The notes: generated from the letters alone by a model not told the origin. Shown: positions 1 through 64,000, counted from the stretch's first letter. The stretch is 64,000 bases of DNA from Microbotryum violaceum (GCA_001244265.2 CDLV01000007.1:372001-436000), one strand, 5' to 3'. Translations and numbers: made by a program.

Positions 1-685
1 CTTGACGCCTCGAGCACGGATCCTCGACTTCGTGACCAACCTCATGCTTGGCGGCACGCTCATCTTTGGTGGCGGGCCCGTCGTGATTCCTCTCTTGCGA
101 TCATACACCGTCGATCCAGGGTGGGTCGCCCCGCGCGATTTCCTCCTCGGTTTTGCGTTGCTGCAAGCCCTACCCGGCCCTCAATTCAACTTTGCCGCGT
201 TCTTAGGAGTTCTTGTGATCCCATCCCAGCCATTCTTGGGTGGCCTCTTGGGCGCGATGGCGATCTTTACCCCAGGAATATTGCTCAAGTTGGGTGCTCT
301 ACCTTTGTATCAAAAATTCAAGACTAACGGTCCGGTGCGGAGCGTCTTGAGGGGTTTCAACGCGGGGGCCATCGGACTCGTACGTCTCGAAGTGACCGCG
401 TCCGCAGTTGGACCTGGAGCGAGCAGCTTGCTGATAGAGTTATCGTCCTTCCCTCCCCAGATCTACTCGGCCGTCTATCGCCTCTTCCGAGTCGGCTTCG
501 TCCAAGGATCGACCCTCGACCCCGGCGTCCCCGCAGCCTTCCGATCTCTCGATCAGGATGGCTTCTGGGTTTCGATCGTAGCGGCGACTTTTGTCGCGTG
601 TGGTTGGTTCAACGTTCCGACACCGGTTGCGATCTTGGTAGGAGCGATTGGAGGGTTGGCTTGGTATGTTGTTCAGCAAGCTTAG
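1..685 (+). CDS. Chromate transporter (CHR family), 3' part; truncated by window start
   Basis: Motifs FGGGPVVIPLLR, FLLGFALLQALPGPQFNFAAFLG, AIFTPG and LRGFNAGAIGL; probable in-frame intron 380-460 (GTACGT...CCCCAG); stop TAG at 683-685. Confidence 0.9.
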   Translation, partial: LTPRARILDFVTNLMLGGTLIFGGGPVVIPLLRSYTVDPGWVAPRDFLLGFALLQALPGPQFNFAAFLGVLVIPSQPFLGGLLGAMAIFTPGILLKLGALPLYQKFKTNGPVRSVLRGFNAGAIGLVRLEVTASAVGPGASSLLIELSSFPPQIYSAVYRLFRVGFVQGSTLDPGVPAAFRSLDQDGFWVSIVAATFVACGWFNVPTPVAILVGAIGGLAWYVVQQA

Positions 686-1182
686 TCATGCTTTGGGGGT
701 ACATATAATATTGTCTGTAGCATCTGGCCCGGTCAAGATGCGATCGGGGGTGGAGGGGAATGAGAAATTGAATGACTATGATTACAAGACCACCGAAGCC
801 GACAGCTAGACCACCCCCAAAACACGCAGCGTCCAAAAGCGCAGCCAATGAAATAGTACGTGAGGTAAAGCCTACTGTACGAGACAAAGAGCAAAGACCA
901 GAGATAGGCTCTTCTCCCGAAACCCCCAAGCCATGCTATCGCTGCTGGCATGGACACAGACTACGTTCAACAGCGCGTGTAGGGGTGTATCGCTTCTTGG
1001 AACCTTGATGATGTTTACGAGGGACAGACTGCTCGTGTAGTGGTAAACATGGACCTCGTAGTGGTTGTAGACGACTGTCGGTTCGTCATGATGGGATTAG
1101 CTTGCTTGTTGGCCTACTGCGGCACCGAAGCTTGGTATTCGTACCCGGTCGACTGTTGCTGTTGCTGGACGGGGGGCAAAGT

Positions 1183-2055
1183 CTAATTTGTCTTCTTTCT
1201 ACGACCATTTGACGAGGCCTTGTGCTCGACATGATTGGTGCGCTGTTCCCGCCTCGGACATTGATTCGCCGTATGATCGCGGCTGAAGCAAAATTGGCAA
1301 GGCGTGTCGAGGTGACGGCGGAGGGACCAGAGCAAATTCTCGAACGACGGAAGTTGTTTCTGACCAGGTTCGAGGCGGCGTATGACAGCCGATCGCCAAG
1401 GCTCAAGTGCTGGGGGTATGTTGGCGAGGAGTCGAGCTGCCATGAGCTGTTCGACGTCGATTTCGTTCTTCCTTATGTGGGTCGTCAAGTTTAGGACTCG
1501 CTTGGACCATTCGAGGAAACCTGCGTGATCGGAGGGCATACGGGGCATGTTGCAAAATTTGTCGACGAGGGAAATTGTGGCGAGGGCGTCGTTGGGTGCG
1601 TATCGTTCCCGAAAGGCGACCCACCAGTCGTGAGCCGTTGCGTCGGGATCCATGGCAAGGAGCATATGGAGCGCTTGGTCGGTTACGGATGCCAGGATGA
1701 TCATGCGTGCGTAATGCTCCCACTTGGCGCAAACGTCTTGAGTCCAGGTATCAGAGATCGTGCCGTGTTTGGTAAAGGTGTAAACCTCCCTAGGGACCAA
1801 AAACGACATGTTGCGATCCCATTCCCAGAAGTTTTCGCTCCCCTTCAGTTTGCAGTGGTCGGGGATTTCGGGGATCACGTAGGATGGGAGGTGGGGAGGT
1901 TCAAGACGCCGAGCTTTACGCGCTAGTTCGTCGTATTCCTTCTTTGTCAATATCACCGTCGAGGACTCTCCATCCGGATTAAGGGGCTGCGGACTCGTGG
2001 CGTTGTCCCCCCGCAGGTCTGGTGACGTGGAGTCATCGAGCTGGGTTGTCGGCAT
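1183..2055 (-). CDS. Ty1/copia-type Gag-like protein (290 aa) with CCHC zinc knuckle; no pol
   Basis: N-terminal KLKGSENFWEW motif, UBN2-like ARMIILASVTD...TAHDWW..FRERYA segment, and CQFCFSRDHTANQC (CX2CX4HX4C). The ORF is uninterrupted. No protease, integrase or RT motifs were seen downstream. Confidence 0.8.
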   Translation of the reverse strand: MPTTQLDDSTSPDLRGDNATSPQPLNPDGESSTVILTKKEYDELARKARRLEPPHLPSYVIPEIPDHCKLKGSENFWEWDRNMSFLVPREVYTFTKHGTISDTWTQDVCAKWEHYARMIILASVTDQALHMLLAMDPDATAHDWWVAFRERYAPNDALATISLVDKFCNMPRMPSDHAGFLEWSKRVLNLTTHIRKNEIDVEQLMAARLLANIPPALEPWRSAVIRRLEPGQKQLPSFENLLWSLRRHLDTPCQFCFSRDHTANQCPRREQRTNHVEHKASSNGRRKKTN

Positions 2056-2477
2056 GGCCTGTCAGAATGTGGGGGCGTGGGACTAAGTATCGCAGGTGGT
2101 TGACACGAGCACATTTCAGGTCGTTTCCGTCAACATATTGAACTTACCTGATCTCAAAAGTTCGATCAGGAACCTGTCGATGGCGAGGGACATGACTGAG
2201 GAAGGAAGCGACTGAGCGCTTGTGCGAGTCTCAGATCTTCCACGAGTTTCCCGACTTGCAACTCGCCGACAGGTGTCGATCACGTGATGCCCGAATGGAA
2301 GCCGAGCCAGCCTCACCTACTTGTCATATTTTCAGTCAATCCCCTCGTTCAGGGACTCCCTAGCCTGCGAAATGCCCATTGGGGTCTGAAAGCTATGAAA
2401 ATAATCTCGATAGGAGTCTCGCCGGTGTGTGGTTTTTCTGGCCGGGCCCGGGCGCGAACTCAGCAAGGACTCTGAAG

Positions 2478-2494
2478 CCCCCCCCCCCCCCCCC
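2478..2494. repeat. Poly-C homopolymer (17 nt; poly-G on the minus strand)
   Basis: Direct reading. Confidence 0.95.
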
Positions 2495-2634
2495 AACAAG
2501 ACAAGAAAGCAAAGAAATGAACAACGAAACTCTATCACTTGATGTCCACTCAATTGCAGTTAGAGAACGAATTCAGGACGTCCATGAGCCTCAGGCGTAG
2601 GGTCTTCTGACAGACTCTCACCCAATCCCGACAT

Positions 2635-3034
2635 TCAATAACGCACGTCTGTCATCGACTGATCTTGCTGCTTCTCGAACGAGTGGCACGAGCAACAACA
2701 CGAACTTGAAGCTAAGTTCTGCGATGCCGAGCTTTGATATCCCACCAGGGTCCCGGACCCGGATGGAGAAGGGTCACTGCGGTCTGCGGCAATGTACTCT
2801 TGAGCCGAGCGAAGGTCCGGAAACTTCTTGTATTTTGCGCCGGAGAAACCCTTGACTTGCGCTTCGGCCTCTGCCCAAGTGGTGTAGGTACCCTCCACTC
2901 GGCCATGTCGAACTAAAATAAGGGAAGTCGATGAAATCAGATGATTAGGGGCTAGTTCTGCCTCGGCATCTGCTGCAAGGCCGAAGGAACTTGCCTGCAT
3001 AGTACCCCGGTTGGATGCCGCCTGATCTCGCCAT
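2635..3034 (-). CDS. Stand-alone RNase H1 N-terminal hybrid-binding domain (Cauli_VI/HBD) protein
   Basis: ATG at 3034 plus a GC-AG intron 2994-2913 gives MARSGGIQPGYYAVRHGRVEGTYTTWAEAEAQVKGFSGAKYKKF, matching the HBD consensus YYAVxxGRxxGxYxxWxExxxQVxGFxGAxYKKF. No catalytic RNase H domain follows. The 3' end is uncertain because a possible donor GTGCGT lies at 2646. Confidence 0.8.
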
Positions 3035-4836
3035 TGTTGGTCGTTGGGAGTTTGGTTGCGCGAAATCACAGCCGAGGCCGGAGATTTTCTTCTGGTCGCT
3101 TCCTTCAAAAGCTCGTCAGTCGGGTTCGTGTATTGGCTCGCTATCCCTGTCGGGCAAGCGCTCAGCCTTGTCAGCGAGCCGGGCGAGGAGGTCGGCGGAT
3201 TGAATCAATCGCTGTGTTCAGTTCAATGGCCTACCTAGAAGATAAAACGCGAGGGATGTGGATAGGGTGAGTAGGATAAAGAAAGCTAAAAGGTGCGGAC
3301 CGTTGATCAGCCCGGTGTACACAGGAAGAGCTGCAATTAGCCCGAATTACCGAACGCAGTAGTGCTCAAGTAGTCGGTCGTTGAGAAAAAAATGACGAGC
3401 TCCCACAAGGGTGTGTGTCGTCCTCGGGATCCCGTCGGAATCGAAATTGTCAAGGCGAAGAGCAGTCGTAACGGCAGCAAGTTCTCAATTTCGGCGGTCG
3501 TCGAGGTTAGCGGCAGCGGCGGCAGAAATCGGATTAGGGGACAAGTCACCTCGGGGGATCGATCAGGTCAATGACAGCGGCTTCGGCAAATACCTCGTCG
3601 ATCAAGCGCTTTGGGGTAAATTTCAGATCAACTAACAACGACAATACATGCTTTATAAATGTGCACGGAGGACCGGGCCGGAACGAAGAAAGGCAGCGAA
3701 AGGTGAATGCAAAAAGAGGAGGTTTTCTGAACGATCTTGTCGCTTTTTCGCCACGAAGACTCGAAGATTAACGAGCTACAGAAGCATACAGTTGCGCGGG
3801 ATTCGGATGGAAGGCCTAGACAGACGAGGAGAAGCGGGAAGAACGGCTAAATGAGCGGATGAGGCAGTCAAAGGGGATAAAAGCGCGGGGCGGTTTGAAT
3901 GGATAGGACGTCTTGGGGAAGTTCGCTTCTTGTTGGTGGTAGACGATTTCGAGGATCCAATAGGACATCTCACCCGGCTTTGATTTTTTACGTGTCTTAA
4001 GTCTCGTTCGGTATCGTTCTCCAGTATTCAGTGTCACGGTCTTGTTCTCGTTCTCGGTCCCGTTTTTCGGTTCTACCTTTCTCCTGCGCTCTCTCCTGCC
4101 ACCCCGTGCCTCTCGGCCATTTCGGTCACCCTCCGTCTCTCTCTCCTGTGGCCTCTGAGAAACTTTTATTCACGTCTCCACGTTTGTTTTGATTCATCGT
4201 CTTGATTGCCCTATCCTATAGGTGCACGCTGAGGTTTCCTAGGACAAATTTCCAACTGTTGTCTCGGAGCTTGGAACGGTGCGCCATCAAGTCAAAAGCG
4301 CCTTCGGAGGGAACGAAGTGCCCGAATAGAATTTGATAGGCTTGATCCCGCGAACCCGAACTTGGGTCTTCTCCTCACCTTTTGCTCTACATCCGATCAG
4401 GTGTGTACTCATGTTTCATGGCGTCTGATTGACTCTGAGGATTGGCTCTGCATCGGATCAGTCCGTGGTTCAACTTGGTAGCGTCTGTCCCTGCCGCTCC
4501 TTCCAACTTCGGTCAGACGGATACGTTGTGTAAGGAGTACAGCATCATCGACTTCAATGCACAATTTCAGGAATCTTGATCCACCTCCACGTGGCGGTTG
4601 CGTATCGGGCTCACTTTCGGTTCACGCCCAAGGTGAAATCGAATGGTGTGTATGCTCCTCAGGAGTCAAAACCTCAGGAGGCGGCAGTTCAGGAGGCGGA
4701 CGTTCAGAAATTGAACCACGAGGACGGTTGATCGTATTGCCTCTTCTTGTCATCACTGGGATCGCTTCATTTCCAATCTATAAGTTCATCCAGCTCTACT
4801 ACCAAGCGCTTCTCCCAGTCCGCTTTTGAGAGAACC

Positions 4837-6209
4837 TCAGAACCTAAACCCAAACTCCCTCTCCAACACCTTCCGAATCGGTCCCGTTTCGAACGGAATA
4901 AACTCCACGTTCTCCTCCTCCCCCTTGATCCCTTCCTTGGTGTACAGTTTGGCTTTGATCAGGTTGTCGTCGCCGTCTTTGAGGTCGATCGGGGGAGCAC
5001 CGTAGGAGAGGGTTTTGCGAGCACCGGTGGGAAGCAGTATGGAGACGACCTACCCGCGAGGGGATCTTCAGTGAACGTTCGATCACACGCAAGTGAGTAG
5101 ACTTACGAAAAAGATCATAAACGTTGCCGCCGAAGCGTGCGAGTTATAGTACTCGGCCATGATGACATCACTCGGCAAGATCGACTCGAGCGTGAAATGA
5201 ACACAAGGAGACCAAAACCCAGGACTCGGATCCAAACTCGTCGCATCCTCGACGACGCTTCCACGGGGAAGGACACGACGGTACAACGTCCATCCGGACG
5301 GTGGATCATGAATCTCTTCGAAAGAGTTGATGCCCATGGTTTGTTTGCGCAAGAGGAAGGATTCGTTGCGGGTTAAAGAACGGGACGTCGCTCCGTCTTC
5401 GAGGACGATGGGGTAAGGACATCCCCCGCCACCGAACCCGGCGTCGAGGACGTAGCGCTTCGAGCTGGAACCGGCCCAGTCGACGACGAGTAGTTCGTGG
5501 GTGATACAGGACCAGTCATAGCCTACGATGGCGGGGTCTTTGCCCCGGAAAAGGTAAACGCGAGCACCGACTTCGGTCACTCGGTAGCCGAAACCTCAAA
5601 GGGGAGATGGATCACGTGACGTTTTTCAGTCGTCGCAAATCGTCGCAAGTTATCGGATGCGAGTAGTGAAAGTACCTCGTAGGAAAGCGGCACAAAGTGT
5701 GTTTTGGGCATAACAATAGCCCCCTGTACCCCGAGCGATCGCACACGAAACAGAAATCGATTCCCGATCGAGGAGGACAAGCGGAATCGAGCCTTCACGT
5801 CAGCCACCTCTTCCCTAGGTAACCTTCCAGAACACCAGTATCTCTCGAACACACCCGTATACCTCTTGGAAATCCTCTCAAAGTTGCCCACGCCCAACTC
5901 CATCCCGTCCCCGGTCCCCAATACGATCGATCGACTCTCCTCCATCGCGTTTTCCCAATCCGTCCTCTTGACGTGCAAGCTACTCGTGTCATAAGGGATG
6001 TGCGTATGCCACGCCATCAAGATTTGATAGAGTAGTTCCAGGGAAGGTTCGGAGTCGGCTAGAGTGGTGGGGAGGTCTAGACGGGATAGGAGGGACTCGG
6101 TGTCGGGCAGGGAGAGGATCGCGTGCTGGATTCGGGGCGAAGTTTTGCCGATGAAGAGCGACGTCGCGGGGCGGCGAGACGTGGGCTTTGTAAGGGATGT
6201 GCTCGCCAT
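4837..6209 (-). CDS. Arylamine N-acetyltransferase family protein
   Basis: Spliced model gives HIPYDTSSLH, TGGYCYAQN (catalytic Cys), THELLVV (His), YVLDAGFG (Asp), and ends LEREFGFRF*; about 3 introns. Confidence 0.88.
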
Positions 6210-6500
6210 TGTGGAGGCAAGAGGAGGGATGGGGTGGAAGAGGAAGGCCAAGAGGTGGAGCAGAAGGTATCGTGGTAAACGACAAGCCTGGAGCCGGGCG
6301 CGTGAGGGCGCGCGAAGCGTTGATAGGCGACGGTCAGCGAAGCTGACTTGGTTTGCTCTCGTTGACTCGACCTGGTTTTTAGGAGAAAGCCGAGCCTATC
6401 GGATAAGGACGTCCGCTCCCAAGGACAACATCCTTTCGATACGTGATTCGTCATCTAGCCCATCATATCCGTTACAAAAGTAGCAATCACCTCGAGTGAG

Positions 6501-8261
6501 TCAACCGTCATACTCGCCGAATTTGACATGTCCCGTCTCGCTCGCATGTGCGCGAGCCTCCTTTTCACCGACAATCGCCTTGCCGCATTGTTCGCACTTC
6601 AAGCTGCCCCAGGCAAAGGAGGCAAACACCACTTGTCAGCCTTAAGGTATCGAGCAAATAATGTCGAGAGCTACCCATGACTTACGTAAACGTTGCCGCG
6701 TCCGTGAACTGATGAGTTTTCCTCAACGCGGTGACGAGCTCCTGGGCAGCGATCAACATGAGCGAAGCTTGGTCGTACTCGGACGTCCGAGAAAATAGTC
6801 GGGTGTCAAAGTCGAGGTTTGGGAAGGGGTAGACATCCGCGGACGAGGGTTCGGCGTAGGAGAAAGTCACGGCGTCGTAGTCTGGTCCTCCGCGGAAAAA
6901 CGGTCCTAGTCAGAAGACGTTCCTCCGGTCCGCGAGGTAACGAAAGGCATACTCACGTATTCCGCTATACACCAACACGGCAGCATTCTCGTAACCCTCT
7001 CCTTCCCCAAACTCATCGACTCGACCCGTCTTGACATCAATCGATGCGATTGCGGTGTTGAAGTAGGAGGCAAAGATGGCCAGTTCGATCGCGCCTCCCC
7101 ACGAGTTGGGTTTGAGAATCGTATTGATATAACTTTCTTGCGGTTGGCTAGGGTAAACATAATCCGATTGTATCAGTGAAGAGAGATTTTGTTCGATTCC
7201 GAATGAACACTCGAAACTAGAGCTTACCCCAGCACGGCTTCGGACCAAGTCTCTGGATTATTCCGAATCACCTCGGCGACCACTGCGATGTGGCAAGGAA
7301 CGGTGGGGGCACGATGTCATCAATACCCACTGTCTAGTACACAATCGATGGTGCATTAAGGCCTACTCACGCTGCCGCAAATCTACTTTTTCAGGCGCCA
7401 ACAGCAACCCAACGGCTCGGAAGAGGCACGAATTATCGTCGGGCACGGTCTGTGGAGAGTCCAAAGCGCGATACGTCGGCTTGGGTTTCAATCACGGCTT
7501 GAAAATCGTTGCGGGGTATGGTACTGACCCTGAGGCACAGATACCCTCCATCGACTTGGACGTATCTGCCAGCGCCTGCCGAGGATGTCGGCTTCGCCAG
7601 GGTCGATGCCGAAGTCGATGCCGCCGTCGGGCTAGGCCGATGGTTCGTCGCGAGGGGAGAAGTCGATGACGAAGCTATGGCATCAAGATGTGTAGAGGTA
7701 TTCCCAACTGAGGTCGAAGCGGCTGATCCGGGGGAAGCTGTCTCGGCAGCTGAGGTGTTGGCAGTGACTTGAATGGACTCGCCTGATCGAAGACCGAGTT
7801 GGGATAGCGTGGTCGTAGAAGGGGATGAGGTTGGGATAGGTTTAGGAGGGAAGCCCGTTCGTACTGTAGGTTTAAAAGAGGGAAGGATGAGCGATGAATT
7901 GCGGAGTGCTGGTGTGGGTTGGGGATGACATGTCCCGTCAGTAAGGTCGGACCCAAGGCGGGGCACCACCACCGTTCAAGTTGGCGATTCGCTCAGGGGC
8001 CGAGTCCGACCTGAGGCCTGGGGTCCAGCCCGACCCAAAAGCGTAGGAGGATAAAGAGGACTTGCACTCCTGTTGATGAAGCGGTATCGAGGTGGTTTCT
8101 GTGACTTTCTGCATGAGATGCTCGAGCGAGGCCTCGGCAGGGACCGAGACCGAATGAGCTCCATTGGGACCTCTACACACTTGTGGACGGTCAGCAACTA
8201 CTAGAGCACAGATGAGAGCCTGCGAGGGAGCTGACCTTATCCGGAGTGCGATGGTGGTCAT
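6501..8261 (-). CDS. OTU1: Ubiquitin thioesterase OTU1/YOD1
   Basis: N-terminal UBXL (LRIR.GPNG, GFPPKP), VPDDNSCLFRAVG catalytic Cys box, SWGGAIEL, HYDA, and C-terminal C2H2 finger CEQCGK...HASETGH; multiple introns. Confidence 0.93.
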
Positions 8262-8684
8262 GCTTGAGATGGACTAGAGTGCGGGACGCGGTCAAAGTGG
8301 CCCCCGCGAGTCACCGCGGCTCGACTGATGACAGCTGCTGATGACGACGCGCCGATAACGCGTCGGCTTTTGACTTTTGACACACGCGTTTCGGCTAGCC
8401 CGTCCCCAATAGCCCCTGTCTAAGGTAGCCTCCGCACTGTCGGCGATCCGAGTCTAGAGCCATCCAACACCTCTTCCTTTCCCCACATCGTGAGTCACTG
8501 TGTCCTCAACCCTCTGCTGCGACACCGACCACGTGGCCAAGTGACCTACCCCCACATTCGACTGCTCCCACTCTGCCAGTCTGCCGCGGCCCGTCTCCCA
8601 GTCTGCCCGTCTCGGCGTCTCGGCGTCTCCCAGTCTCTCAGTTCGGCCATCCCATCGCAACGTGAGCCGTCCTCAGCCAATACG

Positions 8685-9975
8685 ATGCAACCCTACAACC
8701 CCTGGACCGACCCAGCCCCTACCTCGCTCTCCAACTCCACCCCAACCTCCGCCACCTCCCCAGGCTCGAGCTCTGATCCGGCCCTTGCGCCGCACCAAGC
8801 CGCTTTGCTCGCAGCCGAAGCCAGAGCCCAGGCCCAAGCTCTCGCCGCTACCCCACCCGCTCAACCGACCGATGCCCATCGACAACAACACGTCCCTTTC
8901 GATCCTTTGACCTTCCAAGCTGGTGCCAAGGACAAGTTGCCGTTCCATAGGATCTTGGATACTCAGGTGCGTTCAAAGGGATAGAGGGAGGACGTGATTA
9001 GGTCTGATTCGGTCCTCATTCGAACGCTGAACCGCTGACGTGAATTGTATTCCATGCACCTCATCACAGCTCCTACCGAAATGCTCCAAATCTCAAGCTG
9101 TGCAGACGTTGCAACTCATGCAGACCGTACTGGGGTGAGACACACCTCGAGCTTGAACCTCGGCGAATTCGGGCAACCAAATCGACCCTGACTCTTCACT
9201 TCTTCTGACCCGACAGCAACCTCCTCGAACCGCCCAACCCGGCCCAAGCGATGAAGTATCGTCAACTACGCAAGTCGAACGCGCAGATCCAACGTCACCT
9301 CGTCGACGTGTCCTCCGCCGCCGCGATCGACTTTCTCCTCCTGTGTTCGTTCCGTATGCAAGTTATCGACTTTACCGAATACCTCGTTTACCCACCCTGT
9401 CCCTCGGCGAAGCAATTGCATCAACTCAAATTGGGCGCTCATGTCGTCGCGGTTGTACTTGGCAGGGCAAAGGAGGCCGAAGAGAGGGAGGGGAGGTATC
9501 GCCAGAGTGAGAAGGATGTGCAGGAGGAGAGGAAGAAGAAGGCGCTGTTGCAATTCGAAGAGGATCGCAGGATCAAGATGGAAAAGGACCAGAGGGGTCA
9601 GTTCGAAATGGGTCAGAATCAGGCTTTTGAGCTCACTGCCTAACCATTATTCGTGTTCTTCATGCAGAACGCATCTTCCGCACCGAGAAAGCTCGTCAAG
9701 CCTCCGAAGCCGAAGCCAAAGCCGAACTTGAACGCCTACGCCTCCAAGCCGACGATGCGTCGGACCACCCCGTCTTCACAGGTTCCACGTCCGCAGCAAG
9801 ATCCATGACGATCCAACAGAATGATGACGACGATGAAGATACGGAGCGACCGCCTAGTTATGGGAGCGTGACGGGACGGGTCTTGGGCACCGGCGAAGCC
9901 GTTGTGGATCATGATGGGTTCGTGCAGAATCCGGATTTGGAAGACAGTGATGAGGAGGAATACGAGGATGCGTAG
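8685..9975 (+). CDS. PUB-domain-like protein with coiled-coil and acidic C-terminus
   Basis: Spliced model AVQTLQLMQTVL-NLLEPPNP..KYRQLRKSNAQIQRHLVDV..AIDFLLLCSF matches the PUB pattern N..P...KYR.I...N..F/I...GF; ends EEEYEDA* at 9975. Confidence 0.65.
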
Positions 9976-10301
9976 AGACGGTCTTCTTCCCGAAAGACCA
10001 AGAGTCCTCGATATTCTCGAAAGTTTTGGCCATCTGGCTTTGGCACGCAAGGTCTTTCCATTCGCTCGTGGGCTCATTGTAATCATTATGCAACTTGTCC
10101 CGCTCTGTCCATATCGCGATTGCCGATTGCTTGATGAGACACACCAGGCTTAGATTGTAGAACACAAGTTGGGAGCAGTAAAAGAACCAAACAAAAAAAG
10201 GAAAGAGACCTATGAAAAGGAGAAGAAAGAAAGAGAGCCCATGTTGCCCTCCTCCAACTGGGGGTGACCTCTAAGCCAGCGAAGCGATCGATCCCCTCCG
10301 A

Positions 10302-12138
10302 CTATTCGACAACGTGGTACTTCTGGCTCCTCAACTTGATCCCGCCCGAAGCGACGGGCAAATCAAAGTACGAACTGCAAAAGTAGAGCGAGTGCAAGTG
10401 ATGAAAGGAAAGTCAGCGCCGCTCCGATCACTTCCCCGCTCCCCATCCCATCTGACGACAACTCACCTCGAACGATACCTCCTCAAATAAACGATCGCCA
10501 CGTCCTCCAACACGTCCGGTTCGATACCCAAATCCTTGAACCCCTTCAATCCTTCCTCGATCTGCACATCATCAATGAACCTTCTCGTCACTTCATCGGG
10601 GCTCAGCGTAGGCCACCAGACGAGATCCCACAGACGAGCGGCGAGCGCCAAGATGGGTTTGGGGAAGTTGGGGCCCGAGAGTTTTTGTAGAGTCAGGGCT
10701 TCGACGAGGTGCAAGAGTTGTTCAAAGGTGTAGGTTTGGGGGCCGGTGAAGGCGAACGTCGAGGACGCGGTCGAAGGGGCGGTCAGCATAATCGAGAGCG
10801 CTTGGGCAACGTCCATGACCTGGTGGAAGGTAGATCAGATTACGGGGTTGGTTCCTGTTTCAAACATGCTCGCTCGCTCGCACTCACATGAACAGGCGCG
10901 ATCCTCGTCTCTCCGTGGTTGACCCTGAACACACTCGGACTAACGGCGATCGTGTTGAGCAAGCGATCCTCGTGGCCGTACATCCATCCCGGTCGCACGA
11001 TCGTCGCCTCGGGGAACGCTTCCTTGACGGCCTGCTCGCCGTGGAACTTGGTGCGGTAGAATTGCGACGCCGAGTCGGGCGCGGCGTTGAGGTGCGAGAG
11101 GTGGATAAAGCGCGACACACCCGAAATGTGAGCGATGCGGGCCAAGCGGCGCGCACCCGAGACGTGCACATCGTCAAAGGAGAAGTTCCTGGGGGGTAGT
11201 GATGGATAAAAGCTGTATCAGTCCCGAATCCGCCCAGGTAGGTGCCCGCGCTGATGCAACACACTTAGTCGTGTAATCCCGCCCGACGAGGTTGTAGACC
11301 GTGTCCGAGTGTCGCAGGCATTCCTCGATCTGGGTGTCGTTCTTCAAATCCCATTCCTATACGCGGGAGGGGAATGTAATGATCATGTCAGCTGATTGCA
11401 CCTCCTGCGGAGGAATCGAGATCGGCGCGCGGGCGGCGGGGTGTGTGGTGGGTGGGAGACTTGCCATGGGGACGACCTGACCGAGATCACCGCAGACCTT
11501 CAGGTGGCGACTGCCCGATGAGATGGCGCCAAACATAAACTTCAATAAACATCGTGTACGACCCTCTCAAAATCCCAACGTACGCCTCATCCTGGTCACG
11601 GTACGGCACGACGACCTGCGTGCCCGCCTTGGCCAGCTTGGACACGAGGTAACGACCCAAGAAGCCGGTCGCTCCGAACACGGTTGCGACATGGCCCGTT
11701 GACGAGTGCCTAGATGTGGAAGGGGAAAGGTGGAGAGAGAAGGAGGAGGAGTCAGTCTCGACCCATTGGCGTCGGCCGGCGTCGCAGCTCCTGCCCGCTC
11801 TGCTCTGCCTCTCACTCACCTTCCTCCGGGCCCCTTGGGTGTGAAGACCTTCTTGGTCTGCGTCGCAGGGACGATGACACTGGAGGGGACCGAGCTGACC
11901 GAGCGCTGTAGGGAGGGAGAAAGGGCCAAGTGAGGGTCAAGTGAGGGTCAAGTGAGGGTCAGCCTCGTCGCCGGAGAGCACGACAGAGCGGCATCTCGCT
12001 CGGACTGACCGTCGACGCCGGTGTGGACCGAGCCAGTTGAGCTGCAGAGGAGACTGCGTCGGTGCAGAGTACAGAATCAGCGCCAGTGCATGACCCAAGC
12101 GTGGCGTGTGGTGGGTACTCACACACTCGCGAAGCCAT
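10302..12138 (-). CDS. NDUFA9: NADH:ubiquinone oxidoreductase 39-40 kDa subunit (NDUFA9)
   Basis: [55 protein letters not shown]; mitochondrial-type presequence [15 protein letters not shown]; multiple introns. Confidence 0.95.
11927..11961. repeat. 3x 11-bp tandem repeat (CAAGTGAGGGT) in an NDUFA9 intron
   Basis: Direct reading; on the coding strand it reiterates the branch-point-like (C/T)TGAC. Confidence 0.85.
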
Positions 12139-12641
12139 TGTCGATCCTTCGATGCGGGAAGCGGCAGAGCTGCAGAGCAAACGCTCGACAAGCGGCTCGG
12201 TTGGCCGCCGGGGTCGCGCCGAATCCACTGATAGGCTCTGGTCCGCCCAATTACAGCCGATTACGGTGACCCTAATCCCCAGCAAATGTGGTAGCCACAA
12301 ACATTGGATATCACGATGTCCATGCATAGTCAAAAGGAAAACCCGAAACAAAGACCAATCTATGATTGGGAAATGATCGCAACGCACTCGACTGCACAAG
12401 AAAACATGTACTGGGCCCCGCCCGGATTGGTTGCGCCGGCAGCACATCAAGATGGAAACCCTGCCGTTCGGAATAGACACCGATTGAGTTGACACAAAAG
12501 AGGCCAAAGACAGACAAGACAACAGTGCTGAGACCAGGATGAAAAGTCAAGTCCCCTTTGTTATTGTAAGCGTATACGCCGCCCCACCGCAAAACCTGAT
12601 CACCCAGTGCTTCCCCTCGGTCCCGCGTGGGCCCGTGCAAC

Positions 12642-14913
12642 TTATGATCGAGTCCCCGAGAAAGCCGCCACACCCGCCCCTAAAGGAGTTGTAGGCGTCT
12701 GCTTAGACGAAACACCCTTGGGTGGCGTCGACTGATACGGCAACACCGTCGCCCCTCGCTGCGGCGAACCGGGCGTCCCGTTCGTGAAGCCCAGATTTGT
12801 ATAGTCTCCGTTGCTCTGACCGAGCCCGGGCAACGTGATGTCCGGCGTCGCGGGTCCCGAGATCGAACCTTGTTGTTGGTGTGATCTTCTGTACGTCGCA
12901 GGATGCGCTCCGGGCGTGTACGAGACTTGCGAGCCGGCCGAACCCGACTCGGAAGATCGGTGCGTCTCAATTCGTGGCGCAGGGCGACTCCCCACTGCCT
13001 GGCTTGCCGGAATGATGCCGAAATTTTTAGCCGACACGTTGGACCCGGAATGAACGTGGGCTAGTGGGAAATTATTGGCCGCACCCGGTTGCCGCGGCTT
13101 GGGGTCGGGCTGGTTGTACAAGTACGTCGCGCCAACGACGATGCAAGTGCCGACGAGGAAGGCAGGTGTCACGCGGAAGTTGAACAAGATCATGCCCGCG
13201 ATGAATGAGAGAATGATGGCGAGCGAAGTCGCAAACCCCTTCATGATGTTGTCACTGCGAGCAGAATGATAAGACGAGGATTGATGAGCAAAGGAGTGCT
13301 AGGGGAAGCAGATCGGCGTCTTTCTCACTGCACGGACACCAGAACTCACCTGAACTTGATGACCAGAGCCGTCACAAGACCTCCAACGACCTGAATCAGA
13401 ACGACGGCCCAAGCCCACAGCCCAAAGTAGGCAAACAGTGGTCTTGATTCCGCGACGACCGGCGTCGTGACGGAGGAGCCCCCACCAAAGAGGGTAAAGT
13501 CGGGAAAGAAGACGGGGAGGAGCGCGGGGAGGAGGGAGAAGAAAGACAGTTGTACGTTGCGGACCCATAGGTCGACTTTGGATCCTTTGAGGACAAGCTC
13601 AAAGTAGACACCGGCCAACCCACTCGTCATGCAGGCCGCTCCGACGGCGACGAGCCCCTTGAACCGATCGAGTTGCGCATGCCCAGCCACTTCTCCCGAG
13701 CCTCCCTTAGCAGCCGTGGACTGGAGCTGTACGACACCGACTCCTGCGGCGAGGAAGAAGAGAGCGAGCCATTTCTTGGCCGACAAACGTTTTCGGAGCA
13801 GGATAACCGAGAAGAGAGCTGTCGTCAGGATTTTGAGGTTCTGTCATCATCAGAGTCGTGGGTTTTGATTAGATGAGTGCGGGTCCGTCAGCAGAATGAA
13901 ACTCGCTCGGCCAGACTCACGTAGGTGACCTGGAATGTCGGAACGTCCAAGTTACTCGCAGCAACGAACTGAAGCTGTGATGGATTAGAATATTGGGAGT
14001 AAGCTCCAGTGCGAGTGGGCTGGCCTTCCATGCGATTGCGCATACTCACGTTGTTCTGAATGACGTAAAGACATGCCGGGATCGAGAGCTTCCAGCAGTC
14101 GGATCTACATCACACCCAGGTGCAGTTCATCAATTTAGCCTCAAGAGAGACCTTAGTCGAGAAATAGCCATACCCAGGAACTACTCACGAGAAGATATCG
14201 CGCCCCGTCTGTTGCGCCGCGTTGAGGATCTTGGGACCCGTGCACAGTTCTTGCCAAGTCGGCGCGTGCTGCTGATGGAACTCCTTTGAAGCTGCAACGT
14301 CCGAGAAGCTGTATTCGTCGGTGGTGGCGACCGGCGCGTAGGCCCCGGCACGTGACGAGGGCAGCGGTTGAAAGCGCAAGGTGTTGTACAGCGCGATCGA
14401 GAAGGAGATGGACCCCTTGAGCAGTTCGTTGAGCAGGACCGCCTCGGCGGCCGAGTACATCCTATCCGCAGGGACGCGGATCCTTGACTGTGGGAAGATG
14501 TGCACATTTCCAGAATCGAAAGAGGTAGATCATGGATCGTGGAATGCGGAGTAGCGGATCGTCGAGATGAGCGCGGACCGTCGGGGTCAAACGGTCCGAG
14601 TTGGACAAGCCACGCGCCACGTTGTCGAGGTATCGCAGCGGAGCCCAATCGGCAACGCGAGGCCAGCGCAGTCGACAATGGCAAACGCGGTGATGTGAGA
14701 GCGATTGCACGCGCCGGTGCGGAAGAAGGAAGGAACGATTAAATGTCAGCAACACCAAACAAGACTTTGGACAAGACAGAGACAACTGACGTAGTGCAAT
14801 ACGATGGTCAAGGCCGAGTTTTGGCACGTCAAAGTCACGAGCGAGATGAGGCCCAGCGGCACGCCGAACAGACTCGCCGGCGCGATATCCTTGGAGGGGG
14901 GCGCGGCTGACAT
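12642..14913 (-). CDS. Nucleotide-sugar (UDP-galactose) transporter, SLC35A family
   Basis: ISLVTLTCQNSALTIVLHYSR, AVLLNELLKG, YVIQN.LQFVAASNL, SGLAGVYFELVLK, LWVRNVQLS, DNIMKGFATSLAI. Confidence 0.92.
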
Positions 14914-16144
14914 GGTGCGAGTGGGCCCAGCGGAGGACACGAGCGGTATTGGGCGAAAGTGGACCCGAGCTGGGAGTCTAAGACACGTTCTCCTCGAGCC
15001 AAATGTTGCAGCGTGCCCGGTTGTACTCGGTGTGTCTGTTTTGCGAGGGAGGCAGAGGCAGGGGTGGGTGCTCGCGCCGCGCCGACGGTCGACACGACGA
15101 GTCCAGACAGGTCCAGACGAGTCCCCGGAGGACGAACCAGTGCAGCCGAAGGGAGATTGGCGCGGGGCTGACCGGCCTCCACCGCCCTTCGCGTAGTATG
15201 TCTATGTCCTGCCGCGTGTTAAAAATCCCACGTATACGCATCGCAGCAGCCCGTGCGCTGAGACACTAATGGCACGCCTCAACACATCCTTACTACGCGT
15301 CCTTTCACTGCGGAGGCCACCGTTCAGGCTCGCAATTCAGGAATTCCAGGCTTCGGGGTCACTCGAAGCGGTGATCAAGGATTGGGTAGGTCGGAAATTT
15401 CATCAATGTTGTTTTGTAATCTGGTGGCTCGCCTTTGCTGCCTGAAATTGATGTCGGTTGTTACGCTCAAGTCCAAAATCAAGTCTTCTAACCCCCGACT
15501 AGTCCCGCCGGTCTGATCGGTTTTTCTTCCTATTCGTGGTTAAAGATAAAGGCCCGCCGGGCGACCGACCAAGCACCCTGCACGTCTTCTGCCATAAGAT
15601 TTGCCTAGGCTTCGATAGGCACACTGCAGAGTGAGCTGCTCGTGCCTATTGACACATGCCAGATTCGACGAGCCTTCTGTGATCGATCGAGCTCAAGCGA
15701 GGCGCCGTGCCTGGGCGGAAGCTCAAAGCCAATTCCTGGGGCGATCGTCCGATCACCCCCATTGCTCCCATGCAGGCACACAAGCCAGTTACCTAGGTAG
15801 ATATCGTGGATTCATCGACAATTACCTGCCAAAATGAATAAGCTGTAATTCGTAATCCGACGAGCTGTACGCCAAAAATACCCAAGAATACAAACAAGAC
15901 TCCGAAAGAAGTCGGAAAGATAAATCGCACTGTTCACGAAGGTCAAGGGGGTGATGACACGAAATAATGCCGGGGGTATATGGGAGTTACCGGGTTATTT
16001 GCGTAGATATTGTTCTTCTTCTCGAGCCTCATATCAAATTCCGGACCTCAGGTTCTTGCTGAGATCGCCCTACAGAGTGAACAGCGCGATTCGTATCAGC
16101 TTTTCTGTCCATAGCTTTCGCTCTGAAGTGACATCAACTCCGGA

Positions 16145-18251
16145 TTACTGACTCGAAATGCCCTCATCGTCGTAGCAACCATAGATGGATTCGGTCGTCG
16201 ATCGATACCGTTGGTCGTACGACGCGTTCTGTTGCGCCAGCGGCATGAATCCGTTCGGCTCCACGATCGTCGGGATCAACATCCGACTCGGTGCGACGAT
16301 CGAAGACGTGTTGAACGGCGGGGTGGTTTCACTCATCGCAGACAGGGAAGGACTCGGAAGACCCATTTCCGAGACCAAACGTTGCTCGGCAGCGGATCGT
16401 GCGTGGAGGTTGTTACCGGCCGCAGCAGGTTCGGTCGATGATGAGGAAGGATTGAGCGCTGGAGGCGCGTTCGCTCGCTTGAAAGAGTTGTTGCGAGTCG
16501 CGAGGGACGCAAAGGTCTCTTCGAGGTCTCGCAGGGGTTTCGAGTCGACTCGAGCACCGGACTCTTTCGGCTCTCGGCGCGTCGTTGGTGGAGGCCCGCG
16601 GGAAGTACCAAACGTGGACTTGGTCAGGACCGAACCGTTGCGCTGAGGAAGGTGAACATCATCTACGCAGTCAAGGTCAAACATTAGTAATCGAGCACGA
16701 ATAGTTTCGAACAGATGTGAGCATACCCCACTGCTCTTCAACAAACTCGTCCAGTTCACCGCCGTAGGCATCCGAGTAATCAACGACCGTCTCGGGTCGC
16801 GACTGGACAACCGTCGGCAGTGTTGAAGGCGCTGCAGCGGCCAACATCAACCGGTTCTCGAGGCGTTGATCGCCGACACGAGTCGAAATACGTTGAACAG
16901 CCTCGTCGGCAGAGTAGACGGAGAGGTTCGACGCCGAACCTGGGGGTCCGCCGCCACTTGCACGAGTACCCTCGTTCCATCGACCGAGGGCTTGCGGTAG
17001 TACGGGCATCGGCTTTTCGGGGTAGTCGGAGAAGCCAATGATGTGGTTCGCGGGCAAGGAGTGCATCGAAGTCGCACTCGACATATGTTCAGGTCCATGC
17101 GGTGCCATATCCGGTCGAGCCATCGCGTCATTGGCACCGTTAGGGCCGAGCACGAATTGGGCATCGGTCTGGCGCATGTCGAACTGCTGGTGCTGCCCCT
17201 GGTTCACGTCCCACGTCTCGTTAAATCGACCCCCAGATTGGCCCATCACCGGCTCCGTTGGAGCCCTCGGTTTAGTCGGCGAGTAATGAACTCCAGCGTG
17301 TTCATCCTGCACGTCGTGCCAATTGTGCTTTTCGTCCAAGAGGGCCTCGCTGCCTGTTGGGCTTCCCCTCGGTCGTCCCACCGCGGCGGCTGCAGCTCGA
17401 ACCGGTGTGCTCGGTGCCGAGCTGCTGTAACCTTCGTTGAGCTTCTTCCATGCCGCTGCTCCACTCCGTTTCTTCGCTCGTCGGCAGCAGAACCATGTCA
17501 ACAACGAGATGAGGATCAAGCCCGCCGCTCCTGCCCCAGCGATGATGGCGTAGAGTGTCGTGCCGTGGAGACCAGACTGAGCCGCGACAGAGGAGCTGTC
17601 GGCACCGGCGGCACCGGCGGCATTGGCGACGACTCCACCATTGGAAGCTGTGGACGTGGACGCGACTGCTGTATGGGTCGTGACAGCGGCAAGAGCAGGA
17701 GAGGTGGTCACACCAGCTGATGCCGGTGCTGCTGTCGCGGCGGCGGCCTTGCCCGCGGACATGGACGTGTACTGCACTCCCGAATAGATGGGTGTGTAAA
17801 CGCCGACGTTGGCAAAGCTGAAGCCATACGAAGAGAGGTCGACCGATGTATCGACTGTTCGATGAGGTGGTGTCAAAGCGGCTGTAAGGAAGAAGTAATC
17901 GGTCGCTATGCGTCAGGCGTCGGGTTCGGCTAGGGGAGGAACAGGGGCTTCTGGCTCAACTCACCAGGGTGACGATGGCTACGAGTATCGGCGACACCTG
18001 CCCTTCCAGGCGTTGTTGATACGGTCGCAGCAGTAGCTGAAGTTGCGATGGGGGGCGTCGAAGAGCGAATGTGGGTCAGTGCGACGTCATAGGTGGTTGA
18101 ACGAACCAAGTCGAGCGTGCACAAAGGGCTAGTTCGCAAGCCACGGCGCGGCGGGGTGCGTGCACGCCCGGGCGCCGACGCGCGAACGAGGATTGCGGAC
18201 GCGCAAACTCTCAACCACGAGCAACAGCTGGAGGGAGTAGAGACTGACCAT
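16145..18251 (-). CDS. Single-pass membrane protein with Ala/Ser/Thr-rich ectodomain and long disordered cytoplasmic tail
   Basis: TM segment LYAIIAGAGAAGLILISLLTWFCC followed by RRAKKR; exons 17882-16727 and 16662-16145 join in frame (EQW-DDVHLP). The 5' start is uncertain. Confidence 0.65.
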
Positions 18252-19276
18252 GATGCTTGGCCTTTTTGACGAGTTCAAATCGATGACTCGACCGGTCCAT
18301 GTCTGAGAAAGCGAAGCGACGCAAAAGCGGTGGCGAAAGCGGAAGTCGGGTGTTTGGGGGGTTCGAGCGCGATGCGTTGTCGTTCGTCGACCGTGAGATG
18401 ATGGGTGAACAGAAAGAAGTCTGCCTACACGCGAGTGCGACAAGGGATTGAGGCGTGGGAGCAGTCGTAATCGTCACGGAATAGGGTATGACGCGTCTCT
18501 ACCGGGTTGGTCGGTAAGATGTCGATGTATCGATGCTGTCGGGCTCGGTTGACGGCGCGGTTTGATGATCGCGTGCAACGGCGGCGGGTTCGAGCAAGGT
18601 ATGGCGGTGGCGGCGCGGGTGGCACTGACGGAAAGGGCACCAAGTCGAGGCGAGGGAGTGAAACAAGGTCCTGTCCGGCAAACGAGGCGGTTGAAGTGGT
18701 CGAAGAAGGCCAACAGTGGGTTGTGAGAGACAAGGCAGCGAGGGAGGTCACGCGGGTTTGCAGTGAGTTGCTAGCGGGTCAACAAAGCGCGGCCGCAGCC
18801 TAGCGGAGCCCGACTGGAGCGCACGCGCATCTCGGTGCACGCGTCTCGGGCTGGCCCCGCATTGGAAGCAAGAAATTCCGACTCCTACATTCTGGTCGGA
18901 TCATCGGGTTCTTGTGTTCGTAGGGCACAGGGGTTCACAATCCACCAATCATCCCACACCCGGCGCAGGTCAAGCTGCCAGGGGGAAGAGATTCAACTGC
19001 ATATCTGTTACATCTGGTAATCTCGAGCCTTCACAAATTTCAACGTTCACGGTTGCACTTGAGGTTTTTCGGCATTTACAACTTGAGGTGACCCAAGCGC
19101 GAAACGTTGCGCTTGGGGGTAGTACTGCAGACCCTCATCGACATCAATGGTGAACCTCGGTCTTCTCCTCATCAAGGTTGTCTCCCACCCCAAGACACGA
19201 AGGCCAATGTACACTCGTTACATTTCCACGTGGTATGGTCTTTGTGGATACAACATTCTAGTCCACCGCGCTATTC

Positions 19277-20365
19277 CTACCAGTAAACGTCCTCGGGTCG
19301 AACTTCATAGTCCCTGCCATTAAGTATGCCGTTCGGAAGTTTGATCGACTTGTGTTGTCGATCACGGGACATTGGTTTTCTCATGTCTAAAAAGAGTCGT
19401 GTGGAAAGCCAGGATCAGCACAGAAAATCAACGAGGTGTTCTTCGGACCGAGGACGGGGAGAAGGGAAAATTTACCGAACCCGTCCTCATCGGCTTGGCC
19501 TGGCCCTCCGCCGTAGTAATCCTTGACTCTACGGTACACGATATACCCTAGAGCCTCATACAATCCAATGGCGAGGTTGTTGGAGACCCGCACGAACAAG
19601 TCGACACTGCGCATGTCATCAGAGGTGATATCAGAGAAAACCGTCAGATCTTTTCCTCCTCTTCATACTCTTCAACCAGCCCACGCTGAAGATCCGTGTA
19701 GTGACCGTACAAGAATGCGTGTTGCTGATCCGAAACACGCTCAAGCAATTCCATCATCATCGACGCGAGTCCCAGTCGTCGATGCGCCGGTGAAACAGTG
19801 ATGGCCGACACGTGACCGCTGAGGCAACGAGGAAACCGCAAGGAGGACAGATTAGGAGATGTAAGCGGACGGATGCGATTGGCCAACAGAATGAGAGCAC
19901 ACGTCTGTTATGTCGCTCACTGCCATTCCTCTCCCCTTCCCTCCATCTTGCCCATCACTGCAGCACCATCAAGAACGAATCGCGGTCAGCTTCGCATAAG
20001 CTTGCCAGGGCTTTTGCCTCGCATCTTCCTCCCTCCTGCGTTGTATAGGAATAGGAAGTATCCACTCACCATAACCCATCAATCCACCGCCCTCACCACC
20101 TATCCTTCTCGACGCATCTCTCCTCCCTTTCCCCCCAGCCGATTCGACGACACTGCTCACGTTCAGATCACGTTCCAGCACTCATCAGCTCCTATCTGAG
20201 GCCCAAGCAGTCGGAATATCAACGAGATACTGACGTAAATAAATCAGGCCAAGAGCTAAGGTAATGCCCGTAGTACCCTACGCCATAAGTCTCGGTCCAG
20301 AGGTCCAGATTGATCGCGTTGAAGGCGAACTGGTCGCACGCTGAGAAGGGGCGCAGGAGGGACAT
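19277..20365 (-). CDS. NAT3: N-terminal acetyltransferase B catalytic subunit (NAA20/Nat3)
   Basis: MSLLRPFSACD..NLDLWTETY, GHVSAITVSPAHRRLGLAS, FVDLFVRVSN, YIVYRRVKDYY, EDGFDMRK. Confidence 0.95.
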
Positions 20366-20688
20366 GCTGGGCCGAACCAACACGGACACACAGGATGATC
20401 GGTGCTAGAGTGGGTGGCCTTCGTGAGATGGGCGTAGCGCGATGTGATGAGTCGAAGGGAAGCTCAAGAGAGCGCAAGAGAGTAGGGTCCGTTTCATCAA
20501 GCGCTGTCCCAGATGGGCGGGAACTTCCGCGAAGAGCAATCGCTGACGACCTTTGCTAGCATGGTAGAATCCCCGCAGAAATATCTAGGGAATCCATCGA
20601 ACCGCAGAGGCTACCTTTGACATTACTGACCCACGAGATTTATACCAAGGAACACAATAAAATCACACCCGCCGAACATAACGTTTTC

Positions 20689-22942
20689 TCAATCCTCCTC
20701 ACCAAGAGCCTTCCGTTCCTCCCTAACCAAACGAACCCTCCTCATACCCATCCAAACCGCCAACCCCAAAGCGAAACAAGACAACGCCGTCGTGACCTGG
20801 AACGCTTCGTGGAAGCAGGCCTGACCTAACGAACAGAGGGGTCCGGTGGCTTCCGGCAGTGCTTCGGCCGATGGGGCTCCGTGTTCGATCGTATGGGAAA
20901 AGATCGGGGCAGGGTGGGAATGGGAGTCGTAGATGGCGCCGAAGAGGAGATTGAGGATGTTACCTGATGAGGGAAAAAAAATTCAGGAAACAGCAGTGTC
21001 AGAATTGAGCGCGAGTGGAAGGCATTGACCAAAGATCGAGGGTGAAATTCCCAATAATCCAAGATTGGTCGAAAATGACGCCAGTCCGAACCAATCGATA
21101 CAAAGCACCGGTGTACTTCCCGCCATTGACCCATAAGCGAACCCCACCAACGCCGTCGGTCCCTCCAATCCCAAGAACCCATCCCGAGAACTCTTCGACC
21201 CGACCCAGAGATTCGCGAGCACGAAGGTCGCGGCGATGGGGATGGTGAACCATGTTCGGTCAATACGGTAATTGCGCGTCACATAGTCCGTTACAGGGAC
21301 GTAGCAGAGTCGTCCGAGACAGTTGGTGATGGAGAGCAATGCGACGAGACGGTGTTGAGCCTCCTTGAGAGGAACCGCGCTGGAAGCGAAGGAAGTTGAT
21401 GGAAGGGAAAAGAGGATGGTGCCGACATTATTGATATCTGTCGAACAGTGGAAAGCATGAGGAAAAGGAGCCAAAGAACGGAGAGCAAAAAACTATGCCG
21501 CATGGACTCACACATCAGACCACAACCGCATAAGACTCCCAGATACAAGAACAATGCCCAGAACTTGATCGAGCACAGCAACGCCTTCCCGCTCAAATTC
21601 GTCTCGGGCACCCGGATCGACGCAAGGGGCAGCTCACTCCTTGCCCTATCCACTTCGGTCCGATCAATAGTGAAGACGATATCGCGAGGTAGTAAGGTGA
21701 TCGAGCTCTCGTCCGGCGAGCCTGGTCTCAACTCCGGAACACTTAGACGCGACTCGCTTGCACCGAGGGCATCGGCCCCACTCAGAGTTTCGACGGCATC
21801 GATCGACGACGGTACTTCTGCGTAGTTGTGTACGAAGCTTCGAGGTTGAATGGCGAAGGAAGCGAGAAAGATGGATCCTCCTGTGCCAAAGGCCAATAGG
21901 CAGAGGAACGAAGAAGTGGCATCGATGCCGGGGATCAGGTGGGTGCCGATGTAGGAGGCGGCCAAGGTTGAATAGACGAACGCCGAGAGACCGAGGCAGG
22001 CAATGCAAATTGACAAAACCGTAGCACGCTGTGAAAAGATGAAAAAAGTTGACAGCGATTAACATGATGCTGCCAACCGATGATCGCTGCGGAAACGTAC
22101 GCGCTGATGCGAAAAAGCTTTTGCACAGCCATTCGTAAAGCCCGCATAACTGCTGGATGAGCCTGCGCCGACCAGGCCTTGACAGAGAACGAGCGGGATT
22201 AAACCGAACTGCAAGTACAAACCGTCGGCACCACTATCATAGAAAGCTTTGAGTGTAGTCTGCGAGGAGGCTGCAAGTGTCAGAACACGTGACTTCGGGT
22301 TACCCCGACCGCATGTGGCTACTCACATCCCAGGAACACTCCGACAGAGCCTAGCAAAAGTGTCAATCTTGGACCTCGAGCGTCGACGAGTAGTCCAGTG
22401 AACGGTCCCTGCAGCGCGAAAGCGAACGCGGGGAAGCAGCTCGGTTTACGTGATGAGCACTATGGCGAAGAGATATCGCTCACCACTTGGGGCTGAACAC
22501 CGTCGGCAAGTGGTGACGGAACTTGAGTACTTACGGCTAGGTAACCACCCGAGTTGGCGCTCATCATGATAGCGTTTGTCTGCTTTGAAGTGAGGTCCAG
22601 CTGCTGCGCAAGCTGCGGTGCACTGCGCAGACGAAGAAGTGCCGGAACAGGAGCAGCGCCACGAGCCACGAGCCACGAGCCACGAGCCACGAGCCACGAG
22701 CCACGAGCCACGAGCCACGAGCCACGAGCCACCGGGGTCGTCAGCTCAGCACTCAGAGGCAAACAGCACATAAAACCAGCCAAAATAGTATCCACAGTAT
22801 CTTCCGGAGTGAGAGGTACTGACTAGCTACTGCAGACATAGGGTGTGCCCGTGCTGAAGGCGGCGAGACACGCGGTACAATCAGCCTCCGATCCGGCCAA
22901 CGCAGCCGGCACCGGGCGGCGATCCCGATCAGGGCGGCACAT
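20689..22942 (-). CDS. MFS transporter, MCH1/nodulin-like family
   Basis: GTPYVCSSYAPQLAQQL, GPFTGLLVDARGPR, CLGLSAFVYS, FWALFLYLG..G.GLM-INNVGTI, WFGLASFSTNLG, FGAIYD. The start codon is uncertain. Confidence 0.85.
22658..22732. repeat. Perfect heptamer tandem repeat (GCCACGA) x~10.7 inside an MFS intron
   Basis: Direct reading; lies in the inferred intron from about 22822 to 22623. Confidence 0.95.
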
Positions 22943-23197
22943 CGCAAATTAGGCAGCCTGAGCGCCTGCAGCGCCTGGTCAGAACAGTCCGATAGACCCT
23001 CTACCAAATAAGAATCACGCTGGCTGGCTCACTGTCAACACTCTAAGCATGGACTGATAATTAAAGTACTGCATGCAAACTGTTACAAACAAACATGAAA
23101 ACTGAGGTAAGAATAGGCCGAGACGCAATCATGAGACCGAATACTTGTATAAGCTCCGATAAGGCGTTCACAGACACACCCACACCGTCTATGGTAA

Positions 23198-24205
23198 TTA
23201 AGTCCTGTCCCTCACTTCATTCCAGATGAGGACAAGATCGAGTACGACCTCGTCCCTCTTCTCCTCGGCGCGTTCCCTCTCGACCTCGGCTCGACGCAAT
23301 CGTTGGCCCGCCTCCCTCCGCTCCACCGAGAGCAACGCGAGCTTGTTTGTCGACTCGACCGAGATGGTGTGCAGTCGTAGCAGCTCGGAGCGAGTGACCG
23401 ACGCCGTCGAGGAGGAGGAAACGAGTGTCAACTTGCGCTTGAGAAGATGTTCCGAGTTGAGCGTGGCGTGATGAAGGTAGTAGAGCTGAATAGGCGAGTC
23501 GGGTCAGAAGTCAAAGCTCCACTACTCCTCAAAAAACTGACCCAAAGTTCTGGACCTACCTGTCTCTTGTACAACTCGGCCCTCTCTTCATTCCCGTGCT
23601 GGTTCGTTGTCTCAGATGACGGCGACGACGTGGACGAGTGTCTTCTGACTTGAGAAAGATCGAGGACGTCGACCATGGCCGGCAATGCTTCGATCCCTTT
23701 GACGCTTAGGTCCCCTTCGGCGTTCTCAATGAGCAATTGCGGAGGGCCCGTGACGTCCAGTCCTTCGTCTGCAGCTCGATCGAGGATGAGCTGGATCTCG
23801 GACGACCATCTCGACTGGAGGGTGATCTCCCTTCGCGCCTCGACCAGAACGGCTCTTGACCTTTGCTGGGCTGCAAGAGGCGGCGTGGCAGCTTTTCATC
23901 AGTTTATCTTTCAACATTGCCCATCTGAAACGGTTGACCGGTGACTGACCCATCTGTTCCTCCCTGATAGTGCGCTCCCTCACGTCTCGCAAGCCATTGA
24001 GCTGATGCACCAACTCGACCCTCCTCTGCGTGTTCGTCAGCATGTTCCTCAACAGCGTCGAGATGTATTGAGTCGTATGATCAATCTCGTCCTCGTACTT
24101 GATGAAGTCGTGCGCGAGGGAGAGGATTGTCGTCGTCATCGCCGTCACGGTGCCAGTCTGAGTCGCCGTCGTCCGTCCGCTCGGATCGCCGTCGCTGGTC
24201 GACAT
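23198..24205 (-). CDS. Hypothetical coiled-coil protein
   Basis: Helical, charged ORF segments (HDFIKYEDEIDHTTQYI..., LLSVERREAGQRLRRAEVERERAEEKRDEVVL) separated by intron-like gaps; no family recognised. Confidence 0.55.
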
Positions 24206-24982
24206 GTGGGGGAACGCGTCGCCACAGCCTGCAGTGCAAGCTGGCGGCGTGTGGGACGGGGTCCACGGGGTGAGGGCTCTGGGAAGCTCGTACTTGGTCC
24301 TAAAGAGCAGTGACGTTGTTCGACGCGTCATAAAAGGTGAGCAAGGGCCTTTGCGACGAGGGTCGTACCGAGGCACGGCCCTGGCGAGGCGAGGCGCGTC
24401 GCTCAGGAGGTAGAAGGAAGCTGAACAAGAGCTAAACCGAGTCTCATTTGCCCGCGCCGTAAAATCGCTTTCGGGATGAAGCGGCCACTATGCTCGATCA
24501 ACCAAACGGGCCTGCTCATTATCGACGCACACGGCCGGATTGCCCTTGGAGAGCTCGGGCTCTGTAGTGCTCTGTAGCGCTGCTGTGTGGCAGGCGAGTC
24601 GTCCTTGATTAGCCTAATGCCCTGATTCAATTCCTAGTACATTGAGCGCCCCTCGTGAATCCTTTACTCGTTTCCCCCGTTTTCCCTTTTGTTTTGTACT
24701 TTCGCATAGAAAGAACCCTGAAAACCGGACAGGAATTGAAATGATCGTGTGCGAATCAAGTACACTCGTTCTTAAGATATTAGCCGATTGCCTGGAGCCC
24801 AGAAACAGGGGCCACCCGCCAGCGCAGAGAATTAACTCTCGATGATTTGCTACTTCCAGCCGCTCTTCCCCATACTACGACAACAGGGGTCATATCTAAA
24901 CCTTGTGTACTCTATAATTTGTTGAAATTTCTTCTTTATCGTTCGAAGCCGGGGCAAGGAAAACATTTGATCCCCTCATTGT

Positions 24983-27758
24983 TTACTTCTTGTCACCGCA
25001 GTCGAGACCGAGACCCTCGGCGATCATAAAAGCGATGTCGGGTGAGTTGTGAACACCACGGAACTGTAGGAATTGCGTAGTATGCTCAGTCCCTGGTCGT
25101 ACTATCGGCTTCTTGGAGGAATCGTGCGGCTTACCTGCTCGGACGAAGGACCCCATGCGTAGATGGGCACTGCGAGACGCGCAAGTAAAGTACCTCTCAT
25201 GATCAGCTCCTCCATCCCCAAAATACAGCTGAAGACGAGACCATAAGCGCACCATCGGTCAAACTGTGGACACCCTGGTCCTCGTTGACGGGCATATTCC
25301 CTAGCAAAGGAAGAAGATGATGTCGTGTTAGAGGCTGTCCGGCGATACTCAGCGCGGTCTAGCTCTTTCACTCACCCGAGAGCCAGAAACCCCCAGGCGT
25401 CGTACCGTTCGGGTTGGCACGATAAACCGGAGCCGCTTTGGTCGAAGCAGGGTCGAGGACCGTCGAGTTGCGAGGCGAGGGAGACGTCACAAAGTTCTCG
25501 TACTTGTCGACGACGGAGACCAAACCGTAAGCGGCGGCGTAGCGGGGAGTCCACCTGTTCAGAGTGTGGAGGGAAAGACGGGCTTTGAATTCGGTTTCAA
25601 CAAGGGGCATGATCAAGCAAACTCACTGAGTAGGGAAGCCATCGCCTTGAGGGCCGGGAATGACGGAAAAGTTTTGAGGGTTCGAACCGGGAGTCACCTG
25701 GTAGCCCGAGAGACCGCTGTTTACGTAGACGCCGACGGCATCGCGCTTAGTGTCGTTGGTGGTCTGGGCAGCGAGGTAGGCAGTGTCGGCGCCACCGTAG
25801 ACGTCGAAACTAGTACAAAGGGTACGTAAAAACACATCAGAAAAAGATACTTGGAAGCTCCGAGGGTTTCGAAGCCTGGTGTGGCAGGACTCACCCATGG
25901 CCGTGATCGGCGGTAACAACGATGAGCGTGTTCTCAAGCTCACCGAGCTTGTCGAGGTGGTTAATAGTGGCCTTGACGGTGTTGTCGAGCTCCAGCAACT
26001 CGCCGAGAGCGCGGTCGTCTAGTGGTCCGGGGTTGAGTGGCAAAGCAAAAAGGATCAGCATTAGGGGCTATAGAATCCCTGCTCATGCTGGTCACGCCGA
26101 CGAAGGAAGTACCACTCACAGTCTGCAATATGCATCTGCTTGTCGATTGAAGCCGCCTCGGACATGAGCATGAACCCAGTGTTGTTGACCTTGGAACGGG
26201 TGACGAGGATGTCGAGCGCCTTAAGGGTCATGTCCTTCAAGCCGGGCTGGTCCTTAGCGCCGACGGTGCCGTTGTACATGGGCCACGTGTCGAGGTTCTT
26301 CTGGTACTGAGCGACGTTGCGGTCCAACCAAGTAGCCATATTGACACTCGCGTACAAGCCGAGCATGCGCTTCGAATTGTCCAGCTTGTGCAGCGTCGTG
26401 TTGTCGTACGCGAACTGGTAGCCCCGCGACTGGAACCGGGCAACTTTGTCGGTGTTGTTGTTGGCGGCGGAGGCAATGAAGTTGGATCCACCACCCCCCA
26501 TTATGACGTCGGGACCATTCCAGGAGTTCCAGGTGTAGTTGGGCCCGACACCGTCCAAGAATTGATCGACGATGGTGTTGGATTGATTGCGCTGCGAGGT
26601 GTGCGCGCAGACCGCGGCAGGAGTCGCGTCGGCGAGGTAGGCGGTCGTGACGATACCGATCTGCTTGTTCTTGATGCGACGACCCATCTCGAAGACCTGA
26701 GGGAATCAAGAGGATGGAGAAATTAAATGCTTAGCTTGGTCGAAGGGGACCATCCATTGGCCCCGAGAAGATACGCACACTCTCAAACTTGGGGTCACCG
26801 AACGCCTTGCCCGTCGAGTCGGTGTAAGCGTTGAGCGCGTTGACGGTGCTCTTCTTGCCAGAATAGAGCGCTGTCGCCGAGTTGGCCGAGTCGGTGATGA
26901 ACGAGTCCAACGAGTGCGTCATCTGACTTCCGTAGGCGTACGCCTTATCAAGTTGGAGCTTGGTCAGGTACTTGCCGTTGATCGACTTGTGGCCCAGCAA
27001 GCGAGCGGCGGTGATCATCGAAGTGGTCATACCGTCACCGATGAAGAGGACGACGCTGGGAAATGACAAGTTGGCGAGAAATCAGCCCTGGTGCGGTGCA
27101 AGAGATACACGCAGGTCGTGTTGACACACTTCTTGGCCTTCTTGATGTTGACCGGCTTGCGGACGGTCCAGATAGCCTCGGTCTCCATCGTGTTATTGTG
27201 GTATTTGAACGAGACGCCGTAGTCCCCGGGGTGGTCGAGCGAAACATATCGGTACGATTTAGCAATGACGTTGACGAGGGAAGCCGAGTTGTTCTTTTGG
27301 TAGAAGAGATCCTCGTACCAGGTGAAGCTGAGGAGAGATTGGGGAAGACGAAAAAGGAGCGAAAATTGAGTAAAATCAGCCGGCGCACGTGGGGCGAGGT
27401 CGCCGACACAAGGCGCAAGACAGGGGCCCGTCGCGGAATTTTACACTCACTTGTATACCTCATCCTTGGGTTGATCCAGCTTGAAGTACTTGATGAGCGG
27501 GGTCGCCGATCCGCCCGGCGGCGTGATGGTCAACGTAAAGTCGGGGCTAACGACACCGTTGTTGAACGCCTGCGTGCCGTTGACCGGCGCCTGGATCTCT
27601 TGGCGGATGTCGAACTTTTGGCCGACTAAAAAGTCAGTATGGGTAGGAGGGAACAAGCACCCCAACTCGGGGCACGCAGCCGTGCGCCTGAAGGTTTGGG
27701 CATCGACGGACCCGGCCAAAGCGACCAGGCTGACGAGGAGCGAAGAAGCGCCGATCAT
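24983..27758 (-). CDS. Secreted alkaline phosphatase (PhoA family)
   Basis: Signal peptide MIGASSLLVSLVALAGSVDA; VLFIGDGM; TDSANSATA (catalytic Ser); DATPAA; GFMLMSEAASIDKQMH; TADH; many introns. Confidence 0.93.
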
Positions 27759-28082
27759 GAGGGGCCTCGTCGGAGTGGGGGGAAAGCGGGCGCGCGGGTA
27801 GTGTGGGGTTCGAGGGTGGTGATCCTAGAAGAGCTCCTAAACGGGGATCAGCAACAGCTCAAAGGGCGATGTAGATAGTATGCGTGGTCCAACAAGTTGA
27901 ACGACCGAAGAAGTAGGAAAGCAAGGGGCGTCACAGAGCTATCCGCAAAGGGTCACGAAAGATGGGACCGAGAATGCTCAGAGGAAACTCCGGGCCGGCC
28001 ATGAATTCAAAGGCGTGCGTCAGGACTCCAGCAGCCCAAATGTCTCAGACGGGCAGCAGGCCCGAAAGTGATGCTTGAGCTT

Positions 28083-28473
28083 CACGTGGAGGTGGATTGT
28101 CGGATCGGCTTTCGGCACCTGCGCATCGCTCTTAGGGCTGCATGTTCCGCCCTAAAAAGTTCGAATGCTGACTCTGGTCGGTGGTTGGCCAGAGTCGACG
28201 CGCACCCGAACACGTGCTTGGCGGTCCAGACGGCGCGCGCATCAGTTTGCCCGCGGCCATTGCAACTCGGATTCCCAACGTCATATACTTGATCGGATGG
28301 CGGGCACCACATCGAATATTTCGTTTAGCCGATTGCATTCGGTTTTGTAGTTTGCCCCACCGCCCGTGCCGGCCTTCAAATTCCGGTACAGCAGTGGAAC
28401 GTGGCCCGCTGCCATGCAGTGAGACTCAGAGCTTTGACTAAGCTAAGTCGAGGTTTCCCTGAGTGCGCACGTT
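28083..28473. promoter_or_regulatory. Cluster of Pho4-type E-boxes upstream of the alkaline phosphatase
   Basis: CACGTG at 28083 and 28211, AACGTG at 28398, CACGTT at 28468. Confidence 0.55.
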
Positions 28474-28711
28474 CCGAATTTAAGCGCCGATCGCAATAAC
28501 CAATTCTACCTCCTCATCCCGCCACTCGACTTGAGGGGAGCACTAAAGGGATTCATGCCTGTCGATCTCGGTCTTGGTATATCTATTTTGGGTCTTTGCC
28601 AAGGCCAATCTCGATCTCCGCTCAGCGCTGCTTGTCGTCGTGATGATCCACCAGGCGCGTGGTCAGATCGTCCATCCTGCTGTTTGGTCAAACGGAGACC
28701 GATGTCAGGTT

Positions 28712-28713
<2 letters not shown>

Positions 28714-28756
<43 letters not shown>
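28714..28756. repeat. Poly-T tract of about 43 nt (poly-A on the minus strand)
   Basis: Direct reading. Confidence 0.95.
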
Positions 28757-28875
28757 CAATTCAACTCGTAGTGCTGGTTTTGATGATTACAAATTCAAAA
28801 GATGAGGCTGTAAAAATGAGTGGTGTACAGCGGAGGGCTTCTTCAAGTCACCCGATCACAAAATCTGGCCTATGC

Positions 28876-30580
28876 TCAGAAGGTGTGGTTGAACACTGTC
28901 TCAACAAAGAAATCAAAGTATACTATCAGCTCATAATTACCCCTGATACTCAGATCAAGGACACTTACAGTCCCCATCGCCTTGACTCGACGCTGGCTTC
29001 AAAGCCGGCTCCTCTCTTCGCGCGGGGGTTTTGGACGGTCTCGAGCTTGCCCAGGCCTGCTCCGGTCCTTCACTTTCGAACGAATCGAACCTCGACGTCG
29101 GAGCACTCACGTTCGTCGTCACCTTGCTCCTCGCTGGTGCGCCGTTGATCTCGCGTTCAAAGTCATCCTGGTAGTCGTCGGCAGCTTGCGTGCGCTTGCC
29201 ACTCAGAGGGTCACCGCCAGCCGAGGGGCGACGGGCGTTCATGCGGTCGAAGCGATCGTCCCGTCCACCTCCACCACCACCACCGGAAGATGACGACGCG
29301 TTCTCGTAGCGGCTGCGGCTCTTGCCCAAGAAGCCCCTGCCTTTGAGTTTCTTCGGTCCGCTTGACGCCGACGAGGCGGGCATCGCATCGGCCCCACTCG
29401 TAGAAGGGAAGAACTCTTCGTTGTCCAAGGGGTCATAAGGCCGGCTGGAAGCAGGTGCACGCCCATCATCATCGCCAGGTCTTCGCGGGTTGCCCTGCAC
29501 TTCCTCCTCCTCGACGAGGTCGTCCCACGGCGAGGTGATGTGGAAGCCGCGATGCTGCTTCTTGCCACCGGTGCTCAGGTTAGGGTTGCCCGAGAAACGA
29601 GGTCGATTCGCAGGTTCGGGTCCACGTCCATCCCAATCGGCCGCCCCACCGGGTTGGCCAGATTCGACCGAGTCAGCATCGGCGTATTCGTTCCGGGCCG
29701 AGTCCGGGAGTCGTTCTGCGAGAAAGGCCAAGGAGTGATGTCAGCTCGGGGTTGCAGCATTGATGCAGAGCTGCATGGTGTGAATGTACCGTCGTAGCGA
29801 CCTGCCCAGGCGTGCTTGCCACCTCGCTTGTCCTTGACATGGACGAGGCCAAACTTGACGGCCCATTTTGGGGTGCGAGCTGCGGTTCGGTTGTTGCGGA
29901 TCGATTGACAGTACTGTTTGAAGAGCGTGCACTTGCGCGTCAGTTTATGGGACTTGTCCAGCCAGGACCCTTGAATGGACTCACAAAGCTGTAACGTGAC
30001 CAAAGCGGGGCCGGGACAGAGCGAGCACAGTCAGAGACGCGGAGAGAGGACCGAGTGTCAGCCGCAACTGTGCCCAACATCGGAAAGAAGCAGAAGAGAC
30101 GAGAGACCGACTTGTGACCATGACCGGGAAAGTAGCCACAGATGGTGCAGAGCACGTTGATAAAAAAGTCGCGTCCGATGCCGAACCGGACCGCGACGGC
30201 GAGGGGTGGGGCGAGCCAGCCGCTGGGAAGCGCGCTCGACGGACGCTGAGTGCCACACGCTCGATCCCGAGTGCAAAGCCCACATACACTTACCAGATGA
30301 GAACGAGCACGTAGAAGAAGTGGTGCGCCTTGGCCTGTGCGCGGTGGGATGTGGTGCGGGTGCGGGTGCGTGAGCGTGTAGGTTGGTGATCATCGCTTCA
30401 GGCCGACCGCGTCCGTCATCGTCGGATCCTCGCCGGGTTGGTCTTGCCTCACTCGGCCTCGGGGAGCCAGCAGCAGCACATCGGAGCAGCCAGAAAGAGA
30501 CTGCAGCGGGGACTGACCTTGACACCCTTTTTGCGCATGCGCGAGCCCTTGGCAGAGATTTTGGCGGCGGCGGCGTCCAT
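28876..30580 (-). CDS. Pmp3/UPF0057-domain membrane protein with long disordered C-terminus
   Basis: Spliced model MDAAAAKISAKG...HHFFYVLVLI...INVLCTICGYFPGHGH...IRNNRTAARTPKWAVKFGLV, ending DLFNHTF* at 28876. Confidence 0.7.
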
Positions 30581-30958
30581 GAGGTGTTGGCTTACTTGCG
30601 GCTTGTTGTAGCACGAGTGGGGTAACTTGTGGACCTGTGTTGGCGGGAGGAGCGAGGCCCTGAGGCGGCCCTGAGGCCCTGAGGCCTGAGAGGCGCGGAG
30701 GCCACACCAGCTCTCACCGATCCCAGGCCACACCTCGCGCGGCTGACCCTCGCGTAATAGCTCATTAGTCCCCAAATGACTCTGAGTTGTAGGTTCGTAC
30801 GCGTGACTTGTAATTGGCATTGCCGGCCTTCTGCGAACATCTCTCATCCCAACGCTTTTCGCGAACTCACGTCCTGACCCGTCATCGACGGCTCGACATC
30901 ACGGACAGCTTGTTTGTGTGAAGCGTAGCCTCACGTGAGCTATGAGCTTGCGCCTACG

Positions 30959-32795
30959 ATGAGCCACCAGTACCATTATGTCAGATCCGACTCGGACCAT
31001 CTGCAGCACCACGACGCTCGTGCCCCACCAGCTCCCCTGTCGCCGCTGGGTGAGACGCCAGTCATCTTTCACACCACCTCGACCGTTGTCGCACCGTCAG
31101 CCCCGACCATCGAGGCCCCCCATCCCTCGCATTCGGGGAATCCAAACAGCAGCATCGCTGTCGCCCACGACTTTCTCCCTCTTCCCCTGTCGCACGACGA
31201 CAAGGGAGGCGACTCGAGGCGGTATACAGCACCAGCCGTCCGCGCGCCGTCGCGGAACCTGTTTCAGCAACCCTCGGTCGCGGTGGATGATGCGCCGCCG
31301 ACGACAGCGAATCCCGGCTTCCCTTCTTCCTCCAAGGACGAGCTCGACAACCATGCACATCTCATTTCGTCCAAACCCCACTCGCCGAACATCGTCGACT
31401 CCAAGCCCAAGACGAGCGCGCTTGACACGATCAAGACCTTTTTCCGAGCCTTCAACACCCCGAACCAGGTCAGTTGGCGGCCTCGGCGCCCAGAGTCCCC
31501 ATGACGGATCGGACCCGAACTCCGAACAATACATTGCGGCGGCTGATAAAGTGCGCACGGTAAATCTTTCTCAGCTCGCGCTATTGGCATTGATCGGCAT
31601 CCAAGCCATCTGTGCTCTCTCGATGATCGCACTCATCTATGCAACCATCAACGACGCCATCGGCGACCTCTCGTTCCAGGACACCTTCCTTGTCGCGCCC
31701 AAGCTCGAGTTTGTCGCGACATATCTCGGCGTCTTCATCTTGGCAGTGTGAGTCGTGGGTGTCGACTCTGTGTCTCACTGTCATGGAATTTTCCGTAATC
31801 TAACCGGCTCGCTGTACCAATTCGCAGCATCTTCGAAATCTTGGTCGCGCTCGACGCGCTGCAGCAGAAGAACATCATCTCCATCTACCTCATCACGTTT
31901 TTCCAAATCGCCATGCTCGTCTACTCGGCCGTGCTTCCGAGCCAGCTCGACGTCGCGTTGCGGGGCTCGTCAGCCGACACCCACTTTGTGCACAATCACG
32001 TCAAAGGCTACGCCATCGCAATCCCTTGCGTCGTCGCCCTAGTCACAGCCGGCCTCGGATTCTTGTCGTGGCGGCTGAACGACGAGTTCAACTGGGAGCT
32101 GTTCCGCCGTGTCGTCGGACCCGAAGTGCACCTCCGACGCATGTACCTCGTCTACCAAATTTTTGTCGGCGTGCTCAAGTTCGATGCATTCTTTTTCATC
32201 GGTTTCTCGATTCAATTCCTCGTCCTGGTCACGGGCGTGCCCGTCGGCGAATTGGCCGTCACGATCGCCGCACTGCCCATCATCTGCGTCTTTCTCTTCT
32301 TGTCGTCGCTATTTGTCAAACACGAGTTCCGGCCTGGGGTTTACTTGACCTTGGTTATTGACCTGGCCGGTATGGCCTACTTCGTCTACAAACTTTACCG
32401 CGTCTACGTGCCGAGTGAATACGCCCGTTACGTCGGCGCCAGAAAGACTTTGACCATCTTTTCGGTCCTCTCGCTCGTCTTTCTCGTCGTAACGTTCTGT
32501 CTCAACGCTTTGTGCATGAGCAATTTCGACAGAGGGCTAAAGGAGCGAAGTAAGCTCCGCGCGTCACTGGTTTCCTGCTTCAAGTGACGTAGGCGCTGAT
32601 CCATGCCTTAGCTTTGATCCTGGGTTAGTTCCTCGTTTCGCCTGGGCCGGACGAAGCCATGCCTTGTCGAGCCATCGACGAAAACGCATGTCCCTTGGCC
32701 CCGATGGATCCAAGGTCGTCGACGTCGTCGACCAGGCGCCACCGCAGCCGAATTTGGCGTTGGAGAGGTCGCGCACGAGGATGAGTTTGGATTGA
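30959..32795 (+). CDS. Multi-pass membrane protein, UPF0658 (Golgi membrane protein)-like
   Basis: ALDALQQKNIISI, EFNWELFRRVVG...LRRMYLVYQIFVGVLKFDAFFFIGFSIQFL, AYFVYKLYRV, CMSNFDRGLK; ends RMSLD*. Confidence 0.75.
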
Positions 32796-33033
32796 ACGAC
32801 GTGCGACAAAGCTCGTATTCGACTCGAGTCGATGGACGTGCGAGGTGGAAAAGACGCTCTTTTTTCAGACACTATTACTCATCTTTCAGGGGGCTTTTGG
32901 CAAGGATGTCTCTTCCGGCTTACTGACATTCCATTCTTAGTCTCTTCGTTCTTGTCCCCAGGTCTTTCACTCGGGCGAGCATTGTTCACTTGTTTCCTTA
33001 TGCGTATGTTGTAATTTCGGGCCGTTATTATAA

Positions 33034-33240
33034 GAGAAAAGGACAAAAATGCCCTCGCTTCTTTTCATGAGGACAGAAATGCCCTTCTCTAAAGGACCAA
33101 AATGCCCTCGGATTCTCAACTTCTGTAATACTTGATGTCAGCTCATAACCACGACGGTAGCTTCTTGTAGTCGTTGTGACCAGCGCCGTATACTCAGAAT
33201 CCCCAGAGATGTCGTGAGAAGCCAGTTATCACGGTCGCAA
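33034..33240 (+). repeat. MULE left terminal inverted repeat
   Basis: Reverse complement of 34005-34244; contains 3 copies of AGGACnnAAATGCCC. Confidence 0.92.
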
Positions 33241-33360
33241 GCCGAAAGCGAGCGATGAGTATAAACCGCAGTGGATTTCATATGAAACAGGCCAGCATGC
33301 CTTCAACTTGTAGTAACATTGACAGTCCTGACACCTTATGCTCAGATGCAAATGGTCTAT

Positions 33361-33838
33361 CTATCTATCGCATGTAACTCGGTTGTGTCCAGGGCCTTTG
33401 CAGAGAGCACAGATCGTGTCGCGCTTGGACCTCTCGTCCGCACCCTGGATCCTGCGCTTGATCGGACGTCGTGTACGCGTGGAGAGATGTGACGTAAAGA
33501 TGATGACACCCTATTCTTCGCCAGTTGAGTCACTATCGGTCACTTCACCATGACCTCATGACGCTCACGAGGAAGACGATGCAGCTTCCATTCGGCCCGA
33601 GATGGAGCAGGTTGGAGCGGTGTCGCTTAAGTCTGCTCTTGCTGTCGCCGGTGTGCAGCAGCGATCGGTGACTGTGGGCTTCATTAAAGACAATGATGGT
33701 CCAAACACTGCATTCTCCTTTGGAGACAGCAGTGGCAGAGAAGGAGCACGGAGGATATTGGACACTCTTGCTCACGACGCATGCAAACTTGCGAATGTCG
33801 CTGAAACTGGTGATCAAGCGCATATTGATGGCCCGCAT
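33361..33838 (-). pseudogene. MULE transposase remnants (FAR1/WRKY-like N-terminal motif and C-terminal zinc knuckle; DDE core absent)
   Basis: CSFSATAVSKGECSVWTIIVFNEAHSH (about 33750-33668) and RRPIKRRIQGADERSKRDTICALCKGPGHNRVTC* (about 33470-33361), with stops in between. Confidence 0.75.
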
Positions 33839-34004
33839 CTGTGAGCTCCTTCTAGAGACTTTCCCCCTCCCAGAAAGAATGTATCATTGTCAAAAGTCGG
33901 TGGTGACTTCGATGTCGGGGCGAGAATGCGGAAGGTGGCCAACGTCGATTCGTGAACTGAACTCGCGCGCCTCGACGCGTCGACGATCGATGAGGACCCC
34001 TGAC

Positions 34005-34244
34005 TTTGCGACCGTGATAACTGGCTTCTCACGGCATCTCTGGGGATTCTGAGTATACGGCGCTGGTCACAACGACTACAAGAAGCTACCGTCGTGTTTA
34101 TGAGCTGATATATCAAGGATTACAGAATTCGAGAATCCGAGGGCATTTTGGTCCTTTACAGAAGGGCATTTCTGTCCTCATGAAAAGAAGTGGGGGCATT
34201 TTCGTCCTTTCGCTATCTTTCGAGGGCATTTTTGTCCTTTTCTC
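34005..34244 (-). repeat. MULE right terminal inverted repeat
   Basis: Reverse complement of the left TIR plus an extra 30-bp unit; contains 4 copies of AGGACnnAAATGCCC. Confidence 0.92.
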
Positions 34245-34396
34245 TTGTTATAATGTCGTTGCCAGACGCGGATGGAGAGAAAAACAGCATCCAGGGCTCG
34301 TTCGGGGTTAAAGAAAGAAGTGGACCGGACGCGATACAGTGATACACAAGAGAACAAGTTACAAGAGCTGGCACGGCCGTGAATGAAGATTATTGC

Positions 34397-37005
34397 CTAG
34401 TTCGGACTCTCCACGCTCTCTGTCAGAATAGGGGGGCCTTGATGAGGGCTGCTCGGGATATCCAAGGCACCTTCTTCACTCGGATCGCCCGAGGCCTTCG
34501 AAGAAGAGCCATTCGACAATCCGACGGCTTGGAGTGCGGCACTGATGTCGGTGCCTAGATCCCCGCTATCTTCCCCTTCGTCATCCATCAATTTAGGTAT
34601 ACTCTTCCTCTTGGGTTTCGTTGGCGTAGTCGTCGACGCGACCCCGTTCATCACATTCCCATTCGCTAGGGGGGACAACGTAGGATCCACCCCCGTCGCA
34701 CCGAAAGCAAGTGACTTTTTCCTCGGTGTACTCGGACTAGGTGAGCCCAAGTCCCCATTATCATGATCGAGACTGACGTCGGAATCGGCGTCGTCGTCGT
34801 TGTGGCGATCATTCCCGTCGTGTTCGCCTTCGACGGGATGCTCTTCCTCCATCGCTTCGAGGACGTCTTGTTCGGCGTTGGAGAAGGGTGTTGTCGCGCT
34901 GGGTTCGGTTGGCGTCCCTGCAATCGAGCTGGATTCTCGTGCAGAGGTGGTCAAGGAAGGTGATGAAAGGGGCTTGGTGAACTGCGAGAAAAGCAGCGGA
35001 AGGTTCAGTATGGACGCCAACGATGAGACCAAATCGACGGCAAAAAAACAAACTCACCTTTTCCAACTCAACCCACCACGCGTTCAACTCTTCCCAACTC
35101 TTGGCTCTGAACACATGCTTCGTCCCCTCTCCATCCTGAACCGTAAACAGGGCCTCCAGAGCCTTCCCTTTGGTCGGCACATCCGGGATCGGCATCGGGC
35201 CCAAACTGCACAGCGTCAAGTTCATCGAATTGACGGGAGAAGCAAAATTCGCTCCCGAGTTGGCGTATGAGAGCAGGTTGCCGGAAGGGGTCAGGATGTA
35301 GAAGGAAGGTTTCCACGATTTGAGGATGCGTGATTGACGATCGAGTAGCCCTTCTTTGACGGGCTTGGTCAAGGCATCGTCCCGTCCGACGTAGGTGACT
35401 TCGTCGGGCGAACGTAAGGGGGTTTCCGGTGGGATGGTGAAGTTGGAACGCTGGAAGTAGTTCCATTCCGTCTGGTCGCCGGACTCTTGATCAGCTGTAT
35501 TTCGGCTGTGGTACTCGACGAGCAAGGACTCACCTCGGGTGCAACACCGTCCACACCAGCAGAGAGTATCATTGATTGTTGTTGGTTCGTCAACAGCAGG
35601 TTGGAGCTGGCAGAGATAGGGGGCAGACGGTTTGTTAGTCGGCCTCATAGGTCAAGCTCGTCGAAGACATTCTCGGCTTACTTTGCTGTTTCCCAAATCG
35701 ACCAACACCGATTGATTTCTCTCCAAACGTCCTTCTCCTTGGCCTCGGTCTTTTCGGTCCAACTCAACACAGCGGCCAAGAGTTCGTTCTCCTTGATGAC
35801 TTGCTGTTTGATCTGCGTCGCTGCAGCTGCTTTGAGGATGACGGGGTCTTGGGACGAGTCCGAAGCATTCATCGAGAGGGGTAAACCAGCCGAGGTGATG
35901 GCTGTCGATAGTGATGTGAGGATGGTCGTCGAGGATTCCCTACAGAGTCCGAACCCAGACTCTTCGTGAGGGGTGAATCTTATGCGGCGGCAAAGTCGCA
36001 AGTGGCTCACCTTTCTTTGATCACTGCCTCGATCAATTTGTTCACCTCCTTCTCCAAAGCTGCAATGTGGCTCTTCATATCCGGCCTCTGTCATCCGCGC
36101 ACGAGATCCAGTCTCATGTCAGCCCAGGTCCGCGTGCATCGAAAACGAGCACTTTTTCCGGGTGAGAAATTACTGACAATCTTCTTCAAAGGAATGACAA
36201 CGTTCTTGTTCAGGTTCTTGGCCAATGCGGCATGTTCCTCGGCGACCAAAGTGTTGGTCTCCTTGGTCTGCTGTAGTAGATCGGCCCATCCACCTCCGGC
36301 ACCTCCTATCGGAGTGTTGCCTCCCGACGTGGACGAGTTGAGCGAACTCGAGGTCGCTGACGTGGCGGGGATAAAGAGCGTCGATTCGGCCAAGGGCGTT
36401 TGAATCAATTTGGGGTCGGAGAGCTTGAGCAGTGTCGCCGAGTGGGATTGATGGGCGACGGAAAGACCTGCGATGAGCCAAATAAATATTGAGAAAGGAA
36501 TGAGTACTCGCTCGTAGGTCACGTAGTTGATATCTCCAACTGCGAATAGTTCGCGGGTTCTCCGCAAAGGATTCGACAGTCTCACAGACCGCTTCGTGAG
36601 GCCGTCCTCGGAGATGGTGGTGCGCACGATCGTCGCGTGGACAACGGCCGATGAATACCATCGTTCGTCCGAGCAAGCTGATCAGCTCCACCCGAGTCTT
36701 CAGGCGTCGTGGAGCTCACCTTCGAAGTAGGCGACGAGCATCTTGCTAATTCTCTTGATCTCGTGACACCTCGCGACGAGGACATCGCTGGGTCTTGAGC
36801 CAATGCTCGGGAACGGGTCAACGGGCGCGGCACGCGGTGGGACGGCGCCCAAAGAGGTCAACGACGCGCCATTGGTCGTCGTATTCGAGCTACTGCTGAT
36901 AGAGGAGAAGAGCGGTGGCGGGGTCGAAAAGGAGAAGGAGGAGGAGGAAGGTGACTTTGCGGCGGGTGGTGTTGGTGAGGACGAGGAAGAGTAGCGGCCA
37001 AACAT
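34397..37005 (-). CDS. Slm1-like BAR/PH domain protein
   Basis: RPSDVLVARCHEIKRISKMLVAYFE, helical BAR-like region, and PH domain PVKEGLLDRQSRILKSWKPSFYILTPSGNLLSY...HVFRAKSWEELNAWW. Confidence 0.8.
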
Positions 37006-37744
37006 GGGGACGGCTGGGTCACGGGGTGGATAAGTTGTTCGGTTGGGTCGGGCGAGGAGCACCGCTGCGCTGGGGCCGAGAATCGGGGTCCGGAGCCAAC
37101 GAAGATCCGCGTTGATACCCGCGGTTAGGTTGCTGGGTCCGGGACTGGGGTGTTGAAGTGGGTTGATAAAGCAAAGAGCGAAGGTAAACCGGGTACGATA
37201 TTCCTACCTACACGGGTTCCCAGATCTCGAGATGCGCAGGAAGCTGAGCGCCAAGGTCGACTTCGGGCGCGCCTCGGTGGAAATGGGCCTCGATTCGCGA
37301 GTTTGGGCCTGTTGCAGTGTCTGCGCGTGACCGCCGAGGCTGCAGTGCTCGCGATCCCACGCGCCAAGCCCAAGCTGCAGTCAGTGCAGTGCACTGTACG
37401 GTCTTCAAATTATTGATACATCGAGAAAGGGAGTAGACCGTTCCAGCTGACCAGGAGGGTAGTATTCCCTTGTATAGATACAGTGCTGCATAAGTTTGTC
37501 CGTTCAAGAAAGCTTCAGCGAAAACTCCACGTTTGGGTGCGCGCGGCGAGTCGACGATTTTGGCAGTTTTTGGCCTATTTTGGCGCGGCCCAAGCGCGAC
37601 GCGTCGGCAGAGGAGCGTGAGCGGGTGAGCGGCGGTGTCTCCTTTACGCATCCCTCAACACTTCGCCAATCGAGTCCACCTCCGCATTCGCATCCGCATC
37701 CGCTCGCCGCCGTTCTAGACGCCGTCGGAACCAACGAATCAACC

Positions 37745-40700
37745 ATGGATGGCGCGCCCCCACCCGAGGAGAACTTTGAGGCTCAGCCAATACAGGATCG
37801 CTTGGTGTCCAAGGCGAGTTCCCCCGCGGCGGTTGTTTCACACTCGAGCCTCGACGCGCGTTTGTTGCGCGAGGGTGGTGGGGCACCAGTATCAGACGTC
37901 GCACCTTGTATGGTCAACACCTTTTCGAGTACAGCCGAGCTAATTCTTCTGTCATGGCTCGCCCCCGCAGTTGTGGAAGGCACGCGTCTCGGCGTACACG
38001 GCCTTGATCACGACCTTCAAGCAGACCGTCTCCGACACCGATCCGGCCTTCCGACCTTACGTCTCGGACCCTGCCTCGGTCAAGGAATGGGTCAGGGACA
38101 ACAATGCCATGGCCCAAGAGATGGGTGTCGCCGCAGCGTGTAGTTTGTTGGAATGGGCGGGAAAGAACGCCGCGAGGTCAGTCCACATTAGGCCCAGTCC
38201 GAGACAAGCAGAGCGGGGGAGGGGGTGGGGATCACGCTGATGCAAGACCAGTTCATGACAATGTTGTGCAGGACAAGAGCAGAGGTCTTGCCTTCGCTTG
38301 TCGAAAAGTGTTTAGGAGCAGCGAGGGTAAGCATCGGCATTGGGCCCGAGTCGGGAGTGGGGTAGTGTCGCAGAGGACAGCTGTCTCACGCTCTTGCACT
38401 GCGTCGGTGTTGATCTTAATAGGCAGGTACCAAGACCAAAGCGATCGAACTCTGTTTGCTTTACGTTGCAGCAGAAGAGGATCAAGCAGAGGGTGTTCTC
38501 GTGAGTCTCAGAAAGGCAACTCGGCCTTCTGGAGCGACGAGAACGATGAACACGCGGCTAACACGACCATTTGCATCGGTGATCGTTCCTGCAGAGCGAT
38601 ATCACACCAGGACTGGACGTAAAACAACCCAAAGTTGTGGCGGGATGTGTGACCGTGCTCAAGGAGATTGTCAGGTGCGCCACTCATATTGAACACAACA
38701 CGTCAACGTCGCGCGATACTGACCTGCTCGCCTGTGCACACAGAGGGTTCGGGCCGAAAACAATCAACATTAAACCGATCCTCAAGCTCTTGCCCAAGAT
38801 CTTTGCCCACGCTGACAAGGCCGTCCGACTCGAAGGCACCGCTCTGGTTATGGCATTGCACGCTTATCTCGGACCCGCCCTCGACCCCCACTTGTCATCG
38901 CTCAAACCCGTTCAGGTCAAGGAGCTGAACGAGGCTTTCGCTGATGCCGATGCCAAAGGCGAAGAAGGGTTCGGACAGCTCAAGCCGTCACGATTCACGC
39001 TCACGCAGCAGAGGGAAAGGGAGGTCAAACAAGCCGAGGGGGCTTTGGAAGGCACGAACCCGGAGGAAGCGGAGGAGGAAAAAAACGCCGCCGAAGGTGG
39101 GGCCGAGGATGGGCCACCCGATGCTTTCGATTTCGCCGAACCGGTCGACGTGCTCAACAAGCTCTCTCCCGATTTCTATACCCACGTTGGTTCGACGAAA
39201 TGGAAGGACCGCAAGGAATTGGCGCTCGAACCCTTGCTCGCCGTGGTGAAAGTCCCGCGGATCAAAAACGACAACTACGACGAACTGCTGCGATCGTTGG
39301 GCGGGATGATCCCAAGCTACTCGAACGTACTGTGCATTATGCTCGCGGCGAACTGCATCGAAGCAATGGCGTTGGGTCTAAGGGATGACTTTGCCAAGTA
39401 TCGGAGTCTGGTCATCGCGCCGATCTTGTCGCGGACCAAGGAGAAGAAGGCCAATGTTTTGGAGGCCTTTGCTGGTGCTTTGGATGCGACGTTCGCCTCG
39501 GTACGTTCGTTCGTGAGTGGACGAAAGCTCAAAGTTCGATTGCTGATGTAAGGCTTCCGTGCAGATCCTGTCGATGAACGAAATCGTAGAAGATATTGTC
39601 ACCTTTGCCAAAGACAAAAACCCGTCCGTCAAAGAACAAACGATCAAGTGGTGTACGCGATGCCTCAAAGTCGTTCCCTCCCCACCTCAACGCTCCGATA
39701 TCGATCAGCTCATCGCCGTCTTATCGCTCGCTCTGGCCGATTCCGCGGAACCTGTCCGAATCGCTGCGGCGGAAGCTTTGGGATATCTGATGAAAGTCTG
39801 CGGAGAACGCGCGATGGGAGGCAAGATTGAGGAACTGGACGATTTGAGAAAGGCCAAGGTCAAGGAGGCATATGAAAAAGCCGAGACAAAGTGCACAAAT
39901 GGTGGTGGTCGAGGAGGCGCAGTTCGTACGGCACCTGCGGCCGGTGGTTCTTCGATGCCGACAGCGAACAAGTCCAAGCCCAAGCCGATGGTGGCGAACA
40001 AGGAGAATGCCCCACTTGCTGCACGTCCTACCGCATCCGCACCTGCCCCCAGTGCAGCCCTCAAGATTGCAGCCGATCCAGCTGCTAGACCTCCGATCGT
40101 GGCCAAGAAACCCCCTGCTGCTTCGACTTCTTCGGCGCCGATTGCGGCGAAGAAACCGGTGGTCGCAGCTGTGAGCGCATCCTCCTCCAAATCGGCCGGA
40201 GCTGCCAAGCCCGCCGAACCGTTGAAGTACAAGATGTCGCAAGAGGACGCCGAGGCTCAGGTCGAAGCGGGGGCGATTCCAGCCAACTTGGTCGCTCAGA
40301 TCTCGGACGCGAACTGGAAGACACGGTTGGAAGGGATCACGGCGCTGCATGATTGGTTGAGCGGGGGTGAGATTGAGACCGTCGAAAGTGAACTGGTCGT
40401 TCGCTACTTGGGAAAGAAGCCGGGGTGGAAGGAGAGCAATTTCCAGGTCAGTAACTTGACGTCCGATTCTCCGATTTCAAGGTTTATCACGTTTCCTGGT
40501 AGGAAGCTGATCTTGACCGGCATTCCATATATCAGGTTAGCACCAAGATGTTTGGCATCTTGCACCTTTTGGCGGAAAGGTCTCCTTCGTTTGGCAAATC
40601 GTCAGCGGCCCTTTCTGTCCCCGGTCTATCGGACAAGCTCGGCGATATCAAGCTGAAGAAACCAGCCGGCGACGCGCTGACCGCTTTCGCGGAAAAGTCA

Positions 40701-43700
40701 TCGCTCGGCTTCGTGCTCAGCCTCGCGTACGAACCAATGACGAAGCAAAAAGCGCCGAAAGCTCAGGCCGATTCGCTACTCTGGGTCGAACAGGCGCTGC
40801 GCGACTTTGGCATTATCGGCGTATCGATCCGCGACCTGATCGAGTTCCTCAAGACGGGGCTGAAGAGTTCCAATGCCTCTGTGAGGACGAATGCGACCAA
40901 GACACTTGTCACGCTCAAGCTCTACGTCGGCGCCGATATCGCGACCTTCTTACAAGACTTGAACCCGCAACTAATCACAACGATCGAGTCGGAATTCGCC
41001 AAGGTTGCGGGGGAGGCACCACCGGAGCCGACGCGAGTTGGAGCCGACACCGCCGTTGCTGCTTCGGCCGCTGCGGCAGGCCCATGTGCGAAAGGGAAAG
41101 GAGCGATCAGTGGAAGCGACGATCCTCTCGACGACCTCTTCCCGCGCGTCGAGCTGGATCGACTTATCCCCAGTTCGGCGATCAGTGGCCTCGGCGACAG
41201 CCTGTGGAAAACCAGGAAAGAAGCGCTGGAAATGATTCAGTCGATCCTCGAAGGCAACAAACGACTTAAGCCCTCGCCGCTCAACGATCTCTCAACGCCG
41301 TTGAAGCAGCGCCTTGTGGATGCAAACAAAATTGTGCAGGTCCTCGCGCTCGACGTCATCGCCAGGATTGCTACGGGGATGGGCAAGCCTTTCGAACGGC
41401 ATTGTCGACTATTCGTCGCTGCGATCGTGGGCGTCCTCGGAGATCAAAAAGCGCCGATTCGAGCGGCCGCGACGGCCTGTCTGACCGCCATCGCCGATGC
41501 TGCTGGTCTCGACGCGATGATTACTTCGTTTGACAAGACACTCGAGACGGGCAGTCCTGTTCTGCGCAAGGACCTGCTCGCATGGCTCGAGCCTCGCTTC
41601 CAGGACGAGGACGTCGTCGCCACACTCGAGCTGCGGGATCTCGCCGGGCCCGTCATCGCTTGCCTCGAGGATAAGACGGCCGAGGTTCGCAGATCAGCGC
41701 AGGCGTTGCTCCCCGGTATCATCTCGCGTGTGGGGTACCAGACCGTGCTGGACAGGACTGGCAAACTCAAGCCGGCCAGCAAAGCGACCGTCTTGCCCCT
41801 GCTTGAGGCCGCCCGGGGTCAAGCGAACCTGGTTCCGAGTAGTAAAGCCCCCACCGTCGCATCGTTTTCCGCAACCCCTCAGGCGAACATAATATCGCAG
41901 CCCACGTCCCGCCCCGCTTCTGCCGCTTCTGGACCGATTGCGACCACCTCCAAGCTCGCTCCTGGTGGGTTGACTCGGCCGACGGCCGTCAACAAGTCCT
42001 TACGGACTGGAGCCTCGATTTCGACGCAGTCCGCCAGCGACGATGCGCCTGCCTCCCGGCTGGGTGCGCCTCGACCTTGTGTCTCGCTTGGGAGCAAACC
42101 GCTCGGTGCCTCGCGATCCTCCCCGAACCCTGCGTCATCCGGTTTCGCATCCGTGAGTGAGGGCAAGGAAGCACCATTCCGCGACGCCGACCCGAGGCCC
42201 AAGACGCTCCGAGCGTCGAAAGAGACAGGCTCGCTCAAGTGGGTTGTCGATGGAACCCCGCGCGCCGATCAGGTCGAGACTCTGCTGCACCAAATGACGC
42301 CGTACACCTCGCCCGACCTACTCGCACAACTCTTTAGCAAGGACCACAATGCGGAACGGGACTACATCGCCGCTTTGACCGCGCTCGACGACTGCGCGCG
42401 AGACCCTGCCTCCGCCGCTGACGCGTTCGGTCTGCTACCCAAGGAATTTCGGGCACGATTGGTCGTCAACGTCGACGTCATCTTCAAGTACATTACTTTG
42501 CGTATCGGTATGACGAGTACGACCATCACCGTCAAATGTCTCGACCTGATCGACGACTTGCTTGTCGTTCTCGGCGAAGAAGGCCACAACCTGTCCGACT
42601 ACGAGGCCTGGGCCTTGCTCATCAGTCTCATCGCCAAGGTCGGCGATGGCAAAGAGACGATTCGAGGTCGTGTACGAGCCATCTTCAAGGCTCTGTGTAG
42701 CGTCTATCCTTACAGCAAGGTCTTTGCGGCTCTCGTCGAATACGGTCTCGTGTCCAAGAACGCTCGGGTCCGCGCAGAAACGGCCGAGGAGTTGGGCAGC
42801 CTGTTCCAACGTCACGGTGCAAGCGCGCTCCCGACGGGCAAAGCCCTTCCTCTCATCGCCAAACTTATCAGCGATCGAGACGCCGCGGTACGCACGGCTG
42901 CACTCTACGCCATCGGTCACGTCTATTCTTCGCTGGGAGCTGATGCGACGTGGAAATTAGTCGGCCGGATACCGGACAAGGAGCGAGCAATGTTGGAGGA
43001 GCGTTTAAAGCGCACAGTGACGACGGGGGATACAGGTGCCTCTGCTGCCGCGGTGTACGCGTCGCCGAAGGTCACACGGTCCATGACGCCAGTGCAGAGA
43101 GCCAACACGCCGTCCAGAGTACCCGGACCCGGACCCGCGTCTCCGACACCCAACAACGCAGCGAGAGGGATAGCCAAACCGGGCATCTCCCGGCTCGCTC
43201 GACCCAGCGGTCTAGCGGCCCCGACCGCATCCTCATCCGCACTCGGCGGTGGCGATGGCACAAGAAGAGCTTCTGGTGCTGGTCTCCCCGCCCCAGGTTT
43301 TGTTCGACCACCTTCCGCGACCGCGACCGCGACATCTCGATTGCCACCGCCAGCTCTGCCCTACGCCTCGTCTGCGATGGGCCCCTCGAGTTCGAACGGC
43401 TCTCGCGGTCAAGGCGCTGAACGACCGCCGTCGCCAATCGACATCGCTCTGCTCATCGATGCCATCGAGACCGAAGACCTCGCCAAGTGCGCCAACGTGC
43501 TCAAGCGGGTGCAGACCGAGATCGCCACCAATTACGACGCTTTGCTGCCACAAGCCGACGCGCTCATCGATGCTATCACGCTGCAAATGGCGCTAGGCTT
43601 CGAGGACTTGCACAAGGACTCGTCGCATGCCAAGCTAAGGCTATGCAAGCATCTGATGCAGACACTCTCGTCCTTTTTCGACCATCGCACCCTCGGCCAA

Positions 43701-45405
43701 GCAATTTCGACGCCGGCGCTGACCAGTCTTTTGGCCGAACTTACGGGACGTCTCCTCGATACGGCCGATAGCTCGGGCTCGGATGCGATCGCCAGTCTGT
43801 CCAAGGTGCTCAATATGGTCCTGATTCGCATCTTCCACCATTCCGATCAGACGGTCTGCGTCAGGTGAGTCTGCTGGCTTTCGTCCACGACAAGGACTCC
43901 CAGAGGTAATAAGGCTGACGAGTTCGACATTGCCTGCACAGTTCACTATTCACAGTACTACAAGACGCAACGATCGATCTCCGTGAACTCAAGGGCAGTG
44001 AACTGGAGGCGCGGGCCAAGTATGCCGAGCTGGTCATGAAGGTGAGCAGCAAGGCAAATTCGTTGCGCAGTCAACAGCGCGCGCAGAGCTGACACCGGCC
44101 GGTTGGAAATACCTCCGAACAGTGCTTGTGGAAAGTGTCCAAGACGGTCAAGGAGAGCCTTGAGTCTCGAGCCCTCTCGGCCCCTCGTCTACTGCGAGAC
44201 ATCAACCAGTTTCTCACCACCACCCCGCCGGCTGAATGGCGTCGACGGGCTGCAGACAACATCCCCCTGGCCGACATGCCGCTGCGAACGGTCAAGACCA
44301 TTCTTCAGCAAGTCGTGTCAGTCTTTGGCGAGGCCGTCTTTGACGAGCTCGAGGAAATCGACTCGGCCGAGGATTCGTTCGTGTATCAGTATCTGTTCCG
44401 CCTGGCCAGTAGCCCCTCCAGCAAGAGAAATGGTTCCGCTGCACGAGGTCAAAGTGGCGATCGAGCGAGTGCTTCCTCGATGAACCGGCAAAGCTCGACC
44501 GGGTCATTTTCGTCGGTACAGCGCGAGTCGCTGCCCGCGAGACAGACTGCTGCCACCCCATCGATTGAGTCCGAGCCTCCGTCGACACCGAAGATAGGAA
44601 CGAGAACTGCTGGCGCATCGCTCGGAGCTCGGGCATCAATTTCGGCGGCCAACTCTCCCGGCGGCGCGGATATTGAGATGAACCAGCAGCTCAAGGCCAT
44701 CTTTGACCTGATCGGTGACCCCGTTCGGTCTCGCGAGGTAAGCGCGGCGATTCGGCCCCCGAGGTTTTCGGTGCACAAGTTACCCGAGCTGACGGTGACC
44801 ACTTTGTCTATGCCTTCCATCGTCACCAGGGAATCGAAGCGCTGTATATATTCCAAAAGACTCGCCCCGAAGCAGCGCCGCGGATTGCCTCGTGGTACGT
44901 CAGCCCTTCACCTGCTCATCCGGCCCTGAGGCGCTAACGGCTCGACGATCTTTCGCGTCACTTCATACTTCTTTTGATTTGCAGGATGGCGAACACGGGC
45001 AATTACTTTCAAACTTATCTGAAACGTGCGCTGCGCAATCTAGAGATGGCCGATCAGGAACACGAATATCAACGCAATTCTCCGGCCGTAGAATCGGCGG
45101 TGTCGGCCGCAACCGGTGAGTCGAAACGTAAGCCGATCACTAGTGCCCCCAGGCTAAGCAGAGTCCAAACCATCACATCCTTCATCGCCTCGTCAGCTTC
45201 GTCCGCGCGACCAGTCTCGGCCTCCGTCACCGCGTCATCAAGGCCGACGTCGACCTCGACGACGCTCAGTCCTCGCCACTCGCGCGCCTCCCTCGGGGCT
45301 AGCGGTGGCGCAACGGGTGGCGCAAATTGCGAACGACTCAGCCAACTGCAGGAGATGTTTGGGTTCAACAGCGCGGCTGCAGGTGGTGGTGGAAAAGAGC
45401 CTTGA
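37745..45405 (+). CDS. STU2: XMAP215/Dis1/Stu2 multi-TOG microtubule polymerase
   Basis: Repeated TOG signatures (LVSKLWKARVSAY, STKWKDRKE, DANWKTRLEG, DSLWKTRKEAL, SKNARVRAETAEEL) and C-terminal YAELVMKCLWKV; many introns, the first GC-AG. Confidence 0.95.
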
Positions 45406-45898
45406 TCGTTTCGTCGCATCTCGTTTTCGTTTCAAGAGTTTTGTATTCCTAGATCAGGTTCTGTCTTTGCGTCGCATTGTGCCAACAGTCACTCTGTGGA
45501 TAACCTTCGTAATGCTGTAAAAACGGGGCTTCTTCTTCAAATCTACAGGACACCCAGTCGAGGCAAGAAGCTATCAAAGCCTTTATTATTGCCAGTGTCA
45601 AGTTGAACCACCAGAAGAGGAAACGAAGCTACGCACTGAACGGAGAAACGTATGCAAAACGCGATAAAAAGGGAGAACGAATAGAATATGAGTCAACTAC
45701 AAAATAAACGGCAGACAAATGCACCTACGAGAATAAAGAACAAGGGAGAACGTTTACCGTGCTTATGTATATAATAAAACAGGGGGTCAAGGGAAGGCGC
45801 GGAGGGGCAAGAGTGTTTGGTGAAGGGAGATTCTCAGGAAAACTTAGCAAGAGTTGAATGGCGATGACCGAGAGAAAACCGAAGAAGCTGCTTTTGTG

Positions 45899-48264
45899 CT
45901 AGACGTAGGATGCCTCGGGGAGAGCCGAAGTCGACGAATCATCATGGTGTGCGACGTAAGAGAAAGCACCAAAGCCCATCCCGAGCGACCCGCGCCGGGG
46001 AAATTGTGGGGGCATTTGGTGGGCGTGCTGAATCTGCGACGAATAATGGGTCGCATATTCGGGAATGGGCGAGCCGCCCGAGAACTGTGCTTCCGAGTCC
46101 GAATGATGCGAAGGCGCAGCGCCGATGGCCCCAGCTCCGGAAGTGCTTGCGCCAGCGGGGGAGAACTCGTTGTACCGACGAAACGGGGAGGGTTGCGAAT
46201 CTGACCCTAGGGAAAAGTCGTTTGAGTCGTTTGGTAGGCCAAAGACGAGCCCTGCGCTAGATTGGCCCGAGGAGCTGTGCGGGGTCTGCACCGAGGCGAG
46301 CGGGTAGAGGTTGTCGATGGCGGAGACAGATGAGGCACGACGTCGATGTGACTTGAACGGCGACGGGGTATGCGCAGCAGACGGTGAGGCATGGTAGTAG
46401 CCGCTTAGTTGGCTCCCGTAGGGGCTGAACTCGGCTGACGGAAGCGGAGCGGACCAGGAGGCCTCAAGGGGGTGCGACTGCGGATAGTTCATCTGTGACG
46501 ACGACGACGAGGTAGAGTAAACCGATGGCGCCGGCGTCATGGGGTAGCTGTTGTATCCTTGACGATTCGTACCTTCGTCGAACGGTTGGTGTGAGTGCTG
46601 GGGCGGTAGTGCTTGTTGCTGCGGAACATGGCGGCCTTGGCTTTGCTGATTGAGCTGCTGCGCCGCCTGATCGTAGCTGTACATGCAAGCCTCCTCGACG
46701 GGTTCGTAGGACTGGTCGCGCATATGCCGAGGGTGTTGAGGCGGAGGAGTCGCATATACTCCTCGAGGATGCTTGGTCGGGTACTTTTGACGCTGCTTGC
46801 GATCCTGTCGCTCGAGGTGTTGCCGAATCGCATTCGGCCCAAGCGCACCGGTGTTGTTCGAGAGCATCGACGGGTTCGAATGTGCGGGAGCGGCCCAGCC
46901 GAGATGAGCGTTGACCTCATCGTCGTCGGCGGGAAGATCCGGAAGCGGAGGGAGGGGCAAAGGGTAATACCCGGGGCCGTCCCCTGTCTCTGATGCATCG
47001 TCGTCGTAGTCTTGGTCGTGGTCGTCGCCGTAGCCGTCGTCATAGACGGAGTGGGGTGTCACCGATGCCGAAGATCCACCAGAGTAGTCTCCATCATCGT
47101 AGTGCTGCGGGCGACGACGTGTCGGATATACCCGGTGACTAGCGCCCGCAGAGGGGCGGGGTAGCGCACCTCCCGCGGTGTGGTAGCTGCCGTGCGAAAA
47201 CGCCGGGGAGTCGGGGTGGTTGCGCTTGATGTGTTTGGTGAGGGTCGTCTTGCGGCAGAAACTGTTTTGAAATGTGATCGCGCACGTGGTGGTCAGTACC
47301 CCTGAGAAGACGCGCGGATGCGTCAAAGTGGCGCTAGCGGAAATGTAAGAAGGCCAAGCGACAGGGGACCTTGCCATGTTGTGTGTTCGAAGCGCCCCGC
47401 CCCCGCCCTTCTAGGCGCCGTCCCGAGATCGTGCACGAGCACTCGGGAGGGGACCGTGGCGTCACAGGCGAGGCCTGCACCGCGCGCGCACAGCCCCTCG
47501 AGAGGCCACCACGAATCGGACCCGGGCTCGGCAATCCGAGATGGGGGGGTCTCCTGACGAGCAAGACCTGCGGGAGCTGGACGGCGGCACGGGGCACGTA
47601 GGATAGGATGAACGAGACCGACGCAGCGAGGTCACTCACGTCTTGCCACAGATGGGTTCAGGGCACTTGTAGGGTCTCTTTCCGGTGTGGATCTGCAACA
47701 GAATCAGTGTGGCGTGTTAGCAATGTTTTCGGCGGCATAGGCAGCGAGCGACAGAAGACCGGCGCGACTCACTCGGCGGTGGCGAGCTAACGAACTCGAA
47801 TCACTAAACGCCTTGTCGCAGCCGACGTACTCGCAACAATGCGGGCGTTCTCCAGTGCTGCGAGAGGGATGGAGGGGAATGGAGGGGAATGAAGGGAAAC
47901 GGTGGGAGATCAGACGCGGTTAAACTTGGACGTAGGTAGAGTGACGAGAAGGACGACTTACTGGACGCGGTAGTGAACGGTAAGGGCGCTGCGCTGGATG
48001 AAATCGCGCGAGCAGCCGGGCCAGTCGCAGATCCAGGGTCTGCTGAACCGCGCCAGAGTCAGCTCTTGCGCCTTGCGAGTGCGAGTGAAACATTGGCACT
48101 GTTGTAGCAAAAGAAAGAGGATCTCACCTTTCGTTAGAGTGGATGCGCATGTGTCGTACCAAATCACTGCGACGAGCGAACGCCTTGGGACAACCAGGAG
48201 CGCTGCAGCCGAAAGGTCGCGAAGCAGCTGAGCGGTCTTCATGAACGAGTTCCATGATATCCAT
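45899..48264 (-). CDS. C2H2 zinc-finger transcription factor (4 fingers)
   Basis: RPFGCSAPGCPKAFARRSDLVRHMRIH, PWICDWPGCSRDFIQRSALTVH, HTGERPHCCEYVGCDKAFSDSSSLARH, PYKCPEPICGK-FCRKTTLTKHIKRNH; Pro/Gln/Ser-rich tail. Confidence 0.92.
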
Positions 48265-50222
48265 CTTCCGAAGGGTTGGCAAGGGGTTACACGAGTCGGG
48301 TTAGACGAGGATGGAGGAGGGAGTAGAGATGTAGGCGTGCGTCGACGAGTGAATAAGGGAGTGGAAGGGTAAGTGGGCTAAGATGGAAGCCAAGCGCGGT
48401 CGACTTGGGCAGATGGGAAGAAGGGGAGTTGGGGAGAAAGAGAGGTGACCTAAAGTTGAGCGCGAGATGAAAGGGACAGGCCGCGCGCCTAAGCACTGTC
48501 GGCGGGCACGGCTGGGAGTCGCGCTCCCGATCGCTTTATAAAGTCATCCCTTCACCCAGTAATCAAGTCTCGCAAAAAGGAGAATTTCAAAAAGGAAATT
48601 CTCCGAAGGATCGTTCGCTTTTCAAGCTCAACTGAGACCTTCTAATCCTTCCCCGCTTGATTTGATTGACATCTCTGAGGTGCCCTCTGCACGCACGCCC
48701 GCATCAGCAGCTGGGGCACAGCGAGCGCAGCACAGACGTGCGCCCGGCTTCTACTACCGTTCGTCGACCTGAACGGCTCGGAAATCGTCAAAGGCGCAGA
48801 CTTCAAATCAGCCTCACCGTTGCGGGGAATGTTTAACTGGGACGAGGTATTTTCTATTTCACTGGAACCCCTCACCAGAGCATCGGGTGGCATAGACAGA
48901 CCCTTTGGTGGTGTGGCGCCGTCATTTTAGAATTGCACCATCATGCGAGGCTAAAATCGGCGTTCGGCGGCGCTTCCGAAGGCTTCATTACGTCGTCGTA
49001 GTCAGGGAAGAGTCTTCCACCCAGGTTCACCAACGAACGTCCGTTGCGACAAACGGCTACCAGCGAGATTCCCGATAGAGTGCACTTCGATGAATCATTT
49101 GAGGCCGTGCTTTCCACCGAGCCATTGAAGGCAGGGGGCCGTGTGGAACTTTCGAGCACGGGTCATCGGTTCTTGGGGGCGCAAGTTGGGAACTCTCGCT
49201 GATGAGCTGGTGAAAGGGGCAAACGTCCTGCCCGCGCGCCCAGGAATGTCGGAGATCAAGTACAGCCAAGCTTTGCAGGGTAATGTATGGTGGGAGATGC
49301 AAAGAGGATTTTTATTGAGTAGGGTGATCACGGAACTCTGTGGCTCGCTGATTTACCGATAAAAAGCCGTTGATGAAGCGCTGATGGACCCCTCCGAAAG
49401 AAATCTTCCCTTTCCGAGCAGGCCGTGATCCCCAGTAGCTCCGATTGATATTAGCGCCAACAGCACCTTGCTACAAGATCACCCGATTCAACTGAGAAAG
49501 CAGGAGAGTGATCTTTTACAGCGAAATGTCTCTAGTGTGTAGATAAGGCCATTTTGGGTGTCATTGGGCGCAACTTTCACGTGCGGGCCGATATGGCCAA
49601 GCAGCTGAGCAGTCCGCGGCGTCGATGACGAGCCGGTGAGTGCTGACTCAGCGCTGGCCTCTGAGGCCTGAGGTCCAAGTGGTACTTCGCACAAGTGCTT
49701 CAATACCTTGAAGGTTTCACCGAGAAATCCATTGCTATGATTGAGAGACATTCACACAGGAAACACACGTCTATAAACTTTGATCATCATGGCACTAGAA
49801 TGAAAAGGCACGGCAATTTGCCGAGTGAACAATCAAGTACGTATACGTGTTGAGGCTGCTTCCCTTTCTCCGGCTCCAGCGCACCACCGGCAACTTCACC
49901 TCTGGACTGCGGCGGCGGGAACCGATTAGGGAACCTTTCAACGCGATTCGAGCAGATCGGCTCGAAAGGTGGAACATAGAGGAGTGTTAAGCTCGAATAC
50001 ACGGCACGTTACTCCAGACTCCGAGACTCTCTGATTTCCGTACATTCTTGGCAGCACCGTAGATCAATTATCGGGTGCAGGCTGCGAGCGACTTGAACTT
50101 CGGAAGGTAGAGCGACGACAAGAATGTACGCTAGTTGGAAATGACCGTGGAGCTGCCTACGAGATCAGATATATGTATTACAGCTACTTTCATCGTGATT
50201 GATCACAACTTGCGCATACACC

Positions 50223-51691
50223 CTACACCAGACACTTTCGGATCTGATCCGGCCGTTCCGCATTCTCCAGCATCGCGGCCCAGGTCCCTACGATTTCTCG
50301 ATCCATCTGGAAGTACTTGCCCAGCCGGTCGATCGGCTTGGGATCTAGATCAATCGCTTTAAACGTACGCTCGAAGCGAGGCTCGTTTGGATTCCCCTCT
50401 GGAAGTCGACGTAGACGCATCATGATGGAGCAGTCTTTGAACGTCGCCGAGAGGAGGTAGGCCAAAATATCTGATCTCAGCTCGTCGGCTTCATTTGAAC
50501 AGCCGCTGAAGGACGAGCCTCGGGACGAAGCAAGCCACTCGACCCATTCGTCTTGTGTGGGTTGCGGACCGAGTGGGGAGAGGTCGACGTCCGTCGAGAA
50601 GAGTGATACGCCATGCACTTGTTCAATTCGTGATGCGAGGCCTTCTATATCGAGACGGTCGAGGAAGGACTGTAGACTGCCAAGCTTTTCGAGAACTGGA
50701 GAATCCATCAGGAAGTTCGTGACAACCTCATCTAAGCCGTCTTCCGGCGCTTCGAAGAAGCTGTCGACAGCTCGCCTGTTTTCATCGGCGATGCCTGGAG
50801 TCTGATCAAGGAGATTCAAAAGTCAGCATCGAAGTACTCATCCAGCGACGCCACGCATTATACCTCATTCACTAATGAGGTGTCTAGCTTCCGTCCCCCA
50901 ACGAATATGCGCATGTTCCCTGCCAATGCTCCTTTCGACTCGCTCGCTCGCAGCGGGTTTAGTGCGCGCACGGCACGTTCGACACGACTCCTATCTCGGC
51001 TGTAAAGATCGAGGGGACAATATCCTCCCTGGTGCGTCTTGATCTCAGATTCTCGGTCCTCTGATTTGTAGTACCGATGCATGCAGAATCGACAATAGGT
51101 CTGTTTGATGTGCTTGGACTCGGAGCTGAGGTGGGTCGGCGAAGGCAAGAAGCCCCATTTTGGCTGTCTCGGCAGGCAGGAAACGAAGTCTGTCGCGTTA
51201 GCTCCTGACGTCCGTCCCTGTTCTTCCATATCTGATCGTATATAACTGGCCTTTATCTCCACGGTCAAGACATCATCCCCATACAGCATGTCATCCGCGA
51301 GGACCACCATTCCGACCTGATCGTCAATCTCGTCCTCCCTACTTCGATGTGCTGGCCTTACACCACTTTCCTCGAGGGCCATCGCCATATTAGACAACCA
51401 TCGTACATTGACCTCGTGTGTCCGCGCCTCGACGACAAAGTCGCTTCCCAACAAAGGCGTGATGATCCTCTCCCCGAACTCGACCTGCACCTCGCTGGGG
51501 ATCGCCGATCCACCGACCTGCGAAGCGCAGCGTTTCCTCTTGCGAAGCCGAAGTAGCTTGCCCTGGAGTCGAGAATCTTGTCCGATGTAGGACATTACAA
51601 GGTTAGCCCCTCCCTCTGCGGCATACCGCCAGTCTTGGTTCGGACCGGCTTGCGAAGTCGACGTCGACTCGAGACAAATATTCTCCGTCAT
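50223..51691 (-). CDS. IPK1: Inositol-pentakisphosphate 2-kinase
   Basis: WRYAAEGGANLV, VEIK|PKWGF, CRFCMH, YCPLDL, TFKDCSIMM, AIDLDPKP. Confidence 0.92.
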
Positions 51692-52073
51692 GGTGAGGCG
51701 TGTACGTCACGAGCCGACCCTTTAACTCCTAGATGTAGAGCGCGCCGTCTATGATGAGAGTCGTATCATGTGAAAGCCCCGCGAGAGACTGAGGCGAGGT
51801 AGACGGACGTTTTGCAGTTGCAATCCGGACTTCTCTGTCTCGCGCCAAAGTCACGTGATTATCGGGCGATTAATTCAGATTTCTGAGAGCGTTTCTACTT
51901 GCTAACGAAGCACTTTCATTTCTTTGTGTGTCCACATTTGGGTAGTTACAACTTTGCCGAGAGATCGGGCAGAACATTCGAGCTCCTTTCTCTTCACCGC
52001 CCGCGCCCGCTTCAAAAGCGGCAAAAGAGCGAGTCACAGTACACGAGTCTTATTCCCATAGGTTTACAGATAT

Positions 52074-52986
52074 TTAAAACTGATACTCCCCTCTGAAAGC
52101 CGAAGCCGGTACGGACTGTGTCCTGCCCAATACCCTCCGATTGCCCGCCGTCGGTCTGGCCTTGGGCAACGCCGATGGCATCTCGTCATCCTCGACGTCG
52201 GTCAAGGCCATCTCTTCGTCCTCTGCTTCACCCATCCCCTCCTCTGTCTCAAAGAACCCCCTCTTGATCCCTTGTGTGACCGTCCGTTGCGAATCATCGT
52301 CGATGGAGATTGCTGCACCGAATTGATGGTCCCCCCCACTTGGCCCAAAGACTTCATCGAGATCGAAACCATCACCTCCATCGTCGCCTCCGCCAGGTCC
52401 AGTCGCCGCCGGTGTCGAGAAGGCCGACATGGCTGCCGTTGCTGCTCCAGCTCCACCCGAAGGTGCAGGCCACACCATACTAGTGCTTGCACTCCCCGCC
52501 GAAGGGTGTCGTCTCAACCCACGTCCTTGGGAAGAAGCGGGGGAAGGTGGGCTTGCCCACATGGGTTGCACCTCCCTCGTTCGGTATTCGGTCACATGCT
52601 CATCACCGAACGTTGCGTTGAGGATGTCGTTGGAGGTGTGGAAGACCGAGTCTTGTTGGGCGAAGGAGAGTACGGGCATCGACTGGGTCTGCATCAAAGG
52701 TCGGCCACTGCCGCCGCTGCTACGGGGGGGTTGGATGCCTTGGCCGAGTCCATAGCCTCGGTTCACGTCTGCGGTGAAAACAGTTGTTGTCAGTAAAGGA
52801 GAACAATATCGAGTCAATGTTAACGGGCTGACTATGGCGGGAATCGACGGCACGTTGTCGAATCACATCCTCGAAGCCGGTGCTCGCCTCGCGCTGGAAC
52901 GACTTGCGGAAATCGCCCGGGTGGGTGGGCGCCGGGGATGCAGAAGGCTGCATCGCCTTTTTCGAAGGGGAAGGAGTCGTCGCCAT
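52074..52986 (-). CDS. Disordered hypothetical protein, weakly Spd1/Dif1 (RNR inhibitor)-like
   Basis: Two-exon model gives DVIRQRAVDSRHNVNRGY plus an acidic C-terminal region; family resemblance is weak. Confidence 0.5.
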
Positions 52987-53414
52987 GGTCAAATGGGGTG
53001 GATGGCACTTAAGAGCGAGCGGAGATGTGGATGATGCGCTGGCCGGAGAAGGAAGCGTCACTCATGTCACTTCCCCTAGTCCCAAGACTGACTCACATCG
53101 CTGGCGGTGGCTCTGAACAAGCGCGTCGCGACGCGTCGAGATCAGAGTGGTCCAGCGTCTTGGAAAGTCTGCTCCGATCTCACCCAATTATGAAAAGAAT
53201 CAGAGTGATTTGGCAAGACAATCTACGACAGAGACTGAGCAAATCAAAAACATACTACAAGAGGTACGAATCCACAGAAGGAGTCCCCGAATACAAAACC
53301 AGAGATACCGATAAGAACCGAAGAAGTGAATCAAGTTTACACTCACCCAGTCAAGTTATGAACACCGAGATATGAACGAGAAATGGCCGCGCTCGCACAG
53401 CAAGTTCAAGCAGC

Positions 53415-56114
53415 TCAGAACGCATTCATCTCGGACAAAGCCCTCTTGCCATCATTGACAAAGCTCATGACCGTCGAAGGTCTCGAAGGCACATGGCGCG
53501 CGACAGTCTTGGGCGTCGAGTTCCACCCTGCGCGATTGACGTTCTCCACACGAGGTGGCGAGCGTTGGCTTTGAGACGAAGCGCGCAATGCGGCGGACTT
53601 GTTCATATGTGGGGCTATGGTGGGCGATCGAGCGCAGGCCATGCGAACGCCCGACCTGGTTGTGCTGGATTTATGACTGCTGCGGGCGAGCGAGCTTGTG
53701 TTGGACAAAGAAGAGCCGGGACGGGGCATGCCAGAGATACCAAGCGAGGATCGTGGTCGGATGGGCGACATGGCGCCGTCAGGGTTGGCTCGGAGCATGG
53801 CTGAGCGATTCAGACGAGGAGTGATCGAGGGGGGTCGGACCACGGCCTGTACGACGATGCTTTGCCGTCGGTGTGGGCCTACAACTGCGCGAAAAGGGTG
53901 GGCACATGAATCAGCCATCCTGAGCATCCAGCTCATCGCTCGTCACTGATCACTACTTACGCCCGACGTGGTCGGAAGAGCTCATCGATTGCCTTCTCAT
54001 CGCACTCGGTGACGGTTCGATACCCAACCCAGCTCGCAAACGAGCCGCTTTCGTCATCTTGGGCTCGATGGCGGGCCTCGCAGTCGACGCCACAGCAACC
54101 GATTCACGTCGCATGCGGCCCAGTCCGCCATCTCGAAGCCTCGAGTCATCCGAGACGACGGATGAGGATCGATCGCGTCGAGGCACGGGAGCAAGATCGA
54201 CCCCGGTGCGCAGTGCCGCCGTTTTGGTCATTCGGGGAACGATCTTTGGCGGCGCCGTCGAGCTGACCGAGACAGACGGACGAAGCCGATCGCCTCCCAG
54301 CGAGGATGCTGATCGGGTAATGGCACCAGCCTCCTCTTGAAGATCCCCCAAAATGACGATCGCTCGGTCCCTGGATGTGGAAGGACTCTCGGGGCTACCG
54401 ACGAGATTGCTCCGTCGTCGCGCAGTCGATCCGGGTGTCGAAGGCGGCGCAGGAACGACCCCTGTGCGCAGGGCTGCGGTCTTGCTCAAGCGCACTTCGA
54501 ATTTGGGCTTATTGATAAGGCTGGCAACAGTCGGTTGGGCCGACAGGCTTTCACGACGGGACATGGCCGCACGCTCGGCCGTGCCGACGGCTTCTCGGCG
54601 AATCGAGGTAGGTGCTACGAAGGAAGCACCGAGCGACGGACGTCCAGAAACGCTGGTGCTGCCGACTCGAAGGACCGACGACTTGGTTGCACGAGGAGTG
54701 ATAGAAGGCGCACCCAGAGACTTGGGCATCTCTACCACTCGAGCAGGCTGGGGAGTCGACAAATTGGCGACGAGGGAGGCTCGAGGTGCCGGGGCCGGCA
54801 ACTCGATCCCAAGTCGGAGCGCTGCTGCTTTGGTCATGCGAGGTTGGATCTTGGGAGCCTGGTGCGTTGTCGAGGCGACGGGTTGGGCTCGGAAAACCCG
54901 ACTGGGCGACGTCAACGATTCTAAGCTGTAGGTCGTGTCCTCTCGACGGACTCGGACGGGCGAGTTCTCATCGCCAAAGTCGGACCCAATCGAGACGGGC
55001 GACATGGGGTACTCGCCGTCGAAGATGGACTCGGGGGCGATCACAGACTCGGCATCATTCAAGTCGCAGTCCACTTGAGCATGATCGACATCGGCGTTGT
55101 CATCAAACTGCTGTTGTTCAGCCTCGATGACTTCATCCGCGTAGTCCTCTACGGCGCCCTCTTGCAGGATTAAATCCGCTTCGTCAACCTCCTCCTCGTG
55201 CGTAGCATAGTCCTCCTCAATCGTCCCGTCTTGAGAAGTAGCCTCAAATCGATCTTCAGACTCGGGCCCGTCAGTCTCAGCCTCAAGCTCGTCCTGCTGG
55301 AACTCGCTTGCAAGTGAAGAAGCAGAAGAGCCGTCGAAGCTCGTCTTTTCCGACGACGAGTCCTCAAAACCATTCGTGGCCGTCTCTATGCTTCCAAGGC
55401 TGGATCCTGCAGCCGCGCGCTGGTGTTGCTGCTGTTTTTGCAGCGCTTCCCTCTGATCGACCTCTCTCAGCGCTCGTTCGATCCTCGGCGAAAGCTTGAT
55501 CGTGCCCGATCTCACGATCCGTTCGGGGATCTGATAGGCGGCGTTGGAGAGCGCAAACGGTTTGGGCGTGGCGTTCACGGCGGACGCGGCCGTAGCTCCG
55601 AAAGAAGGTGATGCAGGGATCGGGGTCGTCTTGTCCGCCGGGGAAGGGGGGTAGATCGCGTCGAGCTTCGGGAACAGCGCTTCAATCGTCAGCTGGGCAG
55701 CCGAGACGGTGGGCGAGCAATGCAGCTTGAGATCGGGGTACGTGTACGAGAGGCTGTTGAAAGAAGTACAACACTCGTTGGCCTTAGGAAATCCCTCGCA
55801 AACACCAAAAACGATGTAACGTACGCATTCTTATTCAACGCACCCGAGCCTTCACCAGCCAGCTCCTTCATCCTCCTCACCGCATTCTCGCACTCGAGCA
55901 CCAGCACCTCGTGCAGCGTAGCACCATCGGCAGCATTCAATGCTTGTCCATTCGCTTCGCCCGTGCCTAGGCCGAGCTCAAGGCCGGCTTCCTCTAGCTC
56001 CTCGCCGACGCACGATTGATGCGCGACGCGACGAAAGCCGTGATTATTCAACAGAGATTGAATCGCGTCCAAGGGGGCTTGAGGACCGAACAAGACCAAG
56101 AGTGTCCGTTCCAT
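53415..56114 (-). CDS. Degenerate NDK-like domain protein with acidic region and basic repeats (putative microtubule-associated)
   Basis: MERTLLVL...VLVLECENAVRRMKELAG...LHCSPTVSAAQLTIEALFP follows the NDK fold pattern; intron 55824-55754; six PRxT/SKxAxLR-like repeats. Confidence 0.7.
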
Positions 56115-56573
56115 GTTCTTGTTTGGTGTCTGGGGTACGTGTTCAAGTTCGAGGGAGGCGAGGCGGGCGCTGTGGGGCTCGATGTTTGTCGTTCAACTCG
56201 CCGTTCGTCCCGGGCTTGCAGATCGATGAGCTCTTGCAGGCACCTGACCTGAATGCGCGAGTTAGGGTAGCAGAAGGCGAGCAAGATGCACTTCTGGTAC
56301 GTGGCCGCACGGAACCGTGTCCAAGAAAGGCTCGATGATAAGGTGACCGTTGAGATAGGGGGCGAGGTTGAATGGAATGAGCGGAGAAACACAAAGGGGC
56401 ACGGGAGGCGCGAGCTCTGCAACATGGAACACCGAGACACGCGCGCGCGCTCGGACCTGTTCACCCCGGACGGGGAACATCAGCCACAGATCACGCGGGT
56501 GAGAGTTCGGTGTGATTGTTACAATTCCTGTTCTATGCCAATAATAAAAAGTGGTGGGTGACACCAGTCCCGC

Positions 56574-59265
<2,692 letters not shown>

Positions 59266-60773
59266 GGCTCTATGATTGGCGCGTCGTCAAACACCTGTTG
59301 TTGCGGCGAGATTGGGAACGAAGCGCTCGCAAGAGAGCAAGGACGTCTGACGTTTTGCCCGAGCCGACGCCTCCTGCCGACTCGACGCGAAGCGCGGCGG
59401 CAGCACCCGGGGCCCGGGACCCGGGACCCCAAAGCCACGGTTACGAAGGCAGTCCTCACCGGTACCAGTGAGAGCTGATTTGATCGCGAGCCTCAGGCTA
59501 AGTGGGCCCCATCACCCGAAGAGCGTCTTGAACACTCAAAATAGCAGGAGAAGGAGATAGTTCTCGAGTCAACGTCTTCACCCCAACCAACTCAAGTTGC
59601 GTCACGAAGACTGAAGCGACAGAGATCGTCAACTTGGTTTTAAACCGGGCCACTGCAGTGCCGACCGATTGACGTGCCGACGAAAAACTTACCAGAATGT
59701 CCGCGTCGGTACAGGCGGGTACAAGTCTCAATCGGATCACTTGTTTGTGCGTTATTTGCTCAATTGCGGTCCAGTGCTCTACTACTAAGTAGAGTCTTCT
59801 ATTTTCGTAGGGACGGACAAGGCCGGACTAGTATTAGCAGTGGCAGCCGTATCATATCCGGGCCGGAGTCGCTTGCACCGAGTCGCCAAGCCAGCTAGGC
59901 ACCTACAAGTTTGGAGCAGACTCTTTCCTGGGTTTCAGACTCGTACGAGCGATTAGTACCTAGTTACCTGCCAGGAACAACTTGTGGACGCCAGGTTTTC
60001 TCTCTCGCCTCACTCATATCGAGTCGTACCCGGCCGCGCCGCCTCTCTCTCTCTCTACGTAATCTTGAGCCCGGTGCAGTGATGAGACTAGTACTCAGCA
60101 TCTACGACAGATCGGAGGTCTAGCTTCCTTTTCCACTTTCCTACCCCCTTTTACTTACTTTCCCAATGTGCGCATCATGCTTCAACAGGAGCCATGTCGC
60201 GAACCTAGACTCGAAGTCAATGGTCAAGTTTTGCTGCCCTTGGTACTCGCTTGGTGAGCTGCTTTGAGGCACTTTGAGGTGGCGGCCCGGCGCCGCGCTC
60301 GGCGAGGAATCGGTCCAGGCCTTTCGGTTCGTTCCCCCACCTGCAGTGGCTAGAGTGGTTCCTTCCGGCCCTTACCGAATCCCAGCGTCGCATCACCCCC
60401 ATCGTCGAGGAACCTGTGGTCCGGTGGACGCTTTGGTCCAAGTTCCAGTTGCAACACTTGTTGCGGCGCCACGACTTGTTCGCCAACCAATCCCGGCCGT
60501 GAGCGGCGTCGTCAAGCTTGGAGCTGGGCGATCAGTGACCTAGTGACCATCGACGAAAGAACGCTCGTGGCGCATTGGTGCAGCCCGCCCTAACGCACGG
60601 CTGCCACACCAGAGGCTCGGAGGTAGGTCTACGCTCAGCGCAGTGTCGCTCTGGGTAACCGAGACTGACTGACTGCTCCCCCACCTACTGTTGGTCGATG
60701 CGGCTTCGATCGCGCTTCGATCAGGTCGTCCAGCCCGAGTAGTGGCCGACACACAAGGGGCCCACCGACCCCC

Positions 60774-63700
60774 ATGTCTCGCCGACTGGCCGACCCTGCG
60801 AGGCCGGGAATAACCGCTCCGGTCCACTCGGTCGTCGAATCTGTCAACACGACCTCGCTCTTTGCGCCAGACCCGAGCCTTCTATCGCATACTTCCGTAG
60901 AGGGCGGCCAGAGCAGCGGCAGTGGTGGTGGCCTGACGAATGCCGGCGTGGCATCGACACAAGCTGCCCAGGCCGGCAGCACGCGACGACGGACCCACAC
61001 CGATTCGACACGACTTGGGCTGCTGTCTCGTCCTTCTCACAACAAGCGGGCCGTCTCGACGGCATCAGCGACCGTGGACCCGCATGTGGCGCTCGCCTCG
61101 GCGTACTCGGAGCTTCACCTCGCCCCGGCGACGCGCACGTCGGTCGTCACGACGACGACGACGACGACCGTCCATTTCGCGCCGATCCTGATACCGCGGA
61201 CACAGCAGATCCAACCAGTGCAATCGTCCTTTTCGGCAGGTCCCCGACGAGGCTCCGTCGGCTCGGCAGCCCCACTCACGCCGAGTTCGACCTTTGCCGC
61301 ACTGCTCGATTCCGAGGAACGTCGAGCCGCCGCCGAGGCTCCGACCGGATCGGAACCACTCCGGCTCGACCCCAAGATGTACCCTCTCAGTCAGGCACCT
61401 TACCCTGGTGGACTCAAACGATTCAAGATGCACGTCGGCGCCCAAAAAGCCGTATTTTACGAAGGCGGCGAGGCGGGGCAGACGAACGATATCGGAATGC
61501 AAGGCGAGTTCGAGTCGTACGACGTCGACGGCACGGCTAGGTTGGGCAGGAGCACGTCGACCGTCCCATTCGTGCCAGGATCTGTCTCGCTCAAGGGAAA
61601 AGAGAGGGCCACTGCCAGCACCAACTCTTTTGCGCAATCGATGAACACGCCGTCGTACCTTTCTCTGGCCAAGACGGAGCGGGGACCGCTGCACCAACGT
61701 AGACTCTTGCGGAGACCTCGCAACTCGATTGGCGGTCACGGCACGGGGGGAGTCGATGGCTTGCCGACGGAAGACGACACGATCGAGGAAGATGACGAAG
61801 ACTTTGGTGGGTCCAATCCTCCTCTTCACTCCGAGTCCGCGCCCATTCATGTCGACGGCGAGGGAATCGGACCACCCCGCAAACGGCCGCGCGCGACCAG
61901 CATCGCCCACCAACGTAGCGAGAGTGTCGATTCCGAAGCAGCACAGAGTCACGCTCCGACGCCTCACGTCGTCCCCACCGTCGTGACGACGCACAACAGC
62001 AGCAATAACAACAACAGCGCCAGCACGAGGAGAAGCAGCGTTGGTGGCCAAAGTCATCAGTTGGGTGGATCGTTGCCCTCTCCGGACCTGAGCCCTCCGA
62101 GCCCCGTGCCCACTTTTGCCGAGGACGATTGCCAAGACGACGAATCAGAGGACCGACCCGAGAGTCCAACCCAGGGTCAGTCCTTGCACGTATACGGCTG
62201 AGCAAAGCCAGCGGTTCTGACCCTTTTCACGATTCACTGTTTGCAGCCATGCGGGACAGCGCTGCCGATGACGCCACGGCTCTGCAGTTCGACCTCGGTT
62301 CGGGCCATGCAATCAGTGGTCTTCTCTCCCTGCCCGACTTTGTGCGCCAATTCGACACTCTCCCGTCTTCGTTGCAGTCCTATTTCATCTTCACGTTCCT
62401 CAAGCGCTCGCCGATTCCGGTGCTGCAGACGATCAACAACATCATCTCCCCCGCTCTGCGTCGTGACTTTCTCACCGACCTCCCTCCCGAACTTGGCGTC
62501 CACGTGCTCGGCTTCCTCGACGCGCGATCGCTTTGTCGAGCCTCAGTCGTGTGCAAAGGCTGGCGACGGCTCGTCGACGGCGACTGGCGCGTGTGGAAGC
62601 AACGGCTTGTGCGCGACGAACTCTGGATAGGCGACGGCTCGGAGGAGATCGAGGCCAAGGAGATCATCACCGGCACCCGCGAGAACCTGTTCCTCAAGCG
62701 CTGGCGGGCCGGCGTGTGGGACAACGAGGCCGGCGTCTCGGCCGCCGAGGCCTGGGCCGGAGAGGACTTTGTCATGCACATCGAAGGTCTGCGCGCACAG
62801 ATCGACTCGGACGAGTACCTGGCGGCCAGTTCTGCTTCGGCGGCACGCCGACCGTCGCAAGCGTTCCGGCTGGCGTCACCGCAGTCGTCGCGCGAGGCGT
62901 CACCCTTTTCGCAAGGCCACTTCGTGCATCCATTCAAAAAGCTTTACCAGCGACGATTTGAAGCGCGCGGCAACTGGATGCACCGGACGCCGAAGAGCAT
63001 CAGTTTCGCTTGCAACGCCAATAACGTCGTCACGTGCCTGCAGTTCGACAAGGACAAGATCGTGTCGGCGTCGGACGACCACTCGATTCACGTCTGGAAC
63101 ACGCGCACGGGGGAAGCCAAGGCTCAGCTGCAAGGCCACGAGGGCGAAGTGTGGGCCCTGCAGTACGTCGGCAATGTCCTCGTCTCGGGCTCGACGGACC
63201 GCACCGTTCGCGTGTGGGACCTCGACCAAGGGCGGTGCACCCACACCTTTGTCGGCCACACCTCGACCGTGCGCTGCCTCCAGATCATCGAGCCGCAAAA
63301 CGTCAATCCCGACTCGAGCGGTGTCCCCATCTGGGAACCTCCATTCCCGCTCATCGTCACGGGCTCTCGCGACTGGTCGTTGCGCGTCTGGAAGCTGCCG
63401 ACGCCAGGCAAGGATGCTGACTACCAGCCGACGGTCCCGCAGTCGCCGACGGAGGAGAACACGGATCCCGGCGAGAACCCATACCACTTGCGCCACCTCG
63501 CTGGTCATCGACACGCTGTGCGGGCGCTGGCGGCGCACGGGCGCATCGTCATCTCGGGCTCGTACGACTGCCACGTCCGCGTCTGGGACGTTATGACGGG
63601 CCAGTCTCTGCATCGCCTGACGGGCCACACCCAAAAAGTATATTCGGTCGTGTACGACCATCGTCGCGACCACTGCGCTTCGGGGTCGTTGGACGGCACC

Positions 63701-64000
63701 GTGCGCCTCTGGTCGACCAAGACCGGCCAATGCCTCGCGACCCTGAACGGCCATTCGTCGCTCGTCGGTCTCCTTGGCCTCTCGCACCGCAATCTAGTCT
63801 CGGCGGCCGCGGATTCGACCCTGCGCATCTGGGATCCCGTCACGGGCGAGTGTCGGCACACACTCGCAGCGCATTCAGGCGCCATCACGTGCTTCCAGCA
63901 CGACGAGTATAAGGTCGTCTCTGGCTCTGACGGCACACTGAAGATGTGGGACGTACGCGATGGCTCGTTCACGCGGGATCTCCTGACAGGGCTGACGGGC
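60774..64000 (+). CDS. CDC4: F-box/WD40 protein Cdc4/Fbw7; truncated by window end
   Basis: F-box RDFLTDLPPELGVHVLGFLDARSLCRASVVCKGW; WD40 repeats VVTCLQFD, GHEGEVWAL, GSTDRTVRVWD, GHTSTVRCL, GSRDWSLRVW, HSGAITCFQHD; intron 62176-62247. Confidence 0.93.

Follow-up and report, generated by a model that had tools for sequence, protein, structure and literature searches.

Does the gag-like reading frame near one end of a 64,000-nucleotide stretch of Microbotryum violaceum DNA belong to a gene of the fungus, or to a transposon or its remains? We refer to this whole stretch, at its full length, as the window (base composition 56.8% G+C). The initial annotation proposed that the frame is a domesticated copia gag gene that stands without pol or LTRs and has introns in both untranslated regions. 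That the frame derives from gag and belongs to a host locus, not to a transposon copy, holds, and we consider it rather likely that the genus Microbotryum has co-opted (domesticated) a Ty1/copia gag gene here. The coding part of the gene contains the following features.

1183..2055, minus strand: coding sequence of the Gag-only protein, 290 aa, with a TAG stop at 1183-1185 (ORF list)
1306..1872, minus strand: predicted capsid (CA) region, residues ~62-250, helical and two-lobed (AF2 model, fold and profile matches)
1258..1299, minus strand: CCHC zinc knuckle, residues 253-266, followed by a basic tail up to the stop

The unbroken 290-codon frame that had been described is present in the ORF list at 1183-2055 and opens with an ATG at 2055 on the minus strand. 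The CCHC knuckle reported within it, CQFCFSRDHTANQC, is a perfect C-x2-C-x4-H-x4-C motif at residues 253-266. The AlphaFold (AF2) model of the protein has a mean pLDDT of 83.9 and is helical over residues 62-250, and block-mean pLDDT values across the capsid part are ~82-97.

A phmmer search of 1.84 billion representatives returns 48 related proteins at E <= 1e-3, including 19 at E <= 1e-10. Ten of the 28 relatives that were scanned with Pfam combine RVT_2, integrase (rve) and Pol_BBD domains, another 10 have no family assignment, and the copia polyproteins P0051 and P0053 likewise carry RVT_2 with rve/Pol_BBD. When a relative is long, the matched region is its N-terminal Gag part (residues 25-216 of 1498 in P0017 and 66-252 of 2032 in P0007). 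All but one of the 20 relatives whose names were looked up are Microbotryum proteins, and identity to the copia relatives named in this way is 25-39%. The copia polyprotein fragment P0053 from M. silenes-dioicae aligns to residues 34-281 with 30% identity (E = 2e-42) and with the two knuckles matched to each other. Relative to P0053, a linker of ~30 aa between CA and the knuckle is missing, and the 290-aa frame ends ~30 aa short of where the Pol_BBD domain of P0053 begins. The closest paralogues by tree path length, at 1.84 changes per column, belong to the P0005/P0006 copia family, and these two proteins are 39 and 38% identical to the 290-aa protein.

The Pfam models that the initial annotation had named did not recover this relationship directly. 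Retrotran_gag_2 and Retrotran_gag_3 have no match in the 290-aa protein, zf-CCHC_3 remains under its cut-off (E = 0.074), and Retrotran_gag_4 scores 14.3 bits (E = 0.036) against a cut-off of 23.5. Because no Pfam Gag model exceeds its gathering score, membership in the Ty1/copia Gag family is assigned by transitive homology. Retrotran_gag_2 matches 4 of the 34 family members (best E = 7.2e-11) and Retrotran_gag_4 matches 3; that only 4 of the 34 reach Retrotran_gag_2 suggests a Gag lineage that is remote from the Pfam seeds. Against the PDB sequences, a profile of the 34-member family matches the Drosophila Copia VLP protein with E = 1.6e-8, and the match spans residues 12-265 of the 270-residue chain.

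Structure prediction, which had been put forward as a check, gives a retroelement capsid fold. Its best match is the Drosophila Copia capsid (8vvw/8s41) with a VIA Z of ~10, from alignments that score 10.1 (133 aligned residues, rmsd 11.4) and 9.7 (131 aligned residues, rmsd 5.5). Further VIA Z matches of the AF2 model are the PNMA2 capsid (5.6) and the HIV CA-CTD (4.8). Foldseek searches yield nothing at E <= 0.001 either among PDB entries, where the Copia capsid ranks first (E = 0.014), or among viral models, where the best match is a caulimovirid coat/movement protein (E = 0.076). Judged by transitive homology and predicted fold, the 290-aa protein is a copia Gag. The copia-like character that was claimed for it agrees with the phmmer kinship to the Gag part of copia polyproteins and with the profile and fold kinship to the Copia capsid.

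The transcript and the surroundings of the gene involve five further features.

2148..2194, minus strand: exon 1 with the 5' leader, at least 47 nt, containing an upstream ATG at 2191-2193 (X6/X7 contigs)
2059..2147, minus strand: 5'UTR intron, 89 nt, GTAAGT...CAG, ending 3 nt before the ATG (X6/X7 contigs)
1075..1144, minus strand: proposed 3'UTR intron, with GTACGA at 1144, GCTAAT, and CAG at 1075 present; unspliced in the X6/X7 contigs
1..685, plus strand: 3' part of a chromate transporter gene, the convergent neighbour, with an intron at 380-460 (Pfam Chromate_transp, E = 7.7e-28)
2635..3000, minus strand: small Cauli_VI (RNase H1 N-terminal domain) ORF, the upstream neighbour on the same strand (Pfam, E = 6.4e-15)

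One contig each from runs X6 and X7 joins 2057/2058 to 2147/2148 and skips exactly the 89-nt stretch that the initial annotation proposed as a 5'UTR intron. The intron ends are GT at 2147-2146 and AG at 2060-2059 (CT..AC on the plus strand). This stretch is present in the DNA-like run X2, which is colinear here, and in X1, a run presumed to be RNA, whose contigs are short, of low depth and retain the intron. The X6 and X7 contigs also skip the transporter intron at 380-460, and within 6 kb they skip six stretches of the GT..AG type, with three of the joints marked 'between: not known'. Since X2 is colinear over both 2059-2147 and 380-460, which X6 and X7 skip, we read X6 and X7 as RNA-derived; neither has an RNA label on record, and we infer their nature from the six intron-like joints that are absent in X2. 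Without any mismatch to the window, their contigs extend over 1-379, 461-2057 and 2147-2194, and so over the entire coding sequence. With X6 and X7 taken as RNA on the strength of these joints, the gag-like gene is transcribed and its 5'UTR intron is spliced.

The second proposed intron does not share this support. Its motifs are present, yet the X6 and X7 contigs are unbroken across 461-2057, and the lack of any joint in 1075-1144 leaves it unsupported. The two junctions that had been predicted thus part ways, with 2147/2059 spliced and 1144/1075 without a joint in X6 and X7, and only the 5' half of the supposed Arc-like arrangement of introns in both UTRs is seen spliced. Contigs lose rare forms, so minor isoforms could be missed.

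The first exon reaches 2194 in the X7 contig and ~2186 in the X6 contig. In the spliced form, the upstream ATG at 2191-2193 would open a uORF of 23 codons that runs across the main ATG in another frame, and it could lower translation of the main ORF. Because the longest contig stops at 2194, this ATG may lie at or outside the mRNA 5' end. A single contig spans the convergent chromate transporter and gag-like genes, which indicates that their 3' ends overlap or abut. Neither X6 nor X7 covers 2201-3400, the interval of the Cauli_VI gene and the spacer.

Three annotated proteins are contained in the 90% cluster to which the best phmmer match belongs. These are MVLG_02739 from M. lychnidis-dioicae (identical to the window at 203 of 204 aligned residues), BQ5605_C022g09442 from M. 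silenes-dioicae (286 of 290) and Chr4-4g07467 from M. saponariae (241 of 261, plus a 27-residue gap). The M. intermedium counterpart, BQ2448_2035, is 168 aa long and 47% identical, and its model lacks 13 CA residues and the first two knuckle cysteines. With this copy diverged and its knuckle broken, the gene is not conserved throughout the genus. Orthologues of the chromate transporter are C022g09443 in M. silenes-dioicae, Chr4-4g07468 in M. saponariae and BQ2448_2033 in M. intermedium, and the M. saponariae orthologue of the Cauli_VI gene, Chr4-4g07466, adjoins the gag-like g07467. Gene order common to four species is read from such neighbouring locus tags (C022g09443/09442, Chr4-4g07468/07467/07466 and BQ2448_2033/2035). 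By this measure the synteny that the initial annotation suggested examining exists, with the gene at the same spot beside the chromate transporter in four Microbotryum species.

A maximum-likelihood tree was built from 50 Gag regions, with P0049, a second model of the gag-like gene, left out, and in it the four gag-like genes form one clade (UFboot 99, SH-aLRT 96). The order within the clade, (M. intermedium,(M. saponariae,(window, M. silenes-dioicae))), is that expected for the species. In the available text of one study (PMC6581054), M. intermedium is used as an outgroup species, and the splits between M. lychnidis-dioicae and M. silenes-dioicae and between M. saponariae and M. lagerheimii are placed at ~0.42 My and 3.0-4.4 My. 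If these published dates are combined with the four-species clade, then the insertion must be older than those splits.

An old gene at a fixed place might still have no use. The most serious alternative is that the locus is an immobile gag relic that has lost pol and LTRs, is transcribed without a host function, owes the survival of its ORF in the M. violaceum complex to chance or to very weak constraint, and is undergoing the decay seen in M. intermedium. We regard this as a genuine possibility, but on balance a doubtful one. Over gap-masked columns, the difference between the gag-like protein and its counterpart is 1.2% in M. silenes-dioicae, 8.2% in M. saponariae and 47% in M. intermedium; for the chromate transporter the corresponding values are 2.4%, 7.8% and 11.2%. 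The values of 8.2% and 7.8% imply that the gag-like gene has changed as slowly as a fungus-wide conserved transporter since the M. saponariae split, and the Cauli_VI neighbour, at 83% identity to the M. saponariae protein, has diverged twice as much; neither observation favours a relic. On the way to M. intermedium, the gag-like gene evolved at ~4 times the rate of the transporter, which means that the rate of the gag-like gene in the M. violaceum complex is far below the one that it can attain. The strong divergence of the M. intermedium copy and the loss of its knuckle are compatible with a relic nonetheless, as is the generally fast evolution of Microbotryum proteins, among which even the transporter has changed by 2.4% between sister species.

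The pattern of changes within the protein bears on this alternative from both sides. Columns that are conserved among 46 copia Gags are spared, as judged by a Fisher test. None of 24 such columns differs from M. saponariae compared with 17 of 180 others (p = 0.11), and 5 of 19 differ from M. intermedium compared with 65 of 120 others (p = 0.021). The comparison with M. saponariae is not significant (p = 0.11 to 0.17) and so leaves room for a relic. A value of p = 1e-4 from a version of this test was discarded as biased, since roughly every second changed site carries the derived residue in the window. Changes relative to M. saponariae are spread nearly evenly across disordered and folded parts (N-terminus 5/44, CA 13/179, NC 3/40), as would suit a relic. 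Simulated neutral change up to the observed amino-acid divergence leaves 32% of runs without a stop codon. With a survival probability of ~0.3 under neutral substitution, the intact ORF by itself is weak evidence of selection. A relic is harder to reconcile with a reading frame that is kept in three species, also across the 27-residue gap, with a dedicated spliced 5'UTR intron, and with a host-like GC3 (0.649 compared with 0.652 in the transporter). Purifying selection on the gag-like gene is indirectly indicated by these sequence comparisons.

A second alternative, which we consider very improbable, is that the locus is still or was recently mobile. It could be a non-autonomous gag-only LTR element, or a unit of gag plus Cauli_VI with copies or LTRs that were missed. 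Its attraction comes from the adjacency of gag and Cauli_VI on one strand in three species, from a public model that fuses both in frame, and from dispersed repeats at 3512-3607 and 4320-4497, 1.5-2.4 kb upstream of the gag-like gene. A self-BLAST of 3400-4700 finds no second copy of these repeats in the window. In X2, at 80% likeness, positions 261-2483 form a single contig with a depth of 11.6 that equals that of the surroundings, and the gag-like gene is single-copy by the evidence of this contig and its depth. The single locus, its unchanged place beside the chromate transporter in four species and a gene tree in species order all speak against mobility.

Nothing that resembles the remainder of an element accompanies the gene. 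The earlier observation that protease, integrase and RT are absent extends to the entire 64-kb window, in which tblastn with 53 gag/pol proteins detects the ORF itself, the Cauli_VI part of the fused model and no pol remnant. A second copy of the protein is not seen in the window either, where tblastn returns the self match and otherwise values of E = 3.9 or worse. Flanking direct repeats had been reported as lacking, and no direct or inverted repeats of at least 25 nt occur in 1-12000. For the copy-number and LTR check that had been suggested, the evidence is the single-copy depth in X2 and the lack of such repeats in 1-12000. A primer-binding-site-like motif has 4 matches where 4.0 are expected by chance, with none suitably placed upstream of the ORF. 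Rfam and tRNA scans over 1-8000 return nothing.

Public annotations of the gag-like gene disagree, with three models of three lengths (220, 262 and 409 aa). The 220-aa MVLG_02739 model of M. lychnidis-dioicae begins at the ATG at 2191-2193 and uses an acceptor at 2019. Its end, IPPST-stop, is the expected product of an additional C within the C5 tract at 1412-1416, an indel that is absent from the X2, X6 and X7 reads. In the 409-aa BQ5605_C022g09442 model of M. silenes-dioicae, Cauli_VI is fused in frame to gag through a donor at 2646 and the acceptor at 2059. The 262-aa Chr4-4g07467 model of M. saponariae lacks 27 residues, perhaps because they are deleted or because an intron was predicted there. 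Of all these forms, it is the 290-aa one that agrees with the X6 and X7 contigs, which use the acceptor at 2059 and not 2019, and the present analysis corrects these three discordant models of one gene. That the frame is a gene-prediction artefact and the true product another isoform with an incomplete Gag (the 220-aa protein or the Cauli_VI-Gag fusion) is hardly credible, because the disagreement among annotations and the upstream ATG in exon 1 are outweighed by the acceptor in use, the lack of X6/X7 cover of the Cauli_VI gene and the extra C that explains the 220-aa end.

Co-option of a copia gag gene is thus the reading that we prefer. A single copy, the same spot in four species, and transcription with splicing indicate that this is probably a gene kept for the fungus's own use. 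Of the initial description of a gag-derived host gene, its single-copy, syntenic, monophyletic and transcribed state and a conservation like that of its neighbour stand, and the 3'UTR intron does not. In the history that we propose, an element of a Microbotryum-specific copia lineage would have inserted between the chromate transporter gene and the small Cauli_VI gene at a time when M. intermedium and the M. violaceum complex had not yet separated. This element would then have shed its LTRs and all of pol, leaving one gene that became fixed at its site ahead of the radiation of the genus. Transcription starts from the gene's own short first exon and the 89-nt 5'UTR intron is removed, and translation from the ATG at 2055 would yield a complete Gag with a predicted disordered N-terminus, a two-lobed capsid, one CCHC knuckle and a basic tail. 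The capsid domain may mediate self-association, and the knuckle may bind nucleic acid. Selection would have been gained or retained in the M. violaceum complex, and the copy in M. intermedium would have decayed.

The role of such a protein is a matter of conjecture. Our preferred guess is interference with the assembly of resident copia particles, in which the protein would serve as a decoy or restriction factor, and a second option is an Arc-like capsid that carries RNA. A more specific version of the first idea is that a full-length copia Gag, recruited after the M. intermedium split and still able to assemble, disables copia particles by co-assembly in the manner of Fv1 or p22. This version is speculative and we would call it unlikely as it stands. 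If true, it would be the first Gag-derived retroelement restriction factor that is a separate fixed gene in a fungus.

Several known systems resemble the Microbotryum gene in part. Its N-terminal extension, capsid and CCHC knuckle are homologous to those in the Gag of Microbotryum Ty1/copia elements (P0051, P0053), and its predicted capsid fold is that of Drosophila Copia Gag (8vvw, 8s41). In contrast to copia elements, it has no protease, integrase, RT or LTRs, it is single-copy, and an intron is spliced out of its 5'UTR. Much work has been done on gag co-option in animals, where Arc/dArc, PNMA2 and PEG10/RTL are host genes that retain a retroelement capsid domain from Ty3/gypsy, and capsid formation and RNA transfer have been shown for such domesticated gags. 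The Microbotryum gene also keeps a capsid domain, but one that appears to derive from copia and not from Ty3/gypsy. The PNMA2 capsid is its next structural match after Copia (Z = 5.6), and an Arc-like 3'UTR intron is not supported. With respect to restriction, mouse Fv1 and yeast Ty1 p22 offer an analogy, in that capsid assembly could be poisoned by a Gag-only protein in a genome where relatives of its source element are active. However, p22 is made within active Ty1 and is not a separate fixed gene, and Fv1 shows rapid adaptive change, whereas the Microbotryum gene has been slow since the M. saponariae split.

Gag-only co-option has already been described in other fungi, and the Microbotryum case is a further one. 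In the available text of Wang and Han 2021 (PMC8321522), three fungal co-opted gags are catalogued. Two are of copia origin in Dothideomycetes, none is in Pucciniomycotina, and no function is known for any of these three deep events. The screen retained only events above the family level (PMC8321522). Literature on Microbotryum copia gags or on gag co-option in Basidiomycota, as far as its text was available, does not contain the gene, and supplementary tables to the Microbotryum genome papers may list it. The Dothideomycete genes Crtg12 and Crtg13, as described in the available text (PMC8321522), are the closest likeness by description, being single-copy, gag-only, fungal and of copia origin. 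They were defined through shared synteny, expression and constraint. Of the signs that Wang and Han 2021 used, to the extent that the available text gives them, synteny with a host-like gene tree (within one genus, against their threshold of two families) and expression are found in Microbotryum. The Microbotryum locus would be an independent event in a basidiomycete (Pucciniomycotina) that is seen in one genus, and it stands as a younger, genus-level case beside the deep fungal events. It is set in a tractable plant-pathogen model of which numerous sister species have been sequenced, its source copia lineage persists in the same genomes, and the difference between a conserved gene in the M. 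violaceum complex and a decayed copy in M. intermedium offers a natural contrast. These properties make it possible to test when a gag relic comes under selection and whether a complete CA-NC protein restrains its parent elements.

The chromate transporter and the gag-like gene converge, and their transcripts have overlapping or abutting 3' ends within 686-1182, because both transcripts are assembled into one contig. Such a contig, spanning the two, occurs in each of X6 and X7, the runs that were read as RNA from splice-like joints. Natural antisense RNA could arise from this arrangement of the 3' ends.

The contigs of X6, X7 and the DNA-like run X2 all carry one more base than the window at two non-coding sites, a C after 813 and a G after 1170. 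Both differences probably stem from homopolymer errors in the assembled sequence. Within the gag-like reading frame, the run of C at 1412-1416 has five bases in the window and likewise in the reads. The public 220-residue model from M. lychnidis-dioicae, MVLG_02739, ends in IPPST followed by a stop codon, and exactly this end would be produced if one C were added to the run. The M. saponariae model of the chromate transporter (P0058) also departs from the window: compared with 1-327, it lacks 29 residues, and its segment beginning SSCDPIPAILG matches a different reading frame of the window. This mismatch reflects either a frameshift in M. saponariae or an error in the gene model.

Features upstream of the gag-like gene include:

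2635-3034, minus strand: small ORF with an RNase H1 N-terminal (Cauli_VI) domain (Pfam, E = 6.4e-15)
3512-3607: short dispersed repeat stretch (multiple contig matches)
4320-4497: short dispersed repeat stretch (multiple contig matches)

Both outer stretches are dispersed repeats, matched at about 80-90% likeness by several other X2 contigs and by contigs of X6, X7 and X1, the last a run guessed to be RNA. Rfam and tRNA scans of 1-8000 gave no match for either stretch, and a self-BLAST of 3400-4700 against the window found no second copy of them.

The small ORF, whose sole domain is Cauli_VI, lies immediately upstream of the gag-like gene. In the spacer between the two, the minus strand carries 17 consecutive G (2478-2494), and the X2 contigs are interrupted at this run. 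On a tentative alternative reading, the ORF would begin at 3034 and contain a GC-AG intron at approximately 2912-2995, which would give the domain a more typical beginning. The Cauli_VI ORF is kept as a neighbor of the gag-like gene in M. saponariae, and Cauli_VI and gag are joined in frame in the 409-residue M. silenes-dioicae gene model.
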